Positions 1-64,000 are shown, counted from the stretch's first letter. The stretch: DNA of 64,000 nucleotides from Faecalibacterium prausnitzii (GCA_963603165.1 CAVCLY010000001.1:1860-65859), one strand, 5' to 3'. The notes: a model not told the origin generated them from the sequence alone. A program made the numbers and translations.

Positions 1-207
1 GTTGTGGACTACGCCACTGGCGTGAACGGTCTGCCCACCGCAAACGTGGTCGAGTTTGATCTTGAGGGAGGCAATAAGGCCATTGTCCGCCCGTCGGGCA
101 CCGAGCCCAAGATCAAGCTTTATATCTTTGCCTCGGGTAAGGATGCCGCAGAGGCCGATGCTCTGCTCGAGAGCATCGAGGAGGACGGCCGTAAGCTGCT
201 TTCGTAG
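1..207 (+). CDS. Phosphoglucomutase/phosphomannomutase, C-terminal end (truncated by window edge)
   Basis: IVRPSGTEPKIKLY is the domain-4 phosphate-binding motif of alpha-D-phosphohexomutases; stop TAG at 205-207. Confidence 0.9.
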   Translation, partial: VVDYATGVNGLPTANVVEFDLEGGNKAIVRPSGTEPKIKLYIFASGKDAAEADALLESIEEDGRKLLS

Positions 208-230
208 CGCTTGGTCGATAGTTGTTGAAT

Positions 231-266
231 GGGGCGCTCGCGTAATGCGGGCGCCTTTTTTGTTTT
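231..266 (+). terminator. Intrinsic terminator after pgm
   Basis: GGGGCGCTCGC-GTAAT-GCGGGCGCC hairpin followed by TTTTTTGTTTTT. Confidence 0.8.
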
Positions 267-396
267 TGCCGCGAACTGAAAGATTGCGTGTTCGGAGCGT
301 GAGCAAAGTAATCGCGCGGTAGCCGAGCGGGTCCATAAGCCACCTGTTGATCAGTGGGTTCAGCGGTGATGTTCAGCGATGCTGAGGCTCGAGCCG

Positions 397-1629
397 TTAA
401 TGCATGCCGGATAGAAGGCGGGCTTGCGTGATGGCCTGCGGAACGCGCTCTTTTAGAGGGTCGAGATCTTCTTGCGTGATGTCGTCGGCGAGTGAGAGGC
501 GCAACGTTCCCTTTGCCCAAGCGGGATCAGTGAATCCCATGGCTTGCAGAACGTGGGAGGGGTCGGTTGAGCCGGCAGTGCAAGCGCTCCCCGTTGATGC
601 GGCGACGCCTGCTTTGTCGAGAATGACCATGAGCAGTTCTCCGTCGACGTCTTTGCAGATAAACGAGGCGATAGAGGGAAGTCGGTCGCATTTATTGAGA
701 GGTCCCGTTGCGATAACGTCGGGGACGTTGCTGAGAACGGCGTGTGTGAGCTCTTCGCGAAAAGCGTGTAGCTTGCTGCAACGGTTGGAAAGATCGTTGA
801 GCGCCTCGTCAAGGGCGTTTGCGAGGCCTATGGCTCCAGCGAGATTTTCGGTTCCGGCTCTGAGGCCGAGCTCCTGCGTGCCTCCGTGGATGAGCGGGGC
901 GATGGCTAGCCCGGTTTTGATATAGGCCGCGCCCATCCCGCGAGGACCATGGAACTTGTGGGCAGAGAGCGAGAGCGCGTCTACGCCAAGATCGCTGATG
1001 TTGACGGGGGCGTGGCCGACGGCTTGAACGGCGTCGGTGTGGAACGGTGACCCGAATTCGTGTGCGATGGCTGCAAGCTCACCGATGTTTTGCAGCGTTC
1101 CGACCTCGTTGTTCGCAAGCATGATGGAAACGAGAGCCGTTGCAGGGGCGTCGGTTGCGACATCGGATGAGGAATCACGGTTGGACTTAAGAGCGCGCTC
1201 GAGATCGCTCGGGTTCACGAAGCCTTGGGAGTCTACGGGAAGATGCGTGACCTCCACACCGTCTTGTTCGAGCGCGGAACAGGTATGGAGCACGGAATGG
1301 TGCTCGATCTGCGAGGTGATGATGCGAACGGGAACCGTGCCACCCTGCTGGGCGCGCAGCGCGCGTACGGCACCCTGAAGGATGAGATTGTTCGACTCGC
1401 TGCCGCCGCTCGTGAAGACGATCTCGCGCGGGGAGGCTGCGCCGAGCAATTCGGCGACCTGGGCACGGGCTCGATCGAGGTTTTTAGCCGCCTCTTTTGC
1501 AAGACGATGAATGCCGCCCGGGTTGCCGATACGGTCGGTGAGATAAGGCATCATGGCTTCGAGAGCGGCAGGGGAGAGCTGCGTCGTCGCAGCGTTATCT
1601 GCATAGATGTAGCGCATGCTTTGCGTCAC
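397..1629 (-). CDS. iscS: Cysteine desulfurase (IscS/NifS family)
   Basis: YADNAATT, FTSGGSESNN, EHHSV, HTDAVQA, SAHKFHGP (PLP lysine), STGSAC (catalytic Cys). Confidence 0.93.
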   Translation of the reverse strand: MTQSMRYIYADNAATTQLSPAALEAMMPYLTDRIGNPGGIHRLAKEAAKNLDRARAQVAELLGAASPREIVFTSGGSESNNLILQGAVRALRAQQGGTVPVRIITSQIEHHSVLHTCSALEQDGVEVTHLPVDSQGFVNPSDLERALKSNRDSSSDVATDAPATALVSIMLANNEVGTLQNIGELAAIAHEFGSPFHTDAVQAVGHAPVNISDLGVDALSLSAHKFHGPRGMGAAYIKTGLAIAPLIHGGTQELGLRAGTENLAGAIGLANALDEALNDLSNRCSKLHAFREELTHAVLSNVPDVIATGPLNKCDRLPSIASFICKDVDGELLMVILDKAGVAASTGSACTAGSTDPSHVLQAMGFTDPAWAKGTLRLSLADDITQEDLDPLKERVPQAITQARLLSGMH

Positions 1630-1632
1630 GGC

Positions 1633-2151
1633 TTAGCGAAGAAAAAGGAACCAGACGAGCAGGAGCACGACGACGGCAACAATGAGCGCCAGGACAAGCC
1701 TGTGCCTGCGACGCTCGCGGTCGCGTTGCGTGGTGAAGATCGATCGACCCGGCTTTGGCGTTTGCAGGTAGCGGCTCGAGTTCGTGAGGGCGCGGGGTTG
1801 GTTGGGGTCGGACGGCTGCTGGATCCGGTGGGCGGGTTGGCGCGCCTCGGCAGCACTGCGCTCGGCATCGAGCCGCATCTGCATCTCGGTTTTGGGAAGA
1901 TACGAGGGGTTGCTCGTGGCGACGCCCATGTGTCGCCTGCGTCCTTGGCCCTGTGACTCCTCAAGCGTGACATATCGCTCGCGCGTGATGTAGTGCGGTT
2001 CAACGTTGTCGATGGGCGCCTGTGTTACGTGCGGTGTTTGGTGCTGAAAAGACTGGGTCTGCGAAACGGGATGAGGAGGCTGCTGGGTGTCGGCACTTGC
2101 AGTATCGGTTCCAGCGGGGTACCGGCTCTGATCGTAGCGGTCGTTCATCAA
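1633..2151 (-). CDS. Hypothetical tail-anchored membrane protein
   Basis: Gln/Pro-rich polar body, RRR then a single C-terminal hydrophobic helix; ends 3 nt before iscS start. Confidence 0.7.
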   Translation of the reverse strand: MMNDRYDQSRYPAGTDTASADTQQPPHPVSQTQSFQHQTPHVTQAPIDNVEPHYITRERYVTLEESQGQGRRRHMGVATSNPSYLPKTEMQMRLDAERSAAEARQPAHRIQQPSDPNQPRALTNSSRYLQTPKPGRSIFTTQRDRERRRHRLVLALIVAVVVLLLVWFLFLR

Positions 2152-2291
2152 ACCCTCGGCTCATCGGGCACAAAAACACGTCCATTGTACGCGCGCGTTC
2201 GGAAAATGTACCCGCTGACTCGATATTACAAGAAGAATTAAGGTTGCGTTTTAGATAACGACGGGTAGCGGTGCCCCTTCCGGTTGTGGGT

Positions 2292-2366
2292 TTGAAAAAG
2301 CAAAGCTCTGCCATATTAATACCTTAGTCGAAGAGACTTAGATTTGCTAAATCAAGGAGACTTAAA
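2292..2366 (+). promoter_or_regulatory. hsp20 promoter with two HAIR-like (HspR-type) boxes
   Basis: TTGAAA (2292-2297) and TATTAA (2314-2319); CCTTAGT-N7-ACTTAGA (2322-2342) and GCTAAAT-N7-ACTTAAA (2346-2366) resemble CTTGAGT-N7-ACTCAAG. Confidence 0.5.
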
Positions 2367-2475
2367 AAATCTTAAGAATCTTGTTTAGAACCCAAGGGAG
2401 CGGGAACAAATAGAAGCGTCAAAGGAGTCCTCGCCTCCACAGGAGAGGCGCGGCATCACAGAGGAGTGATTGATT

Positions 2476-2904
2476 ATGGCTATGGTTCCGTATCGTTCTG
2501 TTTTTGGTATTCGTCCGACTGCTGCTGATTCGCTGTTCGATGTGTTCAACGACATGTCCGACCTTGCGAGTTCGTTCTCGAGCAAGGCGTTCCCCGTGGA
2601 CGTTGAGGACAAGGGCGAGGGCTACGAGATCAAGGCGTACCTCACCGGCGTTCAGAAGGACGACATCGACGTCGAGCTCAACGAGGGTAGGCTTTCGATT
2701 TCGGTCAACGTTGAGGACAAGGAAGAGGACGAGGGCAAGAACTACCTGCAGAAGGAGTTCACCGCCTACAGTGCAACGCGCGGCGTGTATCTCAAGGACG
2801 CCTCGAGCGACGGCCTTGCGGCTAAGTACGCCGACGGCGTTCTGACCGTGACGGTTCCCAAGATCGTGGAAAAGAGCAACGTCACCAAGATCTCGATCGA
2901 CTAG
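2476..2904 (+). CDS. Hsp20/alpha-crystallin small heat shock protein
   Basis: PVDVED...GVQKDDIDVEL...AKYADGVLTVTVPK signature; GAGGAG RBS. Confidence 0.95.
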   Translation: MAMVPYRSVFGIRPTAADSLFDVFNDMSDLASSFSSKAFPVDVEDKGEGYEIKAYLTGVQKDDIDVELNEGRLSISVNVEDKEEDEGKNYLQKEFTAYSATRGVYLKDASSDGLAAKYADGVLTVTVPKIVEKSNVTKISID

Positions 2905-2948
2905 TGTTGCGGCTGGCTATCGTCTGAACAGAAACGAAAGTGCGAGAC

Positions 2949-2980
2949 GGGGTCGTCGGGTTGCCGGCGACCCCTTTTTT
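2949..2980 (+). terminator. Intrinsic terminator after hsp20
   Basis: GGGGTCGTCGG-GTTG-CCGGCGACCCC plus T6. Confidence 0.8.
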
Positions 2981-3001
2981 GCGTCGACGCGCCGGAAATG
3001 G

Positions 3002-3859
3002 CTAGAGAATCGTGATGGGCCGGTTCTGCCCGGCAGCCCGAATGCGCAGGCTGGTCCCGTTATCGCGCTGCAGGGTGGCGGTGGACCCAAGTTCGTTGTC
3101 GGGTGTTGCGCCGAGTGCGGCGGCAAAGGAGCGAACGGCTAGGTTGGGTAGGTTGTTCTCTTGCGAGATATGCATGGCGACGAGATGCTCGGTGCGATCG
3201 GTCACAAGCTGGCTCGCGGCGGTTGCCGCCTGTTCGTTTGAGAGATGGCCGCTATCCGAGATGATGCGATCCTGTAGATAACGCGGATAGGGTCCGACGC
3301 GGAGCATAGGCACGTCGTGATTGCTCTCGAGCGCAAGGATTCGTGTGTCAGCGAGCGCCTCGAGCGCGGAGTCGGAGAGCGTGCCGGTGTCGGTGGCATA
3401 ACCGATCGCGTCCCCTGCGCATTCGAATCGAAAGCCCATCGGATTCACGACGTCGTGCGAGGTGGCGAACGTGCTTACGCGAATGCCGGCGATCTCGAAC
3501 GACGCGCCCGGATTAAGCTCTGTAAACGGGAGCGTGGCGAGGTATTTGCGTTGAGCCGGGGTGCCCGTGCTTGCAAACATCGGGCCTTCCCAGCGCCGGC
3601 ACCAGACCTCGATGCCCGAAACATGGTCGGAGTGCTCATGGGTGAGAACAAGCGCCCGAACGTCGTTTTGGGAGAGGCCGAGCGCCTCCATGCGTTCGAT
3701 GACCTTTTTTCGCGAGAACCCGTTGTCGATCATGATGAGGCCCTGCGGACCCTCGACCAAAGCGCAGTTCCCCTTAGATCCGCTCCCGAGAATATGCAGG
3801 TGAAGGGCGTTGTTGCCGGGAGTTGATGTACTTGGATGCGGGCCGGTCGTATCGGGCAT
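3002..3859 (-). CDS. MBL-fold metallo-hydrolase (YycJ/WalJ-like)
   Basis: LGSGSKGN, THEHSDH, SHD, TDTG, ESNHD, GHLSN, HISQENN; start inferred at ATG 3859. Confidence 0.88.
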   Translation of the reverse strand: MPDTTGPHPSTSTPGNNALHLHILGSGSKGNCALVEGPQGLIMIDNGFSRKKVIERMEALGLSQNDVRALVLTHEHSDHVSGIEVWCRRWEGPMFASTGTPAQRKYLATLPFTELNPGASFEIAGIRVSTFATSHDVVNPMGFRFECAGDAIGYATDTGTLSDSALEALADTRILALESNHDVPMLRVGPYPRYLQDRIISDSGHLSNEQAATAASQLVTDRTEHLVAMHISQENNLPNLAVRSFAAALGATPDNELGSTATLQRDNGTSLRIRAAGQNRPITIL

Positions 3860-3905
3860 AAGCTTGAACCTAACAGATACAATGGGACAGATTGAAAGGG
3901 GTCCC

Positions 3906-5453
3906 ATGCCAACGGTATCGCAGCATTACGGCAAGCGTCGCCGCGTCGCGGCTTCATCGGGCGCGAGCGTCGACAAGGGTGCGGGGGCTCCTGTGCTGCT
4001 CATGGTATCAGGCGGCGCGGACTCGACTGCGCTCTTGCACATGGCCTGCACGGGAAAGCTCGACATCATGGACGGCCGCGGGCCGGCCCGAATCGCCCGC
4101 GAGCGAATCAGCGTCCTACATGTGAATCATCATTTGCGCGGTGCCGAATCCGATGGGGATGAGGCCTTTGTCCGCGCGCTCTGCGAGCGCCTGGGGGTGC
4201 CGCTTTGCATGGAGCACGCCTCGTTCGAGGAGCTTGGCGGGCAGAATCTCGAGGCCGCGGCGCGCGAGGTGCGCTATGCCGCCGCGCGCAGGCTGGTGCA
4301 CGAGCTTTCCAGGCGCGCGGGGACACCGCGCTCGTCTGCTCGCATTCTCACGGCTCACACGGCGTCCGACCGTGCCGAGACGTTTCTCATGAACGCGCTG
4401 CGCGGATCGGGCGCGGCGGGGCTGGCGTCGATTCCGCGCCGTCGGAACATCGTGGTCCGTCCTCTGCTCGATCGGACCCACGACGAGCTCGTTCGCTATC
4501 TTGAGGTCGCGGGCGAGGAGTGGCGCGAGGATTCGACGAATTCCGATATCTCCTACCTGCGCAATTACGTTCGACACGAGGTTATGCCGACGCTCGTCGC
4601 GCGCAACACCCGCGCAGCGCAGAGCATCGGTTCGGCGTGCGACATCTTGGGTGATGAGGATGCGTTCCTCTCGCAGCTTGCCGCGACGGCACTTCGTACG
4701 TGTATTCGCCGGCAGGAGCGCGGGCTCATCGTGCTCGACGCCAAGCGGCTGGCGGCGGCTGAGGTCGTTGTTGCACGGCGCATGGTTCGCCTTGCGCTCA
4801 AGCAGCTCGTGCCCGATATCCGGCTCGAGATGCAGCATGTCGAGGCGGTGCTCGCCCTTGTGGCGGCGCAAGAGGGGTCGGCAACGCTGCCCGAGCGAAT
4901 TGACGCCCGGGTGGAGTTCGGCACTCTGGCGTTTCGCACAAGCGATGCGCGCGAGGGCGCCGTTGCCGGCTGGCTGCAGGTGCCCGGTAGGATGAATGTT
5001 GCGGGTGGTGCCGCGCTCACGGCCGAGGCGTTCATGCTCGAGGCGGGCGCGGACCCGGTTGAGCTCGCGCGTGCCGCCGCGGCCGAGGACGAACCGACCC
5101 TTTTGCTCGATGCCGCGGCTCTGGGATACGCCGAGCGCGATTTGGTGCGGCTGGCGGAAAACGGGAACGCGGGCACGTTGCCGGCGGAGATGCGTACGGC
5201 GCGGTTGTGGGTCGACGGTCCCGCGGCGGGCGATGTCATGTGCCCCTTTGGCATGAGTGGGCGCACTAAAAAGGTGTCCGATCTGCTCAATGAGGCGCAT
5301 GTGCCGGTTGCTGAGCGCCCCGGTATCCCCGTTGTGCGCACGGCTCCCGGAGGGTCGGTCGTGTGGCTTGCGGGCGTTCGCTCCGACGAGCGGTTCCGTT
5401 GCACGGCGTCGACGCGTGCCGTCATCCGTCTTGTGCTGCGCAAACTCGCCTAG
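3906..5453 (+). CDS. tilS: tRNA(Ile)-lysidine synthetase
   Basis: SGGADS PP-loop, HVNHHLRG, EAAAREVRY, TAHTASDRAET, VRPLL, EDSTN, RNYVR; upstream of hpt-ftsH; GAAAGGGG RBS. Confidence 0.95.
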   Translation: MPTVSQHYGKRRRVAASSGASVDKGAGAPVLLMVSGGADSTALLHMACTGKLDIMDGRGPARIARERISVLHVNHHLRGAESDGDEAFVRALCERLGVPLCMEHASFEELGGQNLEAAAREVRYAAARRLVHELSRRAGTPRSSARILTAHTASDRAETFLMNALRGSGAAGLASIPRRRNIVVRPLLDRTHDELVRYLEVAGEEWREDSTNSDISYLRNYVRHEVMPTLVARNTRAAQSIGSACDILGDEDAFLSQLAATALRTCIRRQERGLIVLDAKRLAAAEVVVARRMVRLALKQLVPDIRLEMQHVEAVLALVAAQEGSATLPERIDARVEFGTLAFRTSDAREGAVAGWLQVPGRMNVAGGAALTAEAFMLEAGADPVELARAAAAEDEPTLLLDAAALGYAERDLVRLAENGNAGTLPAEMRTARLWVDGPAAGDVMCPFGMSGRTKKVSDLLNEAHVPVAERPGIPVVRTAPGGSVVWLAGVRSDERFRCTASTRAVIRLVLRKLA

Positions 5454-5754
5454 CCGAAGTCGGATGCCGCGCTCGGGAGGGCTAAATCCGCCAACTGTTC
5501 TTTAGCTACCGCCTCATTCCGCCCAGCGTTGGCTCGACCGATTGCAGACGGCCCTTATATTTGCGAGCGGTGCTGCAAAACCATGGGCTGAGGTCCTGCG
5601 ATTTCGCAGTTGTTGAGTGTTGCACCGCTGCGCTTTGGCTTCGCTATTTGGTTGTAGAATGGAAAAATCGCTTGCGCGCTGCGTACCCGCTGCCGAAGGC
5701 GGGAGTACAGTGCACATGCAAAGATGCAATCTGGCCAAAAAGGAAAGGGCTGCC

Positions 5755-6303
5755 ATGAACGCACAGCACCCGGATATCGAGACCGTACTTTTGAGCACGG
5801 AGCAGATCGACGAGATCGTCGGTCGTATGGGCGAGGAGATCTCGCGCGATTACGCGGGCAAGGACCTTGTGCTTATCGCCGTGCTGCGCGGCGCCGTCGT
5901 CTTTATGGGCGACGTCATGCGCAAGATCGAGATTCCGGTGAACATCGACTTCATGGCCGTCTCGAGCTACGGCGACGGCGTCAAGTCGTCGGGCATCGTG
6001 CGCATCATCAAGGACCTCGACATCGACATCAAGGGTCGCGACGTTCTGATCATCGAGGACATTCTCGACTCGGGCCTCACCCTCAACTACCTCATGAAGA
6101 ACCTCGCGAGCCGCAGGCCCGCCTCGCTCGAGGTTGCGGCCTTCCTCTGGAAGGACGTTGAGGGCCGTCAGTCGGCCGTCGAGCCCAAATATGTCGGTGC
6201 GCATATTCCCGATGCGTTCGTGGTGGGCTACGGCCTCGACTTTGCCGAGCGCTACCGCAACCTGCCGTATCTCGGCATTCTCAAACCGGAGGTTTACTCG
6301 TAG
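5755..6303 (+). CDS. hpt: Hypoxanthine phosphoribosyltransferase
   Basis: VLIIEDILDSGLTL PRPP motif, FVVGYGLDFAERYRNLPY. Confidence 0.97.
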   Translation: MNAQHPDIETVLLSTEQIDEIVGRMGEEISRDYAGKDLVLIAVLRGAVVFMGDVMRKIEIPVNIDFMAVSSYGDGVKSSGIVRIIKDLDIDIKGRDVLIIEDILDSGLTLNYLMKNLASRRPASLEVAAFLWKDVEGRQSAVEPKYVGAHIPDAFVVGYGLDFAERYRNLPYLGILKPEVYS

Positions 6304-6304
6304 G

Positions 6305-8611
6305 ATGAGTTTTTATTCCAACGACGATCGAGCAACCGTCGCCCTCCTCGCGGGGGACGGCGGTTCTCGCGATTCAAACGACCGTAAGCGCGACCAGCTG
6401 CCGCCCGAGTTCGGAAACGGCGGCGGCAAGCGTCCGCCGAGCCGCATCTCGTGGCTTTACTTTTTGCTGGCCTGCGGCTTGCTCGCCTATCTCTTCTTTA
6501 ACATGGGCTCGGGCTTTACGGGCTCGAGCAACACCGTCAAGCTCGCCACGAGCGAGGTCGTGACGGCCGTTAAAGAAAATCGCGTGCAGACGCTTACCTA
6601 CACGACCGCCGACGGTTCGGTTACGGGCACGTACTGGACGAGCAAAAAGGCCAAGAAGCAGGGTAAGGCGCCCAAGCAGTTCAGCTCCACCTACGCGGGT
6701 GAGGATTCGCTGGCGAGCCTTATGGCCGAGCATCCCAAGTGCAAGTACATCGTGAACACCAACGATCCGGACTTTTGGGCCGACCTTGCCATGACCGTGC
6801 TGCCCACGCTGGCGCTCATCGCCGTCACGGTGTACTTCATGCGCCAGATGATGGGTGCGAACGGCAAGGCCATGCAGTTCGGCAAAACCGACGCCAAGAT
6901 GACGGAAGCCGCGCGCCCCGACGTCAAGTTCTCGGACGTGGCCGGCATCGACGAGGCCGTCGAGGAGCTCGAGGAGATCCGCGACTTCCTGACCGATCCC
7001 GAGCGCTACCGCAAGCTCGGCGCCAAGATCCCGCGCGGGTGCCTGCTCGTGGGCCCTCCGGGTACGGGCAAGACGCTGCTCGCCAAGGCTGTTGCCGGCG
7101 AGGCGGGCGTGCCGTTCTTCTCGATCTCGGGTTCCGATTTTGTCGAGATGTTCGTGGGCGTGGGCGCCTCGCGCGTGCGCGACCTCTTTAAGGAGGCCAA
7201 GGCGCAGAGCCCCTCGATCATCTTTATCGACGAGATCGACGCGGTCGGTCGCCAGCGCGGCGCTGGCGTGGGCGGCGGCCACGACGAACGCGAGCAGACG
7301 CTCAACCAGCTGCTTGTGGAAATGGACGGCTTTGAGGAGAGCTCGTCGGTGATCCTCATCGCGGCCACCAACCGCCCCGACATCCTCGATCCGGCACTGC
7401 TGCGTCCCGGCCGTTTTGACCGACAGATCACCGTTGACCGCCCCGATGTGAAGGGCCGCGAGGCGATCCTGCGCGTGCACGCCGAGAACAAGCCGCTCGA
7501 CGAGGACGTTAAGTTCGACAAGCTCGCCAAGCTCACCGTGGGCTTTACCGGTGCCGACCTGGCGAACCTGCTCAACGAGGCGGCGCTTCTCACGGCGCGT
7601 CGCAACCGCTCTGTGATCTCGATGGACGAGATCGAGGAGTCGATGGAGCGCGTGATCGCCGGTCCGCAGAAGAAGGCGCGCGTGATGACCGACGCCGAGC
7701 GCACGACGATCGCCTACCACGAGAGCGGCCATGCCCTCGTGGGGCATATCCTCGAGCACTCCGACCCGGTGCACAAGATCTCGATCGTTTCGCGCGGCCA
7801 GGCGCTCGGCTACACGCTTCAGCTGCCCACCGAGGACCACTTCCTCAAGACCAAGAACGAGATGCTCGACGAGCTCGCCGTGTTCTTGGGCGGGCGCACC
7901 GCCGAGGAGCTCATGTGCGACGATATCACCTCGGGCGCCTCGAACGACCTTGAGCGTGCGACCAAGATGGCGCGCGAGATGGTCACGCGGCTCGGCATGA
8001 GCGAGGAGCTCGGCACGCAGGTGTTCGGCGAGGCCCAGCACCAGGTGTTCCTGGGTCGCGACTATGCCGACCATCAGGATTACTCCGAGGAGACCGCGCG
8101 CCGTATTGACGTTGAGGTCCAGCGCATCATGCGTGAGGCGCACCGTCGTGCCGAGGAGATTCTCGACGCGCGTCGCGACCAGCTCGACCTCATGGCAAAG
8201 GTGCTCCTGGAGCGCGAGACCGTTGAGGGCGACGCCGTTCAGGCCCTGCTCGACAACGAGTGGGAGAGCTACCTGGAGCGCGAGGGCGATATTCTGGCCG
8301 CAAAGGAGGCACGTAACGACGCCGCCGCCAGGAGCCAGGGCGATGCGCCCGCGCTCAAGGCGACCAAGAAGCCGCGTATGAGCGAGGAAGAACTCGCCGC
8401 CGATGCCCAGGCGTACGCCGAGGCCGCGGTTGCCGCCGAGGCGGCCGAAGCCGATGCGACGGACGAGCCGGAACGCGCTGCAGCGGAGGGACCGAAGTCC
8501 GAAGTTGGTGCCTTTGCCGATGTGGCTCCCACCGATGATTCCGAGTCTTCCGATGTGCCCGCCGAGACGGCGAAGACCGAGGCTCCGGACGGCATGGATG
8601 ATGCCGAGTAA
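6305..8611 (+). CDS. ftsH: ATP-dependent zinc metalloprotease FtsH
   Basis: Two TM helices, [30 protein letters not shown]; acidic C-terminal tail. Confidence 0.98.
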
Positions 8612-8649
8612 CATGTAGCCGAGCACGGCGAAAAAACCGATATGCACCG

Positions 8650-8684
8650 AGCCCGCTTGCGAATCTTCGCGAGCGGGCTTTTTT
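8650..8684 (+). terminator. Intrinsic terminator after ftsH
   Basis: AGCCCGCTTGCGAA-TC-TTCGCGAGCGGGCT plus T-run. Confidence 0.85.
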
Positions 8685-8769
8685 GCGTGCATACGCTGGT
8701 GTGGCGCGTACAATAAGCCCCATGCGATTGAGAGCGCCGATGCGCGACGCGATCTGGAAAGGGGACCTA

Positions 8770-9963
8770 ATGATCAACGAGACCATGTATGCCCGCGGGG
8801 CCGAGAGCTCCGTCATCCGCGAGATCTTCTCGTACGGCCTTGAGCGCAAAGCCCAGATCGGCGCCGAGAACGTCTTTGACTTCTCGCTCGGCAATCCGAG
8901 CGTGCCGGCTCCCGCGTCCGTTAGGGAATCGATCGAGAAATCGCTCGAGCTTCCGAGTGAGCAGCTGCACGGCTACACCCCGGCTCCCGGCCTGTCCGAG
9001 TGCCGCGCCGCCGTGGCCGCGTCGCTCAACCGTCGCTTTGGCACCGATTACGCCGGCAAGGACGTGTTTATGACCGTCGGCGCCGCTGCGTCCCTCACCT
9101 GTACGCTCCACGCCGTGACCAACCCCGGCGACGAGGTCATCGTGATCGCGCCGTATTTTCCGGAGTACCGCGTGTGGATCGAGAAAGCCGGCTGCACCTG
9201 CGTTGAGGCCGAGGCCAAGGAAGAGACCTTCCAGGTAAGCGTGGGCAACGTGCAGAAGGCCATCACGGACAAGACCGCCGCGATCATCATCGACTCGCCC
9301 AACAACCCCACGGGCGCCGTCTACACCGAGAGCACCCTCACGCGTTTGGCCAACATCCTGCGCGAGGAGAACAAGAAGCGCGATCCCGAGAACCCGATCA
9401 TGCTCATCTCGGACGAGCCGTACCGCGAGATCGTCTACGGCACCGAGGTTCCCTGGGTGCCCGCGATCTACGAGAACACCGTCGTATGCTATTCGTACTC
9501 CAAGTCGCTCTCGCTGCCGGGCGAGCGCGTGGGCTGGATCCTCGTACCCAATACCAACCCGCAGGCCGCGCGCCTTATGCCGGCCGTTGCCGGCGCTGCC
9601 CGCACGCTGGGTTTTGTGTGCGCCCCGGCGCTCTTCCAGCGCGTGGTGATGGATTGCATCGACGAACCGAGCGACGTTGAGGCCTATGCCCGCAACCGCA
9701 CGCGCCTCACCAACGCGCTCTCCGATTACGGTTACACCTACGTTGAGCCCGATGGCGCCTTTTACTTGTGGGTCAAGGCCCTCGAGCACGATGCCGAGGC
9801 CTTCTGCGAGCGCGCCAAAAAGTACGAGCTGCTCGCCGTCCCCTCCAACAGCTTTGGTGTTGAGGGCTGGTTCCGCCTGGGCTACTGCGTGAGCTACGAG
9901 ACGATCGAGAACTCGCTGCCCGCATGGAAGGCGCTTGCCGACGAGTACCTCAAGGTTCGCTAG
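8770..9963 (+). CDS. PLP-dependent class I/II aminotransferase (aspartate aminotransferase-like)
   Basis: FDFSLGNP, SPNNPTG, ISDEPY, SYSKSLSLPGERVG. Confidence 0.93.
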   Translation: MINETMYARGAESSVIREIFSYGLERKAQIGAENVFDFSLGNPSVPAPASVRESIEKSLELPSEQLHGYTPAPGLSECRAAVAASLNRRFGTDYAGKDVFMTVGAAASLTCTLHAVTNPGDEVIVIAPYFPEYRVWIEKAGCTCVEAEAKEETFQVSVGNVQKAITDKTAAIIIDSPNNPTGAVYTESTLTRLANILREENKKRDPENPIMLISDEPYREIVYGTEVPWVPAIYENTVVCYSYSKSLSLPGERVGWILVPNTNPQAARLMPAVAGAARTLGFVCAPALFQRVVMDCIDEPSDVEAYARNRTRLTNALSDYGYTYVEPDGAFYLWVKALEHDAEAFCERAKKYELLAVPSNSFGVEGWFRLGYCVSYETIENSLPAWKALADEYLKVR

Positions 9964-9975
9964 GAGCTGCTGTAG

Positions 9976-10794
9976 ATGACCTATTCGCTCGCCTGCGATA
10001 TCCATACGCACACGCTTTTCTCGCGCCATGCGTATTCGACGATCATGGAGAACGCCGCTGCCGCGCAGGCCGCGGGTCTCGAAGTGCTCGGAAACGCCGA
10101 TCACTTTAGCTGCATGACGGCGGCCGAGATCAGCGTTCGGAACTACCAGTTCTTCATCAACCAGCGCGTGTGGCCGCGCATGTGGGGCAACACGCTGCTG
10201 CTACGCGGTGCCGAGGCGGACATCGTTTCGCTCGCGGGCGAGCTCTTTGGGCAGAGCGTCCATGTTCCCGAGAACATCACCGGGCGGCCTTTCAGGCTCG
10301 ACCGCACGCTCTTTTCGCTCGCGACCGAGGACCTCGACTACCTGGTGGCGAGCGTGCATCGCAATGATTTTACCGACGGCGCGACCATCGGCGAGACGAC
10401 CGAGATGTATCTGGGTGCGCTCGCGCAGGAGAAGGTCTTTGTGCTGGGCCATGTGGGACGCTCTGCCGTGAAGTTCGACCTCGACGAGGTGCTGCTCGAG
10501 GCCAAGCGCCGGCACAAGCTCATCGAGATCAACGAGCATAGCCTTGAGGGCAGGGCGAACGACCGCAACCACAAGGAGTGCCGCCGCGTGGCCGAGCGCT
10601 GCGCCGAGCTCGGCGTGGGCATCACAACCTCGACCGATGCGCATATCGCGACCTCGATCGGTAAGTTCGAGAGCGTGCAGTCGTTCCTGGACGAGATTCA
10701 TTTTCCCGAGGAGCTCGTCATGAACCGCAGCCGCGCCGTGCTGCTCGGCGAGATGGCCGCCGCAGGCGTATGCGACCTCACGGAGTACGCGTAG
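9976..10794 (+). CDS. PHP-domain phosphatase (YcdX-like)
   Basis: DIHTHT, HAYST, ADH, SVH, LGH, EINEHS, TDAH metal ligands. Confidence 0.85.
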   Translation: MTYSLACDIHTHTLFSRHAYSTIMENAAAAQAAGLEVLGNADHFSCMTAAEISVRNYQFFINQRVWPRMWGNTLLLRGAEADIVSLAGELFGQSVHVPENITGRPFRLDRTLFSLATEDLDYLVASVHRNDFTDGATIGETTEMYLGALAQEKVFVLGHVGRSAVKFDLDEVLLEAKRRHKLIEINEHSLEGRANDRNHKECRRVAERCAELGVGITTSTDAHIATSIGKFESVQSFLDEIHFPEELVMNRSRAVLLGEMAAAGVCDLTEYA

Positions 10795-10871
10795 GGCATA
10801 AGAAAACATCGCAGTTGCTCGGCATGCCGCGTGAGCACCGAGTCGGGGCTCCTATGTTGACGCCTGGTCGT

Positions 10872-10910
10872 AAGGGTCCGGTTTGGAATTTATCCAAGCC
10901 GGGCCCTTTT
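10872..10910 (+). terminator. Intrinsic terminator
   Basis: AAGGGTCCGGTTTGGA...TCCAAGCCGGGCCCTTTT. Confidence 0.75.
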
Positions 10911-11147
10911 CTTGCCTTGCCTTGTTTTGGCGCGCGTTCCAGCAGGAAGGGGAGGGCGTTGAGGCTGCCTACCCTTTTTCGTGCAATCGAAGCGCTTATC
11001 GGGGGCGATGCCTATCGAGCCGGGCACCCTTGCGCGGCGCGCTCTGCAAGATGCCTGCGGCTTTGAGTTTGGGCGCGTAGCCCGAGCGTTATCGTTGCTG
11101 CCCCATGCGATCGCACATGGGGTGGGCGCCTTCGTGGCGCGCGCGTC

Positions 11148-12707
11148 TTAGCGCTCGAGCACGGCGACCGTCTCCACATGGGTCGTGTGCGGGAACATGT
11201 CCACGGGGACGATGCTGAGGAGGCGGTAGCCGGCATCCATGAGCGGGTGCAGGTCGCGCTCCTGTGTTGTGGGGTTGCAGCTGATGTAGACGATGCGGCG
11301 TGGCTGGAGCGCGATCGCGGCCTCGAGGAATTCGGGCGTCGAGCCGGCGCGCGGCGGGTCGATGGAGAGCACGTCGACGCGTTCGTGGTTCGCCGCCGCG
11401 TCGAGTATGTAGTCGGTAGCGTCGTCGGCCACAAACCAGGCGCACCGGCCTAGGTCGTTGAGCTCGGCGTTCTTGCGCGCGTCGGACACGCCAGCGGGGT
11501 TGCGCTCCACGCCGAGCAGCATGATCTTGTTGCCCGCAGATACCGCTTGCTTGGCAGCGCAGAGACCGATGGTGCCGCTGCCGCAGTAGGCATCCATGAG
11601 CACGTCGCCGCTCTTGAGCTCCATGCCGTCGATGGCGATCTGGTAGAGGAGCTCGGTCTGCTCGGGGTTCGTTTGGTAGAACGCGGTGGGCGAGATGTCG
11701 AATCTGCAGCCGAGCAGCTCGTCGCGCAGGGATTCGCGACCGCGGACGATGCGCGTCTCGTCGCCGAGAATAGCGTTGGTCACGCGGTTATTGATGTTCT
11801 GGGCAAGGCAGACGATGCGTGGGTCGATGGCCGCCACGGCGTCGAAGAACTCCTCGGCATGGGGTAGGTCGCGCTGGGCGGTCACAAGGGTGAGCATGAA
11901 CTCATCGGTGCGCCAGCCGGCGCGGAGCACGGCGTAGCGCAAGAGGCCCGTGTGCGCGTCTTCGTTGTAAGCCGGGATCTTGTGCTCCTCGGCCACGCGC
12001 GCGATCTGGTTGAGGATGCGGCGCGCGTCGGGTGCTTCGACCGCGCATGCGGGCACATCGATGATCTGGTGCGTTCCGCGCTTAAAGAAGCCGCAGCGCA
12101 CCGTGCCGTGCGGGCCGGGCGCGAACGGTGTTGCCGCCTTGTGGCGGAATGCGCGCGGGGCCGGGTACTTGCCGCCATCGCCGAGCGTGGCGCCCATGCC
12201 GCGGATGGGCGAGACCTCGATACTTGCCTGGTCGCAGATGCCGGCAAAGAGTTCTGCCATAGCCGCCTGCTTGCGCACGAGTTGCTTTTTGTAGGGGAGA
12301 TTGAGCCATTCGCAGCCGCCGCACTCGTGCATGACGGGGCAGGGCGCCGAGGCGTCGCGACGCTTTGGGATCGCCTTTCCCGGCTTTTGTTTTTTACCAG
12401 CGGAGCCAGCGGTCGTTTTGGCATGGGTATCTTTGGGGCGACGAGCGGTGTTTTGCGAGGTGCGTCCATCCGCGGGCTGAGCTGAGCTTTGTTTTGCCGG
12501 AGTGCGCGCATGATCGGTCGTTAGTCCGGTAGCCTTGCTTTTGCTTGAGCTCGAGACAGAGGCCTTTTTGCGCGCGCTTTTGCCGGCGGCTTTCTTAGAG
12601 CGTGTCGGCTTTTTCTTGCTCTTGCCGGGCTTGGCCTCGCGAGGTACCTCGCCTGATTGCTGCGCCAACGCGCGACGTGCCCTGCGCTCTGCGCGCGATT
12701 CTGCCAT
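11148..12707 (-). CDS. rlmD: 23S rRNA (uracil-C5)-methyltransferase RlmD/RumA with long basic N-terminal extension
   Basis: CPVMHECGGC Fe-S motif, AFYQTN, DAYCGSG, DPPRAG, YISCNP, DMFPHTTHVE. Confidence 0.93.
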   Translation of the reverse strand: MAESRAERRARRALAQQSGEVPREAKPGKSKKKPTRSKKAAGKSARKKASVSSSSKSKATGLTTDHARTPAKQSSAQPADGRTSQNTARRPKDTHAKTTAGSAGKKQKPGKAIPKRRDASAPCPVMHECGGCEWLNLPYKKQLVRKQAAMAELFAGICDQASIEVSPIRGMGATLGDGGKYPAPRAFRHKAATPFAPGPHGTVRCGFFKRGTHQIIDVPACAVEAPDARRILNQIARVAEEHKIPAYNEDAHTGLLRYAVLRAGWRTDEFMLTLVTAQRDLPHAEEFFDAVAAIDPRIVCLAQNINNRVTNAILGDETRIVRGRESLRDELLGCRFDISPTAFYQTNPEQTELLYQIAIDGMELKSGDVLMDAYCGSGTIGLCAAKQAVSAGNKIMLLGVERNPAGVSDARKNAELNDLGRCAWFVADDATDYILDAAANHERVDVLSIDPPRAGSTPEFLEAAIALQPRRIVYISCNPTTQERDLHPLMDAGYRLLSIVPVDMFPHTTHVETVAVLER

Positions 12708-12883
12708 GCTCAACTCCGAAGGTAGGGTGCATATATCTCGGCTTATTGTACCGTGCCGGCTGCGGCCGTCCGTGAATGCCGCCACCCGTTCAAACCTCTA
12801 TGTGCGCGTCTTCGATTTGCGGTTACGGCTGCGCATCTTGTCGGTTCGATTGGGTGCGTTCGGCAAAATTGGTCTCCTTTTGG

Positions 12884-13028
12884 ATCAAACTCCCGAGAAT
12901 GCATGATTGAATTGGAACTTGCCGAGTAGAGGGTCGATTTTGTAAACCGCCAACTGGGCAAACGTCGGCGATTCAGGGGCGGCTAGTCTGAGAATTGAAA
13001 TTCAATCGTGCATTCTCGGGAGTTTGGT
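12884..13028. repeat. 145-bp element with about 30-bp terminal inverted repeats (MITE/REP-like), copy 1
   Basis: ATCAAACTCCCGAGAATGCATGATTGAATT...AATTCAATCGTGCATTCTCGGGAGTTTGGT; colinear second copy at 22781-22925. Confidence 0.9.
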
Positions 13029-13200
13029 TCAAAGCTCAGCTTCCAAACGGCTCTTGCGAGCTCGATTTTCCTTTTCCGGCCAGTTGCTGCTCCGTTCGTG
13101 CGGGAATTTCGGTTCAGAGCCGCGCCCCCGGCGTATGCGCGGCGGGCGAGCGGGTAGCATGGGGTCATATCTTCTAGTAGAAGCTATTGAAGGGAGCCCC

Positions 13201-15867
13201 GTGCTCGAACTCAAGAACATAACCAAGGAGTACTCCTCGGGCGATGCGCGCGTGCAGGCGCTCAAGGGTGTGTCTGCAACCTTCCGCGACCGGGAGTTCG
13301 TGAGCATCCTCGGCCAGTCCGGTTGTGGCAAGACGACCCTGCTCAACATCATCGGCGGGCTCGACCACTACACGACGGGCGACCTCGTGATCAACGGGCG
13401 CTCCACCAAGAGCTACTCCGACAAGGACTGGGACACCTACCGCAACCACAGCGTGGGGTTCGTGTTCCAGAGCTACAACTTGATCCCGCATCAGAGCGTG
13501 ATCGCCAATGTTGAGATGGCGCTGCTGCTCTCGGGCACCCCGCGTGCCGAGCGCCGCGTCCGTGCGGAGGAGGCCCTGCGCCGCGTGGGGCTTGCCGAGC
13601 AGATGAACAAGCGGCCCAACCAGCTCTCGGGCGGTCAGATGCAGCGCGTGGCCATCGCGCGCGCTATCGTCAACGACCCCGAGATCATCCTCGCCGACGA
13701 GCCGACCGGCGCGCTCGACACGCAGACTTCCGTCGAGGTGATGGAGATCCTGCACGAGCTCTCGCGCGATCGCCTGGTAATCATGGTCACGCACAACCCA
13801 CAGCTCGCCGAGGAGTACTCCGACCGTATCGTGCGCATCCAAGACGGCGTGCTCACGAGCGACACCAACCCGTGCGATGCGAACTCGCTCACGCAGGAGC
13901 AGGTGGCAGAGCACGCGGCGGTCGACGCCGCCAAGGGCAAGCGTTCCATGAGCTACCTTTCGGCCGTGCGTCTCTCGTTCACCAACCTCATGACCAAAAA
14001 GGGCCGCACGCTGCTCACGGCGTTTGCGGGTTCGATCGGCATCATCGGCATCGCGCTCATCCTCTCGCTTTCGGACGGCGCGCAGAACTACATCGCGCGC
14101 ACAGAGCAGTCCACGATGGGTGAATACCCGCTTACGATCCAAGAGAGTTCGGTCGACATGTCGAGCATCATGTCGATGCTGATGGGGCAGGGCAAGAGTA
14201 GCTCCAAAAAGAACAAGTCGGGCAAGGTCGAGAGCAAGGACCTGGTGACCGACATGGTGACGAGCGTTGCCGGCGGCGCCAACCGCAACGACATGCGCGC
14301 CGTCAAGAAGTGGCTCGAGAAGAACCCGGGCAACCTCAACAGCTACGTATCGGATATCCAGTACACCTATTCCACGCCGATCGACGTCTACAAGAGCGAC
14401 ACCTCCGAGGGTGCCGTGCAGGTGAACCCGGCGACCGTGATGGACTCGCTCGGGTTCTCGACGAGCGGCAGCACGCAGAGCGAGATGATGAGCTCCATGA
14501 GCGCATCGGGCGGCAGCAGCTACGACGTGTGGACACAGCTGCTCTCGAACAAAAAGACCTGGAAGCGCGACTACGACGTGGTGGCCGGACACATGCCCAA
14601 GAGCTGGAACGAGGTCGTGATCTATGTTGACGAGAACGATCGCATCTCGGACTACACGCTCTATGCGCTGGGGCTGCTCGACCAGAGCGACCTCAAGGGC
14701 ATGATGGCCGACGTGGTGGCCGGCAAAGAGGTCGACAAGATCGAGAAGACGAGCTACACCTACGACGAGCTCATGGACCTCACCTTTAAGCTCGTGCCCG
14801 AGACCGCAAAGTACGAGCAGCAGGGGAGCGTGTGGGTCGACCGTTCGGATGACACCGACTACATGAAGAGCGCGGTCGACGGCGCGGAGACCGTCAAGGT
14901 GGTCGGCATCGTGCGCCCGAGCGCCGACAACTCCGGCGGGAGCAAATGGGGCTCGGTGCTCTATACGCCCGAGCTCATGGAGCGCATGGTGAGCGCGGTG
15001 GACGAAAGCGCGGTCGTGGCGGCCCAGCGCGCGAGCGAGGACGTGGACATATTTACCGGCCTGCCCTTCCAAGATTCCGACGAGGACCTCACCATGGAGG
15101 GCCTGGAGCAGATGATCGAGAAGATGCCCGCCGAGACCGCGGCGCAGATGCGCGCCTATGTTGAGAACATGCGCCAGCAGGGCTCGACCGACGAGCAGAT
15201 CGTGGCGGCGTTCCAAAAGATGGTCGATTCCAAGACCGATAACGCGAGCTACGACGGCAACCTGAGCAAGCTCGGCGTGGCGGACCTCGACGAGCCGTAT
15301 GCGGTGAACATCTATCCCAAGGACTTTGAGGCCAAGGAGAAGATCGACGACATCATCGAGGCTCACAACGACAAGCTCAAGCGCGCGGGCAAGGAGGACG
15401 AGCAGATCCGCTATACCGATATCGTGGGCACCATGATGTCGAGCGTGACCGATATCGTGAACGCGATCACCTACATCCTCGTGGCGTTTGTGGCGATCTC
15501 GCTGGTGGTGAGCTCGATCATGATCGGCATCATCACCTACATCAGCGTGCTCGAGCGCACCAAGGAGATCGGCATCTTGCGCGCGATCGGCGCGAGCAAG
15601 CGTGACGTGAGCCGCGTATTCAATGCGGAGACGTTCATCATCGGCCTGGTGGCGGGCCTGTTGGGCGTTGGTATAACGGCGCTTTTGGATATTCCGATCA
15701 ACATGGTGATCGAGAAGGTGGCCGGTGTGGCGAACCTTGCCGCGGTGCCGGTCGGCGCGGGTGCGGCGCTCGTGCTCGTGAGCGTGCTCCTCACGCTCGT
15801 GGGCGGCCTCATCCCGAGCCGCATCGCCGCTAAGAAGGACCCGGTTGCGGCACTCAGGAGTGAATAA
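13201..15867 (+). CDS. Fused ABC ATPase/FtsX-type permease (MacB-like)
   Basis: GQSGCGKT, LSGGQ, LADEPTGALD, N-terminal TM, large external domain, SVLERTKEIGILRAIGA, DPVAALR; GTG start after AAGGGAG. Confidence 0.92.
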   Translation: MLELKNITKEYSSGDARVQALKGVSATFRDREFVSILGQSGCGKTTLLNIIGGLDHYTTGDLVINGRSTKSYSDKDWDTYRNHSVGFVFQSYNLIPHQSVIANVEMALLLSGTPRAERRVRAEEALRRVGLAEQMNKRPNQLSGGQMQRVAIARAIVNDPEIILADEPTGALDTQTSVEVMEILHELSRDRLVIMVTHNPQLAEEYSDRIVRIQDGVLTSDTNPCDANSLTQEQVAEHAAVDAAKGKRSMSYLSAVRLSFTNLMTKKGRTLLTAFAGSIGIIGIALILSLSDGAQNYIARTEQSTMGEYPLTIQESSVDMSSIMSMLMGQGKSSSKKNKSGKVESKDLVTDMVTSVAGGANRNDMRAVKKWLEKNPGNLNSYVSDIQYTYSTPIDVYKSDTSEGAVQVNPATVMDSLGFSTSGSTQSEMMSSMSASGGSSYDVWTQLLSNKKTWKRDYDVVAGHMPKSWNEVVIYVDENDRISDYTLYALGLLDQSDLKGMMADVVAGKEVDKIEKTSYTYDELMDLTFKLVPETAKYEQQGSVWVDRSDDTDYMKSAVDGAETVKVVGIVRPSADNSGGSKWGSVLYTPELMERMVSAVDESAVVAAQRASEDVDIFTGLPFQDSDEDLTMEGLEQMIEKMPAETAAQMRAYVENMRQQGSTDEQIVAAFQKMVDSKTDNASYDGNLSKLGVADLDEPYAVNIYPKDFEAKEKIDDIIEAHNDKLKRAGKEDEQIRYTDIVGTMMSSVTDIVNAITYILVAFVAISLVVSSIMIGIITYISVLERTKEIGILRAIGASKRDVSRVFNAETFIIGLVAGLLGVGITALLDIPINMVIEKVAGVANLAAVPVGAGAALVLVSVLLTLVGGLIPSRIAAKKDPVAALRSE

Positions 15868-15903
15868 GAAAACCAAGACGAGGAACTTAGGTTGAGTTGA
15901 GTA

Positions 15904-16020
15904 GGCCGGGGAGGCGGGGTAAGGCCTGATGTGAGTTCTGCGCGAGCCGGAGAGCACTTAATGTGCTCTCCGCGCGAGCAGGACTGCCCGAGCAACAGGC
16001 CTTACCCCGCTTTCCCGGCC
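15904..16020. repeat. Nested long inverted repeat (REP/MITE-like hairpin)
   Basis: GGCCGGGGAGGCGGGGTAAGGCCTG pairs with CAGGCCTTACCCCGCTTTCCCGGCC; inner hairpin GGAGAGCAC-TTAAT-GTGCTCTCC. Confidence 0.8.
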
Positions 16021-16050
16021 GGACAACCAGTGAACCCTCTGTTAATCGCC

Positions 16051-16116
16051 TTGTACTGCATCACGCTAAAGTGTATGATTCTGACCGTCGAATCGAACAC
16101 TTTAGTTAGCTAAAGT
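16051..16116 (+). promoter_or_regulatory. Promoter of amino-acid ABC operon with two related palindromic boxes
   Basis: TTGTAC-17-TATGAT; ACTGCATCACGCTAAAGT (16055-16072) and ACTTTAGTTAGCTAAAGT (16099-16116). Confidence 0.6.
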
Positions 16117-16132
16117 ACTTGGAAGGATGCTC

Positions 16133-16987
16133 ATGGACACCAACATCTCGCGTCGTGGATTCATCGGCCTCGCCGGCTCCGCTGCAACCGTGCTCGGCCT
16201 CGGCCTCGTGGGCTGCGGCGGCAGCTCCGCCTCGGGTTCCGCCTCGACCGACAAGGTCGAGGGCGCGGCCGTCACCAAGAAGCTGGTCGTGGGCTTTGAC
16301 CAGGAGTACCCGCCCTATGGCTTTAAGGGCGATGACGGTGAGTTCACCGGCTTTGACCTCGACCTTGCCCAGGCCGTTGCCGACAAGCAGGGCTGGAAGG
16401 TCAAGCTTGAGGCCATCGACTGGGACGCCAAGGACACGCTCCTCAACTCGGGCGCCATCAACTGCATCTGGAACGGCTTTACCAAGGAGGGCCGCGAGGG
16501 CCAGTACACCTTCTCCAAGAGCTACATGCTCAACGAGCAGGTCATCGTGGTTAAAAAGGACAGCGGCATCTCCGACTGGAAGGGCCTCGACGGCAAGACG
16601 GTCGTGACCCAGACCGATTCCGCCGCGCAGGACGTGCTCGAGGGCGACCAGAAAAAGCTCAGCGCCACCTTTGCGGGCGGCGAGGTGCAGACCATCGGCG
16701 ACTACAACACCGCCTTCATGCAGCTCGAGTCGGGCGCGGTCGATGCCGTTGCCTGCGACCTCTCGATCGCGGCCTATCAGCTCGCCGCCAAGCCCGATGC
16801 CTACACGCAGCTCAAAAAGCCGCTCTCCGAGGAGCACTACGCTGTGGGCTTTAAGAAGGGCGACAAGAAGACGGCCAAGGCCGTGAACGAGAGCCTGAAG
16901 GAGCTCTACGCCGACGGCACCGTGCAGCAGCTCTGCGAGAAGTACGCGAGCTACGGCATGAGCTACGACAACTGGATCCTCAAGTAA
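16133..16987 (+). CDS. Polar amino-acid ABC transporter substrate-binding lipoprotein (Tat-type signal)
   Basis: ISRRGFIG twin-arginine, LVGC lipobox, VGFDQEYPPYGF...GFDLDLA...IDWD (SBP_bac_3). Confidence 0.93.
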   Translation: MDTNISRRGFIGLAGSAATVLGLGLVGCGGSSASGSASTDKVEGAAVTKKLVVGFDQEYPPYGFKGDDGEFTGFDLDLAQAVADKQGWKVKLEAIDWDAKDTLLNSGAINCIWNGFTKEGREGQYTFSKSYMLNEQVIVVKKDSGISDWKGLDGKTVVTQTDSAAQDVLEGDQKKLSATFAGGEVQTIGDYNTAFMQLESGAVDAVACDLSIAAYQLAAKPDAYTQLKKPLSEEHYAVGFKKGDKKTAKAVNESLKELYADGTVQQLCEKYASYGMSYDNWILK

Positions 16988-17104
16988 GAGGCCGCCCGTT
17001 TTGCGGCCACCCGCATGCGGCGGAGCTGGCTTAAGATCGTTCAGACGGCAAGACGCCCGGGGTCGTGCATGCGGCTCCGGGCTTGCGCATGAAAGCGAGG
17101 ACAC

Positions 17105-17758
17105 GTGTCCATACAGGTGATGATGCAGATGCTCGGCCAGGGATTCCTGGTCTCGTTGCAGGTGTTCGTCCTGACGCTCATCGGGTCGGTGCCGCTCGGC
17201 ATCCCGCTGGCGTTCATGCGCATGAGCAAGTTCCCCCCGCTGCGCTGGATCGCGCGCGTGTACATCTCGATCATGCGCGGAACGCCGCTCATGCTGCAGA
17301 TGTTCGCCATCTACTTTGCGCCTTACTACGTGTTCGGCATCCAGCTGACCCCGGACTCCAAGTGGTACGCCTGCATCGTGGCGTTCATCATCAACTACGC
17401 GGCCTACTTCGCCGAGATCTACCGCTCGGGCCTGCAGTCGATCCCGCGCGGCCAGTACGAGGCAGCCGAGGTGCTCGGCTACACCAAGAGCCAGACCTTC
17501 TTCTACATCGTGCTGCCGCAGGTATTCAAGCGAATCTTGCCCGCCATGGGCAACGAGATCATCACGCTCGTCAAAGACACCTCGCTGGCGTTCGCCATCG
17601 GCGTGGCCGAGATGTTCTCGACCGCCAAGGCGCTCGTGGCCTCGCAGGTGAGCATGGTGCCGTTCGCCATCGCCGCCGCTATCTACTGGGTGTTCAACTT
17701 TGTGGTCGAGATGGCGCTCGGCCAGTGCGAGAAGAAGCTCGACTACTACCACGACTAG
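17105..17758 (+). CDS. Polar amino-acid ABC transporter permease
   Basis: RGTPLMLQ, AAYFAEIYRSG, GQYEAA, LVKDTSL. Confidence 0.95.
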   Translation: MSIQVMMQMLGQGFLVSLQVFVLTLIGSVPLGIPLAFMRMSKFPPLRWIARVYISIMRGTPLMLQMFAIYFAPYYVFGIQLTPDSKWYACIVAFIINYAAYFAEIYRSGLQSIPRGQYEAAEVLGYTKSQTFFYIVLPQVFKRILPAMGNEIITLVKDTSLAFAIGVAEMFSTAKALVASQVSMVPFAIAAAIYWVFNFVVEMALGQCEKKLDYYHD

Positions 17759-17854
17759 GGCATTTGCCCGCCGCGCTCGCTACGCCTGATGCGCCGATGC
17801 GGCGGACGCTCCCGGCTCCCCGCCCGCCGACCTGCCCGACACATGGAGGTTCCC

Positions 17855-18619
17855 ATGGCTGATGCCGTTATGAAGATCGAGAACGCACGTAAGGCGTTCG
17901 GTGACAACGAGGTTCTCAAGGACATCTCGCTCGAGGTGGCCAGGGGCGAGGTCGTGGCTATCATCGGACCCTCGGGCGGCGGCAAGTCGACCCTGCTCCG
18001 TTGCGCCACCATGCTCGAGACGCTCGACGGCGGCTCGCTCGCCTTCGGCGACGTTGCGGTGGCGACCGACGAGGGCGGCCGCGCGGTCTATGCCAAGGGT
18101 GATGCGGCCCAGCGCGCCCGCACCCACTTTGGCCTGGTGTTTCAGAACTACAACCTGTTTCCGCACTACACCGTGCTGCGCAACATCTCCGATGCACCCG
18201 TGCGCGTGCAGAAAAAGTCGCGTGCCGAAGCCGAGGAGCATGCACGGGAGCTGATCGCCAAGATGGGGCTTACCGGCAACGAGAACAAGGTGCCCTGCGA
18301 GCTCTCGGGAGGCCAGCAGCAGCGCGTGAGCATCGCGCGCGCCCTTGCCCTCAACCCCGAGATCCTCTTTTTTGACGAGCCGACCTCGGCGCTCGACCCT
18401 GAGCTCACCGCCGAGGTGCTCCGCGTGATCAAGAGCCTTGCGGCCGAGAACATGACGATGGTGATCGTGACGCATGCCATGCAGTTCGCGCGCGACGTGG
18501 CCGACCGCGTGGTCTTTATGGACGGCGGGCGCATTGTAGAGGAGGGGCCGGCCAAGGAGGTCATCGACAACCCGCGCGAGGCCCGTACCCGCGAATTCCT
18601 CGCGCGCATCGACGGATAG
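17855..18619 (+). CDS. Polar amino-acid ABC transporter ATP-binding protein
   Basis: GPSGGGKS, LSGGQQQR, FDEPTSALDPEL; GGAGG RBS. Confidence 0.95.
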   Translation: MADAVMKIENARKAFGDNEVLKDISLEVARGEVVAIIGPSGGGKSTLLRCATMLETLDGGSLAFGDVAVATDEGGRAVYAKGDAAQRARTHFGLVFQNYNLFPHYTVLRNISDAPVRVQKKSRAEAEEHARELIAKMGLTGNENKVPCELSGGQQQRVSIARALALNPEILFFDEPTSALDPELTAEVLRVIKSLAAENMTMVIVTHAMQFARDVADRVVFMDGGRIVEEGPAKEVIDNPREARTREFLARIDG

Positions 18620-18797
18620 CGGCCTTACTCGCCGCGCTTGCCGAAAGGCCCGATAGCACCTGGCGCCCTGCGGGTAGGGTGAGGCCAAGGATATCGGTTG
18701 GCGCGGCGGCATGTGCTGCTCGGCCTGCTCCTCGATCGGCTGCCCTGCGCCTTCCTCGAACGCGTGCGTCTGGTGCGCGCGGATAAGGAGGTAAGCC

Positions 18798-20876
18798 ATG
18801 GGTGCTCCCAAAACCGGCAATGTGAGGAACGTGGTTCTCGTAGGCCAAGGCGGGGTGGGCAAGACCTCGCTCGCGGAGGCCATGCTCCACCTATCCGGAA
18901 AGACGCAGCGCCTGGGCGGCCACGACGGCACAAAGCCCACGCTCGATTACGACCCCGAAGAGGTCAAACGCGAGTTTTCAATCTCGACCACCATCGCGCC
19001 TATCGACTGGAAGGGCGCGCGCGTGAACGTGCTCGACGCGCCGTGCTATCCCGACTTTATCGGCGACGCCTACGCCGCCATGAGCGTATGCGAGACGGCG
19101 CTCTTTGTGGTCGACGCCGAGGCCGGTCCGCAGCCGACGACCGTCAAGCTCTGGTATGCGGCCGAGGACCTGCGCCTCGCACGCGCCGTGTTCGTGAACC
19201 GCCTCTCGCGCCCCGAGGCGAACTTTGAGACCACGATGGCACTTTTGCAGGAACGGTTCGGCACGCGCCTGGGCGCCGTGACCCTGCCATGGGGCGAGGG
19301 CGAGGCGTTCGACGGAATCATCGACCTCGTGCGCATGAAGGCCCGCCACTGCAACGGCACCGACCAGACCGAGAGCGAGATTCCCGAGGAGCTGCGCGCC
19401 CAGGCCGAAGAGGCGCACGACAAGCTCTGCGAGCTCGTGGCCGAGGCCGACGATGATCTCATGATGAAGTACCTCGAGGGCGGGCAGCTCACGCAGGAGG
19501 AGCTCGAGGGCCTGCTCTCGCGCGCGATCGCCGAGCGCATCTTTGTGCCGGTGTTCGCGGGCGACTGCATAAAGGAGCAGGGCGTCAACTCGCTCATGGA
19601 CGACATCGCCACGTACTTCCCCGCGCCGACCGACTACGGCGAGATGCCGCTCATCGACGGCGACTCACTCAAGATTTCGAGCGACGACACGCGCCCGGTG
19701 GCCTTTGTGTTCAAGACACTCGCCGACTCGCAGCAGGGGCGCATCAGCTTTATCAAGGTGCTCACGGGCACGCTGACCTCGGGTCTTGAACTCGTGAACG
19801 CGCGCACGCGCAGGTCCGAGCGCTTGGCGCATCTCTATGTGATGTGCGGGCGCGAAACCACCGAGGTCGAGCACGCCTATGCCGGTGACATCATCGTGGT
19901 GCCCAAGCTCGCCGCCGAGACGGGCGACACGCTTTCGGCCACCGGAAAGGTTGAGGCCGCGGCGTTCGCGTTCCCCAACTCGCAGTACCGGATCGCCATC
20001 GAGGCCGAGAACCGCGGCGACGAGGAGAAGCTCTACACGTTTATCGAGAAGGCATGCAAGGCCGACCCGACCATGAGTATCGACCGCAACGAGGAGACGG
20101 GGCAGACCGTGATCTCGGCGGTGGGCGAGGCGCAGGTGTCGGTGCTGCTCAACCGGCTCGAGGACCGCACCAAGGTTTCGGCGCACATCGTGCCGATCCG
20201 CATTCCGTATCGCGAGACCATCCGTCGCACGGCGAGTGCCCAGGGCCGCCATAAAAAGCAGACGGGCGGCGCCGGCCAGTACGGCGATTGCTGGCTGCGC
20301 GTGGAGCCGCTCCTGAGCGCTAACGGCACGAGCGAGGGGTACGAGTTCGGCGACGAGGTCGTGGGCGGCCGCATTCCGCGCTCGCTGATCCCGGCGGTCG
20401 ACAAGGGCGTGCAGGAGACCATGAAGGACGGCATCATCGCCGGCTACCCGCTCACCGGTATCCGCGCGGTGGTCTATGACGGGTCGTATCACAGCGTGGA
20501 CTCCAACGAGATGGCGTTCCGTGCGGCGGCACGCATCGCGCTGCGCAAGGCCTGCGCCGATGCCGACCCGGTGGTGCTCGAACCCATGGAAGAGATCACC
20601 GTCACTATTCCCGAGGCCTACGCCGGAGCCGTGATGGGCGACGTCTCGGCCTCGCGCGGCCGCGTGACGGGCATGGATACCGACGAGCGCGGCAACACCG
20701 TGGTCGTGGCCACGGCGCCCCTGGCCGAGCTCACCGATTACTCCACGCGCCTGCGGAGCATTACGCGCGGAACCGGCGACTTTACCATGGAGCCCGCCGG
20801 CTACGAGCAGGTGCCGCACGACGTGCAGGCCAAGCTCGTGGCGCGCTACGAGGAGGGTCGCGCTGCCGGTAGGTAG
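18798..20876 (+). CDS. Elongation factor G paralog (EF-G2/FusA2) with degenerate GTPase motifs
   Basis: 692 aa; PYRETIR, HKKQTGGAGQYG, DGSYHSVDSNEMAF, LEP, MGDVSASRGRV; G1 GQGGVGKTS. Confidence 0.92.
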   Translation: MGAPKTGNVRNVVLVGQGGVGKTSLAEAMLHLSGKTQRLGGHDGTKPTLDYDPEEVKREFSISTTIAPIDWKGARVNVLDAPCYPDFIGDAYAAMSVCETALFVVDAEAGPQPTTVKLWYAAEDLRLARAVFVNRLSRPEANFETTMALLQERFGTRLGAVTLPWGEGEAFDGIIDLVRMKARHCNGTDQTESEIPEELRAQAEEAHDKLCELVAEADDDLMMKYLEGGQLTQEELEGLLSRAIAERIFVPVFAGDCIKEQGVNSLMDDIATYFPAPTDYGEMPLIDGDSLKISSDDTRPVAFVFKTLADSQQGRISFIKVLTGTLTSGLELVNARTRRSERLAHLYVMCGRETTEVEHAYAGDIIVVPKLAAETGDTLSATGKVEAAAFAFPNSQYRIAIEAENRGDEEKLYTFIEKACKADPTMSIDRNEETGQTVISAVGEAQVSVLLNRLEDRTKVSAHIVPIRIPYRETIRRTASAQGRHKKQTGGAGQYGDCWLRVEPLLSANGTSEGYEFGDEVVGGRIPRSLIPAVDKGVQETMKDGIIAGYPLTGIRAVVYDGSYHSVDSNEMAFRAAARIALRKACADADPVVLEPMEEITVTIPEAYAGAVMGDVSASRGRVTGMDTDERGNTVVVATAPLAELTDYSTRLRSITRGTGDFTMEPAGYEQVPHDVQAKLVARYEEGRAAGR

Positions 20877-20895
20877 GTGTGGGGCGGGCTGCCCC

Positions 20896-21783
20896 TTAGG
20901 CGAGGTAGCCCGCCGCCTCGTTCATGTTGCCCTTGCCGTAGGGGCGCGCGGCGGTCTCGAGATGTCGGACGCCGAGTTCGGCGAGCTCGAATTGCAGGTT
21001 TGCCGGGAGTTCCACCTGTCCGCTCTCGAGCTTTGCGCCGCCAAGCTCTGCGAGGCGCTCGAGCTCGGCTGCCCCAGCCTCGATGACGAGCGTGCCGTGG
21101 ATGAGCCGTGCGCGCACCTGCATAAGGCCAAGATCGTGCAGCTTGTCCTCGACGGCGCGTGCGAGGTCGATCTTTGCGCGCGTAAGCGGCTCGCCGGTGG
21201 GAACGCGCGTGGCCAGGCAGGCACCCGACGGCATGTTCCAGGTGTCAAACCCCCATGCGCGCAGGAGCGCCCGCTCCTCGCCCTTGGTAAAGCCGACCTC
21301 CTTGAGGGGTGATCTGACACCGAGTTCCTCGACGGCGCGCATGCCGGGGCGGTAGTCGCCCACGTCGCTTGCGTTGTTGCCGTCGATCACCGTGGCAAAA
21401 CCGCGCTTGCGCGCCTCGTCCACGATGCGCGTAAAGCCGAGTTTTTTGCAGTGGTAGCAGCGGTCGGGGTCGTTTGCGGCCACGGTTGGGTTCTGCAGCT
21501 GGTCGACCTCGATCTCGAGCACGGCAAGGCCGCCGAGGTCGGCGTGGCCGGCGCGCTGTTCCGCGTGCTCGGCCGTAAGGTCGCGGAACGACCCCTGCTC
21601 CGCCGTGCCGATGAGCGGTGTGGTGAGATGCACGAGCAGCGTGTCGTCTGGCATGATGCGCTGGCAGACGGCGGCGAGGAAGGTGCTGTCGACTCCGCCC
21701 GAAAATCCGATGGCAACGCGTCCGTAAGACCTGAGTAGGTCTTGGAGTGCGTTGAGTTTTTGGGTGCTTGCGCTATCGGCCAT
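20896..21783 (-). CDS. larE: LarE-family ATP-dependent sulfur transferase
   Basis: FSGGVDST, NDPDRCYHCK, DGNNASDVGDYRPG, SPL, PSGACLATR, QVRAR; GAGGGAGG RBS. Confidence 0.88.
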   Translation of the reverse strand: MADSASTQKLNALQDLLRSYGRVAIGFSGGVDSTFLAAVCQRIMPDDTLLVHLTTPLIGTAEQGSFRDLTAEHAEQRAGHADLGGLAVLEIEVDQLQNPTVAANDPDRCYHCKKLGFTRIVDEARKRGFATVIDGNNASDVGDYRPGMRAVEELGVRSPLKEVGFTKGEERALLRAWGFDTWNMPSGACLATRVPTGEPLTRAKIDLARAVEDKLHDLGLMQVRARLIHGTLVIEAGAAELERLAELGGAKLESGQVELPANLQFELAELGVRHLETAARPYGKGNMNEAAGYLA

Positions 21784-21897
21784 GGTTCCTCCCTCGGTTT
21801 TCTGCCGCTCACTATACCAAGCGGCTTGCGTGCTCGCGCCGCGGGTGCAATCTGGCAAAATACAGGTGTTTGTGCTGAGCGCGTTGGAGGAGTGCCC

Positions 21898-22557
21898 ATG
21901 ATCAAGGTTGTGTTGTTCGATATGGACGGAACGCTCGTCGATACCGAGCGTTTGGGAATCAAGGCGTGGGACCAGGTTGCCATCGACCTCGGTATCAGCA
22001 TTCCGCACGAGGTGAGCAAGTCGTTCATCGGTCACAACAAAAAGGACGTCCTTGCGCTCTGCGCCGCGTGCGTGGGCTCGGAGGAGCTTGCGGTCGACGT
22101 GTACGATCGCCACGCGGCCTACGAGATCGAATGGGCGCCGACGGAGCTCGAGACCAAAGAGGGTGCGCACGAGTGCCTGCGCGAGCTTGCCGATGCCGGT
22201 TTTGAGCTCGGCCTGGTGACTTCCTCGCGTACCGAGACCGCGAAGCGCCGCTTGGGCCAGTTCGACCTGGAGCCGTATTTTAAGCTTCTGACCTGCGGCG
22301 AAGAGGCTGAGAACGGCAAACCGGCGCCCGATATCTACCTCAAGGCGGCCGAGAAGTTCGGCGTTGCCCCCGATGAGTGCGTGGTCGTGGAGGATTCCGT
22401 CAACGGCGCGCGCGCAGGCCTTGCGGCCGGCATGCAGGTCTTTGCGATCCCCGATATGGTTGTGCTGCCCGACGAGGTCAAGGATGCCTGCGCGGGCGTG
22501 CTCGACAGCCTGCTTGAGATTCCGGCGGCCGTTGCGGCGCTGAACGCGGCAGAGTAG
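21898..22557 (+). CDS. HAD-family phosphatase (beta-PGM/CbbY-like)
   Basis: FDMDGTLVDT, VTSS, KPAPDIY, VEDSVNG. Confidence 0.92.
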   Translation: MIKVVLFDMDGTLVDTERLGIKAWDQVAIDLGISIPHEVSKSFIGHNKKDVLALCAACVGSEELAVDVYDRHAAYEIEWAPTELETKEGAHECLRELADAGFELGLVTSSRTETAKRRLGQFDLEPYFKLLTCGEEAENGKPAPDIYLKAAEKFGVAPDECVVVEDSVNGARAGLAAGMQVFAIPDMVVLPDEVKDACAGVLDSLLEIPAAVAALNAAE

Positions 22558-22583
22558 AGCCGGATACCAGCCTGGATTGTGAT

Positions 22584-22623
22584 GCATCCCGTTTTCCGCT
22601 TGTGGGGAACGGGATGCCTTTTT
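22584..22623 (+). terminator. Intrinsic terminator after HAD gene
   Basis: GCATCCCGTTTTCC...GGGGAACGGGATGC plus T-run. Confidence 0.75.
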
Positions 22624-22780
22624 ATGCGCGATGATCCTTGGCACAGGTGCGGCACGGCGCGAGGATGAATCGCCTTTCGTTTCCTGGGCATTCGGCTGTG
22701 TCCCAGGCTTAGACGCCCTAAATCTAAGCGTCCAATTTAGAGTCCACACCCCTAAGTTCCTGAAAATCGGCTCTGTGAAC

Positions 22781-22925
22781 ATCGAACTCCCGAGAATGCA
22801 TGATTGATTTGCCAATCGGTGAGTAGAGGCGGGATTTCGAGAACGTTCAACTGGGAAAACGTCGATCGTCCCGGCCGGTCTGGTCGGCAAACCCAAAATC
22901 AATCGTGCATTCTCGGGAGTTCGGT
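22781..22925. repeat. 145-bp terminal-inverted-repeat element, copy 2
   Basis: ATCGAACTCCCGAGAATGCATGATTGATTT...AAATCAATCGTGCATTCTCGGGAGTTCGGT; same length as copy 1. Confidence 0.9.
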
Positions 22926-22961
22926 TGCGAACGGGCGGTTTTTCGCTGCTATCGCCCGTGG

Positions 22962-24083
22962 TTACAGGTATGCGCCCAGGTTGAGTTCGGGTGAGCGGCC
23001 GTCGATCTGTGTCACTCCAGCGGTGCTCGCGCGTTCGAGCAAGAAGGGGCGCACCAGTTCCTGGTGGTTGCCGGGCGCCGCGGTATCGGGCGCCGCCGGA
23101 ATGATGTTGCCGTGGATGCCCGTGGTGGTGCGGCCGGGCTTGGGGTCGTCGCCGTGCTCGATCTGCTCTATGAGCAGCTGCACGCCCTTGCGGCCGATCT
23201 CGTATCCGGGAGGCGCCACGGTGGTCATGGGCACAAAACCGCTCCAAGCGAGCGGGTTGCCGTCGCAGCCTGCTACGCGCACGTTCCCCGGCACGATCAG
23301 GCCGTTTTGCGAGAGCCCCGCGATGGCGCCGGCGGCGAGCACATCGGTTAGGCCGACCACAAAATCCGGTCGATTGTCCTTTGGGCGCGCGGCGAGCTGC
23401 GCGCCCAGGCTAAAGCCGTCGGCCGCGGTGTTCCACTCTCCTGCATCGATAATCTCGAGCTTGATGTCGGGGTGATGCGCAAGTGCCATGCTGATGCCCT
23501 TAACGCGCAGACTAAGCTGCATAAACGCTGCGCGACCGATCACGGCGACGTGCGTGGCACCGCACTGCACCGCATGCTCGGCGATGATGCGCCCTTGTGC
23601 CCTGTTGTCGGCGGCCACGTAGTAGCCCGGCAGCTCGCAGTGGATATCGAGATAGACCGTGGGGATGGGGGTGTTCCGCAGCGAGGGCGTCCAGTCGTCG
23701 CTCGCCATGGGCTGCACCAGCACACCCGACATCTGCGATCCCATAAAGTAGCGCAAGTAGTGGTCGGCCAAGATGTCGTCGTTATCGGCGTTGGCGACGA
23801 GCAAGTCATAGCCGTGCTTGCGTGCTTCGTTGTGCGCGCCGCTTGCGATCTGGAGCGAAAAACCGTGATCCAGACGCGGCAGCACGAGGCCGAACGCCTT
23901 GGTGTGGCCGCCAGCGAGCTGGCGGGCGCTTTGGTTGGGCAGGTAACCCAGGCGGTCGATGGTTTCGTTGATGAGCTTGAGCGTGTCGGGACGCACTTTC
24001 TCGGGATGATTGATCGCGTTCGAGACGGTGCCGAGTGAGACCCCCGCCTCGCGCGCCACATCGCTGATCTTGACTTTTGCCAT
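22962..24083 (-). CDS. LacI-family transcriptional regulator of the rhamnoside locus
   Basis: KISDVAREAGVSLGTVSNAIN HTH, LGYLPNQSARQL hinge, VAGCDG, MTTV; divergent from rhaB. Confidence 0.95.
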   Translation of the reverse strand: MAKVKISDVAREAGVSLGTVSNAINHPEKVRPDTLKLINETIDRLGYLPNQSARQLAGGHTKAFGLVLPRLDHGFSLQIASGAHNEARKHGYDLLVANADNDDILADHYLRYFMGSQMSGVLVQPMASDDWTPSLRNTPIPTVYLDIHCELPGYYVAADNRAQGRIIAEHAVQCGATHVAVIGRAAFMQLSLRVKGISMALAHHPDIKLEIIDAGEWNTAADGFSLGAQLAARPKDNRPDFVVGLTDVLAAGAIAGLSQNGLIVPGNVRVAGCDGNPLAWSGFVPMTTVAPPGYEIGRKGVQLLIEQIEHGDDPKPGRTTTGIHGNIIPAAPDTAAPGNHQELVRPFLLERASTAGVTQIDGRSPELNLGAYL

Positions 24084-24105
24084 GGCGACCTCCGGCGCGT
24101 AGGCG

Positions 24106-24123
24106 TTTGAAAACGTTTCAATT
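24106..24123 (-). promoter_or_regulatory. LacI operator (autoregulatory)
   Basis: AATTGAAACGTTTTCAAA on the minus strand, 22 nt upstream of the lacI start. Confidence 0.75.
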
Positions 24124-24363
24124 ATAGCAACGTGCGGGTCGAGGTTGCGTTTGGGAACGTATTTGGAACGTGCGGATGAGCGCAAGCGTCCGTGCTGTCG
24201 GCTATCTGTTCGGACGGCGTTTTCGGTCGGCAGCGAGCGCCCACGGCATCGGCTTTCAGCACGCGAACGGAGGCTGCTGAGGTGATGCGAGCCCTCTCCG
24301 TTGTGCCATGCCGTTCATCGGGGATTTTCTGCCGTTCGCGGACGACTCAATATCGTGTATTGA

Positions 24364-24416
24364 AATTAAAACGCTTCAAGCAATAATGAAAACTGTAATT
24401 GAAACGCTTCAAGCAA
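24364..24416 (+). promoter_or_regulatory. Tandem LacI operators over the rhaB promoter
   Basis: AATTAAAACGCTTCAAGCAA (24364-24383) and AATTGAAACGCTTCAAGCAA (24397-24416), 33 bp apart. Confidence 0.8.
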
Positions 24417-24426
24417 GGGGAGAGCA

Positions 24427-25914
24427 ATGGCGGGTCGTATCGAGTCAAAGCATTACGCAGCAGTCGACATCGGTGCATCCAGCGGTCGAGTGCTAGCCGG
24501 CTGGATCGAGGGCGGCAAGATGACCTACACCGAGGTTTATCGTTTCGACAACGAGCAACGCCGCGTGAACGGCCATGACTGCTGGGATGTCGAGGCGCTG
24601 TTCGAGCACGTGCTCGCCGGCCTCCGCGCCGTCAAGTCCGAGACGGGAACTGCCCCCGCAACGATCGGTATCGATACCTGGGGTGTCGACTTCGTGCTCC
24701 TCGACGACGACAACAAGATCGTCGGCGACACCGTCGCCTACCGCGACGCCCGCACCGAGGGTATCTACGAGCTCGCCGATCAGATCATGGACCCGGCCGA
24801 GGTCTACGCCAAGACCGGTATCCAGCGTCAGCCCTTCAATACCCTCTACCAGCTGCTCGCCCTTAAGAACGAGCATCCCGAACAGCTCGAGGTCGCTCGC
24901 ACGTTCCTTATGATCCCGGACTATCTCAACTGGCGTCTCACCGGCATCAAGGCCAACGAATACACCAACGCCAGCACCACCGGCATGCTCGACGCCCGCA
25001 CCTGCACGTGGGATCCCGAAATCCTTGAGGCCTTCGGTATCCCGCAGGGCATCTTCATGAGCCCGACGATGCCGGGCGCCGTCCTGGGTGAACTCTCGGC
25101 CGACGTCTCCGAGCGCATCGGCTACTCCGCGACCGTCATCCTGCCGGCCACGCATGACACCGGTTCCGCCTTCCTCGCCGTGCCGGCTCAGGACGACAAC
25201 GCCGTCTACATCTCGAGCGGCACTTGGAGCCTGCTCGGTGTTGAGAACAAGGAACCCATCACCAACGACGCCGCCCGCGACCAGAATTTCACCAACGAGG
25301 GCGGCTACCAGAAGCGCTACCGCTTCCTTAAGAACATCATGGGCCTGTGGATGAACCAGTCCGTCCGCCGCGAGGTCAACGGCGTCGACTACGTCGAGGG
25401 TAAGACCGACCACAAGGCGCTCATGGACCACAAGGTCGGGTTCGACGAGCTCCGCACGCTCTGCCGCGAGGCGGAGCCTTACGAGGCCTACGTCGATGTC
25501 GACGACGATCGCTTCCTTGCGCCCGATTCCATGATCGACGAGATCAAGGCCGCGTGCGCCGAGGGCGGCCAGCCGGTCCCCGAGACCATCGGCCAGATCA
25601 TGCGCACCAACTACTGCAGCCTTTCGCGCTCTTATAAGAAGGCGATTGCCGGCCTGGCCGAGCTCGCCGGGCACGACTACACGAGCATCAACATCGTGGG
25701 CGGCGGCTGCCAGGATTACTACCTCAACCAGATGACGGCCGATACCTGCGGGCTTCCTGTATTCGCCGGCCCCATCGAGGGCACCTGCATCGGCAACTTC
25801 ATCGTTCAGATGATCGCCGGCGGCGACTTGCATGATCTTGCCGACGCTCGCGCCTGCGTCGCCCGTAGCTTTAACGTCGAGCGCATCGACCCCAAGACCT
25901 CGGCTGACAAATAA
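24427..25914 (+). CDS. rhaB: Rhamnulokinase (FGGY family)
   Basis: AVDIGASSGR, GIDTWGVDF, YRDART, TGIQ..FNTLYQL, HDTGSA, ISSGTWSL, FTNEGG, LKNIMGLW. Confidence 0.92.
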   Translation: MAGRIESKHYAAVDIGASSGRVLAGWIEGGKMTYTEVYRFDNEQRRVNGHDCWDVEALFEHVLAGLRAVKSETGTAPATIGIDTWGVDFVLLDDDNKIVGDTVAYRDARTEGIYELADQIMDPAEVYAKTGIQRQPFNTLYQLLALKNEHPEQLEVARTFLMIPDYLNWRLTGIKANEYTNASTTGMLDARTCTWDPEILEAFGIPQGIFMSPTMPGAVLGELSADVSERIGYSATVILPATHDTGSAFLAVPAQDDNAVYISSGTWSLLGVENKEPITNDAARDQNFTNEGGYQKRYRFLKNIMGLWMNQSVRREVNGVDYVEGKTDHKALMDHKVGFDELRTLCREAEPYEAYVDVDDDRFLAPDSMIDEIKAACAEGGQPVPETIGQIMRTNYCSLSRSYKKAIAGLAELAGHDYTSINIVGGGCQDYYLNQMTADTCGLPVFAGPIEGTCIGNFIVQMIAGGDLHDLADARACVARSFNVERIDPKTSADK

Positions 25915-26138
25915 GCCGATGGACGGCGGTCGAGCGGGCCATCGGGCGCCCACGACGACCGACCGATTTCGATTACCCCCCAGCCCCGCAGACGGCCTTG
26001 ACTCCGCCACCTGCGAGCGGCTCTCTCCGATGGCACCGGCGCGGGCACCCTACACACCTATCCCGCGCCACGTGTCCCATCGGATTACATACCTAGTTGT
26101 TCATTGGGCCCGACGGGCCCCGGAGAGGAGAATGAAAC

Positions 26139-26969
26139 ATGGCAATGGAGGATCTGGAGTTCACTAAGGGATTCTGCAGGCTCTGCGACGACGGCTTCAA
26201 GCAGGGTTGGCATGAACGCAACGGCGGAAACCTCACCTACCGCATGACGGACGAAGAGGTCGCCGCGGCGAAGCCCTACTTCGAGGAGCCCCGCGAGTGG
26301 GTCAAGATGGGCGTTAAGGGCGAGAACCTCGCAGGCCAGTACTTTGTGAGCACCGGCTCGGGCAAGTACATGCGCAACGTCCTCGAGGATCCCTACCAGA
26401 ACATCGGCATCGTCGAGATCAACGAGACCGGTGACGCCTTCCGCATCGTTTGGGGTCTCGCCAACGGCGCGCGCCCGACGAGCGAGTTCGAGAGCCACTA
26501 CATGAATCACTGCGTGACCGCCGCCCGCACGAACGGCGCGAACCGCGTGATCTACCACGCGCACACCCCGGGCATTATCGAGATGTCCTTCATCGTGCCG
26601 CTCGAGGACCGCACCTTCACCCGCATCCTCTGGCAGATGATGACCGAGTGCGTCGTCGTGTTCCCGACCGGCGTGGGCGTCGTGCCCTGGATGGTCCCGG
26701 GCGGTCCGGCGATCGCCGAGGCGAGCTCCGAGCTCATGAAGACCTACGACACCATCGTCTGGGCGCATCACGGTCTCTTTGCCGCCGGCCCCGACTTCGA
26801 CACGACCTTTGGCCTGGCGCACACCGTCGAGAAGGCTGCCGAGATCTACCTGGCCGCCCGTGCCGCCAACGGCGGGTCGGACGACTTCCTCAACATGATC
26901 AGCGACCAGGGTCTCAAGGACACCTGCCGCGACTTCGGCATCAAGATCAACGAGGCCTTCGTCGACTAG
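26139..26969 (+). CDS. rhaD: Rhamnulose-1-phosphate aldolase
   Basis: GWHERNGGNL, TGSGKYMRN, PTSE, HAH zinc motif, WQMMTEC, PWMVPG, WAHHG, VEKAAEIY. Confidence 0.93.
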   Translation: MAMEDLEFTKGFCRLCDDGFKQGWHERNGGNLTYRMTDEEVAAAKPYFEEPREWVKMGVKGENLAGQYFVSTGSGKYMRNVLEDPYQNIGIVEINETGDAFRIVWGLANGARPTSEFESHYMNHCVTAARTNGANRVIYHAHTPGIIEMSFIVPLEDRTFTRILWQMMTECVVVFPTGVGVVPWMVPGGPAIAEASSELMKTYDTIVWAHHGLFAAGPDFDTTFGLAHTVEKAAEIYLAARAANGGSDDFLNMISDQGLKDTCRDFGIKINEAFVD

Positions 26970-27074
26970 CCGTTAGGGAAGACAAGGCGGCCTCGCTGCT
27001 GGGGAGCATATGGGGCCGCCTTGGAATCGCGCCGTCCAAACGGACGGCGGACACATCAATTGTAAGGAGAAATA

Positions 27075-28322
27075 ATGGGAAACACTCGTGAACGCCACGT
27101 GAATCCGTGGTGGGTCGCCGTCGTCTCGGGCATGGCCTCCTACATCGACTCCTGCGCGATCATCTCCTCGGGCACCGCCCTCGTCATCTACCAGACGACG
27201 TTCGGCCTCGACAACGCCCAGTTCGGCCTTATCTCCGCGGCCCTGACGTTCTGCATCGCCATCGGCTCCATCCTGGGCGGCAGCCTGGGCGACAAGTTCG
27301 GCCGCAAGCCCGTCTTCTCGGTCACCATGGCCATGCTGATCATCGGTGCTGTGACCATGATCTTCGCCACCACGTTCCCGCTCCTGCTGCTCGGTGAGGT
27401 CCTCATGGGCCTGGGCGTGGGCGCGGACCTGCCGGTCTCGCTCGCCACGATCGCCGAGGAAGCGCCCGATGACAAGCGCGGCAAGATGCTGCTCTTCTCC
27501 GACATCCTCTGGGTCGTGGGCATCGTCATCGCCCAGGGCATCGGCGCTCTCGTGGGCGATTGGGGCTACCTCGGCGGCCAGATCATGTTCACGCAGCTCG
27601 CCGTCGTCTCCATCATCGTGCTCGTCGCCCGTCAGACGATTCCCGAGTCCCCGGTTTGGATTCGCGCCCATGAGGACCTTCTCGCCGGCAAGGTGACCAA
27701 GGAGGCCCAGGGTAAGATCTCCGATCTGTTCAAGAACCCCTATGCCAAGCCGTTCATCGCCCTTGCCATCTTCTACATCGGCACCAACATCCCGGCGAAC
27801 TCGCTCGGCCAGTTCTCCACCTGGATCGGCGCCAACGTTGTGTCCCTGCCCATCTCCGTCGTGTCCACCATCGGCCTGATCTGCTACCCGATCCGTGCCA
27901 TCCTCGACTTCGTGTTCATGAAGTTCGTCGATACCGATAAGCGCATGCCGCTGTTCTACACGGGCGCCGCGCTCTACCTGCTCGGCTTCCTTATGTTCCC
28001 GATCTTCGGCGCCTCGACCTACACCTATGTGGCCACGCAGCTGCTCTACTGCATCGGCGCCGCCTTCGCCTTCGAGGGCATCCTCAAGGTCTGGATGCAG
28101 GAGTGCTTCCCGACGCTGCTCCGCACCACCGCAAACGGCGCCATCGTGTTCTCGTCGCGTTTCCTGTGCGCCGTCGCCGGCTCCTTCACCGCGACCTTCA
28201 TCGCGACCGCCGGCTACAAGGCTGCCTTCCTCGTCCTCTCGCTTCTCTGCGCCATCGGCTTCGTGGCGGCCATCTGGGCCTTCCACGGCAAGCGCTACAA
28301 CGCCTTCGAGGACGCCGAGTAG
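27075..28322 (+). CDS. MFS sugar transporter (IolF/RhaY-like)
   Basis: About 12 hydrophobic segments, GSLGDKFGRK motif A, GMASYID N-terminus, ECFPTLLRTT. Confidence 0.88.
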   Translation: MGNTRERHVNPWWVAVVSGMASYIDSCAIISSGTALVIYQTTFGLDNAQFGLISAALTFCIAIGSILGGSLGDKFGRKPVFSVTMAMLIIGAVTMIFATTFPLLLLGEVLMGLGVGADLPVSLATIAEEAPDDKRGKMLLFSDILWVVGIVIAQGIGALVGDWGYLGGQIMFTQLAVVSIIVLVARQTIPESPVWIRAHEDLLAGKVTKEAQGKISDLFKNPYAKPFIALAIFYIGTNIPANSLGQFSTWIGANVVSLPISVVSTIGLICYPIRAILDFVFMKFVDTDKRMPLFYTGAALYLLGFLMFPIFGASTYTYVATQLLYCIGAAFAFEGILKVWMQECFPTLLRTTANGAIVFSSRFLCAVAGSFTATFIATAGYKAAFLVLSLLCAIGFVAAIWAFHGKRYNAFEDAE

Positions 28323-28518
28323 TTGCTACCCCTTTCTGTACGCCGTCATGCTGCCGCGTCGTGAGCGCATGACGGGGGCGGATGGTCGCCCGCAAGGCCA
28401 TCTGCCCGTCTCTCGTGCAATCGCGGACGGGCGCGGCAGAGGTTTCTTTCTGTTGCGCTGATGGGATAAGGTCGCGCCCGCCCGCATGCATAAACCGTTT
28501 TCTTCTTTAGGAGGAATC

Positions 28519-29946
28519 ATGCTCGTCAACACCAAAGCCAAGGTCGGCGTCTTCGCCATCGCCCTGGGAGCCTATCTGCCCCAGTTCCCGCAGCTCGTTC
28601 CCAACTTCGAGGGTCAGTTCGAGGACTTCAAGAAGACCATCCCCGATACCGTCGAGCTCATCGACGGCGGTATCGTTACCACCAAGGAGCAGGCTCAGGA
28701 CACGGGCGACAAGTTCCGTGCCGAGGACGTTGACCTGGTCATCCTTCAGATGCTCACTTACGCCACCTCCTACAACGTGCTGCCGGTCGTCCGCGACCTC
28801 GACGTGCCCGTGGTCGTCGTCAACGTGCAGAAGAAGGCCCATCCCGACTACGAGCACACCGACATCCCCACGTGGCTCGGCGACCTCTACGCCTGCGGTG
28901 CCCCCGGCGAGGTCGTGGCCGATCTCAACCGTGCCGGCAAGCGCCATGCCGTCATCACCGGTGTTGTCGAGGGCGGCGATCCCGAGGTCGCCCGCCAGAT
29001 CGACGAGTGGTGCCGCGCCGCGAACGTCCGTCGCCGCCTGCGCCGCACGAATATCGCCCAGATCGGTCGTCCGTATCCCGGCATGATGGACCTCTATATC
29101 GACGAGACCAACCTCTACAACCGTCTGGGCCTCTACACCAAGCAGTTCGACTGGGAGAAGATGTGGGTCATCGCCGACAACATCGACGACCAGGCCGCGA
29201 TCGATGCCAAGGCCGCCGAGATCCTCGACACCTTCGATGTGGAGGGCGGTGCTGCTGTCTCCGACGAGCCCATCCAGGAGATGGCCAAGTACGTTATCGC
29301 CTTTGAGCAGTGGGTCAAGGACGAGCAGATCGGACTCGTCGCGAGCCACTACGACGGCTTTGCCCAGGGTGCGGCCGGCAAGCTCGACTCCATGCTCATC
29401 CCGGCGTTCTCCATGTTGATCAAGCAGGGCACCGCCTGCGCCGTCGAGGGAGATATGAAGGTTGCCGTCGCCATGAGCATCTTGAAGACGATCTCCGGCA
29501 CCGGTCAGCTCTCCGAGATGTACTCCATCGACTTTACGGATGACTGCGTGATCATCGGTCACTCCGGCTCCGGCGACGCCGACATCTCGACCGCCAAGAA
29601 GCCGACGCTCAAGGTCGTGCCCGTGTTCCACGGCAAGACCGGCGGCGGCTACCTCACCCAGTTCTATCCCGGCCATGGTCGCATCACCTATCTGGGTATC
29701 ACGCAGGACGGCGACGGCCACTTCAAGTTCGTCGTGGCCGAGGGCGAGAACATCGACGGCCCGATCTTCACCTTCGGTGACACCAATATGCACATGAAGT
29801 TCTCGATCGGCGCCCGCGAGTTCATGAACCGCTGGAACGAGTGCGGCCCGACGCACCACATGGCCGCGTGCCTGGGCAGCCAGACCGACACGATCCTCAA
29901 GGTCGCCAAGATTCTGAACGTTCCCTGCGAGGTCGTTTGCCGCTAA
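28519..29946 (+). CDS. L-fucose/L-arabinose isomerase-family protein
   Basis: CAVEGD, SEMY, IGHSG, GPTHH metal-ligand pattern of the FucI/AraA fold; AGGAGG RBS. Confidence 0.85.
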   Translation: MLVNTKAKVGVFAIALGAYLPQFPQLVPNFEGQFEDFKKTIPDTVELIDGGIVTTKEQAQDTGDKFRAEDVDLVILQMLTYATSYNVLPVVRDLDVPVVVVNVQKKAHPDYEHTDIPTWLGDLYACGAPGEVVADLNRAGKRHAVITGVVEGGDPEVARQIDEWCRAANVRRRLRRTNIAQIGRPYPGMMDLYIDETNLYNRLGLYTKQFDWEKMWVIADNIDDQAAIDAKAAEILDTFDVEGGAAVSDEPIQEMAKYVIAFEQWVKDEQIGLVASHYDGFAQGAAGKLDSMLIPAFSMLIKQGTACAVEGDMKVAVAMSILKTISGTGQLSEMYSIDFTDDCVIIGHSGSGDADISTAKKPTLKVVPVFHGKTGGGYLTQFYPGHGRITYLGITQDGDGHFKFVVAEGENIDGPIFTFGDTNMHMKFSIGAREFMNRWNECGPTHHMAACLGSQTDTILKVAKILNVPCEVVCR

Positions 29947-29971
29947 CGGTTCGAGTGCGTGTTTAAACATC

Positions 29972-30011
29972 GGCCGGCCGGGTTTCCGAACGGATGCCCG
30001 GCCGGCTTTTT
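29972..30011 (+). terminator. Intrinsic terminator ending the rhaB-isomerase unit
   Basis: GGCCGGCCGGG...CCCGGCCGGC plus T5. Confidence 0.8.
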
Positions 30012-30217
30012 GTGCTCGTGGTCTGTTATAAACGGCTGTTTTTAACATGCGGAGGGCAAAAGCGCCGTGGTCGCCGTTGTTGTCGAAGTTTCCGTAGCCA
30101 GCGTGCCCGCCGAAATCGTCGATATCGCTGTTGAGCCGAAGTTCCCGCTCGGCCGCAAGTTCGGATCTTGTTGCGGCATGACCGTTCACCGGCCCACTCG
30201 GGCCGTTTGCGGACAGG

Positions 30218-30232
30218 TTTGAAACGCTTCAG
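30218..30232 (+). promoter_or_regulatory. LacI operator overlapping the -35 of the PTS operon promoter
   Basis: TTTGAAACGCTTCAG, same core as the rhaB operators; TACTAT -10 at 30243-30248. Confidence 0.75.
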
Positions 30233-30288
30233 TTTCTTCAGATACTATATAGACAAAGAAAAGCTGCGCCGGAGACAAGGCGTCAGTG

Positions 30289-30362
30289 GGATTGTTATTC
30301 CAGATGGAAGCATGACCGGCAGGCAACGTGGACGCACGCTGTCTGTCGGTCTTTCTTGTTTT
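30289..30362 (+). promoter_or_regulatory. BglG/SacY-type RAT overlapping an intrinsic terminator
   Basis: GGATTGTTATTCCAGATGGAAGCATGACC (30289-30317) matches the RAT pattern GGATTGTTAC...GCAxxACC; its 3' end overlaps stem GACCGGCAGGCA/TGTCTGTCGGTC followed by TTTCTTGTTTT. Confidence 0.85.
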
Positions 30363-30443
30363 AGCGGCAGCTATTCTAGGTGCGACGTGGTGCACAACGT
30401 CGTGCGATCGGGTGCCGTTTGGCGCCAAGGCAGAGGAGGAATC

Positions 30444-32126
30444 ATGGCTGAACCCATCGACAGCATCAAGGCCCTTGCGGGCGGCGAGGCGAATATCGGC
30501 TCGTGCAACGTGAGCGCGCGCGGGGTCCGCATCGTGGTCAAGGACCGCAGCGCCGTTCAGCTCGAGCGGATCTGCGCGGTCGACGGTGTTGCGACGGCGA
30601 CCGTCGGCTCCTCTGCCCTTAAATGCACATTCACCCAGAGAAGGGGAGAGCAAATGGGCCAGTACCATGAGCTTGCCGGCAAGATTCTTGAGAATGTCGG
30701 CGGAATCGAGAACGTCAAGAGCGTTCGCCACTGCATCACGCGCCTGCGCTTTGTCCTCAAGGACGAGAATATCGCGAACGACGATGCCATTTCAAGTCTC
30801 GACGGCGTCATCCAGGTTATGAAGGCCGGAGGCCAGTATCAGGTCGTGATCGGAGCTGCGGTCGACGATGTGTACGAGGAACTGATCTCGGGATACAAGG
30901 TGCCCGGTATCGGCGCCGTCGCGGCTGATGAGGAGTCCGAGAAAGTCGAGGACGGCAAGAGCAAGAACGTCTTCAACATGCTGATGGACACTGTTTCGGG
31001 CAGCATGGCACCGACGCTGATGCCACTCGCCGCGGCCGGTATGATCAAGGGCCTGCTGGCGCTCTGCATCGCCATGGGCTGGCTTACCGCCGATAATGGC
31101 ACGTACATGATTTGGTACTCCATCGCCGACGGCTTCTTCTACTTCCTGCCCATCATCCTGGGCTACACCGCCGCCAAGAAGTTTGGCTGCAGCGAGTTTC
31201 TGGGCATGGCGCTCGGTGCCGCGCTCGTATATCCGTCCATGGTGAACCTGAGCACGACGGCCAAGGTCATGGGTACGCTCTTTGAGGGCACCGCCTTTCA
31301 GATGAGCTTCTACAACGCGTTCCTGGGCATTCCGGTCGTTCTGCCGGCGTCCGGCTACACCTCGAGCGTTATCCCGATCCTGATCGCCGTGTGGGCTGCC
31401 TCCAAACTCGAGGGCGCGCTTAACAAGACGGTTCCGCAGCTTATCCGCGCCATGGCCGTGCCGTTCATCTGCTTTGTCATCATGGCGCCGGCGACCTATC
31501 TGGTGATCGGCCCCGTCGCCTCGATGATCTCGGGTGTTTTGACGCTCATAACCGAGGCCCTCATCAGCGTTCCCGTCGTGGGTGGCGCCCTTGTCGGCCT
31601 CGCCGTGGGCGGCGCGTTCTCCACGCTCGTCATGTTCGGCCTGCATTGGGCAATCATCCCCATCATGCTCAACAACATCGCCATGCTCGGTTACGACCCG
31701 CTCATGGCAGCCGGCTCCATCGGCGGCTTTGTGGGCGTGTCGCAAGGTCTGGTCGTCGTGCTGCGCACCAAGAGTGACAAGACGCGCAACGTGGCTATTC
31801 CGGCGACCATCTCGCAGTTCTTCGGCGTGGGCGAGCCCCTGCTCTACGGCATCCAGCTCCCCAGCAAGTTCCTCTTTATCCAGAACATCGTGTTCTCGGC
31901 TCTGGCCGGTTTGGTGATGGGCGCCCTCAACGTGCATGCCTACAGCATGGGCAGCGCCGGCCTCTTCGGCATCCCCACCTTTATGGATCCCTCCGGAGCC
32001 GATACGACCAACATCGTGTTCTACCTGGCCACGCTGGCCGTGGTCATGGTCGTCGCCTTTGTCTTCACCATGGCGACCTATCACGATGACGGCTGCTATC
32101 TGGGCAAGTCGCGCGACAAGGCCTAG
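30444..32126 (+). CDS. PTS transporter, beta-glucoside/sucrose type, EIIB'-EIIB-EIIC (no EIIA); alternative start at 30654
   Basis: VGGIENV..HCITRLRF EIIB with catalytic Cys, GQYQVVIG, DGFFYFLP, MFGLHW, GVGEPLLYG; RBS at both 30444 and 30654. Confidence 0.92.
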   Translation: MAEPIDSIKALAGGEANIGSCNVSARGVRIVVKDRSAVQLERICAVDGVATATVGSSALKCTFTQRRGEQMGQYHELAGKILENVGGIENVKSVRHCITRLRFVLKDENIANDDAISSLDGVIQVMKAGGQYQVVIGAAVDDVYEELISGYKVPGIGAVAADEESEKVEDGKSKNVFNMLMDTVSGSMAPTLMPLAAAGMIKGLLALCIAMGWLTADNGTYMIWYSIADGFFYFLPIILGYTAAKKFGCSEFLGMALGAALVYPSMVNLSTTAKVMGTLFEGTAFQMSFYNAFLGIPVVLPASGYTSSVIPILIAVWAASKLEGALNKTVPQLIRAMAVPFICFVIMAPATYLVIGPVASMISGVLTLITEALISVPVVGGALVGLAVGGAFSTLVMFGLHWAIIPIMLNNIAMLGYDPLMAAGSIGGFVGVSQGLVVVLRTKSDKTRNVAIPATISQFFGVGEPLLYGIQLPSKFLFIQNIVFSALAGLVMGALNVHAYSMGSAGLFGIPTFMDPSGADTTNIVFYLATLAVVMVVAFVFTMATYHDDGCYLGKSRDKA

Positions 32127-32152
32127 CCTCCGCACATCCATAGCTCCCCAGC

Positions 32153-32188
32153 AAAGGGGACGGTTCAACGTGGCGAACCGTCCCCTTT
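32153..32188. repeat. Perfect 14-bp inverted repeat (REP-like) between PTS and GH78 genes
   Basis: AAAGGGGACGGTTC-AACGTGGC-GAACCGTCCCCTTT. Confidence 0.75.
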
Positions 32189-32215
32189 CAACTTCTCTTC
32201 CGAAAGGGTGGATCC

Positions 32216-34474
32216 ATGCAGCCTGATACCTTTGGCGCTCGGTGGATTTCGGGCGAACCGTTCGCCTACGAAACTGAGGCGGCTTACTACGACGAGCGGC
32301 ATCGCAACCACGTCGTCTGCGCTTCGTTCGAATTGGAGACCGTGCCCCGCACCGCGGCTTTGGCAATTGCCGTCATGGGCTACGCGCGCGTGCGCGTCAA
32401 CGGTTCCAGGATGGATGAGTCCGAGCTTTTGGGATGGTGGACCAACTTTACCAAGAAGGTTTACTCGCATGAGGCGGAGGTTTCCGGCCTGCTTGCCGCG
32501 GGCGTTAACACCATCGAAATCGAGTTGGGGAACGGCTTTTTCAACCCGTCTCCGCTCCGGCTGTTCGGCAAGTACAACCTTCGCGAGCGCCTTGCGGAAG
32601 TGGGGACGCCGCGCGTCATGTCCGCACTCGTTGCGAATGGCGACGAGGTGCTCGTCAAGACCGACGGGTCTTGGACGTCAATCGAGGGAGAGCTCCTGTT
32701 TAATAACGTGTACTTGGGTGAAGTGCGAGATTTGCGCCCGTACGAGGCGTGTGAGAACGGGGTTCATGTTTGGAAGGATGCCCGTTCCATAGAGCCGTCG
32801 CCGGTGGCTCCCTGCGTGCGTGGTGCCGCGGTGAGCCCGGTACGCGTCTTTGAGCACCGGGGCAAGACGGTCATAGATTTTGGTGAGGTCGTCGCCGGGT
32901 TTTGCCATCTGGTCCTGCACGCGCATGAAGGGCAGCGTGTCGATGCGGCGTATGCCGAGACATGGCGAGACGGGGAGCCGTATGCGGGAACGGCTGTTGC
33001 GGGATATGCGGGCATGGCCACGCCGCGCGGCGTTTGCCCGGGTGGCCCGGGTGCTCCGGAGCCCGCCGTGCAGCACGATGCCATCGTGTGCCACGAGGGC
33101 ACGAATGAGTTCGAGAATGAATTCTGCTGGCACTCATTCCGCTTTGTGACGCTTGAAGGCGCAGCCGTTGAGGATGTGATCGAGGCACGGGCGATCTATG
33201 TCCATACCGATCTTGAGGCGGTCGGTAGCCTGGAATTGGGCAACGAGGCCTTTGTGGCGCTGCACGATGCGGCGATCAGGACCAAACTTAACAACAACCA
33301 CGGGATCTTTGAGGACTGCGCGCGCGAGCGCTTTGGTTACGGCGGCGACATGATAGCCCTGGCCACGTCGCAGATGTTCAGCTTTAACGTGAGCGGCCTT
33401 ATCGATAAGTCGCTCGCCGACTTTGCCCGCGACCAAACGGAGCGGGGCGGTCTTCCCGAGACGGCGCCGTTTATGGGGATCGGTTCCAACGGGCCTGCGT
33501 ACGGTGAGGGCCCCCTGCTCTGGCAGCTCGCCTACCCGTATCTGGCGATCGAGGCCGATCGCATCTATGGAAGGCGCGACCTGCTCGAGCGCGAATGGGC
33601 GGGCATCGAGCGCTTTGGCAGCTACCTTCTTGGGTTCGATGCCGAGGAGCTTGCCGCTCACTGTCTGGGCGACCACGGCAGCCTTATCGCCCAGGGCTTT
33701 TCGAACGGATCACCCGACAAGGAATTCGCGGGCTGGTGCGCCATCCTTTGGGGAATCGATCTTGTTGCAGAGGCGGCGGGGCGCCTGGGTCATGATGCCG
33801 ACAGGTTGGCGGAGGAGAGCCGTGCGCTGCGAGTGCGGATCGTGGAGCGCTTTGGGCATGATGACGGCTCGTTTGGAGAGGGTACGCAGACGTCGTGGGC
33901 GTTTGCGGCCTGGCTCGGGCTGGGGAGCGAGACCGAGCTCGTCCGCCGTCTGGTGGGGGAGATCGAGTCGGCCGGCGTTCTAACCACCGGCATCTTCGGC
34001 ACGATGTTCGCCTTTGAGTTGCTCGCCCGCCATGGATACAGCGATGTGCTCGAGCGCTGGCTTTTGCGCGAGGGCGAGCCGAGCCTGCTCGGCATGCTGT
34101 CGAGCGGGAACGGCGCGCTGATCGAGATGTTCGACGACCCGCTCGCCTCGTGCGACCATGCCATGTTCTCGAGCTACGACCAATGGTTCTACCAGGGGTT
34201 CGGCGGAATTTTCATCGAACGCGATGCGCGGGGCTGCGACCGGATTCGCGTCAAGCCGTATCTGTCGCGGGCGACAGATCGTTTCGCGTGCGAATGGAAG
34301 TCGCCCGCGGGGCGTGTCTCGGTTGCATGGGAGCGCGCTGTCGCCGCGGCCGACGTCACGGTCGAGCTGCCCGTCGGTGTCGATGCGAGCGTTGAGGTTC
34401 CGTGGGGCTGCGAACTTGTTGAGCGCACCGAAGGCTTCGGTCGCATTACGATGCGTGTCAGAGAGGGAAAGTAA
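32216..34474 (+). CDS. Alpha-L-rhamnosidase (GH78), no signal peptide
   Basis: NTIEIELGNGFF, IDFGE, FCWHSFRFV, EDCARERFGYGGD, TTGIFGT, IEM, SCDHAMFS, SPAGRVSVAW. Confidence 0.85.
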   Translation: MQPDTFGARWISGEPFAYETEAAYYDERHRNHVVCASFELETVPRTAALAIAVMGYARVRVNGSRMDESELLGWWTNFTKKVYSHEAEVSGLLAAGVNTIEIELGNGFFNPSPLRLFGKYNLRERLAEVGTPRVMSALVANGDEVLVKTDGSWTSIEGELLFNNVYLGEVRDLRPYEACENGVHVWKDARSIEPSPVAPCVRGAAVSPVRVFEHRGKTVIDFGEVVAGFCHLVLHAHEGQRVDAAYAETWRDGEPYAGTAVAGYAGMATPRGVCPGGPGAPEPAVQHDAIVCHEGTNEFENEFCWHSFRFVTLEGAAVEDVIEARAIYVHTDLEAVGSLELGNEAFVALHDAAIRTKLNNNHGIFEDCARERFGYGGDMIALATSQMFSFNVSGLIDKSLADFARDQTERGGLPETAPFMGIGSNGPAYGEGPLLWQLAYPYLAIEADRIYGRRDLLEREWAGIERFGSYLLGFDAEELAAHCLGDHGSLIAQGFSNGSPDKEFAGWCAILWGIDLVAEAAGRLGHDADRLAEESRALRVRIVERFGHDDGSFGEGTQTSWAFAAWLGLGSETELVRRLVGEIESAGVLTTGIFGTMFAFELLARHGYSDVLERWLLREGEPSLLGMLSSGNGALIEMFDDPLASCDHAMFSSYDQWFYQGFGGIFIERDARGCDRIRVKPYLSRATDRFACEWKSPAGRVSVAWERAVAAADVTVELPVGVDASVEVPWGCELVERTEGFGRITMRVREGK

Positions 34475-34476
34475 GA

Positions 34477-36384
34477 ATGGCCTGTCGCTATCCGCATTTG
34501 TTTTCTCCCATCAAACTGGGCGACGTACTGGTTCAGAACCGTATCGTCGCCAATCCCATGAGCGAGCACTATGAGGACCGTTGCCGCGGCGGCGCGGGTA
34601 TCGTGATCTGCGGACATACGATCGTGGAGCCCGGCCGGTCATCGTGGATGTCGGCGGATGAACCCCATGCGTTTTCCAAATACGAGCGGGAGGCGACGGT
34701 CGCCCGTGCTCGCATGGCGCGAATGGCGGGTTCTGCCGCGAGCATCGAGCTCGCCCATGCCGGCCTGTATGCCCGCACGGTTGATTACGCCATGGGGCCC
34801 GATTCCTTTGTGCGCGAGGACGGCGTCGAGGTACGCGCCATGACGCCCGAGATGATGGATCATACGGCCGCGTGCTGGGCGCAGACCTGCGTCGATGCGC
34901 GCCGCGCCGGCTTCGACATGGTGTTCTTGCACTTTGGGCACGGCTGGCTCATGGGCCAGTTCCTGAGTCCGCTGTTCAACCACCGTGCGGATGACTACGG
35001 CGGCTCCATCGAGAACCGCATGCGGTTTCCGCTGCAGGTGCTGCGTGCGTGTCGCGAGGCCGTGGGGCCGAGGTTTCCCATGGAGATGCGGCTCTCGGCG
35101 GACGAGTGGATGCCGGGAGGTATCGCGCTGGAGGATGTCCTCGCCTTCTGCCGCGAGGCCCAAGCGTATGTGACGAGTATCCAGGTCTCGTGCGGACTCG
35201 ACATCGAGCATGAGGCCAACGTGCACACCTCGGCGACGAACCTCGACCCCCACCTGCTTAACATCGAGCTCGCCCGCGCGGTGAAATCGGCGGTTGACGT
35301 GCCTGTCACGCTTGTGGGCTCGGTCGAGACACCCGAGGAGGCCGAAGAGGCCATTGCGGGCGGTGCCTGCGACATGGTGGCGCTCGCCCGCGCCTTGGCG
35401 GCCGATCCGCTGTGGCCCGCCAAGGCCCGTGACGGTCGCGCCGACGAGATCGTCCCTTGCCTGCGGTGCCTGCAGTGCTACCACATCTCAACTGACCGCT
35501 GGAACGTGGGGTGCAGCGTCAATCCCCGCTTTGGCAACGAATCCTTTGTTCCGTTTGCCGTCGAGCCCGCCAAGGTCAAGAAGAGGGTGCTTGTGGTGGG
35601 CGCGGGGCCGGCGGGCGTCATGGCCGCCGTGACGGCGCATGCACGCGGCCACGAGGTGGTGCTTGCCGAACGCAGCGAATCCGTGGGCGGCACCGTTCGC
35701 CTGATCGCCCAGGAGAGCCACAAGGAAGACGCCGCGCGCTATTTGCGCTATATGCGCAATGAGGTCGACGGGCTCTGCGGGAAGGACGGCTTTGAGCTGC
35801 GCTTGGGCCAAGAGGTGACGTCCGAGGTCGTGGCCGAGCTCGCTCCCGACGCCGTGGTCGTCGCCGTGGGCGCCGAGCCTTTCGAGCCCCCCATCCCCGG
35901 TATCGATGGACCGGAGGTTATACCGTTTGTCGAGGCCATACCCCATATTCAGGAGCTTGGTGAGCGCGTTGTCATCGTGGGTGGCGGCACCATCGGCGCG
36001 GAGCTCGCCCTCGAGCTGGCCGAGATGGGACGTCGTGTTTGCGTGGTCGAGCGGGGCGACGAGCTCGCCTCACGCGGGAATTCACTCTTCAAGATCGCGT
36101 TGCGCCAGATGTTCGATAAACAGGATGGGCGCATCGAGGTGCTGCTCGGCACTGCCTGCTCTTCGATCGAGGAGGGTCGCGTGGTTGTAAGTGCGGCCGA
36201 TGGCACCGAGAGCGCGCTTGCGTGTGACAGCGTGGTGACGGCGCTCGGCGTGCACCCCCGCAGTGCCGTCGTCGAGTCGTTGAGCGGGATCGCGCCGCAA
36301 ACGATCGTGGTGGGAGATTGCCGCCGCGCGCGCGTGATCAAGGATGCGGTGTTTGAGGGCTACATGGCGGCCGCGGGGCTTTAG
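34477..36384 (+). CDS. Old Yellow Enzyme-family NADH:flavin oxidoreductase with Fe-S and FAD domains
   Basis: LFSPIKLG..NRIV, AGFDMVFLHFGHGWLMGQFLSP, DDYGGSIENR, CLRCLQC...CSVNP, GAGPAG, GGGTIG, GDC. Confidence 0.92.
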   Translation: MACRYPHLFSPIKLGDVLVQNRIVANPMSEHYEDRCRGGAGIVICGHTIVEPGRSSWMSADEPHAFSKYEREATVARARMARMAGSAASIELAHAGLYARTVDYAMGPDSFVREDGVEVRAMTPEMMDHTAACWAQTCVDARRAGFDMVFLHFGHGWLMGQFLSPLFNHRADDYGGSIENRMRFPLQVLRACREAVGPRFPMEMRLSADEWMPGGIALEDVLAFCREAQAYVTSIQVSCGLDIEHEANVHTSATNLDPHLLNIELARAVKSAVDVPVTLVGSVETPEEAEEAIAGGACDMVALARALAADPLWPAKARDGRADEIVPCLRCLQCYHISTDRWNVGCSVNPRFGNESFVPFAVEPAKVKKRVLVVGAGPAGVMAAVTAHARGHEVVLAERSESVGGTVRLIAQESHKEDAARYLRYMRNEVDGLCGKDGFELRLGQEVTSEVVAELAPDAVVVAVGAEPFEPPIPGIDGPEVIPFVEAIPHIQELGERVVIVGGGTIGAELALELAEMGRRVCVVERGDELASRGNSLFKIALRQMFDKQDGRIEVLLGTACSSIEEGRVVVSAADGTESALACDSVVTALGVHPRSAVVESLSGIAPQTIVVGDCRRARVIKDAVFEGYMAAAGL

Positions 36385-36429
36385 CTCGTGTGATATGGTT
36401 GCAGACGAGGGTTGAAAGGTAGACTTGCG

Positions 36430-37257
36430 ATGTGGATCTTGAAGAAGATCAACAACAATTGCGCGCTTGCCCGAGACGATTCCGGGCAGGACCTGGTGGT
36501 GTTCGGCAAGGGCATCGCGTACCGCCGGCCTCCCTATGAGCTCAAGGATCTTTCGCAGGTGGAGCGTACGTTCTACGGCATGGAAGGTGCGGGGATCGCC
36601 GCGCTCAAGGATATTCCCGAGGATGTTTTGCTGCTCGCCGCCGACATCATCGACTACGCCGGTGAGAAGCTCGACGTCGACTTCAATCCCAACGCGCCTG
36701 TGACGTTGGCGGACCACATCAACTTTGCCATCCAGCGGGTGCGGCAGGGAGTGGTGATCGAGACCCCGCTGACCTTTGACGTGATGCGCCTGTATCCGCG
36801 CGAGGTGGCGATTGCCAAGCGCGCCGTGACGTTTGCGAAGAGTCGTTTGGGCGTGGAGCTGCCACCGGCCGAGGTGACCAACATCGCCCTCCATCTGATC
36901 GATGGCGAGGCCGAGCAAAGCGATATGCAGGCGACGATCGAGGCGACGCGCGTACTCGAGGACGTGACACGTATCGTGACCGAACATATCGGCGAGGTCG
37001 ATACCGCTTCGTTCACCTATACGCGTTTTGCCATGCACGTGCGTTTTTTGCTCGATCGCATCAAAGGGGGTGCCGAGGTGGACGAGGGCCTTGGAACAAT
37101 GTTGCCCGTGATGAAGCGCGAATACCCGGAGGCCTATGCCTGCGCAGCGGACATCCTCGCCTACTTTCTCTCCTCGCATGGGTGGGAATGCAACGAGAAC
37201 GAGACTCTCTACCTGCTCATACATGTTCAAAGGCTCAAGGCGAGCATCGAGGAGTAG
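36430..37257 (+). CDS. BglG/LicT-family transcriptional antiterminator (CAT + 2 PRD)
   Basis: ILKKINNN...VVFGKGIAY CAT domain; PRD histidines LADHI, IALHL, FAMHV, LLIHV. Confidence 0.95.
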   Translation: MWILKKINNNCALARDDSGQDLVVFGKGIAYRRPPYELKDLSQVERTFYGMEGAGIAALKDIPEDVLLLAADIIDYAGEKLDVDFNPNAPVTLADHINFAIQRVRQGVVIETPLTFDVMRLYPREVAIAKRAVTFAKSRLGVELPPAEVTNIALHLIDGEAEQSDMQATIEATRVLEDVTRIVTEHIGEVDTASFTYTRFAMHVRFLLDRIKGGAEVDEGLGTMLPVMKREYPEAYACAADILAYFLSSHGWECNENETLYLLIHVQRLKASIEE

Positions 37258-37282
37258 GCTCGCTTTGCGGTTGATTGTCTGT

Positions 37283-37349
37283 TAAAAGCGGCCGTTTATC
37301 ACATGTAGAGGTCTGTTTCGCCCCCCCCTGCTGTGATAAACGGCCGCCT
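37283..37349. repeat. Long inverted repeat downstream of the antiterminator gene
   Basis: GCGGCCGTTTATCACA pairs with TGTGATAAACGGCCGC around a loop of about 28 nt. Confidence 0.65.
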
Positions 37350-37589
37350 TTCGCAACGGGAGGGTCTTGTGGAATCAGGCTGGTATCTGGATTAGATAAC
37401 CACTTTGGGCTGGGGATACCCACGGTTGCGGCTACAATGTTCGGCCATAGTGCGCCTGCTTAGGTCACGCGTGCATGCTTCGGCCGCGACGCGCGCCCAT
37501 CGCACGCATGCACGGGTGCGTGCGTGGCGAGCGTGCATGGTGCGTGCCATGCGCGATGGCGGAACGACAGCAATCGGAGGGACACCCCT

Positions 37590-39437
37590 ATGTGCGGAAT
37601 CGTCGGCTATACCGGCTCTGACATTGCAAAGGACATCCTGATCGGCGGCCTGAGCCGTCTTGAGTACCGCGGGTACGACTCGGCAGGCGTGGCGCTCGAG
37701 GTCGGCACCGGCACGGCCGCCCACCTCGACGTCGTGCGCCGCGTGGGCAAGGTGGCGGGCCTTGAGTCCGAGCTCGAGGGCACCCATTCCGACTCGACCT
37801 GCGGCATCGGCCATACGCGCTGGGCCACGCACGGCAAGCCCTCCGTTGCCAACGCGCACCCGCACACGAGCTGCGACGGGCGCATCGCCATCGTGCACAA
37901 CGGTATCATCGAGAACTTCCAGGAACTGCGCGAGGAGCTGCGCGAGCGCGGCCACGAGTTCAAGAGCGAGACCGACACCGAGGTCTTTGCGCATCTGATC
38001 GAGGAGGCCTACGAAGGCGAGCGCGACCTCATGGCCGCCGTGCGCGAGGCCTGCACCCATGTGGTGGGCGCCTACGGTCTGGCGGCGGTCTGCGCGGACG
38101 AGCCGGGCGTGATCGCCGTGGCGCGCAAGGATTCGCCGATCATCATCGGCCGCGGCGAGCGCGGCTCCTACGTTGCCTCTGACGTCATTGCCATGATCGA
38201 TGCCACGCGCGACGTGGTGGTGCTCGAGGACGGGCAGTTCGCCAAGCTCACGCCGGAGGGTATTGAGTACACCGACGACCAGGGCTGCGTAATCGAGCCC
38301 AAGGTCACGCATGTCGATTGGGATATCGACATGGCCGAGAAGGGCGGCTACCCCGACTTTATGCTCAAGGAGATCCACGAGCAGCCGCGCGTGGTGCGCG
38401 ACACGCTCGTCGGCCGCTTGAGCTCCACCGGCGAGCTCGACATCGATGAGCTCGGCCTTTCGCTCGAGGAGCTCAACGACATCGACCGCGTGTACGTGAT
38501 CGCCTGCGGCACCAGCTATCATGCCGGCCTTGTGGCCAAGAACCTCATCGAGGCATGGGCGCGTATTCCGTGCGAGGTGGAGGCCGCGAGCGAGTTCCGC
38601 TATCGCGACCCGATTATCACGCCGTCCACGCTCGTGGTTGCCGTGAGCCAGTCGGGCGAGACGGCCGACACGCTGGCCGCCATCCGCGACGCGCGCATCA
38701 AGGGCGCCAAGGTCTTCGGCATCACCAACGTGGTGGGAAGCCCCGTGGCGCGCGAGAGCGACGGTGTCATCTACACCAAGGCCAACAAAGAGATCGCCGT
38801 GGCCTCCACCAAGAGCTTTATCGGCCAGATCGTGAGCCTCACGCTGCTCGCCATGCTGCTCGGGCAGGTCAAGTACCGCCTGACCACCAAGCAGACGCGC
38901 ATGCTCTTCCGCGAGCTGGGCGATACGGCCGAGCAGATCCAGCACATTATGGACACGCAGACCGAGGCCATCCACGAGGCGGCGCTCGCCTGCAAGGATG
39001 CCCCCTCGGCGCTCTTTGTGGGGCGCGGCATGGGTGCGGCTATCAGCTACGAGGGCGCGCTCAAGCTCAAGGAGGTCAGCTACCTGCACGCCGAGGCCTA
39101 CGCTGCCGGCGAGATGAAGCACGGCCCGATCGCGCTCATCGACCCCGGGTTCCCCGTGATCGCGGTGACGACCAAGAGCCCCACCTACGACAAGACGGTG
39201 AGCAACCTCAAGGAGTGCGAGGCCCGCGGCGCCAAGATCATCGCCGTGGCCACCGAGGGCGACGAGGAGATCAAGAAGATCGCCGACCACGTGATCTACG
39301 TGCCCAAGGTGCGCGACTCGTTCAGCCCCATCACGGCCACCGTGCCGCTGCAGCTGCTCGCGCGCGAGGTCGCGATCCTGCGCGGGTGCGACGTCGACCA
39401 GCCGCGCAACCTCGCCAAGAGCGTGACGGTGGAGTAG
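37590..39437 (+). CDS. glmS: Glutamine--fructose-6-phosphate aminotransferase
   Basis: MCGIVG, LEYRGYDSAG, GHTRWATHG, SQSGETADT, EGALKLKE, DQPRNLAKSVTVE. Confidence 0.99.
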   Translation: MCGIVGYTGSDIAKDILIGGLSRLEYRGYDSAGVALEVGTGTAAHLDVVRRVGKVAGLESELEGTHSDSTCGIGHTRWATHGKPSVANAHPHTSCDGRIAIVHNGIIENFQELREELRERGHEFKSETDTEVFAHLIEEAYEGERDLMAAVREACTHVVGAYGLAAVCADEPGVIAVARKDSPIIIGRGERGSYVASDVIAMIDATRDVVVLEDGQFAKLTPEGIEYTDDQGCVIEPKVTHVDWDIDMAEKGGYPDFMLKEIHEQPRVVRDTLVGRLSSTGELDIDELGLSLEELNDIDRVYVIACGTSYHAGLVAKNLIEAWARIPCEVEAASEFRYRDPIITPSTLVVAVSQSGETADTLAAIRDARIKGAKVFGITNVVGSPVARESDGVIYTKANKEIAVASTKSFIGQIVSLTLLAMLLGQVKYRLTTKQTRMLFRELGDTAEQIQHIMDTQTEAIHEAALACKDAPSALFVGRGMGAAISYEGALKLKEVSYLHAEAYAAGEMKHGPIALIDPGFPVIAVTTKSPTYDKTVSNLKECEARGAKIIAVATEGDEEIKKIADHVIYVPKVRDSFSPITATVPLQLLAREVAILRGCDVDQPRNLAKSVTVE

Positions 39438-39472
39438 AGAAGGGCGTCTTGCGCCGATATATCGCAGCTTTT

Positions 39473-39499
39473 GAGCCGTCCGATTGGGCGGCTCTTTTT
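39473..39499 (+). terminator. Intrinsic terminator after glmS
   Basis: GAGCCGTCC-GATT-GGGCGGCTC plus T5. Confidence 0.8.
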
Positions 39500-39796
39500 G
39501 TTGATGGGGAACCTCTGTGCTTAGGGCGCCGGGCGCTCGCCAAGATGGCGGGCAATAACCGCCTTGCCCCTCGGCAATGCGTTCATATGTGCAGATGGCT
39601 TAGCGTATATCGACGCCGCTCGGGCTCGTTAATGGCTTCGTATTGCCGCTCGCCCGCGATAATCCGCCGACGGTCCATTTAAGTTTTGTTTTAACTTCGA
39701 TGCGCGCACTGGTGGGTCTAAAATTCCCGCGACTGTCTGTATGCATTCAGGTTGATCACACAGCCTGCGCATGTTGATCTGAAAAGAGTCGGGAAC

Positions 39797-42700
39797 ATGA
39801 AAAAACGCGCTTTGGGAATCGTGCTCGCTGCCGCCATCGCCGCCTTTGCCGCGCCGTCGAACGCGACGGCCGCAACCCCCCCGTCCGTGACGCTGGGGAG
39901 CTATAGCACCGCATCCAACACGTTCGCCGCCGCCGAGGTGACGGGCGACGTCAAGACCCTTACCGTGTCGGTGAGCGGTGCCGGCAAGATCGCCGACACC
40001 ACGGGTGCCTCAACTACGGACCTCAACGGAACCAGCGCTACCTACGCTGTGGCTTCCGCCGCCGCTGCGCAGGAAAAGCTGCGCTCCCTCACCTTCAGCG
40101 GCACCAGCAATGCCACCGAGATCGAGGTCACGGCTGACGGCAACGAGACCTCCAAGCTGCCCGAGGGCGCTAAGCTGACCCAGGTGGGCGATCACTACTA
40201 CATGTGGGTCGGCGAGGTTCTCTCGTGGTCGGCCGCCTACAACAAGGCCAAGACCTTTAAGTACAACGGAATGCAGGGTTACCTGGCCACCATCACCAGC
40301 GATAGCGAGTACGCGGCGCTGCAGGCCATCAGCAAGCAGGGCTCGTGGGTCGGCGGCACCATCATGGTGTACAGCAGCGGCGCTAAGATCAACGACGAGA
40401 GTGAGCTTCCGCAAAAAGAGGGCGCATTCAAGTTCATGCGCGAGTATGGCGCGGAGGGCGTGGGCCAACGCGACATTGCCTATAACGATTACTACTGGGC
40501 ATGTGGTCCCGATGCCGGCAAATCGCTCAGTCCGCTGAGCACGCATAGCGACGGGGAGCCCAACGCATTCCGCCACACCAGGACCGTGGATGAGATCAAG
40601 CCTGCGTCCGTGACTGACGTTCTCAAGATGACCAAGTGGGAGTCTTGCTTGGTTGCCAACAACAGTGGCACCGACGTCATCAACGACCTTATCGAGCCGG
40701 GGCAGGACGGAATATACACCGGGTACTTTGTTGAGTTCGGCGGCTACGCCGAGGGCAAAGATCCGGGCAAGGGCGATCCCACGCTCACCACGGCCGTGTC
40801 CTACAGCTTTGCACACCAGCACGGCAGCTGGAGCTACTCGGCCGACGGTGCTACGCTGACCGCTACCTGTGGCGCCTCCGAGGGAGCCTGCGGGCTCACC
40901 GATCGCAAGGTCGCGTTGACGATTTCTGCTGAAGGCAAGACCTACGACGGTCAGGCCGCAAGCGTGACGGTGGGAACGCTCGCCGAGCAAAAGGCTTGGA
41001 AGGCTACGGACCTCTCCATTCCGTCCGTGACCTACAAGTACCGTGCGACGCCCGATGATGAGTGGGCCGACGCTACCGAGGCCGTGCGTGCCGGCTATTA
41101 CAAGGCGTGCATCAGCGGTGGCAGCGCGAGCGCCGAGGTGGAGTTCGCCATCAACAAGCGGGCCGTTACCGTCTCGGGGCTTACAGCCAAGGTCAAGACG
41201 TATGACGGAACGACCGATGCCGAGCTTGTCACGAGCGGCGCGGTGTTCGATAGCAAAGTGACGGGCGACAGCCTTTCCGTTACCGGCACGGCCGTGTTTG
41301 AGAGTCCGTCCGCAGGGGATGGCAAGCGCGTCGTTATCTCTGATCTTGCGCTGACGGGCGACTCCGCGGCCAACTACGAGCTGGCTGCCGAGGGCAACCA
41401 GACTACCGCGGGTTCCAACATCAACAAACGTGTGGTCGAGCTTACCTGGGGCAACGCCGAATTTGAATATGACGGCGAGTCTCATGCACCGACCTGCACG
41501 CTGGGAAACACCGTCGCGGGCGACGACGTGTCTGCAACCGTGAGCGGTGCTGAGACAAATGCCGGCAACGACTATGAGGCTGTTGTATCGCTGGGCGGCA
41601 ACGAAGCCAGTAACTACGCTCTGCCCGAATCGGCAACCAAGAAGTTCAGCATCGCCAAGGCCGGCATTGCACCCAGTGTGTCGCTCGACGGCTGGACATA
41701 TGGTGACGAGGCAAAGAGCCCGTCCGTGAGCGGCAACACCAGCGGCGGTGCGGTGACCTATACCTATTACGACGCCGAGGGCAACGCGCTCAGCGGCCAG
41801 CCGACGGATGCCGGCACCTACAGCGTTAAGGCCACGGTCGCCGAGACCGCCAACTACAAAGAGGCCACTACCAAGCCGTGCGAGTTCACCATCGCCCGCA
41901 AGGACATCTCCAACGCGACGATCGAGCTGGGCGATTCCCTCATCTGCAATGACGCCGAGCAGGAACAGACGGTGAAGTCCGTAACCGTGGACGGCCTTGC
42001 GGTGACCTATACCGTCTCAGACAACAAGGCTACGAAGGCGGGCGAGTACACGCTTACCGTAACCGGCACCGGTAACTTTACGGGCACCGCCACGAAGAAG
42101 TTCACTGTTGCCCCCAATCCCGATCAGGTGGCCGCAGACGAGGTTGCCGAGCTCATCGAGAAGATCGGCGATGTTAAGTACAACGACGATTCCAAGGAGG
42201 CCATCGAGGCCGCCAAGAAGGCCTACGACTCCCTGACCGACGAGCAGAAGGCGCGCGTCGATTCCAAGATTGTGGAGAAGCTCAAGCAGGCAGACGACGA
42301 GTACAAGAAGCTCGACGGCGAGGTCAAGGCAGCCGAGGATGCCGTCTCCAAGATCGGCGACGTCAAGTACGACGGGGCCTCCAAGGAGGCCATCGAGGCT
42401 GCTAAGAAGGCCTACGACGCGCTCGACGACGAGCAGAAGAAGGCCATCGACCCTAAGATCGTGGAGCTGCTCAAGAAGTCCGAGGACGAGTACAAAAAGC
42501 TCGACGACGAGGTCAAGGCGGCTGAGGACGCCGTCTCCAAGATCGGCGACGTCAAGTACGACGGGGCCTCCAAGGAGGCCATCGAGGCTGCTAAGAAGGC
42601 CTACGACGCGCTCGACGACGAGCAGAAGAAGGCCATCGACCCTAAGATCGTGGAGCTGCTCAAGAAGTCCGAGGACGAGTACGAAAAGCTCGACGACGAG

Positions 42701-43087
42701 GTCAAGGCGGCCGAGGAGGCTATTTCAAAGATCCTCGACGTGGACGCAACGGACGCCTCCAAGGAGGCCATCGAGGCTGCCAAGAAGGCCTACGACTCCC
42801 TGACCGACGAGCAGAAGAAGGCTATCGACGCCAAGTTCCCCAAGGCCGTGGCGAAGGCCGAGGAGACCTATACCGAGAAGGTTGCCGAGCAGAAGGCTGC
42901 TGCCGAGAAGGCTGCAGCTGAGAAGGCCGCTGCAGACGCCAAGGCCGCTGCTACCAAGAAGACCGTGACCACCAAGACCACGGTGATTCCCGCCACGGGC
43001 GACGTTTTGGATATCGCCGTTGTCGCCGTTGCGATCATGGGCATTGCCGCAATCGCGCTGGGCGCTGCGACTCGCCGCCGCAGCTAG
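39797..43087 (+). CDS. Sortase-anchored surface protein: signal peptide, C-type-lectin-like domain, YDG/MBG-like Ig domains, helical repeats
   Basis: MKKRALG signal; HYY..SWSAA..GYLATITS..WVGG..GEPN..C; KTYDGTT; C-terminal IPATG, TM helix, RRRS. Confidence 0.85.
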   Translation: MKKRALGIVLAAAIAAFAAPSNATAATPPSVTLGSYSTASNTFAAAEVTGDVKTLTVSVSGAGKIADTTGASTTDLNGTSATYAVASAAAAQEKLRSLTFSGTSNATEIEVTADGNETSKLPEGAKLTQVGDHYYMWVGEVLSWSAAYNKAKTFKYNGMQGYLATITSDSEYAALQAISKQGSWVGGTIMVYSSGAKINDESELPQKEGAFKFMREYGAEGVGQRDIAYNDYYWACGPDAGKSLSPLSTHSDGEPNAFRHTRTVDEIKPASVTDVLKMTKWESCLVANNSGTDVINDLIEPGQDGIYTGYFVEFGGYAEGKDPGKGDPTLTTAVSYSFAHQHGSWSYSADGATLTATCGASEGACGLTDRKVALTISAEGKTYDGQAASVTVGTLAEQKAWKATDLSIPSVTYKYRATPDDEWADATEAVRAGYYKACISGGSASAEVEFAINKRAVTVSGLTAKVKTYDGTTDAELVTSGAVFDSKVTGDSLSVTGTAVFESPSAGDGKRVVISDLALTGDSAANYELAAEGNQTTAGSNINKRVVELTWGNAEFEYDGESHAPTCTLGNTVAGDDVSATVSGAETNAGNDYEAVVSLGGNEASNYALPESATKKFSIAKAGIAPSVSLDGWTYGDEAKSPSVSGNTSGGAVTYTYYDAEGNALSGQPTDAGTYSVKATVAETANYKEATTKPCEFTIARKDISNATIELGDSLICNDAEQEQTVKSVTVDGLAVTYTVSDNKATKAGEYTLTVTGTGNFTGTATKKFTVAPNPDQVAADEVAELIEKIGDVKYNDDSKEAIEAAKKAYDSLTDEQKARVDSKIVEKLKQADDEYKKLDGEVKAAEDAVSKIGDVKYDGASKEAIEAAKKAYDALDDEQKKAIDPKIVELLKKSEDEYKKLDDEVKAAEDAVSKIGDVKYDGASKEAIEAAKKAYDALDDEQKKAIDPKIVELLKKSEDEYEKLDDEVKAAEEAISKILDVDATDASKEAIEAAKKAYDSLTDEQKKAIDAKFPKAVAKAEETYTEKVAEQKAAAEKAAAEKAAADAKAAATKKTVTTKTTVIPATGDVLDIAVVAVAIMGIAAIALGAATRRRS
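42161..42860 (+). repeat. Intragenic tandem repeat, 189-bp (63-aa) unit, about 3.7 copies
   Basis: Units start AAGATC at 42161, 42350, 42539 and 42728; the middle two are nearly identical. Confidence 0.95.
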
Positions 43088-43112
43088 TTCTGCGCGGCAT
43101 ATTCGCCAGTCG

Positions 43113-43147
43113 AAAGGCGGCTCGAGTAGATGCTCGGGCCGCTTTTT
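43113..43147 (+). terminator. Intrinsic terminator after the surface protein gene
   Basis: GCGGCTCGAG-TAGATG-CTCGGGCCGC plus T5. Confidence 0.8.
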
Positions 43148-43446
43148 ATGTTGAGCTGGACGGGAGAATGCGTCGGACGAGAAGCGAAGCGGCCGATTCC
43201 CGAGAGATGCAAGCGTGCCTGGGTGCCTCTGCTGACAAGAAAAACGCCCAGGCAGCGGGCTGCCGGGCGTTGATCGTCTAGGGCCCAGTTGGCAAAAAGC
43301 TTGTCCGCAGGTTAATACGAGCCAAAAGAGCCTTATGTTCGTCCCGCCAGGATGGCGATGCGGGACAGCAACTATATTGCGTGAGCAGCTCGTCTGCACC
43401 TATAGTTGCAGACGAGAAAAAACGTTCAATTTTGAAACGGTGCTCT

Positions 43447-44367
43447 ATGGCCATCGACTACCTCAGTGCAGAACAGGTACAGACGGAGATCGAGTCCTCT
43501 GTGCTCTACGTCGCCACGGATGGGATGGCTCCCGCGCCGCTCGTTCAGCAGGCTTACGATCGGGGTGCGCCGATCATGATCGAGGGTGAGCCGGGGAGCG
43601 GTAAAGCCGAGACAGCTGAGCTTATCTACCTTGGCGGGAGCTATACGGACCAGCCGTTTATTCGTATATCGTGCGATGTGCTCACCGACCGTGCGTGGAC
43701 ACATCTGCTCAAGAGCCATGAGTCGCCGCTCTATCGCAACGGTGCCACGCTGTTCTTTGACGCGCTCCATGGCCTGAGCGCCCGTCGTACCCGCGAGCTG
43801 CTCACCGTGGTGGGCGCCTCGGCCGCGTGCGAGCGCTGTCACGTGATCTTTGCCGGCAACGACGTTCCGGGCGGCGGCGAGTGCGACACCGTGGCGCTCT
43901 ATGCCGATCGCTTGAGTTGCGCCGTGTGCATGACGACGCCGTTGCGAAATCGCGATGACGTGGTGCCCTGCGCCGAGCGGTATCTGCGCTACCTTGCTCG
44001 GGCGTTCGGCGTTGGAGCCCCGCGCATCTCGGATGGTGCGGCTGCCCTGCTCAAGGCTTATGCGTGGCCGCGTAACTTTCTGCAGCTCCGCGAGGTGTGT
44101 GAGCGCTCTTTTATTCTTGCAGCCGATTCGGACGTGAGCGAAGAGACCGTCCGCGAAGTGCTTGCACAGGAGGGCGTGATCCGGTCGGTGGCGTTCTCGA
44201 CGCCGCGCTCCGATACCGACCTGTATGTGCTGCGCCCGCTTGCCGAGATCGAGTGCGACATCGCGCGCATGGTTGTGGACTACCTTGGCGGCAATAAGAC
44301 GCGTGCGGCCGAGGTGCTGGGCATCAGCCGCACCACGCTTTGGCGCCTGCTCAAAGACGGGTCGTAG
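43447..44367 (+). CDS. Fis-HTH regulator with degenerate sigma54-activator-like AAA+ domain (PrpR-like C-terminal half)
   Basis: IEGEPGSGK, YAWPRNFLQL, GGNKTRAAEVLGISRTTLWR; no GAFTGA; start could be GTG 43381. Confidence 0.8.
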   Translation: MAIDYLSAEQVQTEIESSVLYVATDGMAPAPLVQQAYDRGAPIMIEGEPGSGKAETAELIYLGGSYTDQPFIRISCDVLTDRAWTHLLKSHESPLYRNGATLFFDALHGLSARRTRELLTVVGASAACERCHVIFAGNDVPGGGECDTVALYADRLSCAVCMTTPLRNRDDVVPCAERYLRYLARAFGVGAPRISDGAAALLKAYAWPRNFLQLREVCERSFILAADSDVSEETVREVLAQEGVIRSVAFSTPRSDTDLYVLRPLAEIECDIARMVVDYLGGNKTRAAEVLGISRTTLWRLLKDGS

Positions 44368-44488
44368 GCTTTGCGGCCAACGCTCCCGCTTTGCGCGCTT
44401 ACGCTCGGCGGTGGCATGCGGCGAGAACCCCCTGCTTTGTTACGATGTTGAGTCATAGGAACCGGTGGGGAGAAGAAGGGGGTCTGCC

Positions 44489-46105
44489 GTGGCTGCCTTT
44501 GGTGATAGCGGATCGCGCAGAAGAGAACCGCAGCGCGGTGGTGCGCGGCGAACACCAGGCCCTCGTCGTCAGCGTCCGGGCAGCTCAGCCAATGGCTCTC
44601 GGCGTTCCGCCTCGCCAAGGCCGGGTTTGTTTCGACGTTCGGCGCCTGCCCGATCCGGCTCGCTCCGCCTGAGCGGCTCCTCTCAAAAGAAAACAGGTCG
44701 CTCGCGCTCGGGCTATTATCTCAACCACAGCTCTGTCGGCGGCTCGTCGCGCACCCGCTCGCGCGCGATGGGCAGGGCGCATGCTCGTGCGAATGCAGGC
44801 TCTGTGCTCCGACGCTATCTTCCTGCGGCCGTATGCGTGGCCGTGGTGGTGCTCGTGCTCTGGGGTATCGGCTCCGCTGTGAGCGGCGGCTTGAGCAAAA
44901 AGGAGTTCACGGCCACGCAGAAGGTGGTCGCGAGCGGTACGGCCAAGCGCCTCTCTGCTGCCATCAAGAGCGCCCGCAAGAACTCGACGAATGCCGATAC
45001 CGTGGTGCTCGATGCCGGCAGAACCACCAAAACGGGCGACGGCAAGGTGACCTTTAGCGCCGTGGGCGACAACCTCGCCAATCAGAACATCATCGATCTT
45101 GCCAATTCCAACACGGGCTCCACCACCGACGGGGCCTACGACTTTACGCCCTTCTACAAGGACATCAAAAAGAAGGTCAAGAGCTACGACATCTCGTTCG
45201 TGAACCAAGAGACCACGCTCGGCGGTGACGATGCCTACGGCTACAACGGATATCCGAGCTATAACACGCCCGACAGCATGGCCGATGCCGTGGCCGATAC
45301 GGGCTGGCGCGTGGTGAACACCAATTCCAACCACACGTACGACACGTGGGTCTCGAGCATTAAGCACGCGCAGGAGACCTGGAGCAAAAAGAGCGACAAG
45401 CTCCTGACAATCGGCAGTTACAAGAACAAGGCCGACCGCAACAAGATCCGTATCGTGGAGTGCAACGGCCTGCGGTTTGCGTTTCTCTCGTACTCCTATG
45501 GCCAGAACGGCTACACGCAAGACCAGCTCCCCAACAAGTACTATGCCGTGCCGTACGAGACGGAGCGCATGCAAAAGGACGTGGCGGCCGCGCGCAAGGT
45601 GGCCGATGCCGTGATCGTGTACATGCACTGGGGCGAGGAGTACCAAAACGACCCGAGCGAAACGCAGAAGGCCGAGGCGCAGGAGCTTGCCGACGCGGGC
45701 GTTGATCTGGTGATCGGCAGTCATGTGCACGTGATCCAGCCCATGGAGTGGGTGAGCGGCGAGGGCGGAAAAACGCTCGTGGTGTACGGCCTCGGCGACT
45801 TCTTGAGCGGCTACAGCAAACCCGATTGCATTCTCTCGGGCATGTTCAGCTGCACCTTTAAGCGCGTAAAGGGAGGTTCGACCGGCAAGGGCAAAAAGCT
45901 CCGCCATGTGAAAATCGCGGACGTGGTGTGGACGCCGCTCATCGAGCACTGGTCCGGCGGCCAAGACTCGGTGCGCATGGTCAAGGACTATACCGAGAGC
46001 GAGGCTTCGGCCAACGAGCTGCTCAAGCGCCAGAGCAACCCGCTTACCTGGTGCAAGGAGAAGACGAAGGAAGTTATCGGCGACGACTTTACTATCGACA
46101 TGTAG
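44489..46105 (+). CDS. CapA/PGA_cap-family membrane-anchored metallophosphoesterase
   Basis: AVGDNL, NQET, NSNHTYD, MHWGEEY, IGSHVHVIQP, YGLGDF; Arg/Ser-rich N-terminus then one TM. Confidence 0.88.
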   Translation: MAAFGDSGSRRREPQRGGARRTPGPRRQRPGSSANGSRRSASPRPGLFRRSAPARSGSLRLSGSSQKKTGRSRSGYYLNHSSVGGSSRTRSRAMGRAHARANAGSVLRRYLPAAVCVAVVVLVLWGIGSAVSGGLSKKEFTATQKVVASGTAKRLSAAIKSARKNSTNADTVVLDAGRTTKTGDGKVTFSAVGDNLANQNIIDLANSNTGSTTDGAYDFTPFYKDIKKKVKSYDISFVNQETTLGGDDAYGYNGYPSYNTPDSMADAVADTGWRVVNTNSNHTYDTWVSSIKHAQETWSKKSDKLLTIGSYKNKADRNKIRIVECNGLRFAFLSYSYGQNGYTQDQLPNKYYAVPYETERMQKDVAAARKVADAVIVYMHWGEEYQNDPSETQKAEAQELADAGVDLVIGSHVHVIQPMEWVSGEGGKTLVVYGLGDFLSGYSKPDCILSGMFSCTFKRVKGGSTGKGKKLRHVKIADVVWTPLIEHWSGGQDSVRMVKDYTESEASANELLKRQSNPLTWCKEKTKEVIGDDFTIDM

Positions 46106-46341
46106 CAGGATGGCGTGTTGCGCCGGGCGGGCGGTGCGCACGTCGGCGGTCGTTACGGTTCCGGCGGTTTAAGAGAAGAGCTGCCGCGGCTGCCAGCTTG
46201 AGGATGTTCACCGACCGATGGAGCGCGGCGCACCCGAGGCCGGGGCGCGCTGGCCGGACCTGCCGAGCGCGAATTGCGGTCCGGCATATCGGGCAGGCGC
46301 GCTAGAGTGCAAAACCACTGGCGGGTAAGCCGTTTGCAGAG

Positions 46342-46384
46342 AAAAAGGACCCGGCGCGCGAGCGATGAGCTGCGTGCCGGGTCC
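46342..46384 (-). terminator. Intrinsic terminator for the nitroreductase gene
   Basis: A5 then GGACCCGGCGCGC...GCGTGCCGGGTCC on the plus strand. Confidence 0.7.
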
Positions 46385-46420
46385 CGCTATTTGGAAGCCT
46401 CTATGGTGCGGAAGCCGAGA

Positions 46421-46942
46421 CTACTTGACGTAGACCACGTTCTCGCGACGAGGCTTTGCCTCTGCGACCGGGTTGTCGCTATAGCCGAGCACGCAGTGGC
46501 CCACGCCGCGCAGGCTGCCGTCGGCGGGCAGGCCCCATTTGGCGAGGAGCGCCTTGCCCTCCTCGGACTCGAACTCTTCCTTGGCACGGTGGACCCAGAT
46601 GGACTGAACGCCGAGCGCGTTCGCGGCATTCATGAGGTTGCCCATGGCGAGCGCGCCGTCCTCAACGCAGGTGGGCACAGAGCTGTCGACCAGCACGACC
46701 ACGACGGTCTTGCCCCCATAGAACGGGTCGATCTGGGCGCCCATGATCTGGGCGTTCATGCGCGAGAGGGTGGCGACGGTCTCGGGGTCGCTCACCACGA
46801 CGAATGTGGCGGCCTGCTTGCCCATGCCGTTGGCGGCAAAGCGGCCGGCCTCGACGATCTTGTCGACGGTCTCGGCGGGAACGGGCTGATCGTTGAACGA
46901 GCGGCAGCTGCGCCTCGTGGTCATGCATTCAAGTGCGTCCAT
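46421..46942 (-). CDS. Nitroreductase-family protein
   Basis: TRRSCRSF, AANGMGKQ, EDGALAMGNLMNAANALGVQSIW, LGY. Confidence 0.92.
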   Translation of the reverse strand: MDALECMTTRRSCRSFNDQPVPAETVDKIVEAGRFAANGMGKQAATFVVVSDPETVATLSRMNAQIMGAQIDPFYGGKTVVVVLVDSSVPTCVEDGALAMGNLMNAANALGVQSIWVHRAKEEFESEEGKALLAKWGLPADGSLRGVGHCVLGYSDNPVAEAKPRRENVVYVK

Positions 46943-47264
46943 GGTTGGTCCTCTCTTTGTTGGAGCGATCGGGTGTGCATTGCGCCCGACGGGGCGGTTA
47001 TACCCGCAAGGGGTCTGCGTTTAAACAAATGTTGCCAGCTCGTGTGAGAAGAGCGGTAGCTGCGCTTTTGGTTGCGGGTGGCGATGGGACGTTATGAATA
47101 TGCCGTGATTGAAAAAACGTGTTATCCCGTTCGCCGACGCCGACCGCGCGGTTCACCTAAATCTGCTGCCAAGTTAGTTGGAAACGGGCTTTACTGATGT
47201 CACTACCCAGCTGATGCGGCGCGGTTCGGCTGAGCGTGCGCCCGATGAGACCAGGAGGTCGGTC

Positions 47265-47579
47265 ATGTTCAACCCCGGAGCGGCTGTCGATACGGACTTT
47301 GAGGGATTTCTGAAGTATCTGCGTGCCAAGACGCGCGCGTTCCTCACCATCGACGATCACCAGTACTACGTGACGCACACCGACGGCTACTGGCGCGTTC
47401 AGGATTGCTCTGAGCTCAACGAGAAGGGTCACTTCTCCGACTGCTCCGAGCTCGTGACCACCATGCCAGAGCTCGTTGAGCTTGCGTGGCTCGGCGGCAA
47501 GAGCGTGCATGACCTGTTCCCCAAGACCGTGGTTGTCGAGGCCGTCGAGGTTGTTCCGGAGCTCGCTCCCGCAGCGTAG
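47265..47579 (+). CDS. Conserved-looking hypothetical protein (104 aa)
   Basis: AGGAGG RBS, host-like codon usage; no motif recognised. Confidence 0.7.
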   Translation: MFNPGAAVDTDFEGFLKYLRAKTRAFLTIDDHQYYVTHTDGYWRVQDCSELNEKGHFSDCSELVTTMPELVELAWLGGKSVHDLFPKTVVVEAVEVVPELAPAA

Positions 47580-47706
47580 TTTTTTGCGCGTTTCCACATA
47601 ATGCGGTTATAAGGCCGTCGGCGCAGTCTCCCATGCGTCGGCGGCTTTATATTTGGCGCGTCCCAGAATCTCAAGCCGTATGCTATGGCGTATAGGCTTT
47701 TAGGAT

Positions 47707-47743
47707 AAAAGGAGCGTCCGAACATTATTCGAACGCTCCTTTT
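47707..47743. terminator. Bidirectional terminator between convergent genes
   Basis: AAAAGGAGCGT...ACGCTCCTTTT. Confidence 0.75.
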
Positions 47744-47762
47744 GGTGGTCTGTTCCGCTACG

Positions 47763-48515
47763 TTATCGCGTTACATACAAGTCTGCCCTGTAGTAGTTTT
47801 CGGTTTCGTTTGGTGCGGATGTGATGATGCCGCCGTCGTTCCAAGTTGAACCGGATCCGCCTTCGCTACCGATGATCCTATCGAATTCGGTGCCTATTGC
47901 GGTGGCGTCTTCCGCCATCTCGTAGTGCTCAGCTGCGTCAATGATGCACTGGCGCATGTTCGAAAAATCGGCATCGGAATTACCGTAGACGGAGATGATT
48001 GCCTTGTACTGACCTGCCGTAGGCTTAGAGACTTCAACCTTGAGAGAGTATGAGCTTGTGTCGAATTCCTGCGACTCGGGTTGCTCAGCGTTCGCATCGT
48101 CGGCTTCCTTGCTGCTGTCCGACTTTTTCGCGGACGTATCTTTCGTCTTATTGTCCGCGGCTGTTTGTTTTTGAGTTTGTTCGGTGGTGCCGGTCGTGTT
48201 GTTCTGCTTGCCCATGCCAGAGAGGGCGCCGAGCAGGCAGAGTGAAATGAGCGCACATAAAACTCCGGCGAGAAGTTTGCGGGTGATTGGGGCCATCTTG
48301 AGTCCCCGCTGAACGAGCCCAGAATCGGGCTTCTGCTGAACGTATTGGCGCCAGACATATCTGATCAGGAACCACAGGCCAATACCGGCTGCGATGGCTC
48401 CAACGTAGGCCAAGATGGCTATGGCCATGCAAACAACGAATACCCAGGCGAAGAGCACGAGACAACCACGCGTGCAGCCTTGGTTCTTCTGCTGGATTAT
48501 GATTTTTTTTGTCAT
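47763..48515 (-). CDS. Hypothetical membrane protein
   Basis: N-terminal hydrophobic segments, Thr/Lys/Ser linker, small C-terminal domain; more AT-rich than neighbours. Confidence 0.75.
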   Translation of the reverse strand: MTKKIIIQQKNQGCTRGCLVLFAWVFVVCMAIAILAYVGAIAAGIGLWFLIRYVWRQYVQQKPDSGLVQRGLKMAPITRKLLAGVLCALISLCLLGALSGMGKQNNTTGTTEQTQKQTAADNKTKDTSAKKSDSSKEADDANAEQPESQEFDTSSYSLKVEVSKPTAGQYKAIISVYGNSDADFSNMRQCIIDAAEHYEMAEDATAIGTEFDRIIGSEGGSGSTWNDGGIITSAPNETENYYRADLYVTR

Positions 48516-48603
48516 GAGAAATCCCTACTGAACGAGGTCGAAACAAATACGAACTTCAGTTTAAAGCATAAGCTCCATTGACCAGCGATCGCATTAATCA
48601 AGA

Positions 48604-48672
48604 AAGTATGAATTCGGACTACCTCTAGCGGTTAATCCGAACTCGGACTACACTTAGTCCAAAATCGGATTA
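48604..48672. promoter_or_regulatory. Three MarR-type palindromic operators
   Basis: AAGTATGAATTCGGACTA (48604), TAATCCGAACTCGGACTA (48633), TAGTCCAAAATCGGATTA (48655); consensus TAGTCCGA-N2-TCGGACTA. Confidence 0.8.
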
Positions 48673-48691
48673 TCGATAGAGGAGGATGAAC

Positions 48692-49165
48692 ATGGCCGAG
48701 CGCTCAGTCGACGAGCTCTTGGGGGAGTTCTATCACAGCTACAACGAGATCGACCGGCTCTACAGCATCATCGCGCACAACGCCGGGCTCTCGGATTGCG
48801 CGTACTGCCTGATGTTCGACATCGCCAAGAACGGGGGCACGGCTGCGCTCAGCACCATGTGCGGGGAGTGGGCCTACAGCAAACAGACCATCAGTTCGGC
48901 GATCAAGTCGCTCGAGGGCAAGGGGCTGATCGAGCTGTCGTTCGTTGAGGGGAGCCGCAAGAACAAGATGGCGAGCCTCACCGATGCCGGGCGCGAGCTA
49001 TCCGAGCAGTTCGTCGATCCCGCCGCGATGGCCGAGTTCCGCGCGCTCGAGGCCCTGAGCCTGCAGGAACGCGGGCAGCTGGTGGCGCTCCTGCGTCGCT
49101 ATGCCGATGCACTCGCGCTCGAGCTCTCGCGCATGACCGAAGGCGAGAGCGAGGTGGGCGCGTAA
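48692..49165 (+). CDS. MarR-family transcriptional regulator
   Basis: SKQTISSAIKSLEGKGLI...RKNKMASLTDAG winged helix; GAGGAGG RBS. Confidence 0.92.
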   Translation: MAERSVDELLGEFYHSYNEIDRLYSIIAHNAGLSDCAYCLMFDIAKNGGTAALSTMCGEWAYSKQTISSAIKSLEGKGLIELSFVEGSRKNKMASLTDAGRELSEQFVDPAAMAEFRALEALSLQERGQLVALLRRYADALALELSRMTEGESEVGA

Positions 49166-50899
49166 ATGAAGGTGCTCGCTCGCTTTCTCAAACCGTACAA
49201 GGTGCTCGTTGCCGTTACGCTCGCGGTGATGCTCATCGATTGCACGGGCACGCTGCTCGTGCCCACCATGCTCGCCAACATGGTGAACGAGGGTATCTCG
49301 GCCGGCAACATGGACAAGATCCTGCAGAACGGTGTGTTCATGTTCGCGGCCACGGCCATGGCCTCGGGCGGCGCGGTGCTCGGCTGCTACCTGGCGTCGC
49401 GTCTGGCCTCGCTCGTGTCGCGCGACCTGCGTTGCGCCATCTACGACAAGTCGCTCGAGCTCGCGGCCAGCGATTTTGAGGAGTTCGGCACGGGCTCGAT
49501 GATCACGCGCTCGCTCGGTGACGTCAACGTGGTGCAGCAATCGATCATCATGACCTGCCAGATGGTGCTTCCGGTGCCGTTTCTTGCCGTGGTGGGCATT
49601 GCGCTCGCGTTCAGAATCGATGCCAGCATGGGCGCCACGCTCCTTGTGGTGGTGGCGATCGTGCTCGTGCTCGCCGTGCTCACCATTCGCAAAGCCGCGC
49701 CGATCTTCATTCGTCTGCAGGGCTTTATCGACCGCATGAACGTGGTGCTGCGCGAGAGCATCATCGGCGTGCGCGTGGTGCGCGCGTTCAACAAGGAACG
49801 CCACGAGGAGGAGCGGCTCGACGCGGTGTTCTCGGAATACGCGGAGTCGGCCATTAAGGTCAACTATCTTTTTGCCGGACTCGACTGCTCGAGTTTCTTT
49901 ATCGTCAACGCCACGGAGGCGCTGATCCTCTGGCTCGGCGGCGACCGCGTGGGCGCCTATGCCATGAACATCGCGAGCATCTCGGCGGTGCTCGAGTACG
50001 CCATGATCATCCTCTTCTTTATCATGATGGCGCAGATGGTGATCCTCACCCTGCCGCGTGCGCGCGCCTGCCTTGAGCGTGCCGAGGAGGTGCTCTCGGT
50101 TGAGCCGACGATCCTCGATGGCTCCGGGCGCGTCGATGCGGCCTTGAGCGCGACGGAACCCGTGGCCGAGTTCGACCACGCGACGTTCCGCTTTGGCGAT
50201 GCGAGCGAAGATACCCTGCGCGACCTGTGCTTTACCTGCGAGCGCGGCAAGACCACGGCGATCATCGGCTCCACGGGGTCGGGCAAATCGACCGTGACCA
50301 AGCTCCTGCTACGCCTCCACGACGTCACGGCGGGGCAGCTCCGGTTTTGCGGCGCCGACGTGCGCGATCTTATACAGGCCGAGCTGCGTGGGCGCATTGC
50401 CTACGTGCCGCAGAAGGCGTGGCTCTTCTCGGGAACGGTGGCGAGCAACCTGCGCTACGGCAATGAGGATGCGAGCACGGAGGAGATGCTCCATGCGCTC
50501 GAGGTGGCGCAGAGCAGCTTCGTGCTCGATCTGCCCGACGGGCTTGAGTCGCACGTGGCGCAGGGTGGCACGAACTTCTCGGGCGGGCAGCGCCAGCGCC
50601 TGGCGATCGCCCGCGCGCTCATGAAGAAGGCCGATCTCTACATCTTCGACGACAGCTTTTCGGCACTCGACTTTAAGACCGATGCGGCTCTGCGCGCTGC
50701 CTTGGCCGACGAGACGCGCGAGGCGGCGACGCTCATCATCGCGCAACGCGTGTCGACGATCCTGCATGCCGATTGCATCGTGGTACTCAAGGACGGCCAG
50801 GTTGTGGGCAAGGGCACGCATGAGGAGCTCATGGAAGGCTGCGAGGCGTACCGCGCCATCGCTGAGTCGCAGATGAAGGGAGGTGCTGACCATGAGTAG
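49166..50899 (+). CDS. Heterodimeric multidrug ABC exporter subunit 1 (degenerate site)
   Basis: TM domain, GSTGSGKS, FSGGQRQR, IFDDSFSALD, IAQR. Confidence 0.95.
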   Translation: MKVLARFLKPYKVLVAVTLAVMLIDCTGTLLVPTMLANMVNEGISAGNMDKILQNGVFMFAATAMASGGAVLGCYLASRLASLVSRDLRCAIYDKSLELAASDFEEFGTGSMITRSLGDVNVVQQSIIMTCQMVLPVPFLAVVGIALAFRIDASMGATLLVVVAIVLVLAVLTIRKAAPIFIRLQGFIDRMNVVLRESIIGVRVVRAFNKERHEEERLDAVFSEYAESAIKVNYLFAGLDCSSFFIVNATEALILWLGGDRVGAYAMNIASISAVLEYAMIILFFIMMAQMVILTLPRARACLERAEEVLSVEPTILDGSGRVDAALSATEPVAEFDHATFRFGDASEDTLRDLCFTCERGKTTAIIGSTGSGKSTVTKLLLRLHDVTAGQLRFCGADVRDLIQAELRGRIAYVPQKAWLFSGTVASNLRYGNEDASTEEMLHALEVAQSSFVLDLPDGLESHVAQGGTNFSGGQRQRLAIARALMKKADLYIFDDSFSALDFKTDAALRAALADETREAATLIIAQRVSTILHADCIVVLKDGQVVGKGTHEELMEGCEAYRAIAESQMKGGADHE

Positions 50900-52871
50900 G
50901 GAAGAGCTCGAGAACAAGGCGGCGGTCGATGCGGCTGACGCCGCGGCGACGCTTGGGGCGGCTGCTGCGGCTGCGGAGACGCCGCGGGCGCGTACGGCCG
51001 AGGAGATCTTTGCCGAGAACGAGCGCATGGCCGACGAGGCGGAGCGCCGTCGCCGCGAGCGCCTGCGCGACGATGAGGAAGACGAGCTCGAGGTTCCGCG
51101 CGACGCATGGGGCACGGTCAAGCGCCTCTGGAGCGTGGCTGCCGACCAGCACTGGCGCTTTGCCGTGGTGCTCGTGTGCGTGTCGCTCTACACGGTGTTC
51201 AGTCTGGCCGCCCCGGCCTACAGCGCGCACATCATCGACCTGCTCTGGCAAAAGATCCAGGCGGCGCATGCCGAGGGCCGCACGTTTGCGGTCACATGGA
51301 ACGACTGCGGGCGCGAGATCTTTATCTACCTGCTGATCTGGACTTTTGCCGCCGTTGTCTACACGGGACAGAGCTTTGTGATGGCGAGCTTTGCCGAGCG
51401 CCTCAACCTGATCCTGCGCAATCTCGTGGGCGCCAAGCTCAATCGCCTACCGCTGAGCTTCTTCGACGGGCACAAGCCCGGCGAGACGGTGAGCCGCGTG
51501 ACCAACGACCTCGACAAGATGTCCGAATCGCTTCAGCGCGGACTGCTCACCCTGCTCATCGCCATCGGCGGCGTGACGGGTTCGATCATCATGATGCTCC
51601 GCTTTAGCCCGCTGCTCACGGCGATCTTCGCGGCGTTCTCCGCGCTCGCGCTCGTGCTCACCAAGGTTGTGGCCGCACGCACGCTCGCGGTTTCGGCCGA
51701 GCGCCAGCGCTACGTGGGCAAGCTCACGGGAGCGGTCGAGGAGGCTTACAGCGGACGCATCGTGGTGCGCACGTTCAACCGCGAGCAGCAGAGCTCCGCG
51801 CGGGTGGGCGAGCTTTCGGATGAGCTGGCGCGCGTGAGCGCCCGGGCCGACTTTCTCACCAACGCGGTGAACCCGGCCATCCGGTTTGTGAGTCGCCTTT
51901 CGCAGATCGTGATCGCTGTCGTCGGCTGCGGCATGCTCGTGGATGGGCAGATGACCGTCGGTGTGTTTCAGGCGTTCTTTCAGTACATCTACGAGTCGTC
52001 GGAGCCGCTCACGCAGATGGGATACACCATCAACTCGCTGCAGAGCGCGCTTGCGAGCGTTGAGCGCGTGTTTGACCTGCTCGACGAGCCCGAGATCGAG
52101 GCCGACCCGGCACCCGAGATGGCGGCGCATGTGGCCACGCCGATTCGCGGCCGCGTTGAGTTCGAGCATGTGAGCTTTGGCTATACGCCCGACAAGCCGC
52201 TCATGCGCGATGTGTCGTTTGCGGCCGAGCCGGGGCAGAAGATCGCCATCGTGGGCACCACGGGCGCGGGCAAGACCACGCTCATCAACCTGCTCATGCG
52301 GTTTTACGAGATCGACGGCGGGCGCATCACGCTCGACGGCGTGAACACGCGCGAGATGGATCGCGGCGAGCTCAGGCGGAATTTTGGCATGGTGCTGCAA
52401 GACGCGTGGCTTTTTGATGGCACGATCGCCGAGAACATCGCCTATGGCTGTGAGGGCGCTACGCGCGACGAGGTGGAGGCCGCGGCCCGCGCCGCGCAGG
52501 TCGACTACTTTGTGCGCACGCTCCCGCAGGGCTACGACACGCGCGTTGCCAACGATGCCGAGAACATCAGCCAGGGCCAGCGCCAGCTGCTCACGATCGC
52601 GCGCGTGCTGCTCAACAATCCGGGGATCCTCATTTTGGACGAGGCCACCTCGAGTGTGGACACGCGCACCGAGCAGGCGATCGGCCGGGCGATGGAGGCG
52701 CTCATGCGCGGGCGCACGAGTTTTGTGATCGCGCACCGGCTCTCGACTATCGTCGACGCCGACCTGATCTTGGTCATGCGCGCCGGCAATATCATCGAGC
52801 AGGGCACGCACGACGAGCTGCTCCATGCCGAGGGCGCGTACGCCGCCCTCTACAACTCGCAGTTCGCTTAA
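50892..52871 (+). CDS. Heterodimeric multidrug ABC exporter subunit 2
   Basis: TM domain, GTTGAGKT, ISQGQRQ, LDEATSSVD, IAHRLST. Confidence 0.95.
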   Translation: MSREELENKAAVDAADAAATLGAAAAAAETPRARTAEEIFAENERMADEAERRRRERLRDDEEDELEVPRDAWGTVKRLWSVAADQHWRFAVVLVCVSLYTVFSLAAPAYSAHIIDLLWQKIQAAHAEGRTFAVTWNDCGREIFIYLLIWTFAAVVYTGQSFVMASFAERLNLILRNLVGAKLNRLPLSFFDGHKPGETVSRVTNDLDKMSESLQRGLLTLLIAIGGVTGSIIMMLRFSPLLTAIFAAFSALALVLTKVVAARTLAVSAERQRYVGKLTGAVEEAYSGRIVVRTFNREQQSSARVGELSDELARVSARADFLTNAVNPAIRFVSRLSQIVIAVVGCGMLVDGQMTVGVFQAFFQYIYESSEPLTQMGYTINSLQSALASVERVFDLLDEPEIEADPAPEMAAHVATPIRGRVEFEHVSFGYTPDKPLMRDVSFAAEPGQKIAIVGTTGAGKTTLINLLMRFYEIDGGRITLDGVNTREMDRGELRRNFGMVLQDAWLFDGTIAENIAYGCEGATRDEVEAAARAAQVDYFVRTLPQGYDTRVANDAENISQGQRQLLTIARVLLNNPGILILDEATSSVDTRTEQAIGRAMEALMRGRTSFVIAHRLSTIVDADLILVMRAGNIIEQGTHDELLHAEGAYAALYNSQFA

Positions 52872-52915
52872 AGGGCTGTTTGCCGCGAGGGGGCGCGTGG
52901 CCTCGAGCGCAAGGC

Positions 52916-52958
52916 AAAAGGCGGGCGGAACGACGTTGGGTGTCGTCCCGCCCGCCTT
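52916..52958. terminator. Terminator between convergent ABC and MFS genes
   Basis: AAAAGGCGGGCGG...CCCGCCCGCCTT. Confidence 0.75.
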
Positions 52959-52986
52959 ACTGTTGCGGCTGGTATGTGCCGGCTGG

Positions 52987-54408
52987 CTACTTTCTGCGCT
53001 GGCCGCGGGTCTCAAGGTGGGCGCAGGCGATCGAGCAGCAGACGGCGATGGCGAGCACGATGAACGCGTTTTGCGTGCCGGTGACGGTCGCGGTGCTCAT
53101 GTTCGCCGCGCCCGTCTGCGCCGCGTTGACGATGGCGGCGGCCACGCTCGTGCCGACAGCGCCCGCGAGCTGCTGCAGCGTGGTGAACATGGCGTTGCCG
53201 TCGGCCTTGATGTCGGCCGGCAAAAAGCTGAGCGACGAGGTCATGTTGGTGCCGTACATCATGCCCTGGCCAAAGGCGAAGAGCACGTAGATGCCGGTGG
53301 CCGCAAGCGTGGTAAGGCCGTGCGCGAGCACGCCGAGCGCGACGACGGCGACAAGCGCGCAGGCAAGGCCCGTGAGGATGGGCGTGCGCGCGCCGAGGCG
53401 GTCGTAGATGCGCCCCGAGATGGGCGACATGACGGCGCCGACCGCGCAGCCAAAGAGGAGGACCGAGCCGGCCTCGGCCTGGCCGGCGCCGAGCGCGAGC
53501 TGCGCGTAGTTGGGCAGCAGGAACGAGAGGCCGAGCACGGTGAACTGCATGCAGACGATGGTGCCGAGGCCGAGTACGTAGCGGTGCTCGCTAAAGATCT
53601 GCAGATGGATCAGCGGGTATGCGCAGGTACGCTCGCGGCGGACGAAGAGCGCAAGCAGAACGATGAACGCAGCGAAGAGGCCGATGATGAGCGGGCTCGT
53701 CCAGCCCATGTTGGCGCCCTCATCGATGGCAAACACCAGGCAGGCAAAACTCGCGGCGAGCGCGACCCAACCGGGGATGTCGAGTTTGTCGGTCGTGGTC
53801 TCGTGGCTCTGGCGGATCGAGAACATGCCGAGAACGAACGCGATAACGAGCAGCGGGAGCAGCGCCGCAAAGATCGCGCGCCAGCTAAAGGTCTCCGAGA
53901 GCCAGCCGCCCACGGAGGGGCCCACGGCCGGGGCGACAGCGGTGACGAGCGAACCGACGCCCATCATAAAGCCGAGGTTCTTCTGCGGCGCCTGTTCGGT
54001 GATGATGTTGAACATGAGCGGCAGGGCCACGCCGGTGCCGATGCCCTCGAGCACGCGGCCAACGAGCAGCATGGGGAACACCTGCGCCGTCATGCCGCAG
54101 ACGATGCCCGCGATGTAGAACACCATGGCAAAGCAAAACACGTGCTTGGTCTTAAAGCGGCGGTTGAGGTATCCCGAGGTGGGGATCACGGCGGCAAGAA
54201 CGAGCAGGTAGGCAGTGGTGAGCCATTGCACGGTGGCGGTGTTCACGCCGAACTCGCTCATGAGCGTTGGGAACGTGACGTTCATGGCCGTCTCGACGCA
54301 CACGCCCGAGAACGACATGATGCCGGTGGCCACGATCGACATGATGAGCTTGGCGTCGAGCACGCGTTCGAACGTGAACGGGCGCTCGGCTGAATGGGTG
54401 CTATTCAT
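52987..54408 (-). CDS. DHA2/LmrB-like MFS efflux transporter
   Basis: ETAMNVTFPTLM, VQWLTTAYLL, GRVLEGIG, APAVGPSVGG, about 14 TM; AAGGAG RBS. Confidence 0.92.
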   Translation of the reverse strand: MNSTHSAERPFTFERVLDAKLIMSIVATGIMSFSGVCVETAMNVTFPTLMSEFGVNTATVQWLTTAYLLVLAAVIPTSGYLNRRFKTKHVFCFAMVFYIAGIVCGMTAQVFPMLLVGRVLEGIGTGVALPLMFNIITEQAPQKNLGFMMGVGSLVTAVAPAVGPSVGGWLSETFSWRAIFAALLPLLVIAFVLGMFSIRQSHETTTDKLDIPGWVALAASFACLVFAIDEGANMGWTSPLIIGLFAAFIVLLALFVRRERTCAYPLIHLQIFSEHRYVLGLGTIVCMQFTVLGLSFLLPNYAQLALGAGQAEAGSVLLFGCAVGAVMSPISGRIYDRLGARTPILTGLACALVAVVALGVLAHGLTTLAATGIYVLFAFGQGMMYGTNMTSSLSFLPADIKADGNAMFTTLQQLAGAVGTSVAAAIVNAAQTGAANMSTATVTGTQNAFIVLAIAVCCSIACAHLETRGQRRK

Positions 54409-54665
54409 ATAGCGGTTTCTCCTTTTGTGGAAAACGGGACCCGCATGGGGCTGCGGCGAAGATGTCTCGCGATTCGCCTTCGAGGATTGTAGGGTGAATT
54501 TCCGAATTGTTTCGGCAGACGGCAAAGATGTTACTTTTCTACATCTGTGGATTAACTAGGGGTTATTTGGCCGTGTCGCGGGCGGCTGAGAGCGCGGGCG
54601 GGCGATGCGGCGTCGCTGAAACGTTGTCGAGACGACCTCTCGGGGCCCTTTGACGATGCTTTTTT

Positions 54666-54789
54666 CGATAGTGAGTAGCAGTATTCGTCTTGCCCGAGTA
54701 GTGAGGGTATTGTCGGACAAATTGCCTGCGGATTTGATTTGCCGAGAAGGGGCCTACTCGGCAAAAGCCGATACCGCTACTCACTATCG
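54666..54789. repeat. 124-bp long-hairpin intergenic element
   Basis: CGATAGTGAGTAGC pairs with GCTACTCACTATCG; inner TTGCCCGAGTAG pairs with CTACTCGGCAA. Confidence 0.75.
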
Positions 54790-54828
54790 TGTTATTGGTT
54801 ATGGAAGGGCGAGTTTAGCGCGCCGAGC

Positions 54829-55542
54829 CTAGTTGCCCGAGACGTGCTCGGTGAGTTGATGAACGAGGGAACGCAGCTCAGCGACTTCGGTTTCGAGCTC
54901 GTGCACGCGCCGTGCGTTCTCGTCGATGCAGGCGCGGTTGCGCGCCGATTGCTCGGCGGCGTCGTCGGGCATGTATTCGCGATGGCACTTGGCGTCGAAC
55001 GTCTCTTCGACCACGCGGCAGCCGTTGCGCTTGATGATGCGCCCGGGTACGCCAACCACGGTGCAGTTGGCCGGTACGTCCTTGACGACCACGGAGTTGC
55101 CGCCGATTTTGACGTTGTCGCCGATCGTGATGTTGCCGAGCACCTTGGCACCCGTGCCCACAGTCACGTTGTTGCCGAGGGTGGGATGGCGCTTGCCGGT
55201 TTCGTTGCCGGTGCCGCCGAGGGTTACGCCCTGGTAGAGTGTGCAGTTCTCGCCCACGATGGTGGTTTCGCCGATGACGACTCCCATGGCGTGGTCGATA
55301 AAGAAATGCTTGCCGATCTGCGCGGCCGGGTGGATCTCGACGCCGGTCATGTGGCGCGTGAGCTGCGAGAGCAGGCGCGCGAGGCTTTTGCAGCCGTGGT
55401 TCCAGAGCCAGTGCTCGGGCACGTGGTTCCATTTGGCATGGAGCCCGGGGTACGAGAGGAAGATGACAAGGCCGTTCTGAGCGGCGGGGTCCTCGCGCTT
55501 GACGTTGGCGATATCCTCGCGAATCGTGGTGATGAAGCTCAC
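54829..55542 (-). CDS. cysE: Serine O-acetyltransferase
   Basis: [40 protein letters not shown]...KRHPT, VGVPGR. Confidence 0.96.
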
Positions 55543-55750
55543 CGGCGGCCTCCCTCCAGCCTCGGCTCCGTATGCGTCGCATAAGTATAGCGAATCACTA
55601 GGATTAATGCGCGCGAGCCGGCTGGCGTGGCGTTTGCTGTAGCCGTGGCGGGCGTTTCAGCGCTTGCTCTCGTTGGTGCTAATCTGTTAATCGCATATAA
55701 GAAAAGCGACTATAGCCAAACAATTGGCTGACGTAGCAGGAGATTCGTAA

Positions 55751-55792
55751 GCGCAGTGAATCTGCAGTATACTTGCAGCAGATTCACTGCGC
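55751..55792. promoter_or_regulatory. Toxin-antitoxin operator: perfect 15-bp inverted repeat around the -10 box
   Basis: GCGCAGTGAATCTGC-AGTATACTTGCA-GCAGATTCACTGCGC. Confidence 0.8.
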
Positions 55793-55810
55793 CTTAATAA
55801 GGAGACCGAT

Positions 55811-56098
55811 ATGCCTGCCGTTGCCTCGCTTTCGGAATTCAATCGCAATCAGACGGCTGTGATTGAAAAGCTCGAAGAGACCCAGCAGCCGCTGTACCTT
55901 ACGCGCAACGGTCGCGCGAGCGTGGTCGTGATGGATGCCGCCGCGTTCGATCGCGCGATGTCCTATAGGGAAGAGGCTCGCCGCCGCGAGATTGAGGTTT
56001 GCCGAGGGCTCATGCGCGGCTATGAGGACGTCTTGGCGGGTAAGACGAGCGATGCCCGCAGCGCTCTCGCCGATATTCGTGAGAAAAAGGGTTGGTAG
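55811..56098 (+). CDS. Phd/YefM-family antitoxin
   Basis: SLSEFNRN..VIEKL....PLYLTRNGRASVVVMD; TAAGGAG RBS. Confidence 0.9.
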   Translation: MPAVASLSEFNRNQTAVIEKLEETQQPLYLTRNGRASVVVMDAAAFDRAMSYREEARRREIEVCRGLMRGYEDVLAGKTSDARSALADIREKKGW

Positions 56099-56101
56099 AC
56101 A

Positions 56102-56413
56102 ATGCCCTGGCAGGTTGAAATCACTGCCCATGCCCTCGAGTTCATCGATGAGAACGTGATACATCCGGCGGCACTCGCCTCCATTGAACATGCTGTCGAG
56201 ATGCTTTCCTCGTTTCCGCGCATGGGTGCGGTGTATGAGCCGGAATACATTGCCGCGCGCCCACCCTTTGCGTGCCGCTCCCTGCCGCTGCCCGATACGC
56301 CGTTTACGCTGTATTACTGCCTGCAAGAAGAGCGCGAGTCCGTGATCGTTTTTGATATCGAGTGGTCGGCTGGCGATCCGTGCAGGAGGTTTGAAGGCGT
56401 CGAGACCCTCTAG
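56102..56413 (+). CDS. RelE/ParE-family toxin
   Basis: WQVEITAHAL, LSSFPRMG, LYY, VIVFDI; 3 nt after the antitoxin. Confidence 0.8.
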   Translation: MPWQVEITAHALEFIDENVIHPAALASIEHAVEMLSSFPRMGAVYEPEYIAARPPFACRSLPLPDTPFTLYYCLQEERESVIVFDIEWSAGDPCRRFEGVETL

Positions 56414-56538
56414 CGCCCCGTCACTTGTGCGTTGTTGCTGCTAATGGCGTACGGACTCGGTGAAGACGCGGCCCTACCTGCCCGTCCCACGTATACTTCT
56501 GCCTCGGGTGTGTCCGCACCCACGACAGAGAGGTATCC

Positions 56539-57213
56539 ATGGGATTCATCAACGCCATCATCGAGCTGCTCAAAGACCCGCGCACGGCCATCGCCGCCTG
56601 GATCGCGGCGGGTCCGCTCACGGCCTACGGCTTTATCTTCTTGATCATCTTTATCGAGACCGGTGTGGTGTTCATGCCGTTTCTTCCTGGCGATTCGCTG
56701 CTCTTTGCGAGCGGCTGCTTTGCCGCCGACGGCAGCTTCAACATCTTCATGCTGCTCGGCGTGGCATGGTGCGCCGCGATCCTGGGCGACCAGTGCAACT
56801 TCATGATCGGTCACTTCTTTGGCCAGCGCATCATCGCATCGGGCAAGGTCAAGGCCATGACGCCGGAGCGCATCGAGAAGTCCGAGGCGTTCCTCGACAA
56901 GTGGGGCCATCTCGCCATCTTCCTCGGTCGCTTCTTTCCGTTCATTCGCACGTTCGTCCCGTTCCTCGCCGGCATGGGCGGCATGAAGTGGCATTCCTTC
57001 GTGCTCTTCAACGTCCTCGGTGGCGTTACGTGGTCCACGCTCTTTACGCTGCTCGGGTATTTTTTCGGCGGATTCCAGGTGGTTCAGGACCACTTTGAGC
57101 TGCTGATCGTGGGTATCGTGCTCGTCTCGGTGATCCCCACGGCCGTGGGCCTGCTCAAGGCCAAGTTCGGCAAAAAGAAGACCGACGACGGCGAGGGCGC
57201 GCACTTCGCGTAG
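56539..57213 (+). CDS. DedA/VTT-domain membrane protein
   Basis: IFIETG...PFLPGDSLLFASG, AILGD, GRFFPFIRTFVPFLAG. Confidence 0.95.
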   Translation: MGFINAIIELLKDPRTAIAAWIAAGPLTAYGFIFLIIFIETGVVFMPFLPGDSLLFASGCFAADGSFNIFMLLGVAWCAAILGDQCNFMIGHFFGQRIIASGKVKAMTPERIEKSEAFLDKWGHLAIFLGRFFPFIRTFVPFLAGMGGMKWHSFVLFNVLGGVTWSTLFTLLGYFFGGFQVVQDHFELLIVGIVLVSVIPTAVGLLKAKFGKKKTDDGEGAHFA

Positions 57214-57412
57214 GCGCGCAGGGGCACAAGGCCGCGTTAGCGCGTACTTCATCCTAATTAAACAGAGCGGCGCGTACGGATAATTCACGCGAGAAGCTCG
57301 AATCCGCTTGAGTGCCCGACGGGGCCTGCGCTCCCGCGTCTTATAAGGCTCTTGAGCTCGCGTTGAGCCAGCCATTTCTCTGCAGCTTTTAACAAGTGCT
57401 ACCGTTCGGCCA

Positions 57413-57431
57413 AATTCAGTTGGCAACTGAA
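57413..57431 (+). promoter_or_regulatory. 19-bp palindromic site, copy 1
   Basis: AATTCAGTTGGCAACTGAA; exact reverse complement at 63928-63946. Confidence 0.7.
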
Positions 57432-57497
57432 GAACTCAGCTACTGTGCTTTTCAGAATAAAAGGCGTACCCACGGCCGCTATTGAACGGACTGCGCC

Positions 57498-58217
57498 ATG
57501 AAAAAGAACTTGATTATCCCCGTATTGCTCATCGCTGCGCTCAGCATTACCGGTTGCAATAACGTGACTAACTCAAAATCGAGCGGATCTAATGCTGACA
57601 CCGGGCAGGCGGGAGCCCAGGCGGAAAAGACCGCGACTACCTCTGAAGAGCAGCTGAAGCTGATTCAGGATGATTTTTCTGAAACGATCAAATCGCTTCA
57701 GGAGAGTCTTGCGACAACAAAAGAGAAGGTGGGAAGCACCTACGATAGCTACAAGCAGAATAAAAGTGCCATTGCAGATTGGTATGCCGAGGCTGAGAAG
57801 CAGACTGAGGACCTGTTTAAGCGAACGAAAGAAAATGGTCGCACATATTACAAGCTTCTCGGTGAAGAGGCCCAGGCGAAGGATATGGACTACAGCGATG
57901 TAGATGACGCGATGACCGATTACTATCGTGCTGCCGATGACGACCTTCCGAACGACTTTTACCGAGCAATTTACGAAGATGCCTTCGGCGATCTGTACGA
58001 CACCTATTACGAAGGTATTATTTCCGACGCTTTTGACACTGCCGACTACAGTGAATGCTCAGACGAGAGCACTGAATTCTATCGCGACTATTCAGATGCG
58101 CTCACGAAGGTCTACCGTGCATATTCCGATGGAACTTCTGATATTTACCGCGATTATTCGGACGCAAGCTCAGCCTTCTATAAGAAGAACTACTCTCTCA
58201 AAAAGGTCTTTGACTAG
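57498..58217 (+). CDS. Hypothetical lipoprotein with Tyr/Asp-rich helical repeats
   Basis: MKKNLII..LSITGC lipobox; repeated YRxYSD-like units. Confidence 0.8.
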   Translation: MKKNLIIPVLLIAALSITGCNNVTNSKSSGSNADTGQAGAQAEKTATTSEEQLKLIQDDFSETIKSLQESLATTKEKVGSTYDSYKQNKSAIADWYAEAEKQTEDLFKRTKENGRTYYKLLGEEAQAKDMDYSDVDDAMTDYYRAADDDLPNDFYRAIYEDAFGDLYDTYYEGIISDAFDTADYSECSDESTEFYRDYSDALTKVYRAYSDGTSDIYRDYSDASSAFYKKNYSLKKVFD

Positions 58218-58258
58218 GTGATTTACCGTTGAGAAAGGTCTTTGCAGGGAGGGCTGAA

Positions 58259-58468
58259 ATGAAGTACAAAGTGATTTTTCATTACTCCAGCGGCGAAACC
58301 GAGGAAGAAGACGAGCTTTATGACACCAAGGAGGAGGCTCGTGAGGCTGGGGAATACGGCTGCCAATGCTATTACGATGGCGGAGAGATTCTTCACATGT
58401 CCAATCCCGGCGACTATCCAGAAACGTTCGATCCGTGCGATTACGAGATCGTTAAGGCTCGAGGCTAG
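58259..58468 (+). CDS. Small acidic hypothetical protein (69 aa)
   Basis: GGGAGGG RBS; plausible composition; no motif recognised. Confidence 0.6.
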   Translation: MKYKVIFHYSSGETEEEDELYDTKEEAREAGEYGCQCYYDGGEILHMSNPGDYPETFDPCDYEIVKARG

Positions 58469-58651
58469 GGACGGTGCCGAAAACGTTGGAGCTGTCGTCC
58501 ATTCTTTAGCGTAGGGCGGCATGCTTTGGGCCGGTTCAAGGTCGTGCGCTTGGACCGGTCCTTTCCTGTTGGCTCGATAGTAGCGGACGGCCTTTATGAA
58601 TGTTCCGCTACACAAATCGGAAGGTCCCAAACGCACTCCAAGGCAGACCGC

Positions 58652-59860
58652 CTACAAGCCTTGTCCGGAAACGACGCGGCGGATGCCCCGCACGTCGGAT
58701 ATCTCTTCAAGCACCCCAATGACTGCATACGACTGGTAGAACTCACCGCGATGGCGGTTCCCCATCGATCGCAGCACGCCGTATTCGCAGGCGCGTCCTA
58801 ACAGGGTACGAGCCGCGCGCTCGGTAAGGCCGAGCTTTTTGGAGAGGTATCCCGCCGTCACAACGGGCTGTTCCATCAAAACGGCCGGTAAGCGGTAAAT
58901 GCTCGACCCCTTGCGCTCCGTAAATTGCAGATCCCAGCCATTAATGAGCTCGTCCATTTTTGAAGAAACGAGGCCGCCGACCATAAGGGCGATCTCGAGC
59001 GCATCAACGAGCTGCTCTACCACCGCAACGGGATCGCCCTGCTGATAGGCCGTGATCGATGCCATGTAGGCATCGACGTCGTGCAGCAGCCCCGCAGAGA
59101 CCGGAAGCGTTACGTAGCTCAGGACACCGGTTTCGCGCAAAAGCATATGAAGTAGCACGCGACCCGTTCTGCCGTTGCCGTCGATAAAAGGATGAATGCT
59201 CTCGAATTGAGCGTGGACAATCGCTGCCTTAACAACGGGGGAGACGTCGTCTCGTGCTGCAAACGCAATGAGGTCATCGAGATAGGCCGGCACGCGCGAA
59301 TACTGGGGAGGTACGTACTCGGCGGCGTGCGGGCTGAATGCTCCTCCACCGATCCACACCTGCTCCTCACGGAGCGCGCCGCCAAAGCTTTGACCGTCGT
59401 GATTAACAAGAACAGCATGTATCTGTAGGATCGCATCGGTACTGAGGGGGCCCTCAAAAGCAAGCGCCGAGCGCATTGCCTCGAGATTGCCCGCGATGAG
59501 CTTAGCGTTATGAGGCACGTCGGAAGAGAGCTCGGCCAGCGCGACATTGCGCGCGCTCGAGGTCAGGTTCTCGATTTGCGAGCTTGCAGACGACTCGCTC
59601 CTAAGTAGCATGGCCGGGAGGTCGTAGCCGCGAGCTTGTTGCCCGGCATCGAATCGTGCAAGGCGAACGAGCAGATCGGATATCCGTGCAGAAAGACTCG
59701 AGGGAACCTCTACATGTCGCTCCGCAATAAAAAGCGGAAGGGCCGCTCGATAGGTCGAGCTGATCTTTCGGCGCTGGGTCTTGGAGATAAATGTGAGAGC
59801 ATCTGGGTCGATTTCCCAAGCAAGCTCTTCAAAACCGATTGCTGGCCACTGGCGATTCAT
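58652..59860 (-). CDS. Fic-family protein with C-terminal winged-helix-like segment
   Basis: Intact HPFIDGNGRTGR; N-terminal inhibitory motif SSQIEN; PVVTAGYLSKKLGLTERAARTLL; GAGGAG RBS. Confidence 0.93.
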   Translation of the reverse strand: MNRQWPAIGFEELAWEIDPDALTFISKTQRRKISSTYRAALPLFIAERHVEVPSSLSARISDLLVRLARFDAGQQARGYDLPAMLLRSESSASSQIENLTSSARNVALAELSSDVPHNAKLIAGNLEAMRSALAFEGPLSTDAILQIHAVLVNHDGQSFGGALREEQVWIGGGAFSPHAAEYVPPQYSRVPAYLDDLIAFAARDDVSPVVKAAIVHAQFESIHPFIDGNGRTGRVLLHMLLRETGVLSYVTLPVSAGLLHDVDAYMASITAYQQGDPVAVVEQLVDALEIALMVGGLVSSKMDELINGWDLQFTERKGSSIYRLPAVLMEQPVVTAGYLSKKLGLTERAARTLLGRACEYGVLRSMGNRHRGEFYQSYAVIGVLEEISDVRGIRRVVSGQGL

Positions 59861-59879
59861 CTCAGTCGCTCCTCTCGAT

Positions 59880-60035
59880 TTACTTCCCCTTTGCAGGATG
59901 TTGCGGAAGTGAAGTTTAACTCACTTCCGTTATTCGCTCATGAACGGAAGTGAAGCTCATTTCACTTCCGCAATTCGCTGTCTAACGGAAATGAGACACC
60001 GTTCACTTCCGTTAGAGTGTAATCAGAGGAAGTGA
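59880..60035. repeat. Array of palindromes with exact 41-bp period upstream of fic
   Basis: CGGAA(G/A)TGA-N8-TCACTTCCG at 59904, 59945, 59986; half-sites at 59880 and 60027. Confidence 0.9.
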
Positions 60036-60201
60036 AACGGGGCAGTTCTTTATTGGCGGCATGGAGTGAGCTGAGATTCGCGATGCTGTCCTTGGGAAGG
60101 AGTTCGTCCGGCTGTGTTTATTAGACTCGAGAAGCTAAGTTTTGATTGCGGCAAGGTCGCTTCAGTTATTGCCGGCCTCGGTCGTTGCTCACATTTATCT
60201 G

Positions 60202-60825
60202 CTAATCGACGAGCTTAAATTCGACCGCAAGATCTTCGTCGCAGGCTTTTCCCATCGATTGCACCCACTGCTTCAGAATTTTCTGAGCGTTTTCGGTTGC
60301 CTGGTTAATCATGGAAGTGTCGTTTTTGGCCTTCTTCTTAATGTCCTTGAGAGCTAAGCGATTCATTGTCTGCTCGTCCTCGGCGGAGAAGTCGGTCAGA
60401 AAGCCGGTCTCCGAAATGAGCCCGTACATCTTGGTTATCTTTGGTTCGCCGACGAGCGCCGCGTGCGGCATCTCGATAGTGACAGTGTTTCCATCTCTTA
60501 TGGGTTTGACTTTGCTTGCGTTGATTCCAAAACGGGCCTTTGCGTCATATTCGCGCCAGGCCTTTTTGTAGCCATGACGCCCGAGGCCGGTAATACCTTC
60601 GTCGGCATCGTACGAAAACTTCGAGACGTCGTGGTAACGTGCTTCGAGCGTGATGAGTTTCGCTACGTCGTTGATGCTGCTGAGATCCGTTTTCTTACGA
60701 GTCGATGCGACCTCTTTGGTGGTTTCGGTTTGGCTTTGTCCGGTGGTGAGGTATGTAAAGAGGACTACTGCCCCGACGATGAGGACTGCCGCAAAGACGA
60801 TGAGGGCGATTTTCTTCTTTTTCAT
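60202..60825 (-). CDS. DUF4230-like membrane-anchored protein
   Basis: N-terminal TM, KLITLEARY, AKARFGINASKV, VTIEMPHA, INQATENAQKILK. Confidence 0.75.
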   Translation of the reverse strand: MKKKKIALIVFAAVLIVGAVVLFTYLTTGQSQTETTKEVASTRKKTDLSSINDVAKLITLEARYHDVSKFSYDADEGITGLGRHGYKKAWREYDAKARFGINASKVKPIRDGNTVTIEMPHAALVGEPKITKMYGLISETGFLTDFSAEDEQTMNRLALKDIKKKAKNDTSMINQATENAQKILKQWVQSMGKACDEDLAVEFKLVD

Positions 60826-60835
60826 AGTTTTCCCC

Positions 60836-61774
60836 TTACCAAGAAAGCGTGTATTCGGACTCGGTGAGGATGGGGTTGAGCAGAGCCTCGATTGTTTTCT
60901 TCAAGTTCGCTTCTCCGCAGGTTGCGAGCGCGTTGTTGTCCGCAGCGTCGTTTTTAGCGTCTTTGCTGCAAATGCGCAGGGCCTCATCCGATGAAATATC
61001 AGGGTTATCTTCAAAATAGGTGATGGATCCTGTGGACGGAGTTTCAACGTTTAGCTGCTGCTCCGGCAGGATCGGCGTAATGGTTTTATTCTCATCATCG
61101 ACATCGAAGTCGATGGCGCTGGTATCGACATATGCGTTGACGGTGGTTTCGTAATAGATATGGCAGACCGCTTCTTGTTTGTCGTTGGTTTTAACCGCAA
61201 TGCCTGCGTAGGATGTGGAGGCGTCGGTGAGCTCTCCGATACTTACCGCCGTTTTGAGGGAAGTCTTATTTATTGAAGCGGGCTTCTTGTTTGCGTTTCG
61301 CTCGGCAGGCTGGCTTATGTAGGTGCTCAAAAGGTCAGAGACGGTCGAACCGATCTTTTTGGCGCTGTGGGTGATTAGCCCACCGAACGTTGTTTCGAAA
61401 AGAAGGACGGCAAGACAGGCGATTGCTACCGAAAGCCTGGGCATTCCGGAGACGAACTTAAAGGCGCTTGCGAAGACTCTGGCCAGGCCGGCGAAAGCCC
61501 CAGCGATATCTCTAGCTATTTTGCCTGTGGTCAGAGTCCCTTCTCCTTGTTTGACTCGCTTCGTTTCAGCCTCCATCTGAGCCACTTTCAAACGATGAGA
61601 AGCGTCTTTCAGGGCTTCTTTGACGTTCGTTTCCGAGGTGTTTTCGACGTTGGTATTCTGTCGTCGAATCGTTTCGATTTGAGCGGGAGTCAGCGGGTTG
61701 AGTTTGACCGATGAACCCGATTTGGGCTCGTTGAAAGCGTTGTCTTCCGTTGGCGCATCTTCGTTTTCTGTCAT
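60836..61774 (-). CDS. Membrane protein with C-terminal DUF4230-like domain
   Basis: Central TM, IGELTDASTSYAGI, TVNAYVD..IDFDVD..KTITPILP; start inferred at ATG 61774. Confidence 0.7.
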   Translation of the reverse strand: MTENEDAPTEDNAFNEPKSGSSVKLNPLTPAQIETIRRQNTNVENTSETNVKEALKDASHRLKVAQMEAETKRVKQGEGTLTTGKIARDIAGAFAGLARVFASAFKFVSGMPRLSVAIACLAVLLFETTFGGLITHSAKKIGSTVSDLLSTYISQPAERNANKKPASINKTSLKTAVSIGELTDASTSYAGIAVKTNDKQEAVCHIYYETTVNAYVDTSAIDFDVDDENKTITPILPEQQLNVETPSTGSITYFEDNPDISSDEALRICSKDAKNDAADNNALATCGEANLKKTIEALLNPILTESEYTLSW

Positions 61775-61925
61775 GTTGATCCTAATGATTAGCTGGGGGC
61801 AATTGCTTACAGATAAATATGTACTTGAAGGTGTGGCGTGTAGGCAATAGGCGACCGATTGGGGAAATGGTTTCGAGTTGAACGGCATTCCTTTTGGCAG
61901 AGATCGAACGCCTGCGCTCTGCCCG

Positions 61926-63869
61926 CTACCACACCACGGCGGAGACTTCGTAGGTGGCGTAGTCGGGGATGTTGACGATGTCGAGCTGGAAGGGGGCCGA
62001 GGCGCCCACGGCGGGGCGGGTGGCGTAGTCGGTGTCGCCGCCGATGATCTTGCCGTCGGCGTCGCGAAAGATCACGGTGATCGCGACGTCGCCGTCCTCA
62101 TCGCCGGTGGCGTCCGTCTCGGTCGTGACCTCGCCTGTAAAGACGGCCTCGTTCTTCTTACGCGATTCGCGCACGTTGTTCACGCTGAACGTGGCCGTTT
62201 TGCCTGCCGCAACGATATCGTCTGAGCTCGGTTGCTCGACTGTGATGTCGACGGTTGCCGGCGTGTCGCCGCCGTCGCCATTGCCAGCAATCGCTGAAGC
62301 CGAGAGCGACTCGCCCGGGGCGACGATGTTCAGCACTTCCTCGTCGGTAAAGACGATGTTGCCCTCGGCGTCGCGCCCGGTGATGTGCACGGTGGGGTAG
62401 CGCACATGCTTGTCGCTCGTGTTCTTGATGATGAACGCGCAGCTCACGTAGTTGATCGAGTCGAGCGACCAGCCGGACTCGACGACTTCGAGCGGATTTT
62501 GGGTCGCTTGCGTGCCGGTGGCTGCGTCTGCATCTGCCGAGCTCGAGTCTGTGCTGGATGCCGAAGAGCTCGCGCTGGTTGCGCTCGGAGCGGTCGTGCC
62601 TTTGCTGACGGCGGTTGAATCCGGCGAGCTCGCGGGCGTCGAGAAGGCGCCGGTTGCGTAGGCGATGCCGAGTGCCACTGCGGCGGCGGCGAGCAGGACG
62701 ATTGCGGCAATGATGACCGCGCGTCGGCGGTTTGCCTTGCGCGTGCGGTTTGCGTTTGGGGATGCCGACGGCTGGTCCGCAGTGGTCGGCAGGGTGCCAG
62801 AAGTCGCTGCGCTGTCGACGGCTGCTTCTTCGCCCGTGTCGGGTGCTTGGTCCGGGTCTGTTGCGGATTCCAATCGACATACGGGGTCGGGAGTGCTTGT
62901 GGGGCCGGTCAGATTCGTCTGGATTGCAGCCCCCGCACCTACGTTCGCGACAGAGCCCCGGTCGGTGCTCGTTGCCTTCGTGGTTGCTCCCCGGCTGTCT
63001 GTCGCATCGATGGCGTCGTTAGCATTGAGACGAGCCTCGCCACCTGCGCTGTTCTCAAAGTTCGCAGACGTAGAGGCCGGCGTTGAACCGCCAATATCAT
63101 CGCGCGGGTTCTCAGCTCCCGCCAGCGCAGCGGCCATCTCTCCTGCACTTTGGTACCTTGCACTCGGCTCGAACGCGCAGGCCCGCTCGACAACACGCCC
63201 GAGCGCAGCGGCCTCCCCTTGGCAGGCATTTGCAAGCGCGGCGTCAAAGTCGTCGTCGCCCGCACGTACGCCGGTGAGCAGGTAGCCGAGCACGCGGCCG
63301 ATGGAATAGACGTCGCTGCGGGCGTCGGTCTGCGCAAAGCCGTACTGCTCGGGCGAAGCATAGCCCCAGGTGCCGAGCGAGGTCGTGTCTTTGCTCGCGC
63401 CCTCAACGCGCATCCGCGCGATGCCGAGGTCGATCAGGTGCGCGCCGTCGGCCGAGAGGATGACGTTTGTGGGCGTGATATCGCGATGGATCACGCCGTG
63501 TGCGTGTAGCTCAGCGCAGGCCTCACAGATCCCGCGGGCAGCCTGCACGGCCTCGTTGGCGGCAAGGGCGCCGCGCCGCGCCACAAGGGACTCGAGCGTT
63601 TCGCCGGGAACAAAGTCGTATACCACTACAAATTGGTCGGGTAACTCATAGCTCGCCTCAACGTGGGGCAGGCGCGGCGATTCGCAGGCGCCGAGAGCCG
63701 CCCAGACGCGTCGGTTGGCCGGTTTCGCTTCCATCTTCTTGCGTACAAAGGGGCCGGCGCCGTCGATCGTTACCAGTTCGGTCACGCCGGTCTCGCCGCG
63801 TGCCAGCACGCGCTCAACGCGATACGTGTCGTCGATGCTCATGGCATGCATGAGCTGGTTGTCGTTCAA
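61926..63869 (-). CDS. Hanks-type Ser/Thr protein kinase, single TM, extracellular FxLYD-like beta domains
   Basis: VIHRDITPTNV, LIDLGIAR, GTWGYASPEQY, SDVYSIG; TTG start after GGAGGGAGG. Confidence 0.92.
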   Translation of the reverse strand: MNDNQLMHAMSIDDTYRVERVLARGETGVTELVTIDGAGPFVRKKMEAKPANRRVWAALGACESPRLPHVEASYELPDQFVVVYDFVPGETLESLVARRGALAANEAVQAARGICEACAELHAHGVIHRDITPTNVILSADGAHLIDLGIARMRVEGASKDTTSLGTWGYASPEQYGFAQTDARSDVYSIGRVLGYLLTGVRAGDDDFDAALANACQGEAAALGRVVERACAFEPSARYQSAGEMAAALAGAENPRDDIGGSTPASTSANFENSAGGEARLNANDAIDATDSRGATTKATSTDRGSVANVGAGAAIQTNLTGPTSTPDPVCRLESATDPDQAPDTGEEAAVDSAATSGTLPTTADQPSASPNANRTRKANRRRAVIIAAIVLLAAAAVALGIAYATGAFSTPASSPDSTAVSKGTTAPSATSASSSASSTDSSSADADAATGTQATQNPLEVVESGWSLDSINYVSCAFIIKNTSDKHVRYPTVHITGRDAEGNIVFTDEEVLNIVAPGESLSASAIAGNGDGGDTPATVDITVEQPSSDDIVAAGKTATFSVNNVRESRKKNEAVFTGEVTTETDATGDEDGDVAITVIFRDADGKIIGGDTDYATRPAVGASAPFQLDIVNIPDYATYEVSAVVW

Positions 63870-63927
63870 CGGTTCCTCCCTCCGCGCGGCTAACTGCTCA
63901 ACGATAGGCCAAGTGTCGGTTTAAGTA

Positions 63928-63946
63928 TTCAGTTGCCAACTGAATT
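63928..63946 (-). promoter_or_regulatory. 19-bp palindromic site, copy 2, upstream of the kinase gene
   Basis: TTCAGTTGCCAACTGAATT, reverse complement of 57413-57431. Confidence 0.7.
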
Positions 63947-64000
63947 ATGCACGTGGACGGGGGTGATTGCGCGTACGGCGTCGGGCATGACTGCGAAATG

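Follow-up and report, generated by a model that had tools for sequence, protein, structure and literature searches.

The nine-gene cluster at positions 22962..37257 of the analysed window (the whole stretch of DNA, 64,000 nt) is probably a version of known rhamnoside catabolism with two features new to the literature covered, a PTS-linked clade of GH78 enzymes and an isomerase of the AraA fold. All nine genes were confirmed as genuine by ORF and family-model searches, which also upheld the gene families named in an earlier note on this DNA. We observed genes, motifs, regulatory sites and co-occurrences, and from these we infer every activity and substrate. Judged on this sequence evidence, the PTS, the cytoplasmic GH78 and the rhamnose pathway probably form one sequential route. 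The substrate would be an alpha-L-rhamnosyl-hexoside that the PTS takes up and phosphorylates at its free O6; GH78 likely cuts rhamnose from the phosphorylated import product, the AraA-fold enzyme is predicted to supply RhaB and RhaD by isomerising this rhamnose, and the leftover 6-phospho-glucoside would pass to a GH1 enzyme encoded elsewhere, with EIIA acting in trans. In the same scheme, both operons are likely under LacI control, BglG likely contributes antitermination in the presence of the PTS substrate, free rhamnose likely enters by an MFS permease, and an OYE flavoenzyme would play an accessory role. The host of the cluster is a Collinsella-like gut bacterium with a genome size of 2.03 Mb (completeness 82%), in which a HAD gene precedes the locus.

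The locus consists of two operons that share one LacI-type operator pattern, the second also having a BglG-type antiterminator leader. The LacI-family repressor (22962..24083, minus strand; Pfam LacI and Peripla_BP), likely a RhaR-type regulator of both, has orthologues of 60–74% identity in sister loci, where they are positioned after bglG. All strand-assigned features downstream lie on the plus strand. The predicted rhaB promoter (24360..24411; -35 box at 24360) is overlapped by two operator sites at 24367 and 24400, and the rha operon ends in a terminator-like hairpin followed by a U run (29972..30012; z -5.06). A further operator (30219..30248) overlaps the predicted -35 box of the PTS operon. 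Against an expectation of 0.2 occurrences in the 2.03 Mb, the pattern TGAA[AG]CG[CT]TTCA has exactly two, one ahead of rhaB and one ahead of the PTS gene, and matching sites are conserved before rhaB in 9/9 loci (both sites), before lacI in 5/5 and before the PTS gene in 10/10 aligned leaders, which supports the LacI control proposed in the earlier note. From the operator-like palindrome upstream of lacI (24107..24121), which has a similar site in sister loci, we infer autoregulation.

The leader of the PTS operon (30289..30362) combines a RAT-like antiterminator (30289-30317) with an overlapping intrinsic terminator (30314-30362; z -4.73, eight stem pairs with two-sided changes). The RAT-like block, so labelled for what we take to be its resemblance to the consensus, is nearly invariant across 10 leaders; Rfam returned only two sub-threshold matches, none of them for this leader. 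Both terminator hairpins were found by folding and overlooked by a simple terminator scan. The last gene of the operon codes for a BglG/LicT-family antiterminator (36430..37257) with CAT_RBD and two PRD domains, which is predicted to bind the RAT-like element over the terminator. The leader and a 70-aa EIIB-like segment ahead of the PTS are features beyond those in the earlier note.

This segment (30444..30653), without the HCxTRLR motif, is fused in frame to a Glc-superfamily, beta-glucoside-type EIIBC (30654..32126; HCITRLR, GLHW and GVGEP motifs). Each part has its own RBS, and the segment is in frame with the PTS in all sister loci translated (35–56% identity). The EIIBC has the EIIB phospho-Cys motif and the Glc-family EIIC of a BglF-like transporter; it has no fused IIA domain, and its best model, TIGR01995, gave 438 bits against an equivalog cut-off of 615. 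Two stand-alone EIIA genes, an EI gene and 13 GH1 matches were found in the genome outside the locus. The genes rhaA, rhaM, EIIA and GH1 are indeed absent from the locus, as had been noted, but the EIIA and GH1 gaps are filled in trans, and their absence was ruled out as a special feature of the locus. A perfect 14-bp hairpin between the PTS and GH78 genes could lower their co-transcription.

The GH78 protein (32216..34474, no signal peptide) has all four Pfam domains, three models scoring far above cut-off and PF17390 at 26.7 vs 22.1. It belongs to a distinct cytoplasmic clade and likely acts on PTS-phosphorylated rhamnosyl-hexosides. Among clade members clustered at 90% identity with flanks of at least 2 kb, the direct neighbour is a same-strand EIIC in 62/70 clusters, compared with 0/31 among canonical GH78s, a set drawn mainly from Lactobacillales and Coriobacteriia. 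An EIIC lies within 2.5 kb in 67/70 and 3/31, respectively, leaving three clade members without one. Conversely, GH3 and MFS genes adjoin 9 and 12 of the 31 canonical GH78s, as opposed to none and one of the 70 clade clusters. The Fisher p value of 6e-19 is overstated, as related genomes are not independent, and the link persists over Lac-, Glc- and Man-family PTS and four phyla. The coupling of PTS import to a cytoplasmic GH78 is therefore borne out far more strongly than the earlier note could show. One clade member was found in a Klebsiella pneumoniae record, where the region carries no annotation; the ESM Atlas gave generic names only.

In its domain set and acid/base residues the enzyme resembles the characterised GH78s DtRha (6I60), SaRha78A (3W5M/3W5N) and AtRha (6GSZ). 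The catalytic-site residues D367, E371, D378 and E637, invariant in 82/82 clade sequences, map to D630, E636, D643 and E895 of SaRha78A, of which E636 and E895 are presumably the acid and base Glu. Unlike canonical GH78s, which in the host family match it at only 26–29%, it has a two-residue deletion and a Trp-to-Tyr change in the D-C-x-R-E-R motif (position 375 is Tyr in 82/82 clade sequences vs Trp in 36/38 canonical ones) and clade-specific loops, including a conserved basic loop (K119 in 76/82, R123 in 80/82). W436 is kept and H487 is found in 62/82; Y375 and H487 suggest that the sugar pocket may differ from the canonical one. R370 was rejected as a clade-specific phosphate ligand, as it aligns to SaRha78A R634 after the two-residue deletion. 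The rhaB gene lies inside the fetched flanks of 23 of the 51 wide GH78 loci and in the genome of 4/5 further hosts.

The rhamnose pathway is represented by RhaB rhamnulokinase (24427..25914; TIGR02627 530 bits, cut-off 528) and RhaD rhamnulose-1-phosphate aldolase (26139..26969; NF002963 286, cut-off 170; TIGR02624 296, below its 401). An L-fucose pathway was rejected, since the FucK and FucA models gave much lower scores than those of RhaB and RhaD. A lactaldehyde reductase was not found in the locus, the best genome match being 35%. Family models and distant contexts point to the sugar-porter-like MFS (27075..28322) as a likely RhaY-like free-rhamnose permease; its relatives (26–32%) adjoin rhaM, rhaB and isomerase genes in distant Actinomycetota. 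It is absent from most sister Collinsella loci and thus likely dispensable.

Genome-wide model searches found no RhaA (PF06134), RhaM or RhaI (TIGR02635) in this 82% complete genome. We propose that the isomerase of the FucI/AraA C-terminal-domain family (28519..29946) likely stands in for rhaA as a third type of L-rhamnose isomerase, a prediction based on motif alignment and rhaA exclusion. As in the AraA/FucI fold, it has a Glu-Glu-His-His site: E310, E333, H348 and H447 fall on the metal/catalytic motif positions of AraA and are kept in 49, 49, 49 and 48 of 49 aligned sequences. Its only PDB match is 7CHL (E 4e-5). Unlike AraA, it sits with rhaB/rhaD, is 19% identical to the AraA-like protein of another locus (L290) and scores 47 bits against the AraA equivalog NF002795 (cut-off 622). 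Loci with rhaB/rhaD carry the AraA-fold isomerase in 35 cases, rhaA in 14, both in none and neither in three, counts that include redundant loci. This exclusion, together with the absence of RhaA and above-cut-off RhaI from 18/18 genomes with the AraA-fold isomerase at rha loci, supports the earlier proposal of rhamnose catabolism via a non-canonical isomerase. The isomerase takes the rhaA slot (rhaB-iso-rhaD) in L058, L060, L061 and L129, and rhaM follows it in sister locus L042. At least 1,645 database entries are related to the family at E <= 1e-30; within the best 120, the few that carry a name are called arabinose isomerase. On the other side, relatives of 36% identity occur together with RhaI, a 50% relative coexists with RhaA in one genome (G541), and in two others (G312, G440) the fetched stretches contain 89%-identical copies but no rha genes.

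The OYE/Fe-S/FAD flavoenzyme (34477..36384; HFGHGW, CxxCxxC(x11)C) starts after a 2-nt gap from the GH78 stop at 34474, as the earlier note stated. Its OYE barrel, four-Cys motif and FAD/NAD domain resemble the Fe-S ene-reductases BaiCD, BilR, DZNR, FadH and NCR (best PDB matches 6QKG and 1PS9). Unlike these, it scores below all cut-offs (BaiCD 373/825, BilR 340/750), has the HFGHGW motif and belongs to a PTS-linked clade. OYEs usually have a proton-donor Tyr; here W157 occupies this position, with Trp in 18/18 aligned sequences. Co-conservation with GH78, set in the earlier note as a refutation test, largely fails: the OYE adjoins GH78 in 4/70 clusters, all of one Collinsella lineage, and L042 has no OYE and a swapped EIIC (61% overall). 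The OYE is thus an accessory of a single lineage, linked to one EIIC allele, and not a core GH78 partner. Its relatives (49–61%) lie beside PTS genes in 6/7 contexts and near GH78 in 1/7. These contexts all come from Coriobacteriia, because a search of 250 scored genomes of the Clostridia class gave no homologue at E <= 1e-150; members of the clade are also present in Vibrio and Photobacterium. Tentatively, the enzyme might reduce a C=C bond in a compound imported by the PTS.

Several other readings bear on the substrate. Because the OYE relatives track PTS genes, aglycone reduction and flavonoid neohesperidosides are unproven. Whole import of naringin-type neohesperidosides, with the OYE reducing the aglycone like daidzein reductase as a core step, agrees with the free-O6 logic, which follows from PTS chemistry, and with the PTS uptake of aryl glucosides established in the available text of PMC5698550, with the Fe-S flavoenzyme architecture that the available text of PMC11574389 gives for DZNR, and with the presence of OYE and GH78 orthologues in the same 4/271 sampled genus genomes. 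It is nevertheless very unlikely given the rare OYE-GH78 adjacency, the PTS contexts, the Trp motif and the occurrence in Vibrio and Photobacterium. The locus has no neighbours of the equol type. Nothing singles these compounds out as the earlier note had preferred, as a free O6 is also found in simple disaccharides and in rhamnosides with a 1,3- or 1,4-linkage. A plain di- or oligosaccharide of rhamnosyl-hexose type without an aglycone (e.g., Rha-Glc or Rha-GlcNAc, frequently acetylated and derived from polysaccharides of microbes or plants), the OYE acting on unrelated PTS import, would accord with the pairing of basal parts of the GH78 clade with Lac/cellobiose-family EIIC and LamB-type porins, with esterases in 26/51 wide loci (many with signal-like N-termini), and with OYE-PTS-RpiR cassettes that have no GH1 or GH78 match (L325, L326, L329). 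It is somewhat unlikely, as in Collinsella the OYE lies 2 nt from GH78 and co-varies with one EIIC allele. Acylated phenolic rhamnoglucosides of the verbascoside type (Rha-1,3-Glc with a hydroxycinnamoyl ester) have a free O6, and the needed set of esterase, GH78, GH1 and PTS is seen in many loci. However, such a substrate, with the OYE reducing its cinnamoyl double bond, is quite improbable: the locus has no esterase (29–32% homologues lie elsewhere in the genome), OYE and esterase rarely occur together, and no link emerged from a search of the literature.

The same weighing applies to the two enzymes at the centre of the proposed pathway. The GH78 might be an ordinary rhamnosidase indifferent to phosphate, its PTS neighbour merely reflecting sugar import by fermenters; the standard catalytic residues, the lack of a phosphate-binding site demonstrable in sequence comparison, phosphatase genes near 9/51 wide loci and the HAD gene ahead of the locus fit this. 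We consider it rather doubtful, given that canonical GH78s of the same PTS-rich host groups had an adjacent EIIC in 0/31 cases and that the basic loop is the clade's own. The isomerase might act on a different aldose to feed RhaB/RhaD (L-quinovose, the C2 epimer, or L-mannose or L-lyxose), instead of or besides L-rhamnose. Distant relatives (33–37%) coexist with RhaI in 6/6 genomes (five above cut-off), in L214 within the same cluster (rhaEW, rhaI, rhaB, MFS, rhaM, isomerase), and the nearest NCBIfam model is the sulfoquinovose isomerase SftI (71 bits, cut-off 700). The occupied rhaA slot and the lack of another rhamnose isomerase in the 18 Coriobacteriia genomes make this improbable.

With its RhaB, RhaD, SP-like MFS and LacI-type regulator, the locus resembles the L-rhamnose regulons described in the main text of PMC3870299, where a LacI-type regulator of Actinomycetales co-regulates rhamnosidase and oligosaccharide uptake. 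It differs in its AraA-fold isomerase and PTS uptake, as that text gives no isomerases other than RhaA and RhaI, has RhaM, describes uptake by RhaT, RhaY or ABC systems and does not contain the term PTS. The BglG protein, the RAT-like leader with terminator, the EIIBC, the intracellular hydrolysis of a phosphorylated glycoside predicted here and the sharing of EII modules in trans resemble bgl/lic-type beta-glucoside operons and the Lactobacillus acidophilus loci for plant glucosides with PTS and phospho-beta-glucosidase (available text of PMC5698550). Unlike in these, the operon hydrolase is GH78 instead of GH1, a flavoenzyme is added, and a second, LacI layer ties the operon to rhamnose catabolism.

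Neither a PTS-linked GH78 nor an AraA-fold rhamnose isomerase is described in the literature covered, which comprised available article texts outside subscription journals and supplements; in the cited texts, gut derhamnosylation is the work of ordinary GH78s, with uptake through MFS or ABC systems. It is conceivable, if speculative, that the clade is the first phospho-glycoside-specific GH78 subfamily, serving an undescribed PTS rhamnoside route in Actinomycetota, Bacillota, Fusobacteriota and Gammaproteobacteria, that the isomerase forms a third, convergent L-rhamnose isomerase class, and that the flavoenzyme with the Trp motif is coupled to the PTS and reduces the imported, possibly still phosphorylated glycoside. 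Gut derhamnosylation determines how available many dietary glycosides are; a PTS-coupled GH78 clade could go unnoticed or seem weak in assays with unphosphorylated substrates. If true, a rhamnose isomerase of the AraA fold would close the gap left by the missing rhaA in many Coriobacteriia.

Every one of the nine genes assigned to the locus by the earlier note was found at its coordinates. The EIIA and GH1 genes reported as missing are indeed absent from the locus itself, but the window genome, which is 82% complete, encodes two stand-alone EIIA genes, enzyme I and 13 GH1 matches elsewhere, so that their absence from the locus is ordinary. RhaA, RhaM and RhaI were not found in this genome at its 82% completeness. 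Lactaldehyde disposal is not encoded at the locus, the best match in the genome being 35%. A second GH78, of the canonical type, adjoins an MFS gene on a different contig. The nearest loci (GH78 identity 70–77%) are mostly from Collinsella records. A HAD-family phosphatase gene (window:21898-22557) lies directly upstream of the locus and, in sister loci, immediately precedes rhaB; it could belong to the core context or encode a sugar-phosphate phosphatase.

The window GH78 was aligned with 31 of 120 listed homologues, and loci of its clade were chosen by sequence pattern rather than by context, comprising the 80 best of 108 genome loci together with 67 loci from metagenomes. The controls were canonical GH78 regions selected from searches of the family, the class and Lactobacillales. 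Of the GH78 ORFs, 164 reached 550 aa, and 121 of these were scored as clade members and 43 as canonical; clustering at 90% yielded 81 clade and 38 canonical clusters, from which 11 and 7, respectively, were removed for flanks below 2 kb. The proposed pairing of PTS and GH78 was borne out by synteny: a same-strand EIIC gene is the direct neighbour in 62/70 clade clusters versus 0/31 canonical ones, and lies within 2.5 kb in 67/70 versus 3/31, although these statistics are inflated by kinship among the sampled genomes. Clustering at 70% gave adjacency in 38/45 clade versus 0/28 canonical clusters. The neighbours of canonical GH78s are GH3, MFS, GH43 and ROK kinase genes. Of 51 wide clade loci, 23 contain rhaB, 20 a GH1 gene and 26 an esterase gene, and rhaB is present in the genomes of four out of five further clade hosts.

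In the phylogenetic tree, 82 clade sequences form a single group on a long stem (0.78), with support of 0.77 at the midpoint root. By record title, they come from Erysipelotrichaceae, Lactobacillaceae, Enterococcus, Clostridium, Fusobacteriaceae, Vibrio and Photobacterium, among others; Klebsiella pneumoniae and Enterococcus raffinosus records gave matches to clade members as well. A Collinsella aerofaciens strain (L057) carries the cluster, and Longibaculum muris (L093) its Lac-PTS form. Lac-family EIICs are basal on this tree, Glc-family EIICs occur in the Coriobacteriia, and the Man family arises twice. Retention of a PTS partner across these family switches is the pattern expected of an enzyme that acts on phosphorylated products, and clade GH78s probably hydrolyse phosphorylated PTS products. 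By a crude test, a hydrophobic N-terminus was found in just 1/81 clade proteins. The acid, the base and most residues of the pocket are retained in the clade, a Trp is changed to Tyr, and there are clade-specific loops, one of which, at residues 111–126, carries K119 and R123. In Vibrio/Photobacterium and metagenome contigs (L114–L118, L152–L172), the gene lies in an EIIC-GH78-AraC-LamB porin-secreted esterase-EIIB-EIIA(-GH1) cassette.

Import of plant glucosides by PTSs that share EII modules in trans is on record, and the glycosides are phosphorylated mostly at O6, according to part of PMC5698550. The latter disfavours rutinosides, in line with the earlier note, but the candidate substrates extend beyond 1,2-linked rhamnosides to those with 1,3- or 1,4-linkages and to plain disaccharides. 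Secreted esterases are frequent, which hints that the substrates of other hosts may be acylated; there is no esterase in the window locus. An EIIB-like segment without the phospho-Cys motif (window:30444-30653), for which an NCBIfam search returned no match, is fused in frame to EIIBC in all sister loci translated; in the window, a ribosome-binding site precedes the ATG of each.

The OYE gene behaves differently from the expected co-conservation with GH78, being adjacent in only 4/70 clade clusters. Its orthologues (77–79%) and the GH78 orthologue were found in the same four of 271 sampled genus genomes. In the homologous locus L042, the other genes are 72–98% identical, but EIIC is swapped (61% overall, with EIIB almost unchanged) and OYE is absent, so that the flavoenzyme appears to follow the transporter allele, on the basis of one or two events only. 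L042:8237-9916 is an apparent EIIC-only recombinant, whose EIIB and C-terminal tail resemble the window lineage and whose EIIC groups with L060, L061 and L128; this locus has rhaM. Among seven distant OYE relatives (49–61%), EIIC is adjacent in six, often as OYE-PTS-RpiR, and GH78 is nearby in one. The OYE-PTS EIIBC-RpiR cassettes of Atopobiaceae-like genomes (L325, L326, L329, L085) contain neither GH1 nor GH78, OYE follows a Lac-family PTS in L324, and a serpin gene (L309:7436-8422) lies between two PTS operons, adjoining OYE, in a genome of the same family as the window. The flavoenzyme's motif, HFGHGW, has an invariant Trp in 18/18 sequences, at a position where OYEs usually carry a proton-donor Tyr. 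Identity with BaiCD or BilR was ruled out by score. Most likely, the OYE modifies something imported by the PTS; the aglycone reduction suggested initially is possible but unsupported.

The AraA-fold isomerase retains the Glu-Glu-His-His site of AraA but has an AraA model score of 47, against a cut-off of 622. Of the 52 loci containing rhaB or rhaD (not dereplicated), 35 hold the isomerase in the fetched stretch, 14 rhaA, none both and three neither. RhaA is absent from 18/18 tested genomes carrying the isomerase with rhaB/rhaD, and two of them gave weak RhaI matches (32 bits, cut-off 531), but none a real one. Conversely, the isomerase was not found in the three genomes with rhaA beside rhaB/rhaD and two other hosts, in a search that had no positive control. 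This clade is probably an L-rhamnose isomerase. Some relatives speak against this assignment: those of 33–37% identity from other Actinomycetota, although mostly found within rhamnose clusters, share their genomes with RhaI (6/6), a 50% relative occurs together with RhaA, and 89%-identical copies in two genomes of a different family of the same order (L209:8529-9974, L221:8589-10034) have no rha genes in the fetched 16–18 kb. In distant Actinomycetota also with RhaI, 33–37% relatives adjoin rhaM-like genes (L214–L218). The rhamnose isomerases listed in part of PMC3870299 are RhaA and RhaI only.

The locus comprises two operons, rhaB-rhaD-MFS-isomerase and PTS-GH78-OYE-bglG, between which lies a terminator-like hairpin. 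A LacI-type palindrome has two exact matches in the 2.03-Mb genome, against an expectation of 0.2; one precedes rhaB and the other the PTS gene, both on, or just downstream of, predicted promoters. The sites are kept before rhaB (9/9 loci), lacI (5/5) and PTS (10/10). The PTS leader contains an almost invariant block, presumably a RAT by its resemblance to the RAT consensus, which overlaps a terminator with two-sided changes at eight pairs of its stem; an Rfam search of the leader gave no match for this block. In Actinomycetales, control of rhamnose and rhamnoside genes by LacI-type regulators has been described, according to part of PMC3870299. A perfect 14-bp hairpin without a clear U tail lies between the PTS and GH78 genes (window:32153-32188). 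At the 3' end of lacI lies a MITE/REP-like element of ~145–180 bp (window:22762-22944), whose terminal inverted repeats have 49-nt arms that are 78% complementary; another 16 partial copies of the element are spread over 12 contigs. In sister loci, lacI instead follows bglG.

Elsewhere, the window encodes a predicted surface protein of 1111 aa that combines repeated helical units with a YDG domain and an anchor-like tail at its C-terminus (window:39752-43087), an elongation factor G-like paralogue whose N-terminus is atypical (window:18798-20876), and a possibly acquired Fic-domain gene (window:58652-59860) within a low-GC stretch (58–62 kb, GC 0.51–0.55).

In the literature, supplements apart, we found no description of an AraA-fold isomerase in the rhaA slot, of a PTS-linked OYE clade or of the PTS-linked GH78 clade; the supplements of PMC3870299 and PMC8398226 could bear on whether these are new. 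For A. clausii, part of PMC12640052 states in general terms that glycoalkaloids are taken up by PTS and ABC transporters, with no GH78 linkage shown there. The individual proteins of the locus have known folds, and its overall logic is that of a bgl-type operon joined to a rha regulon.
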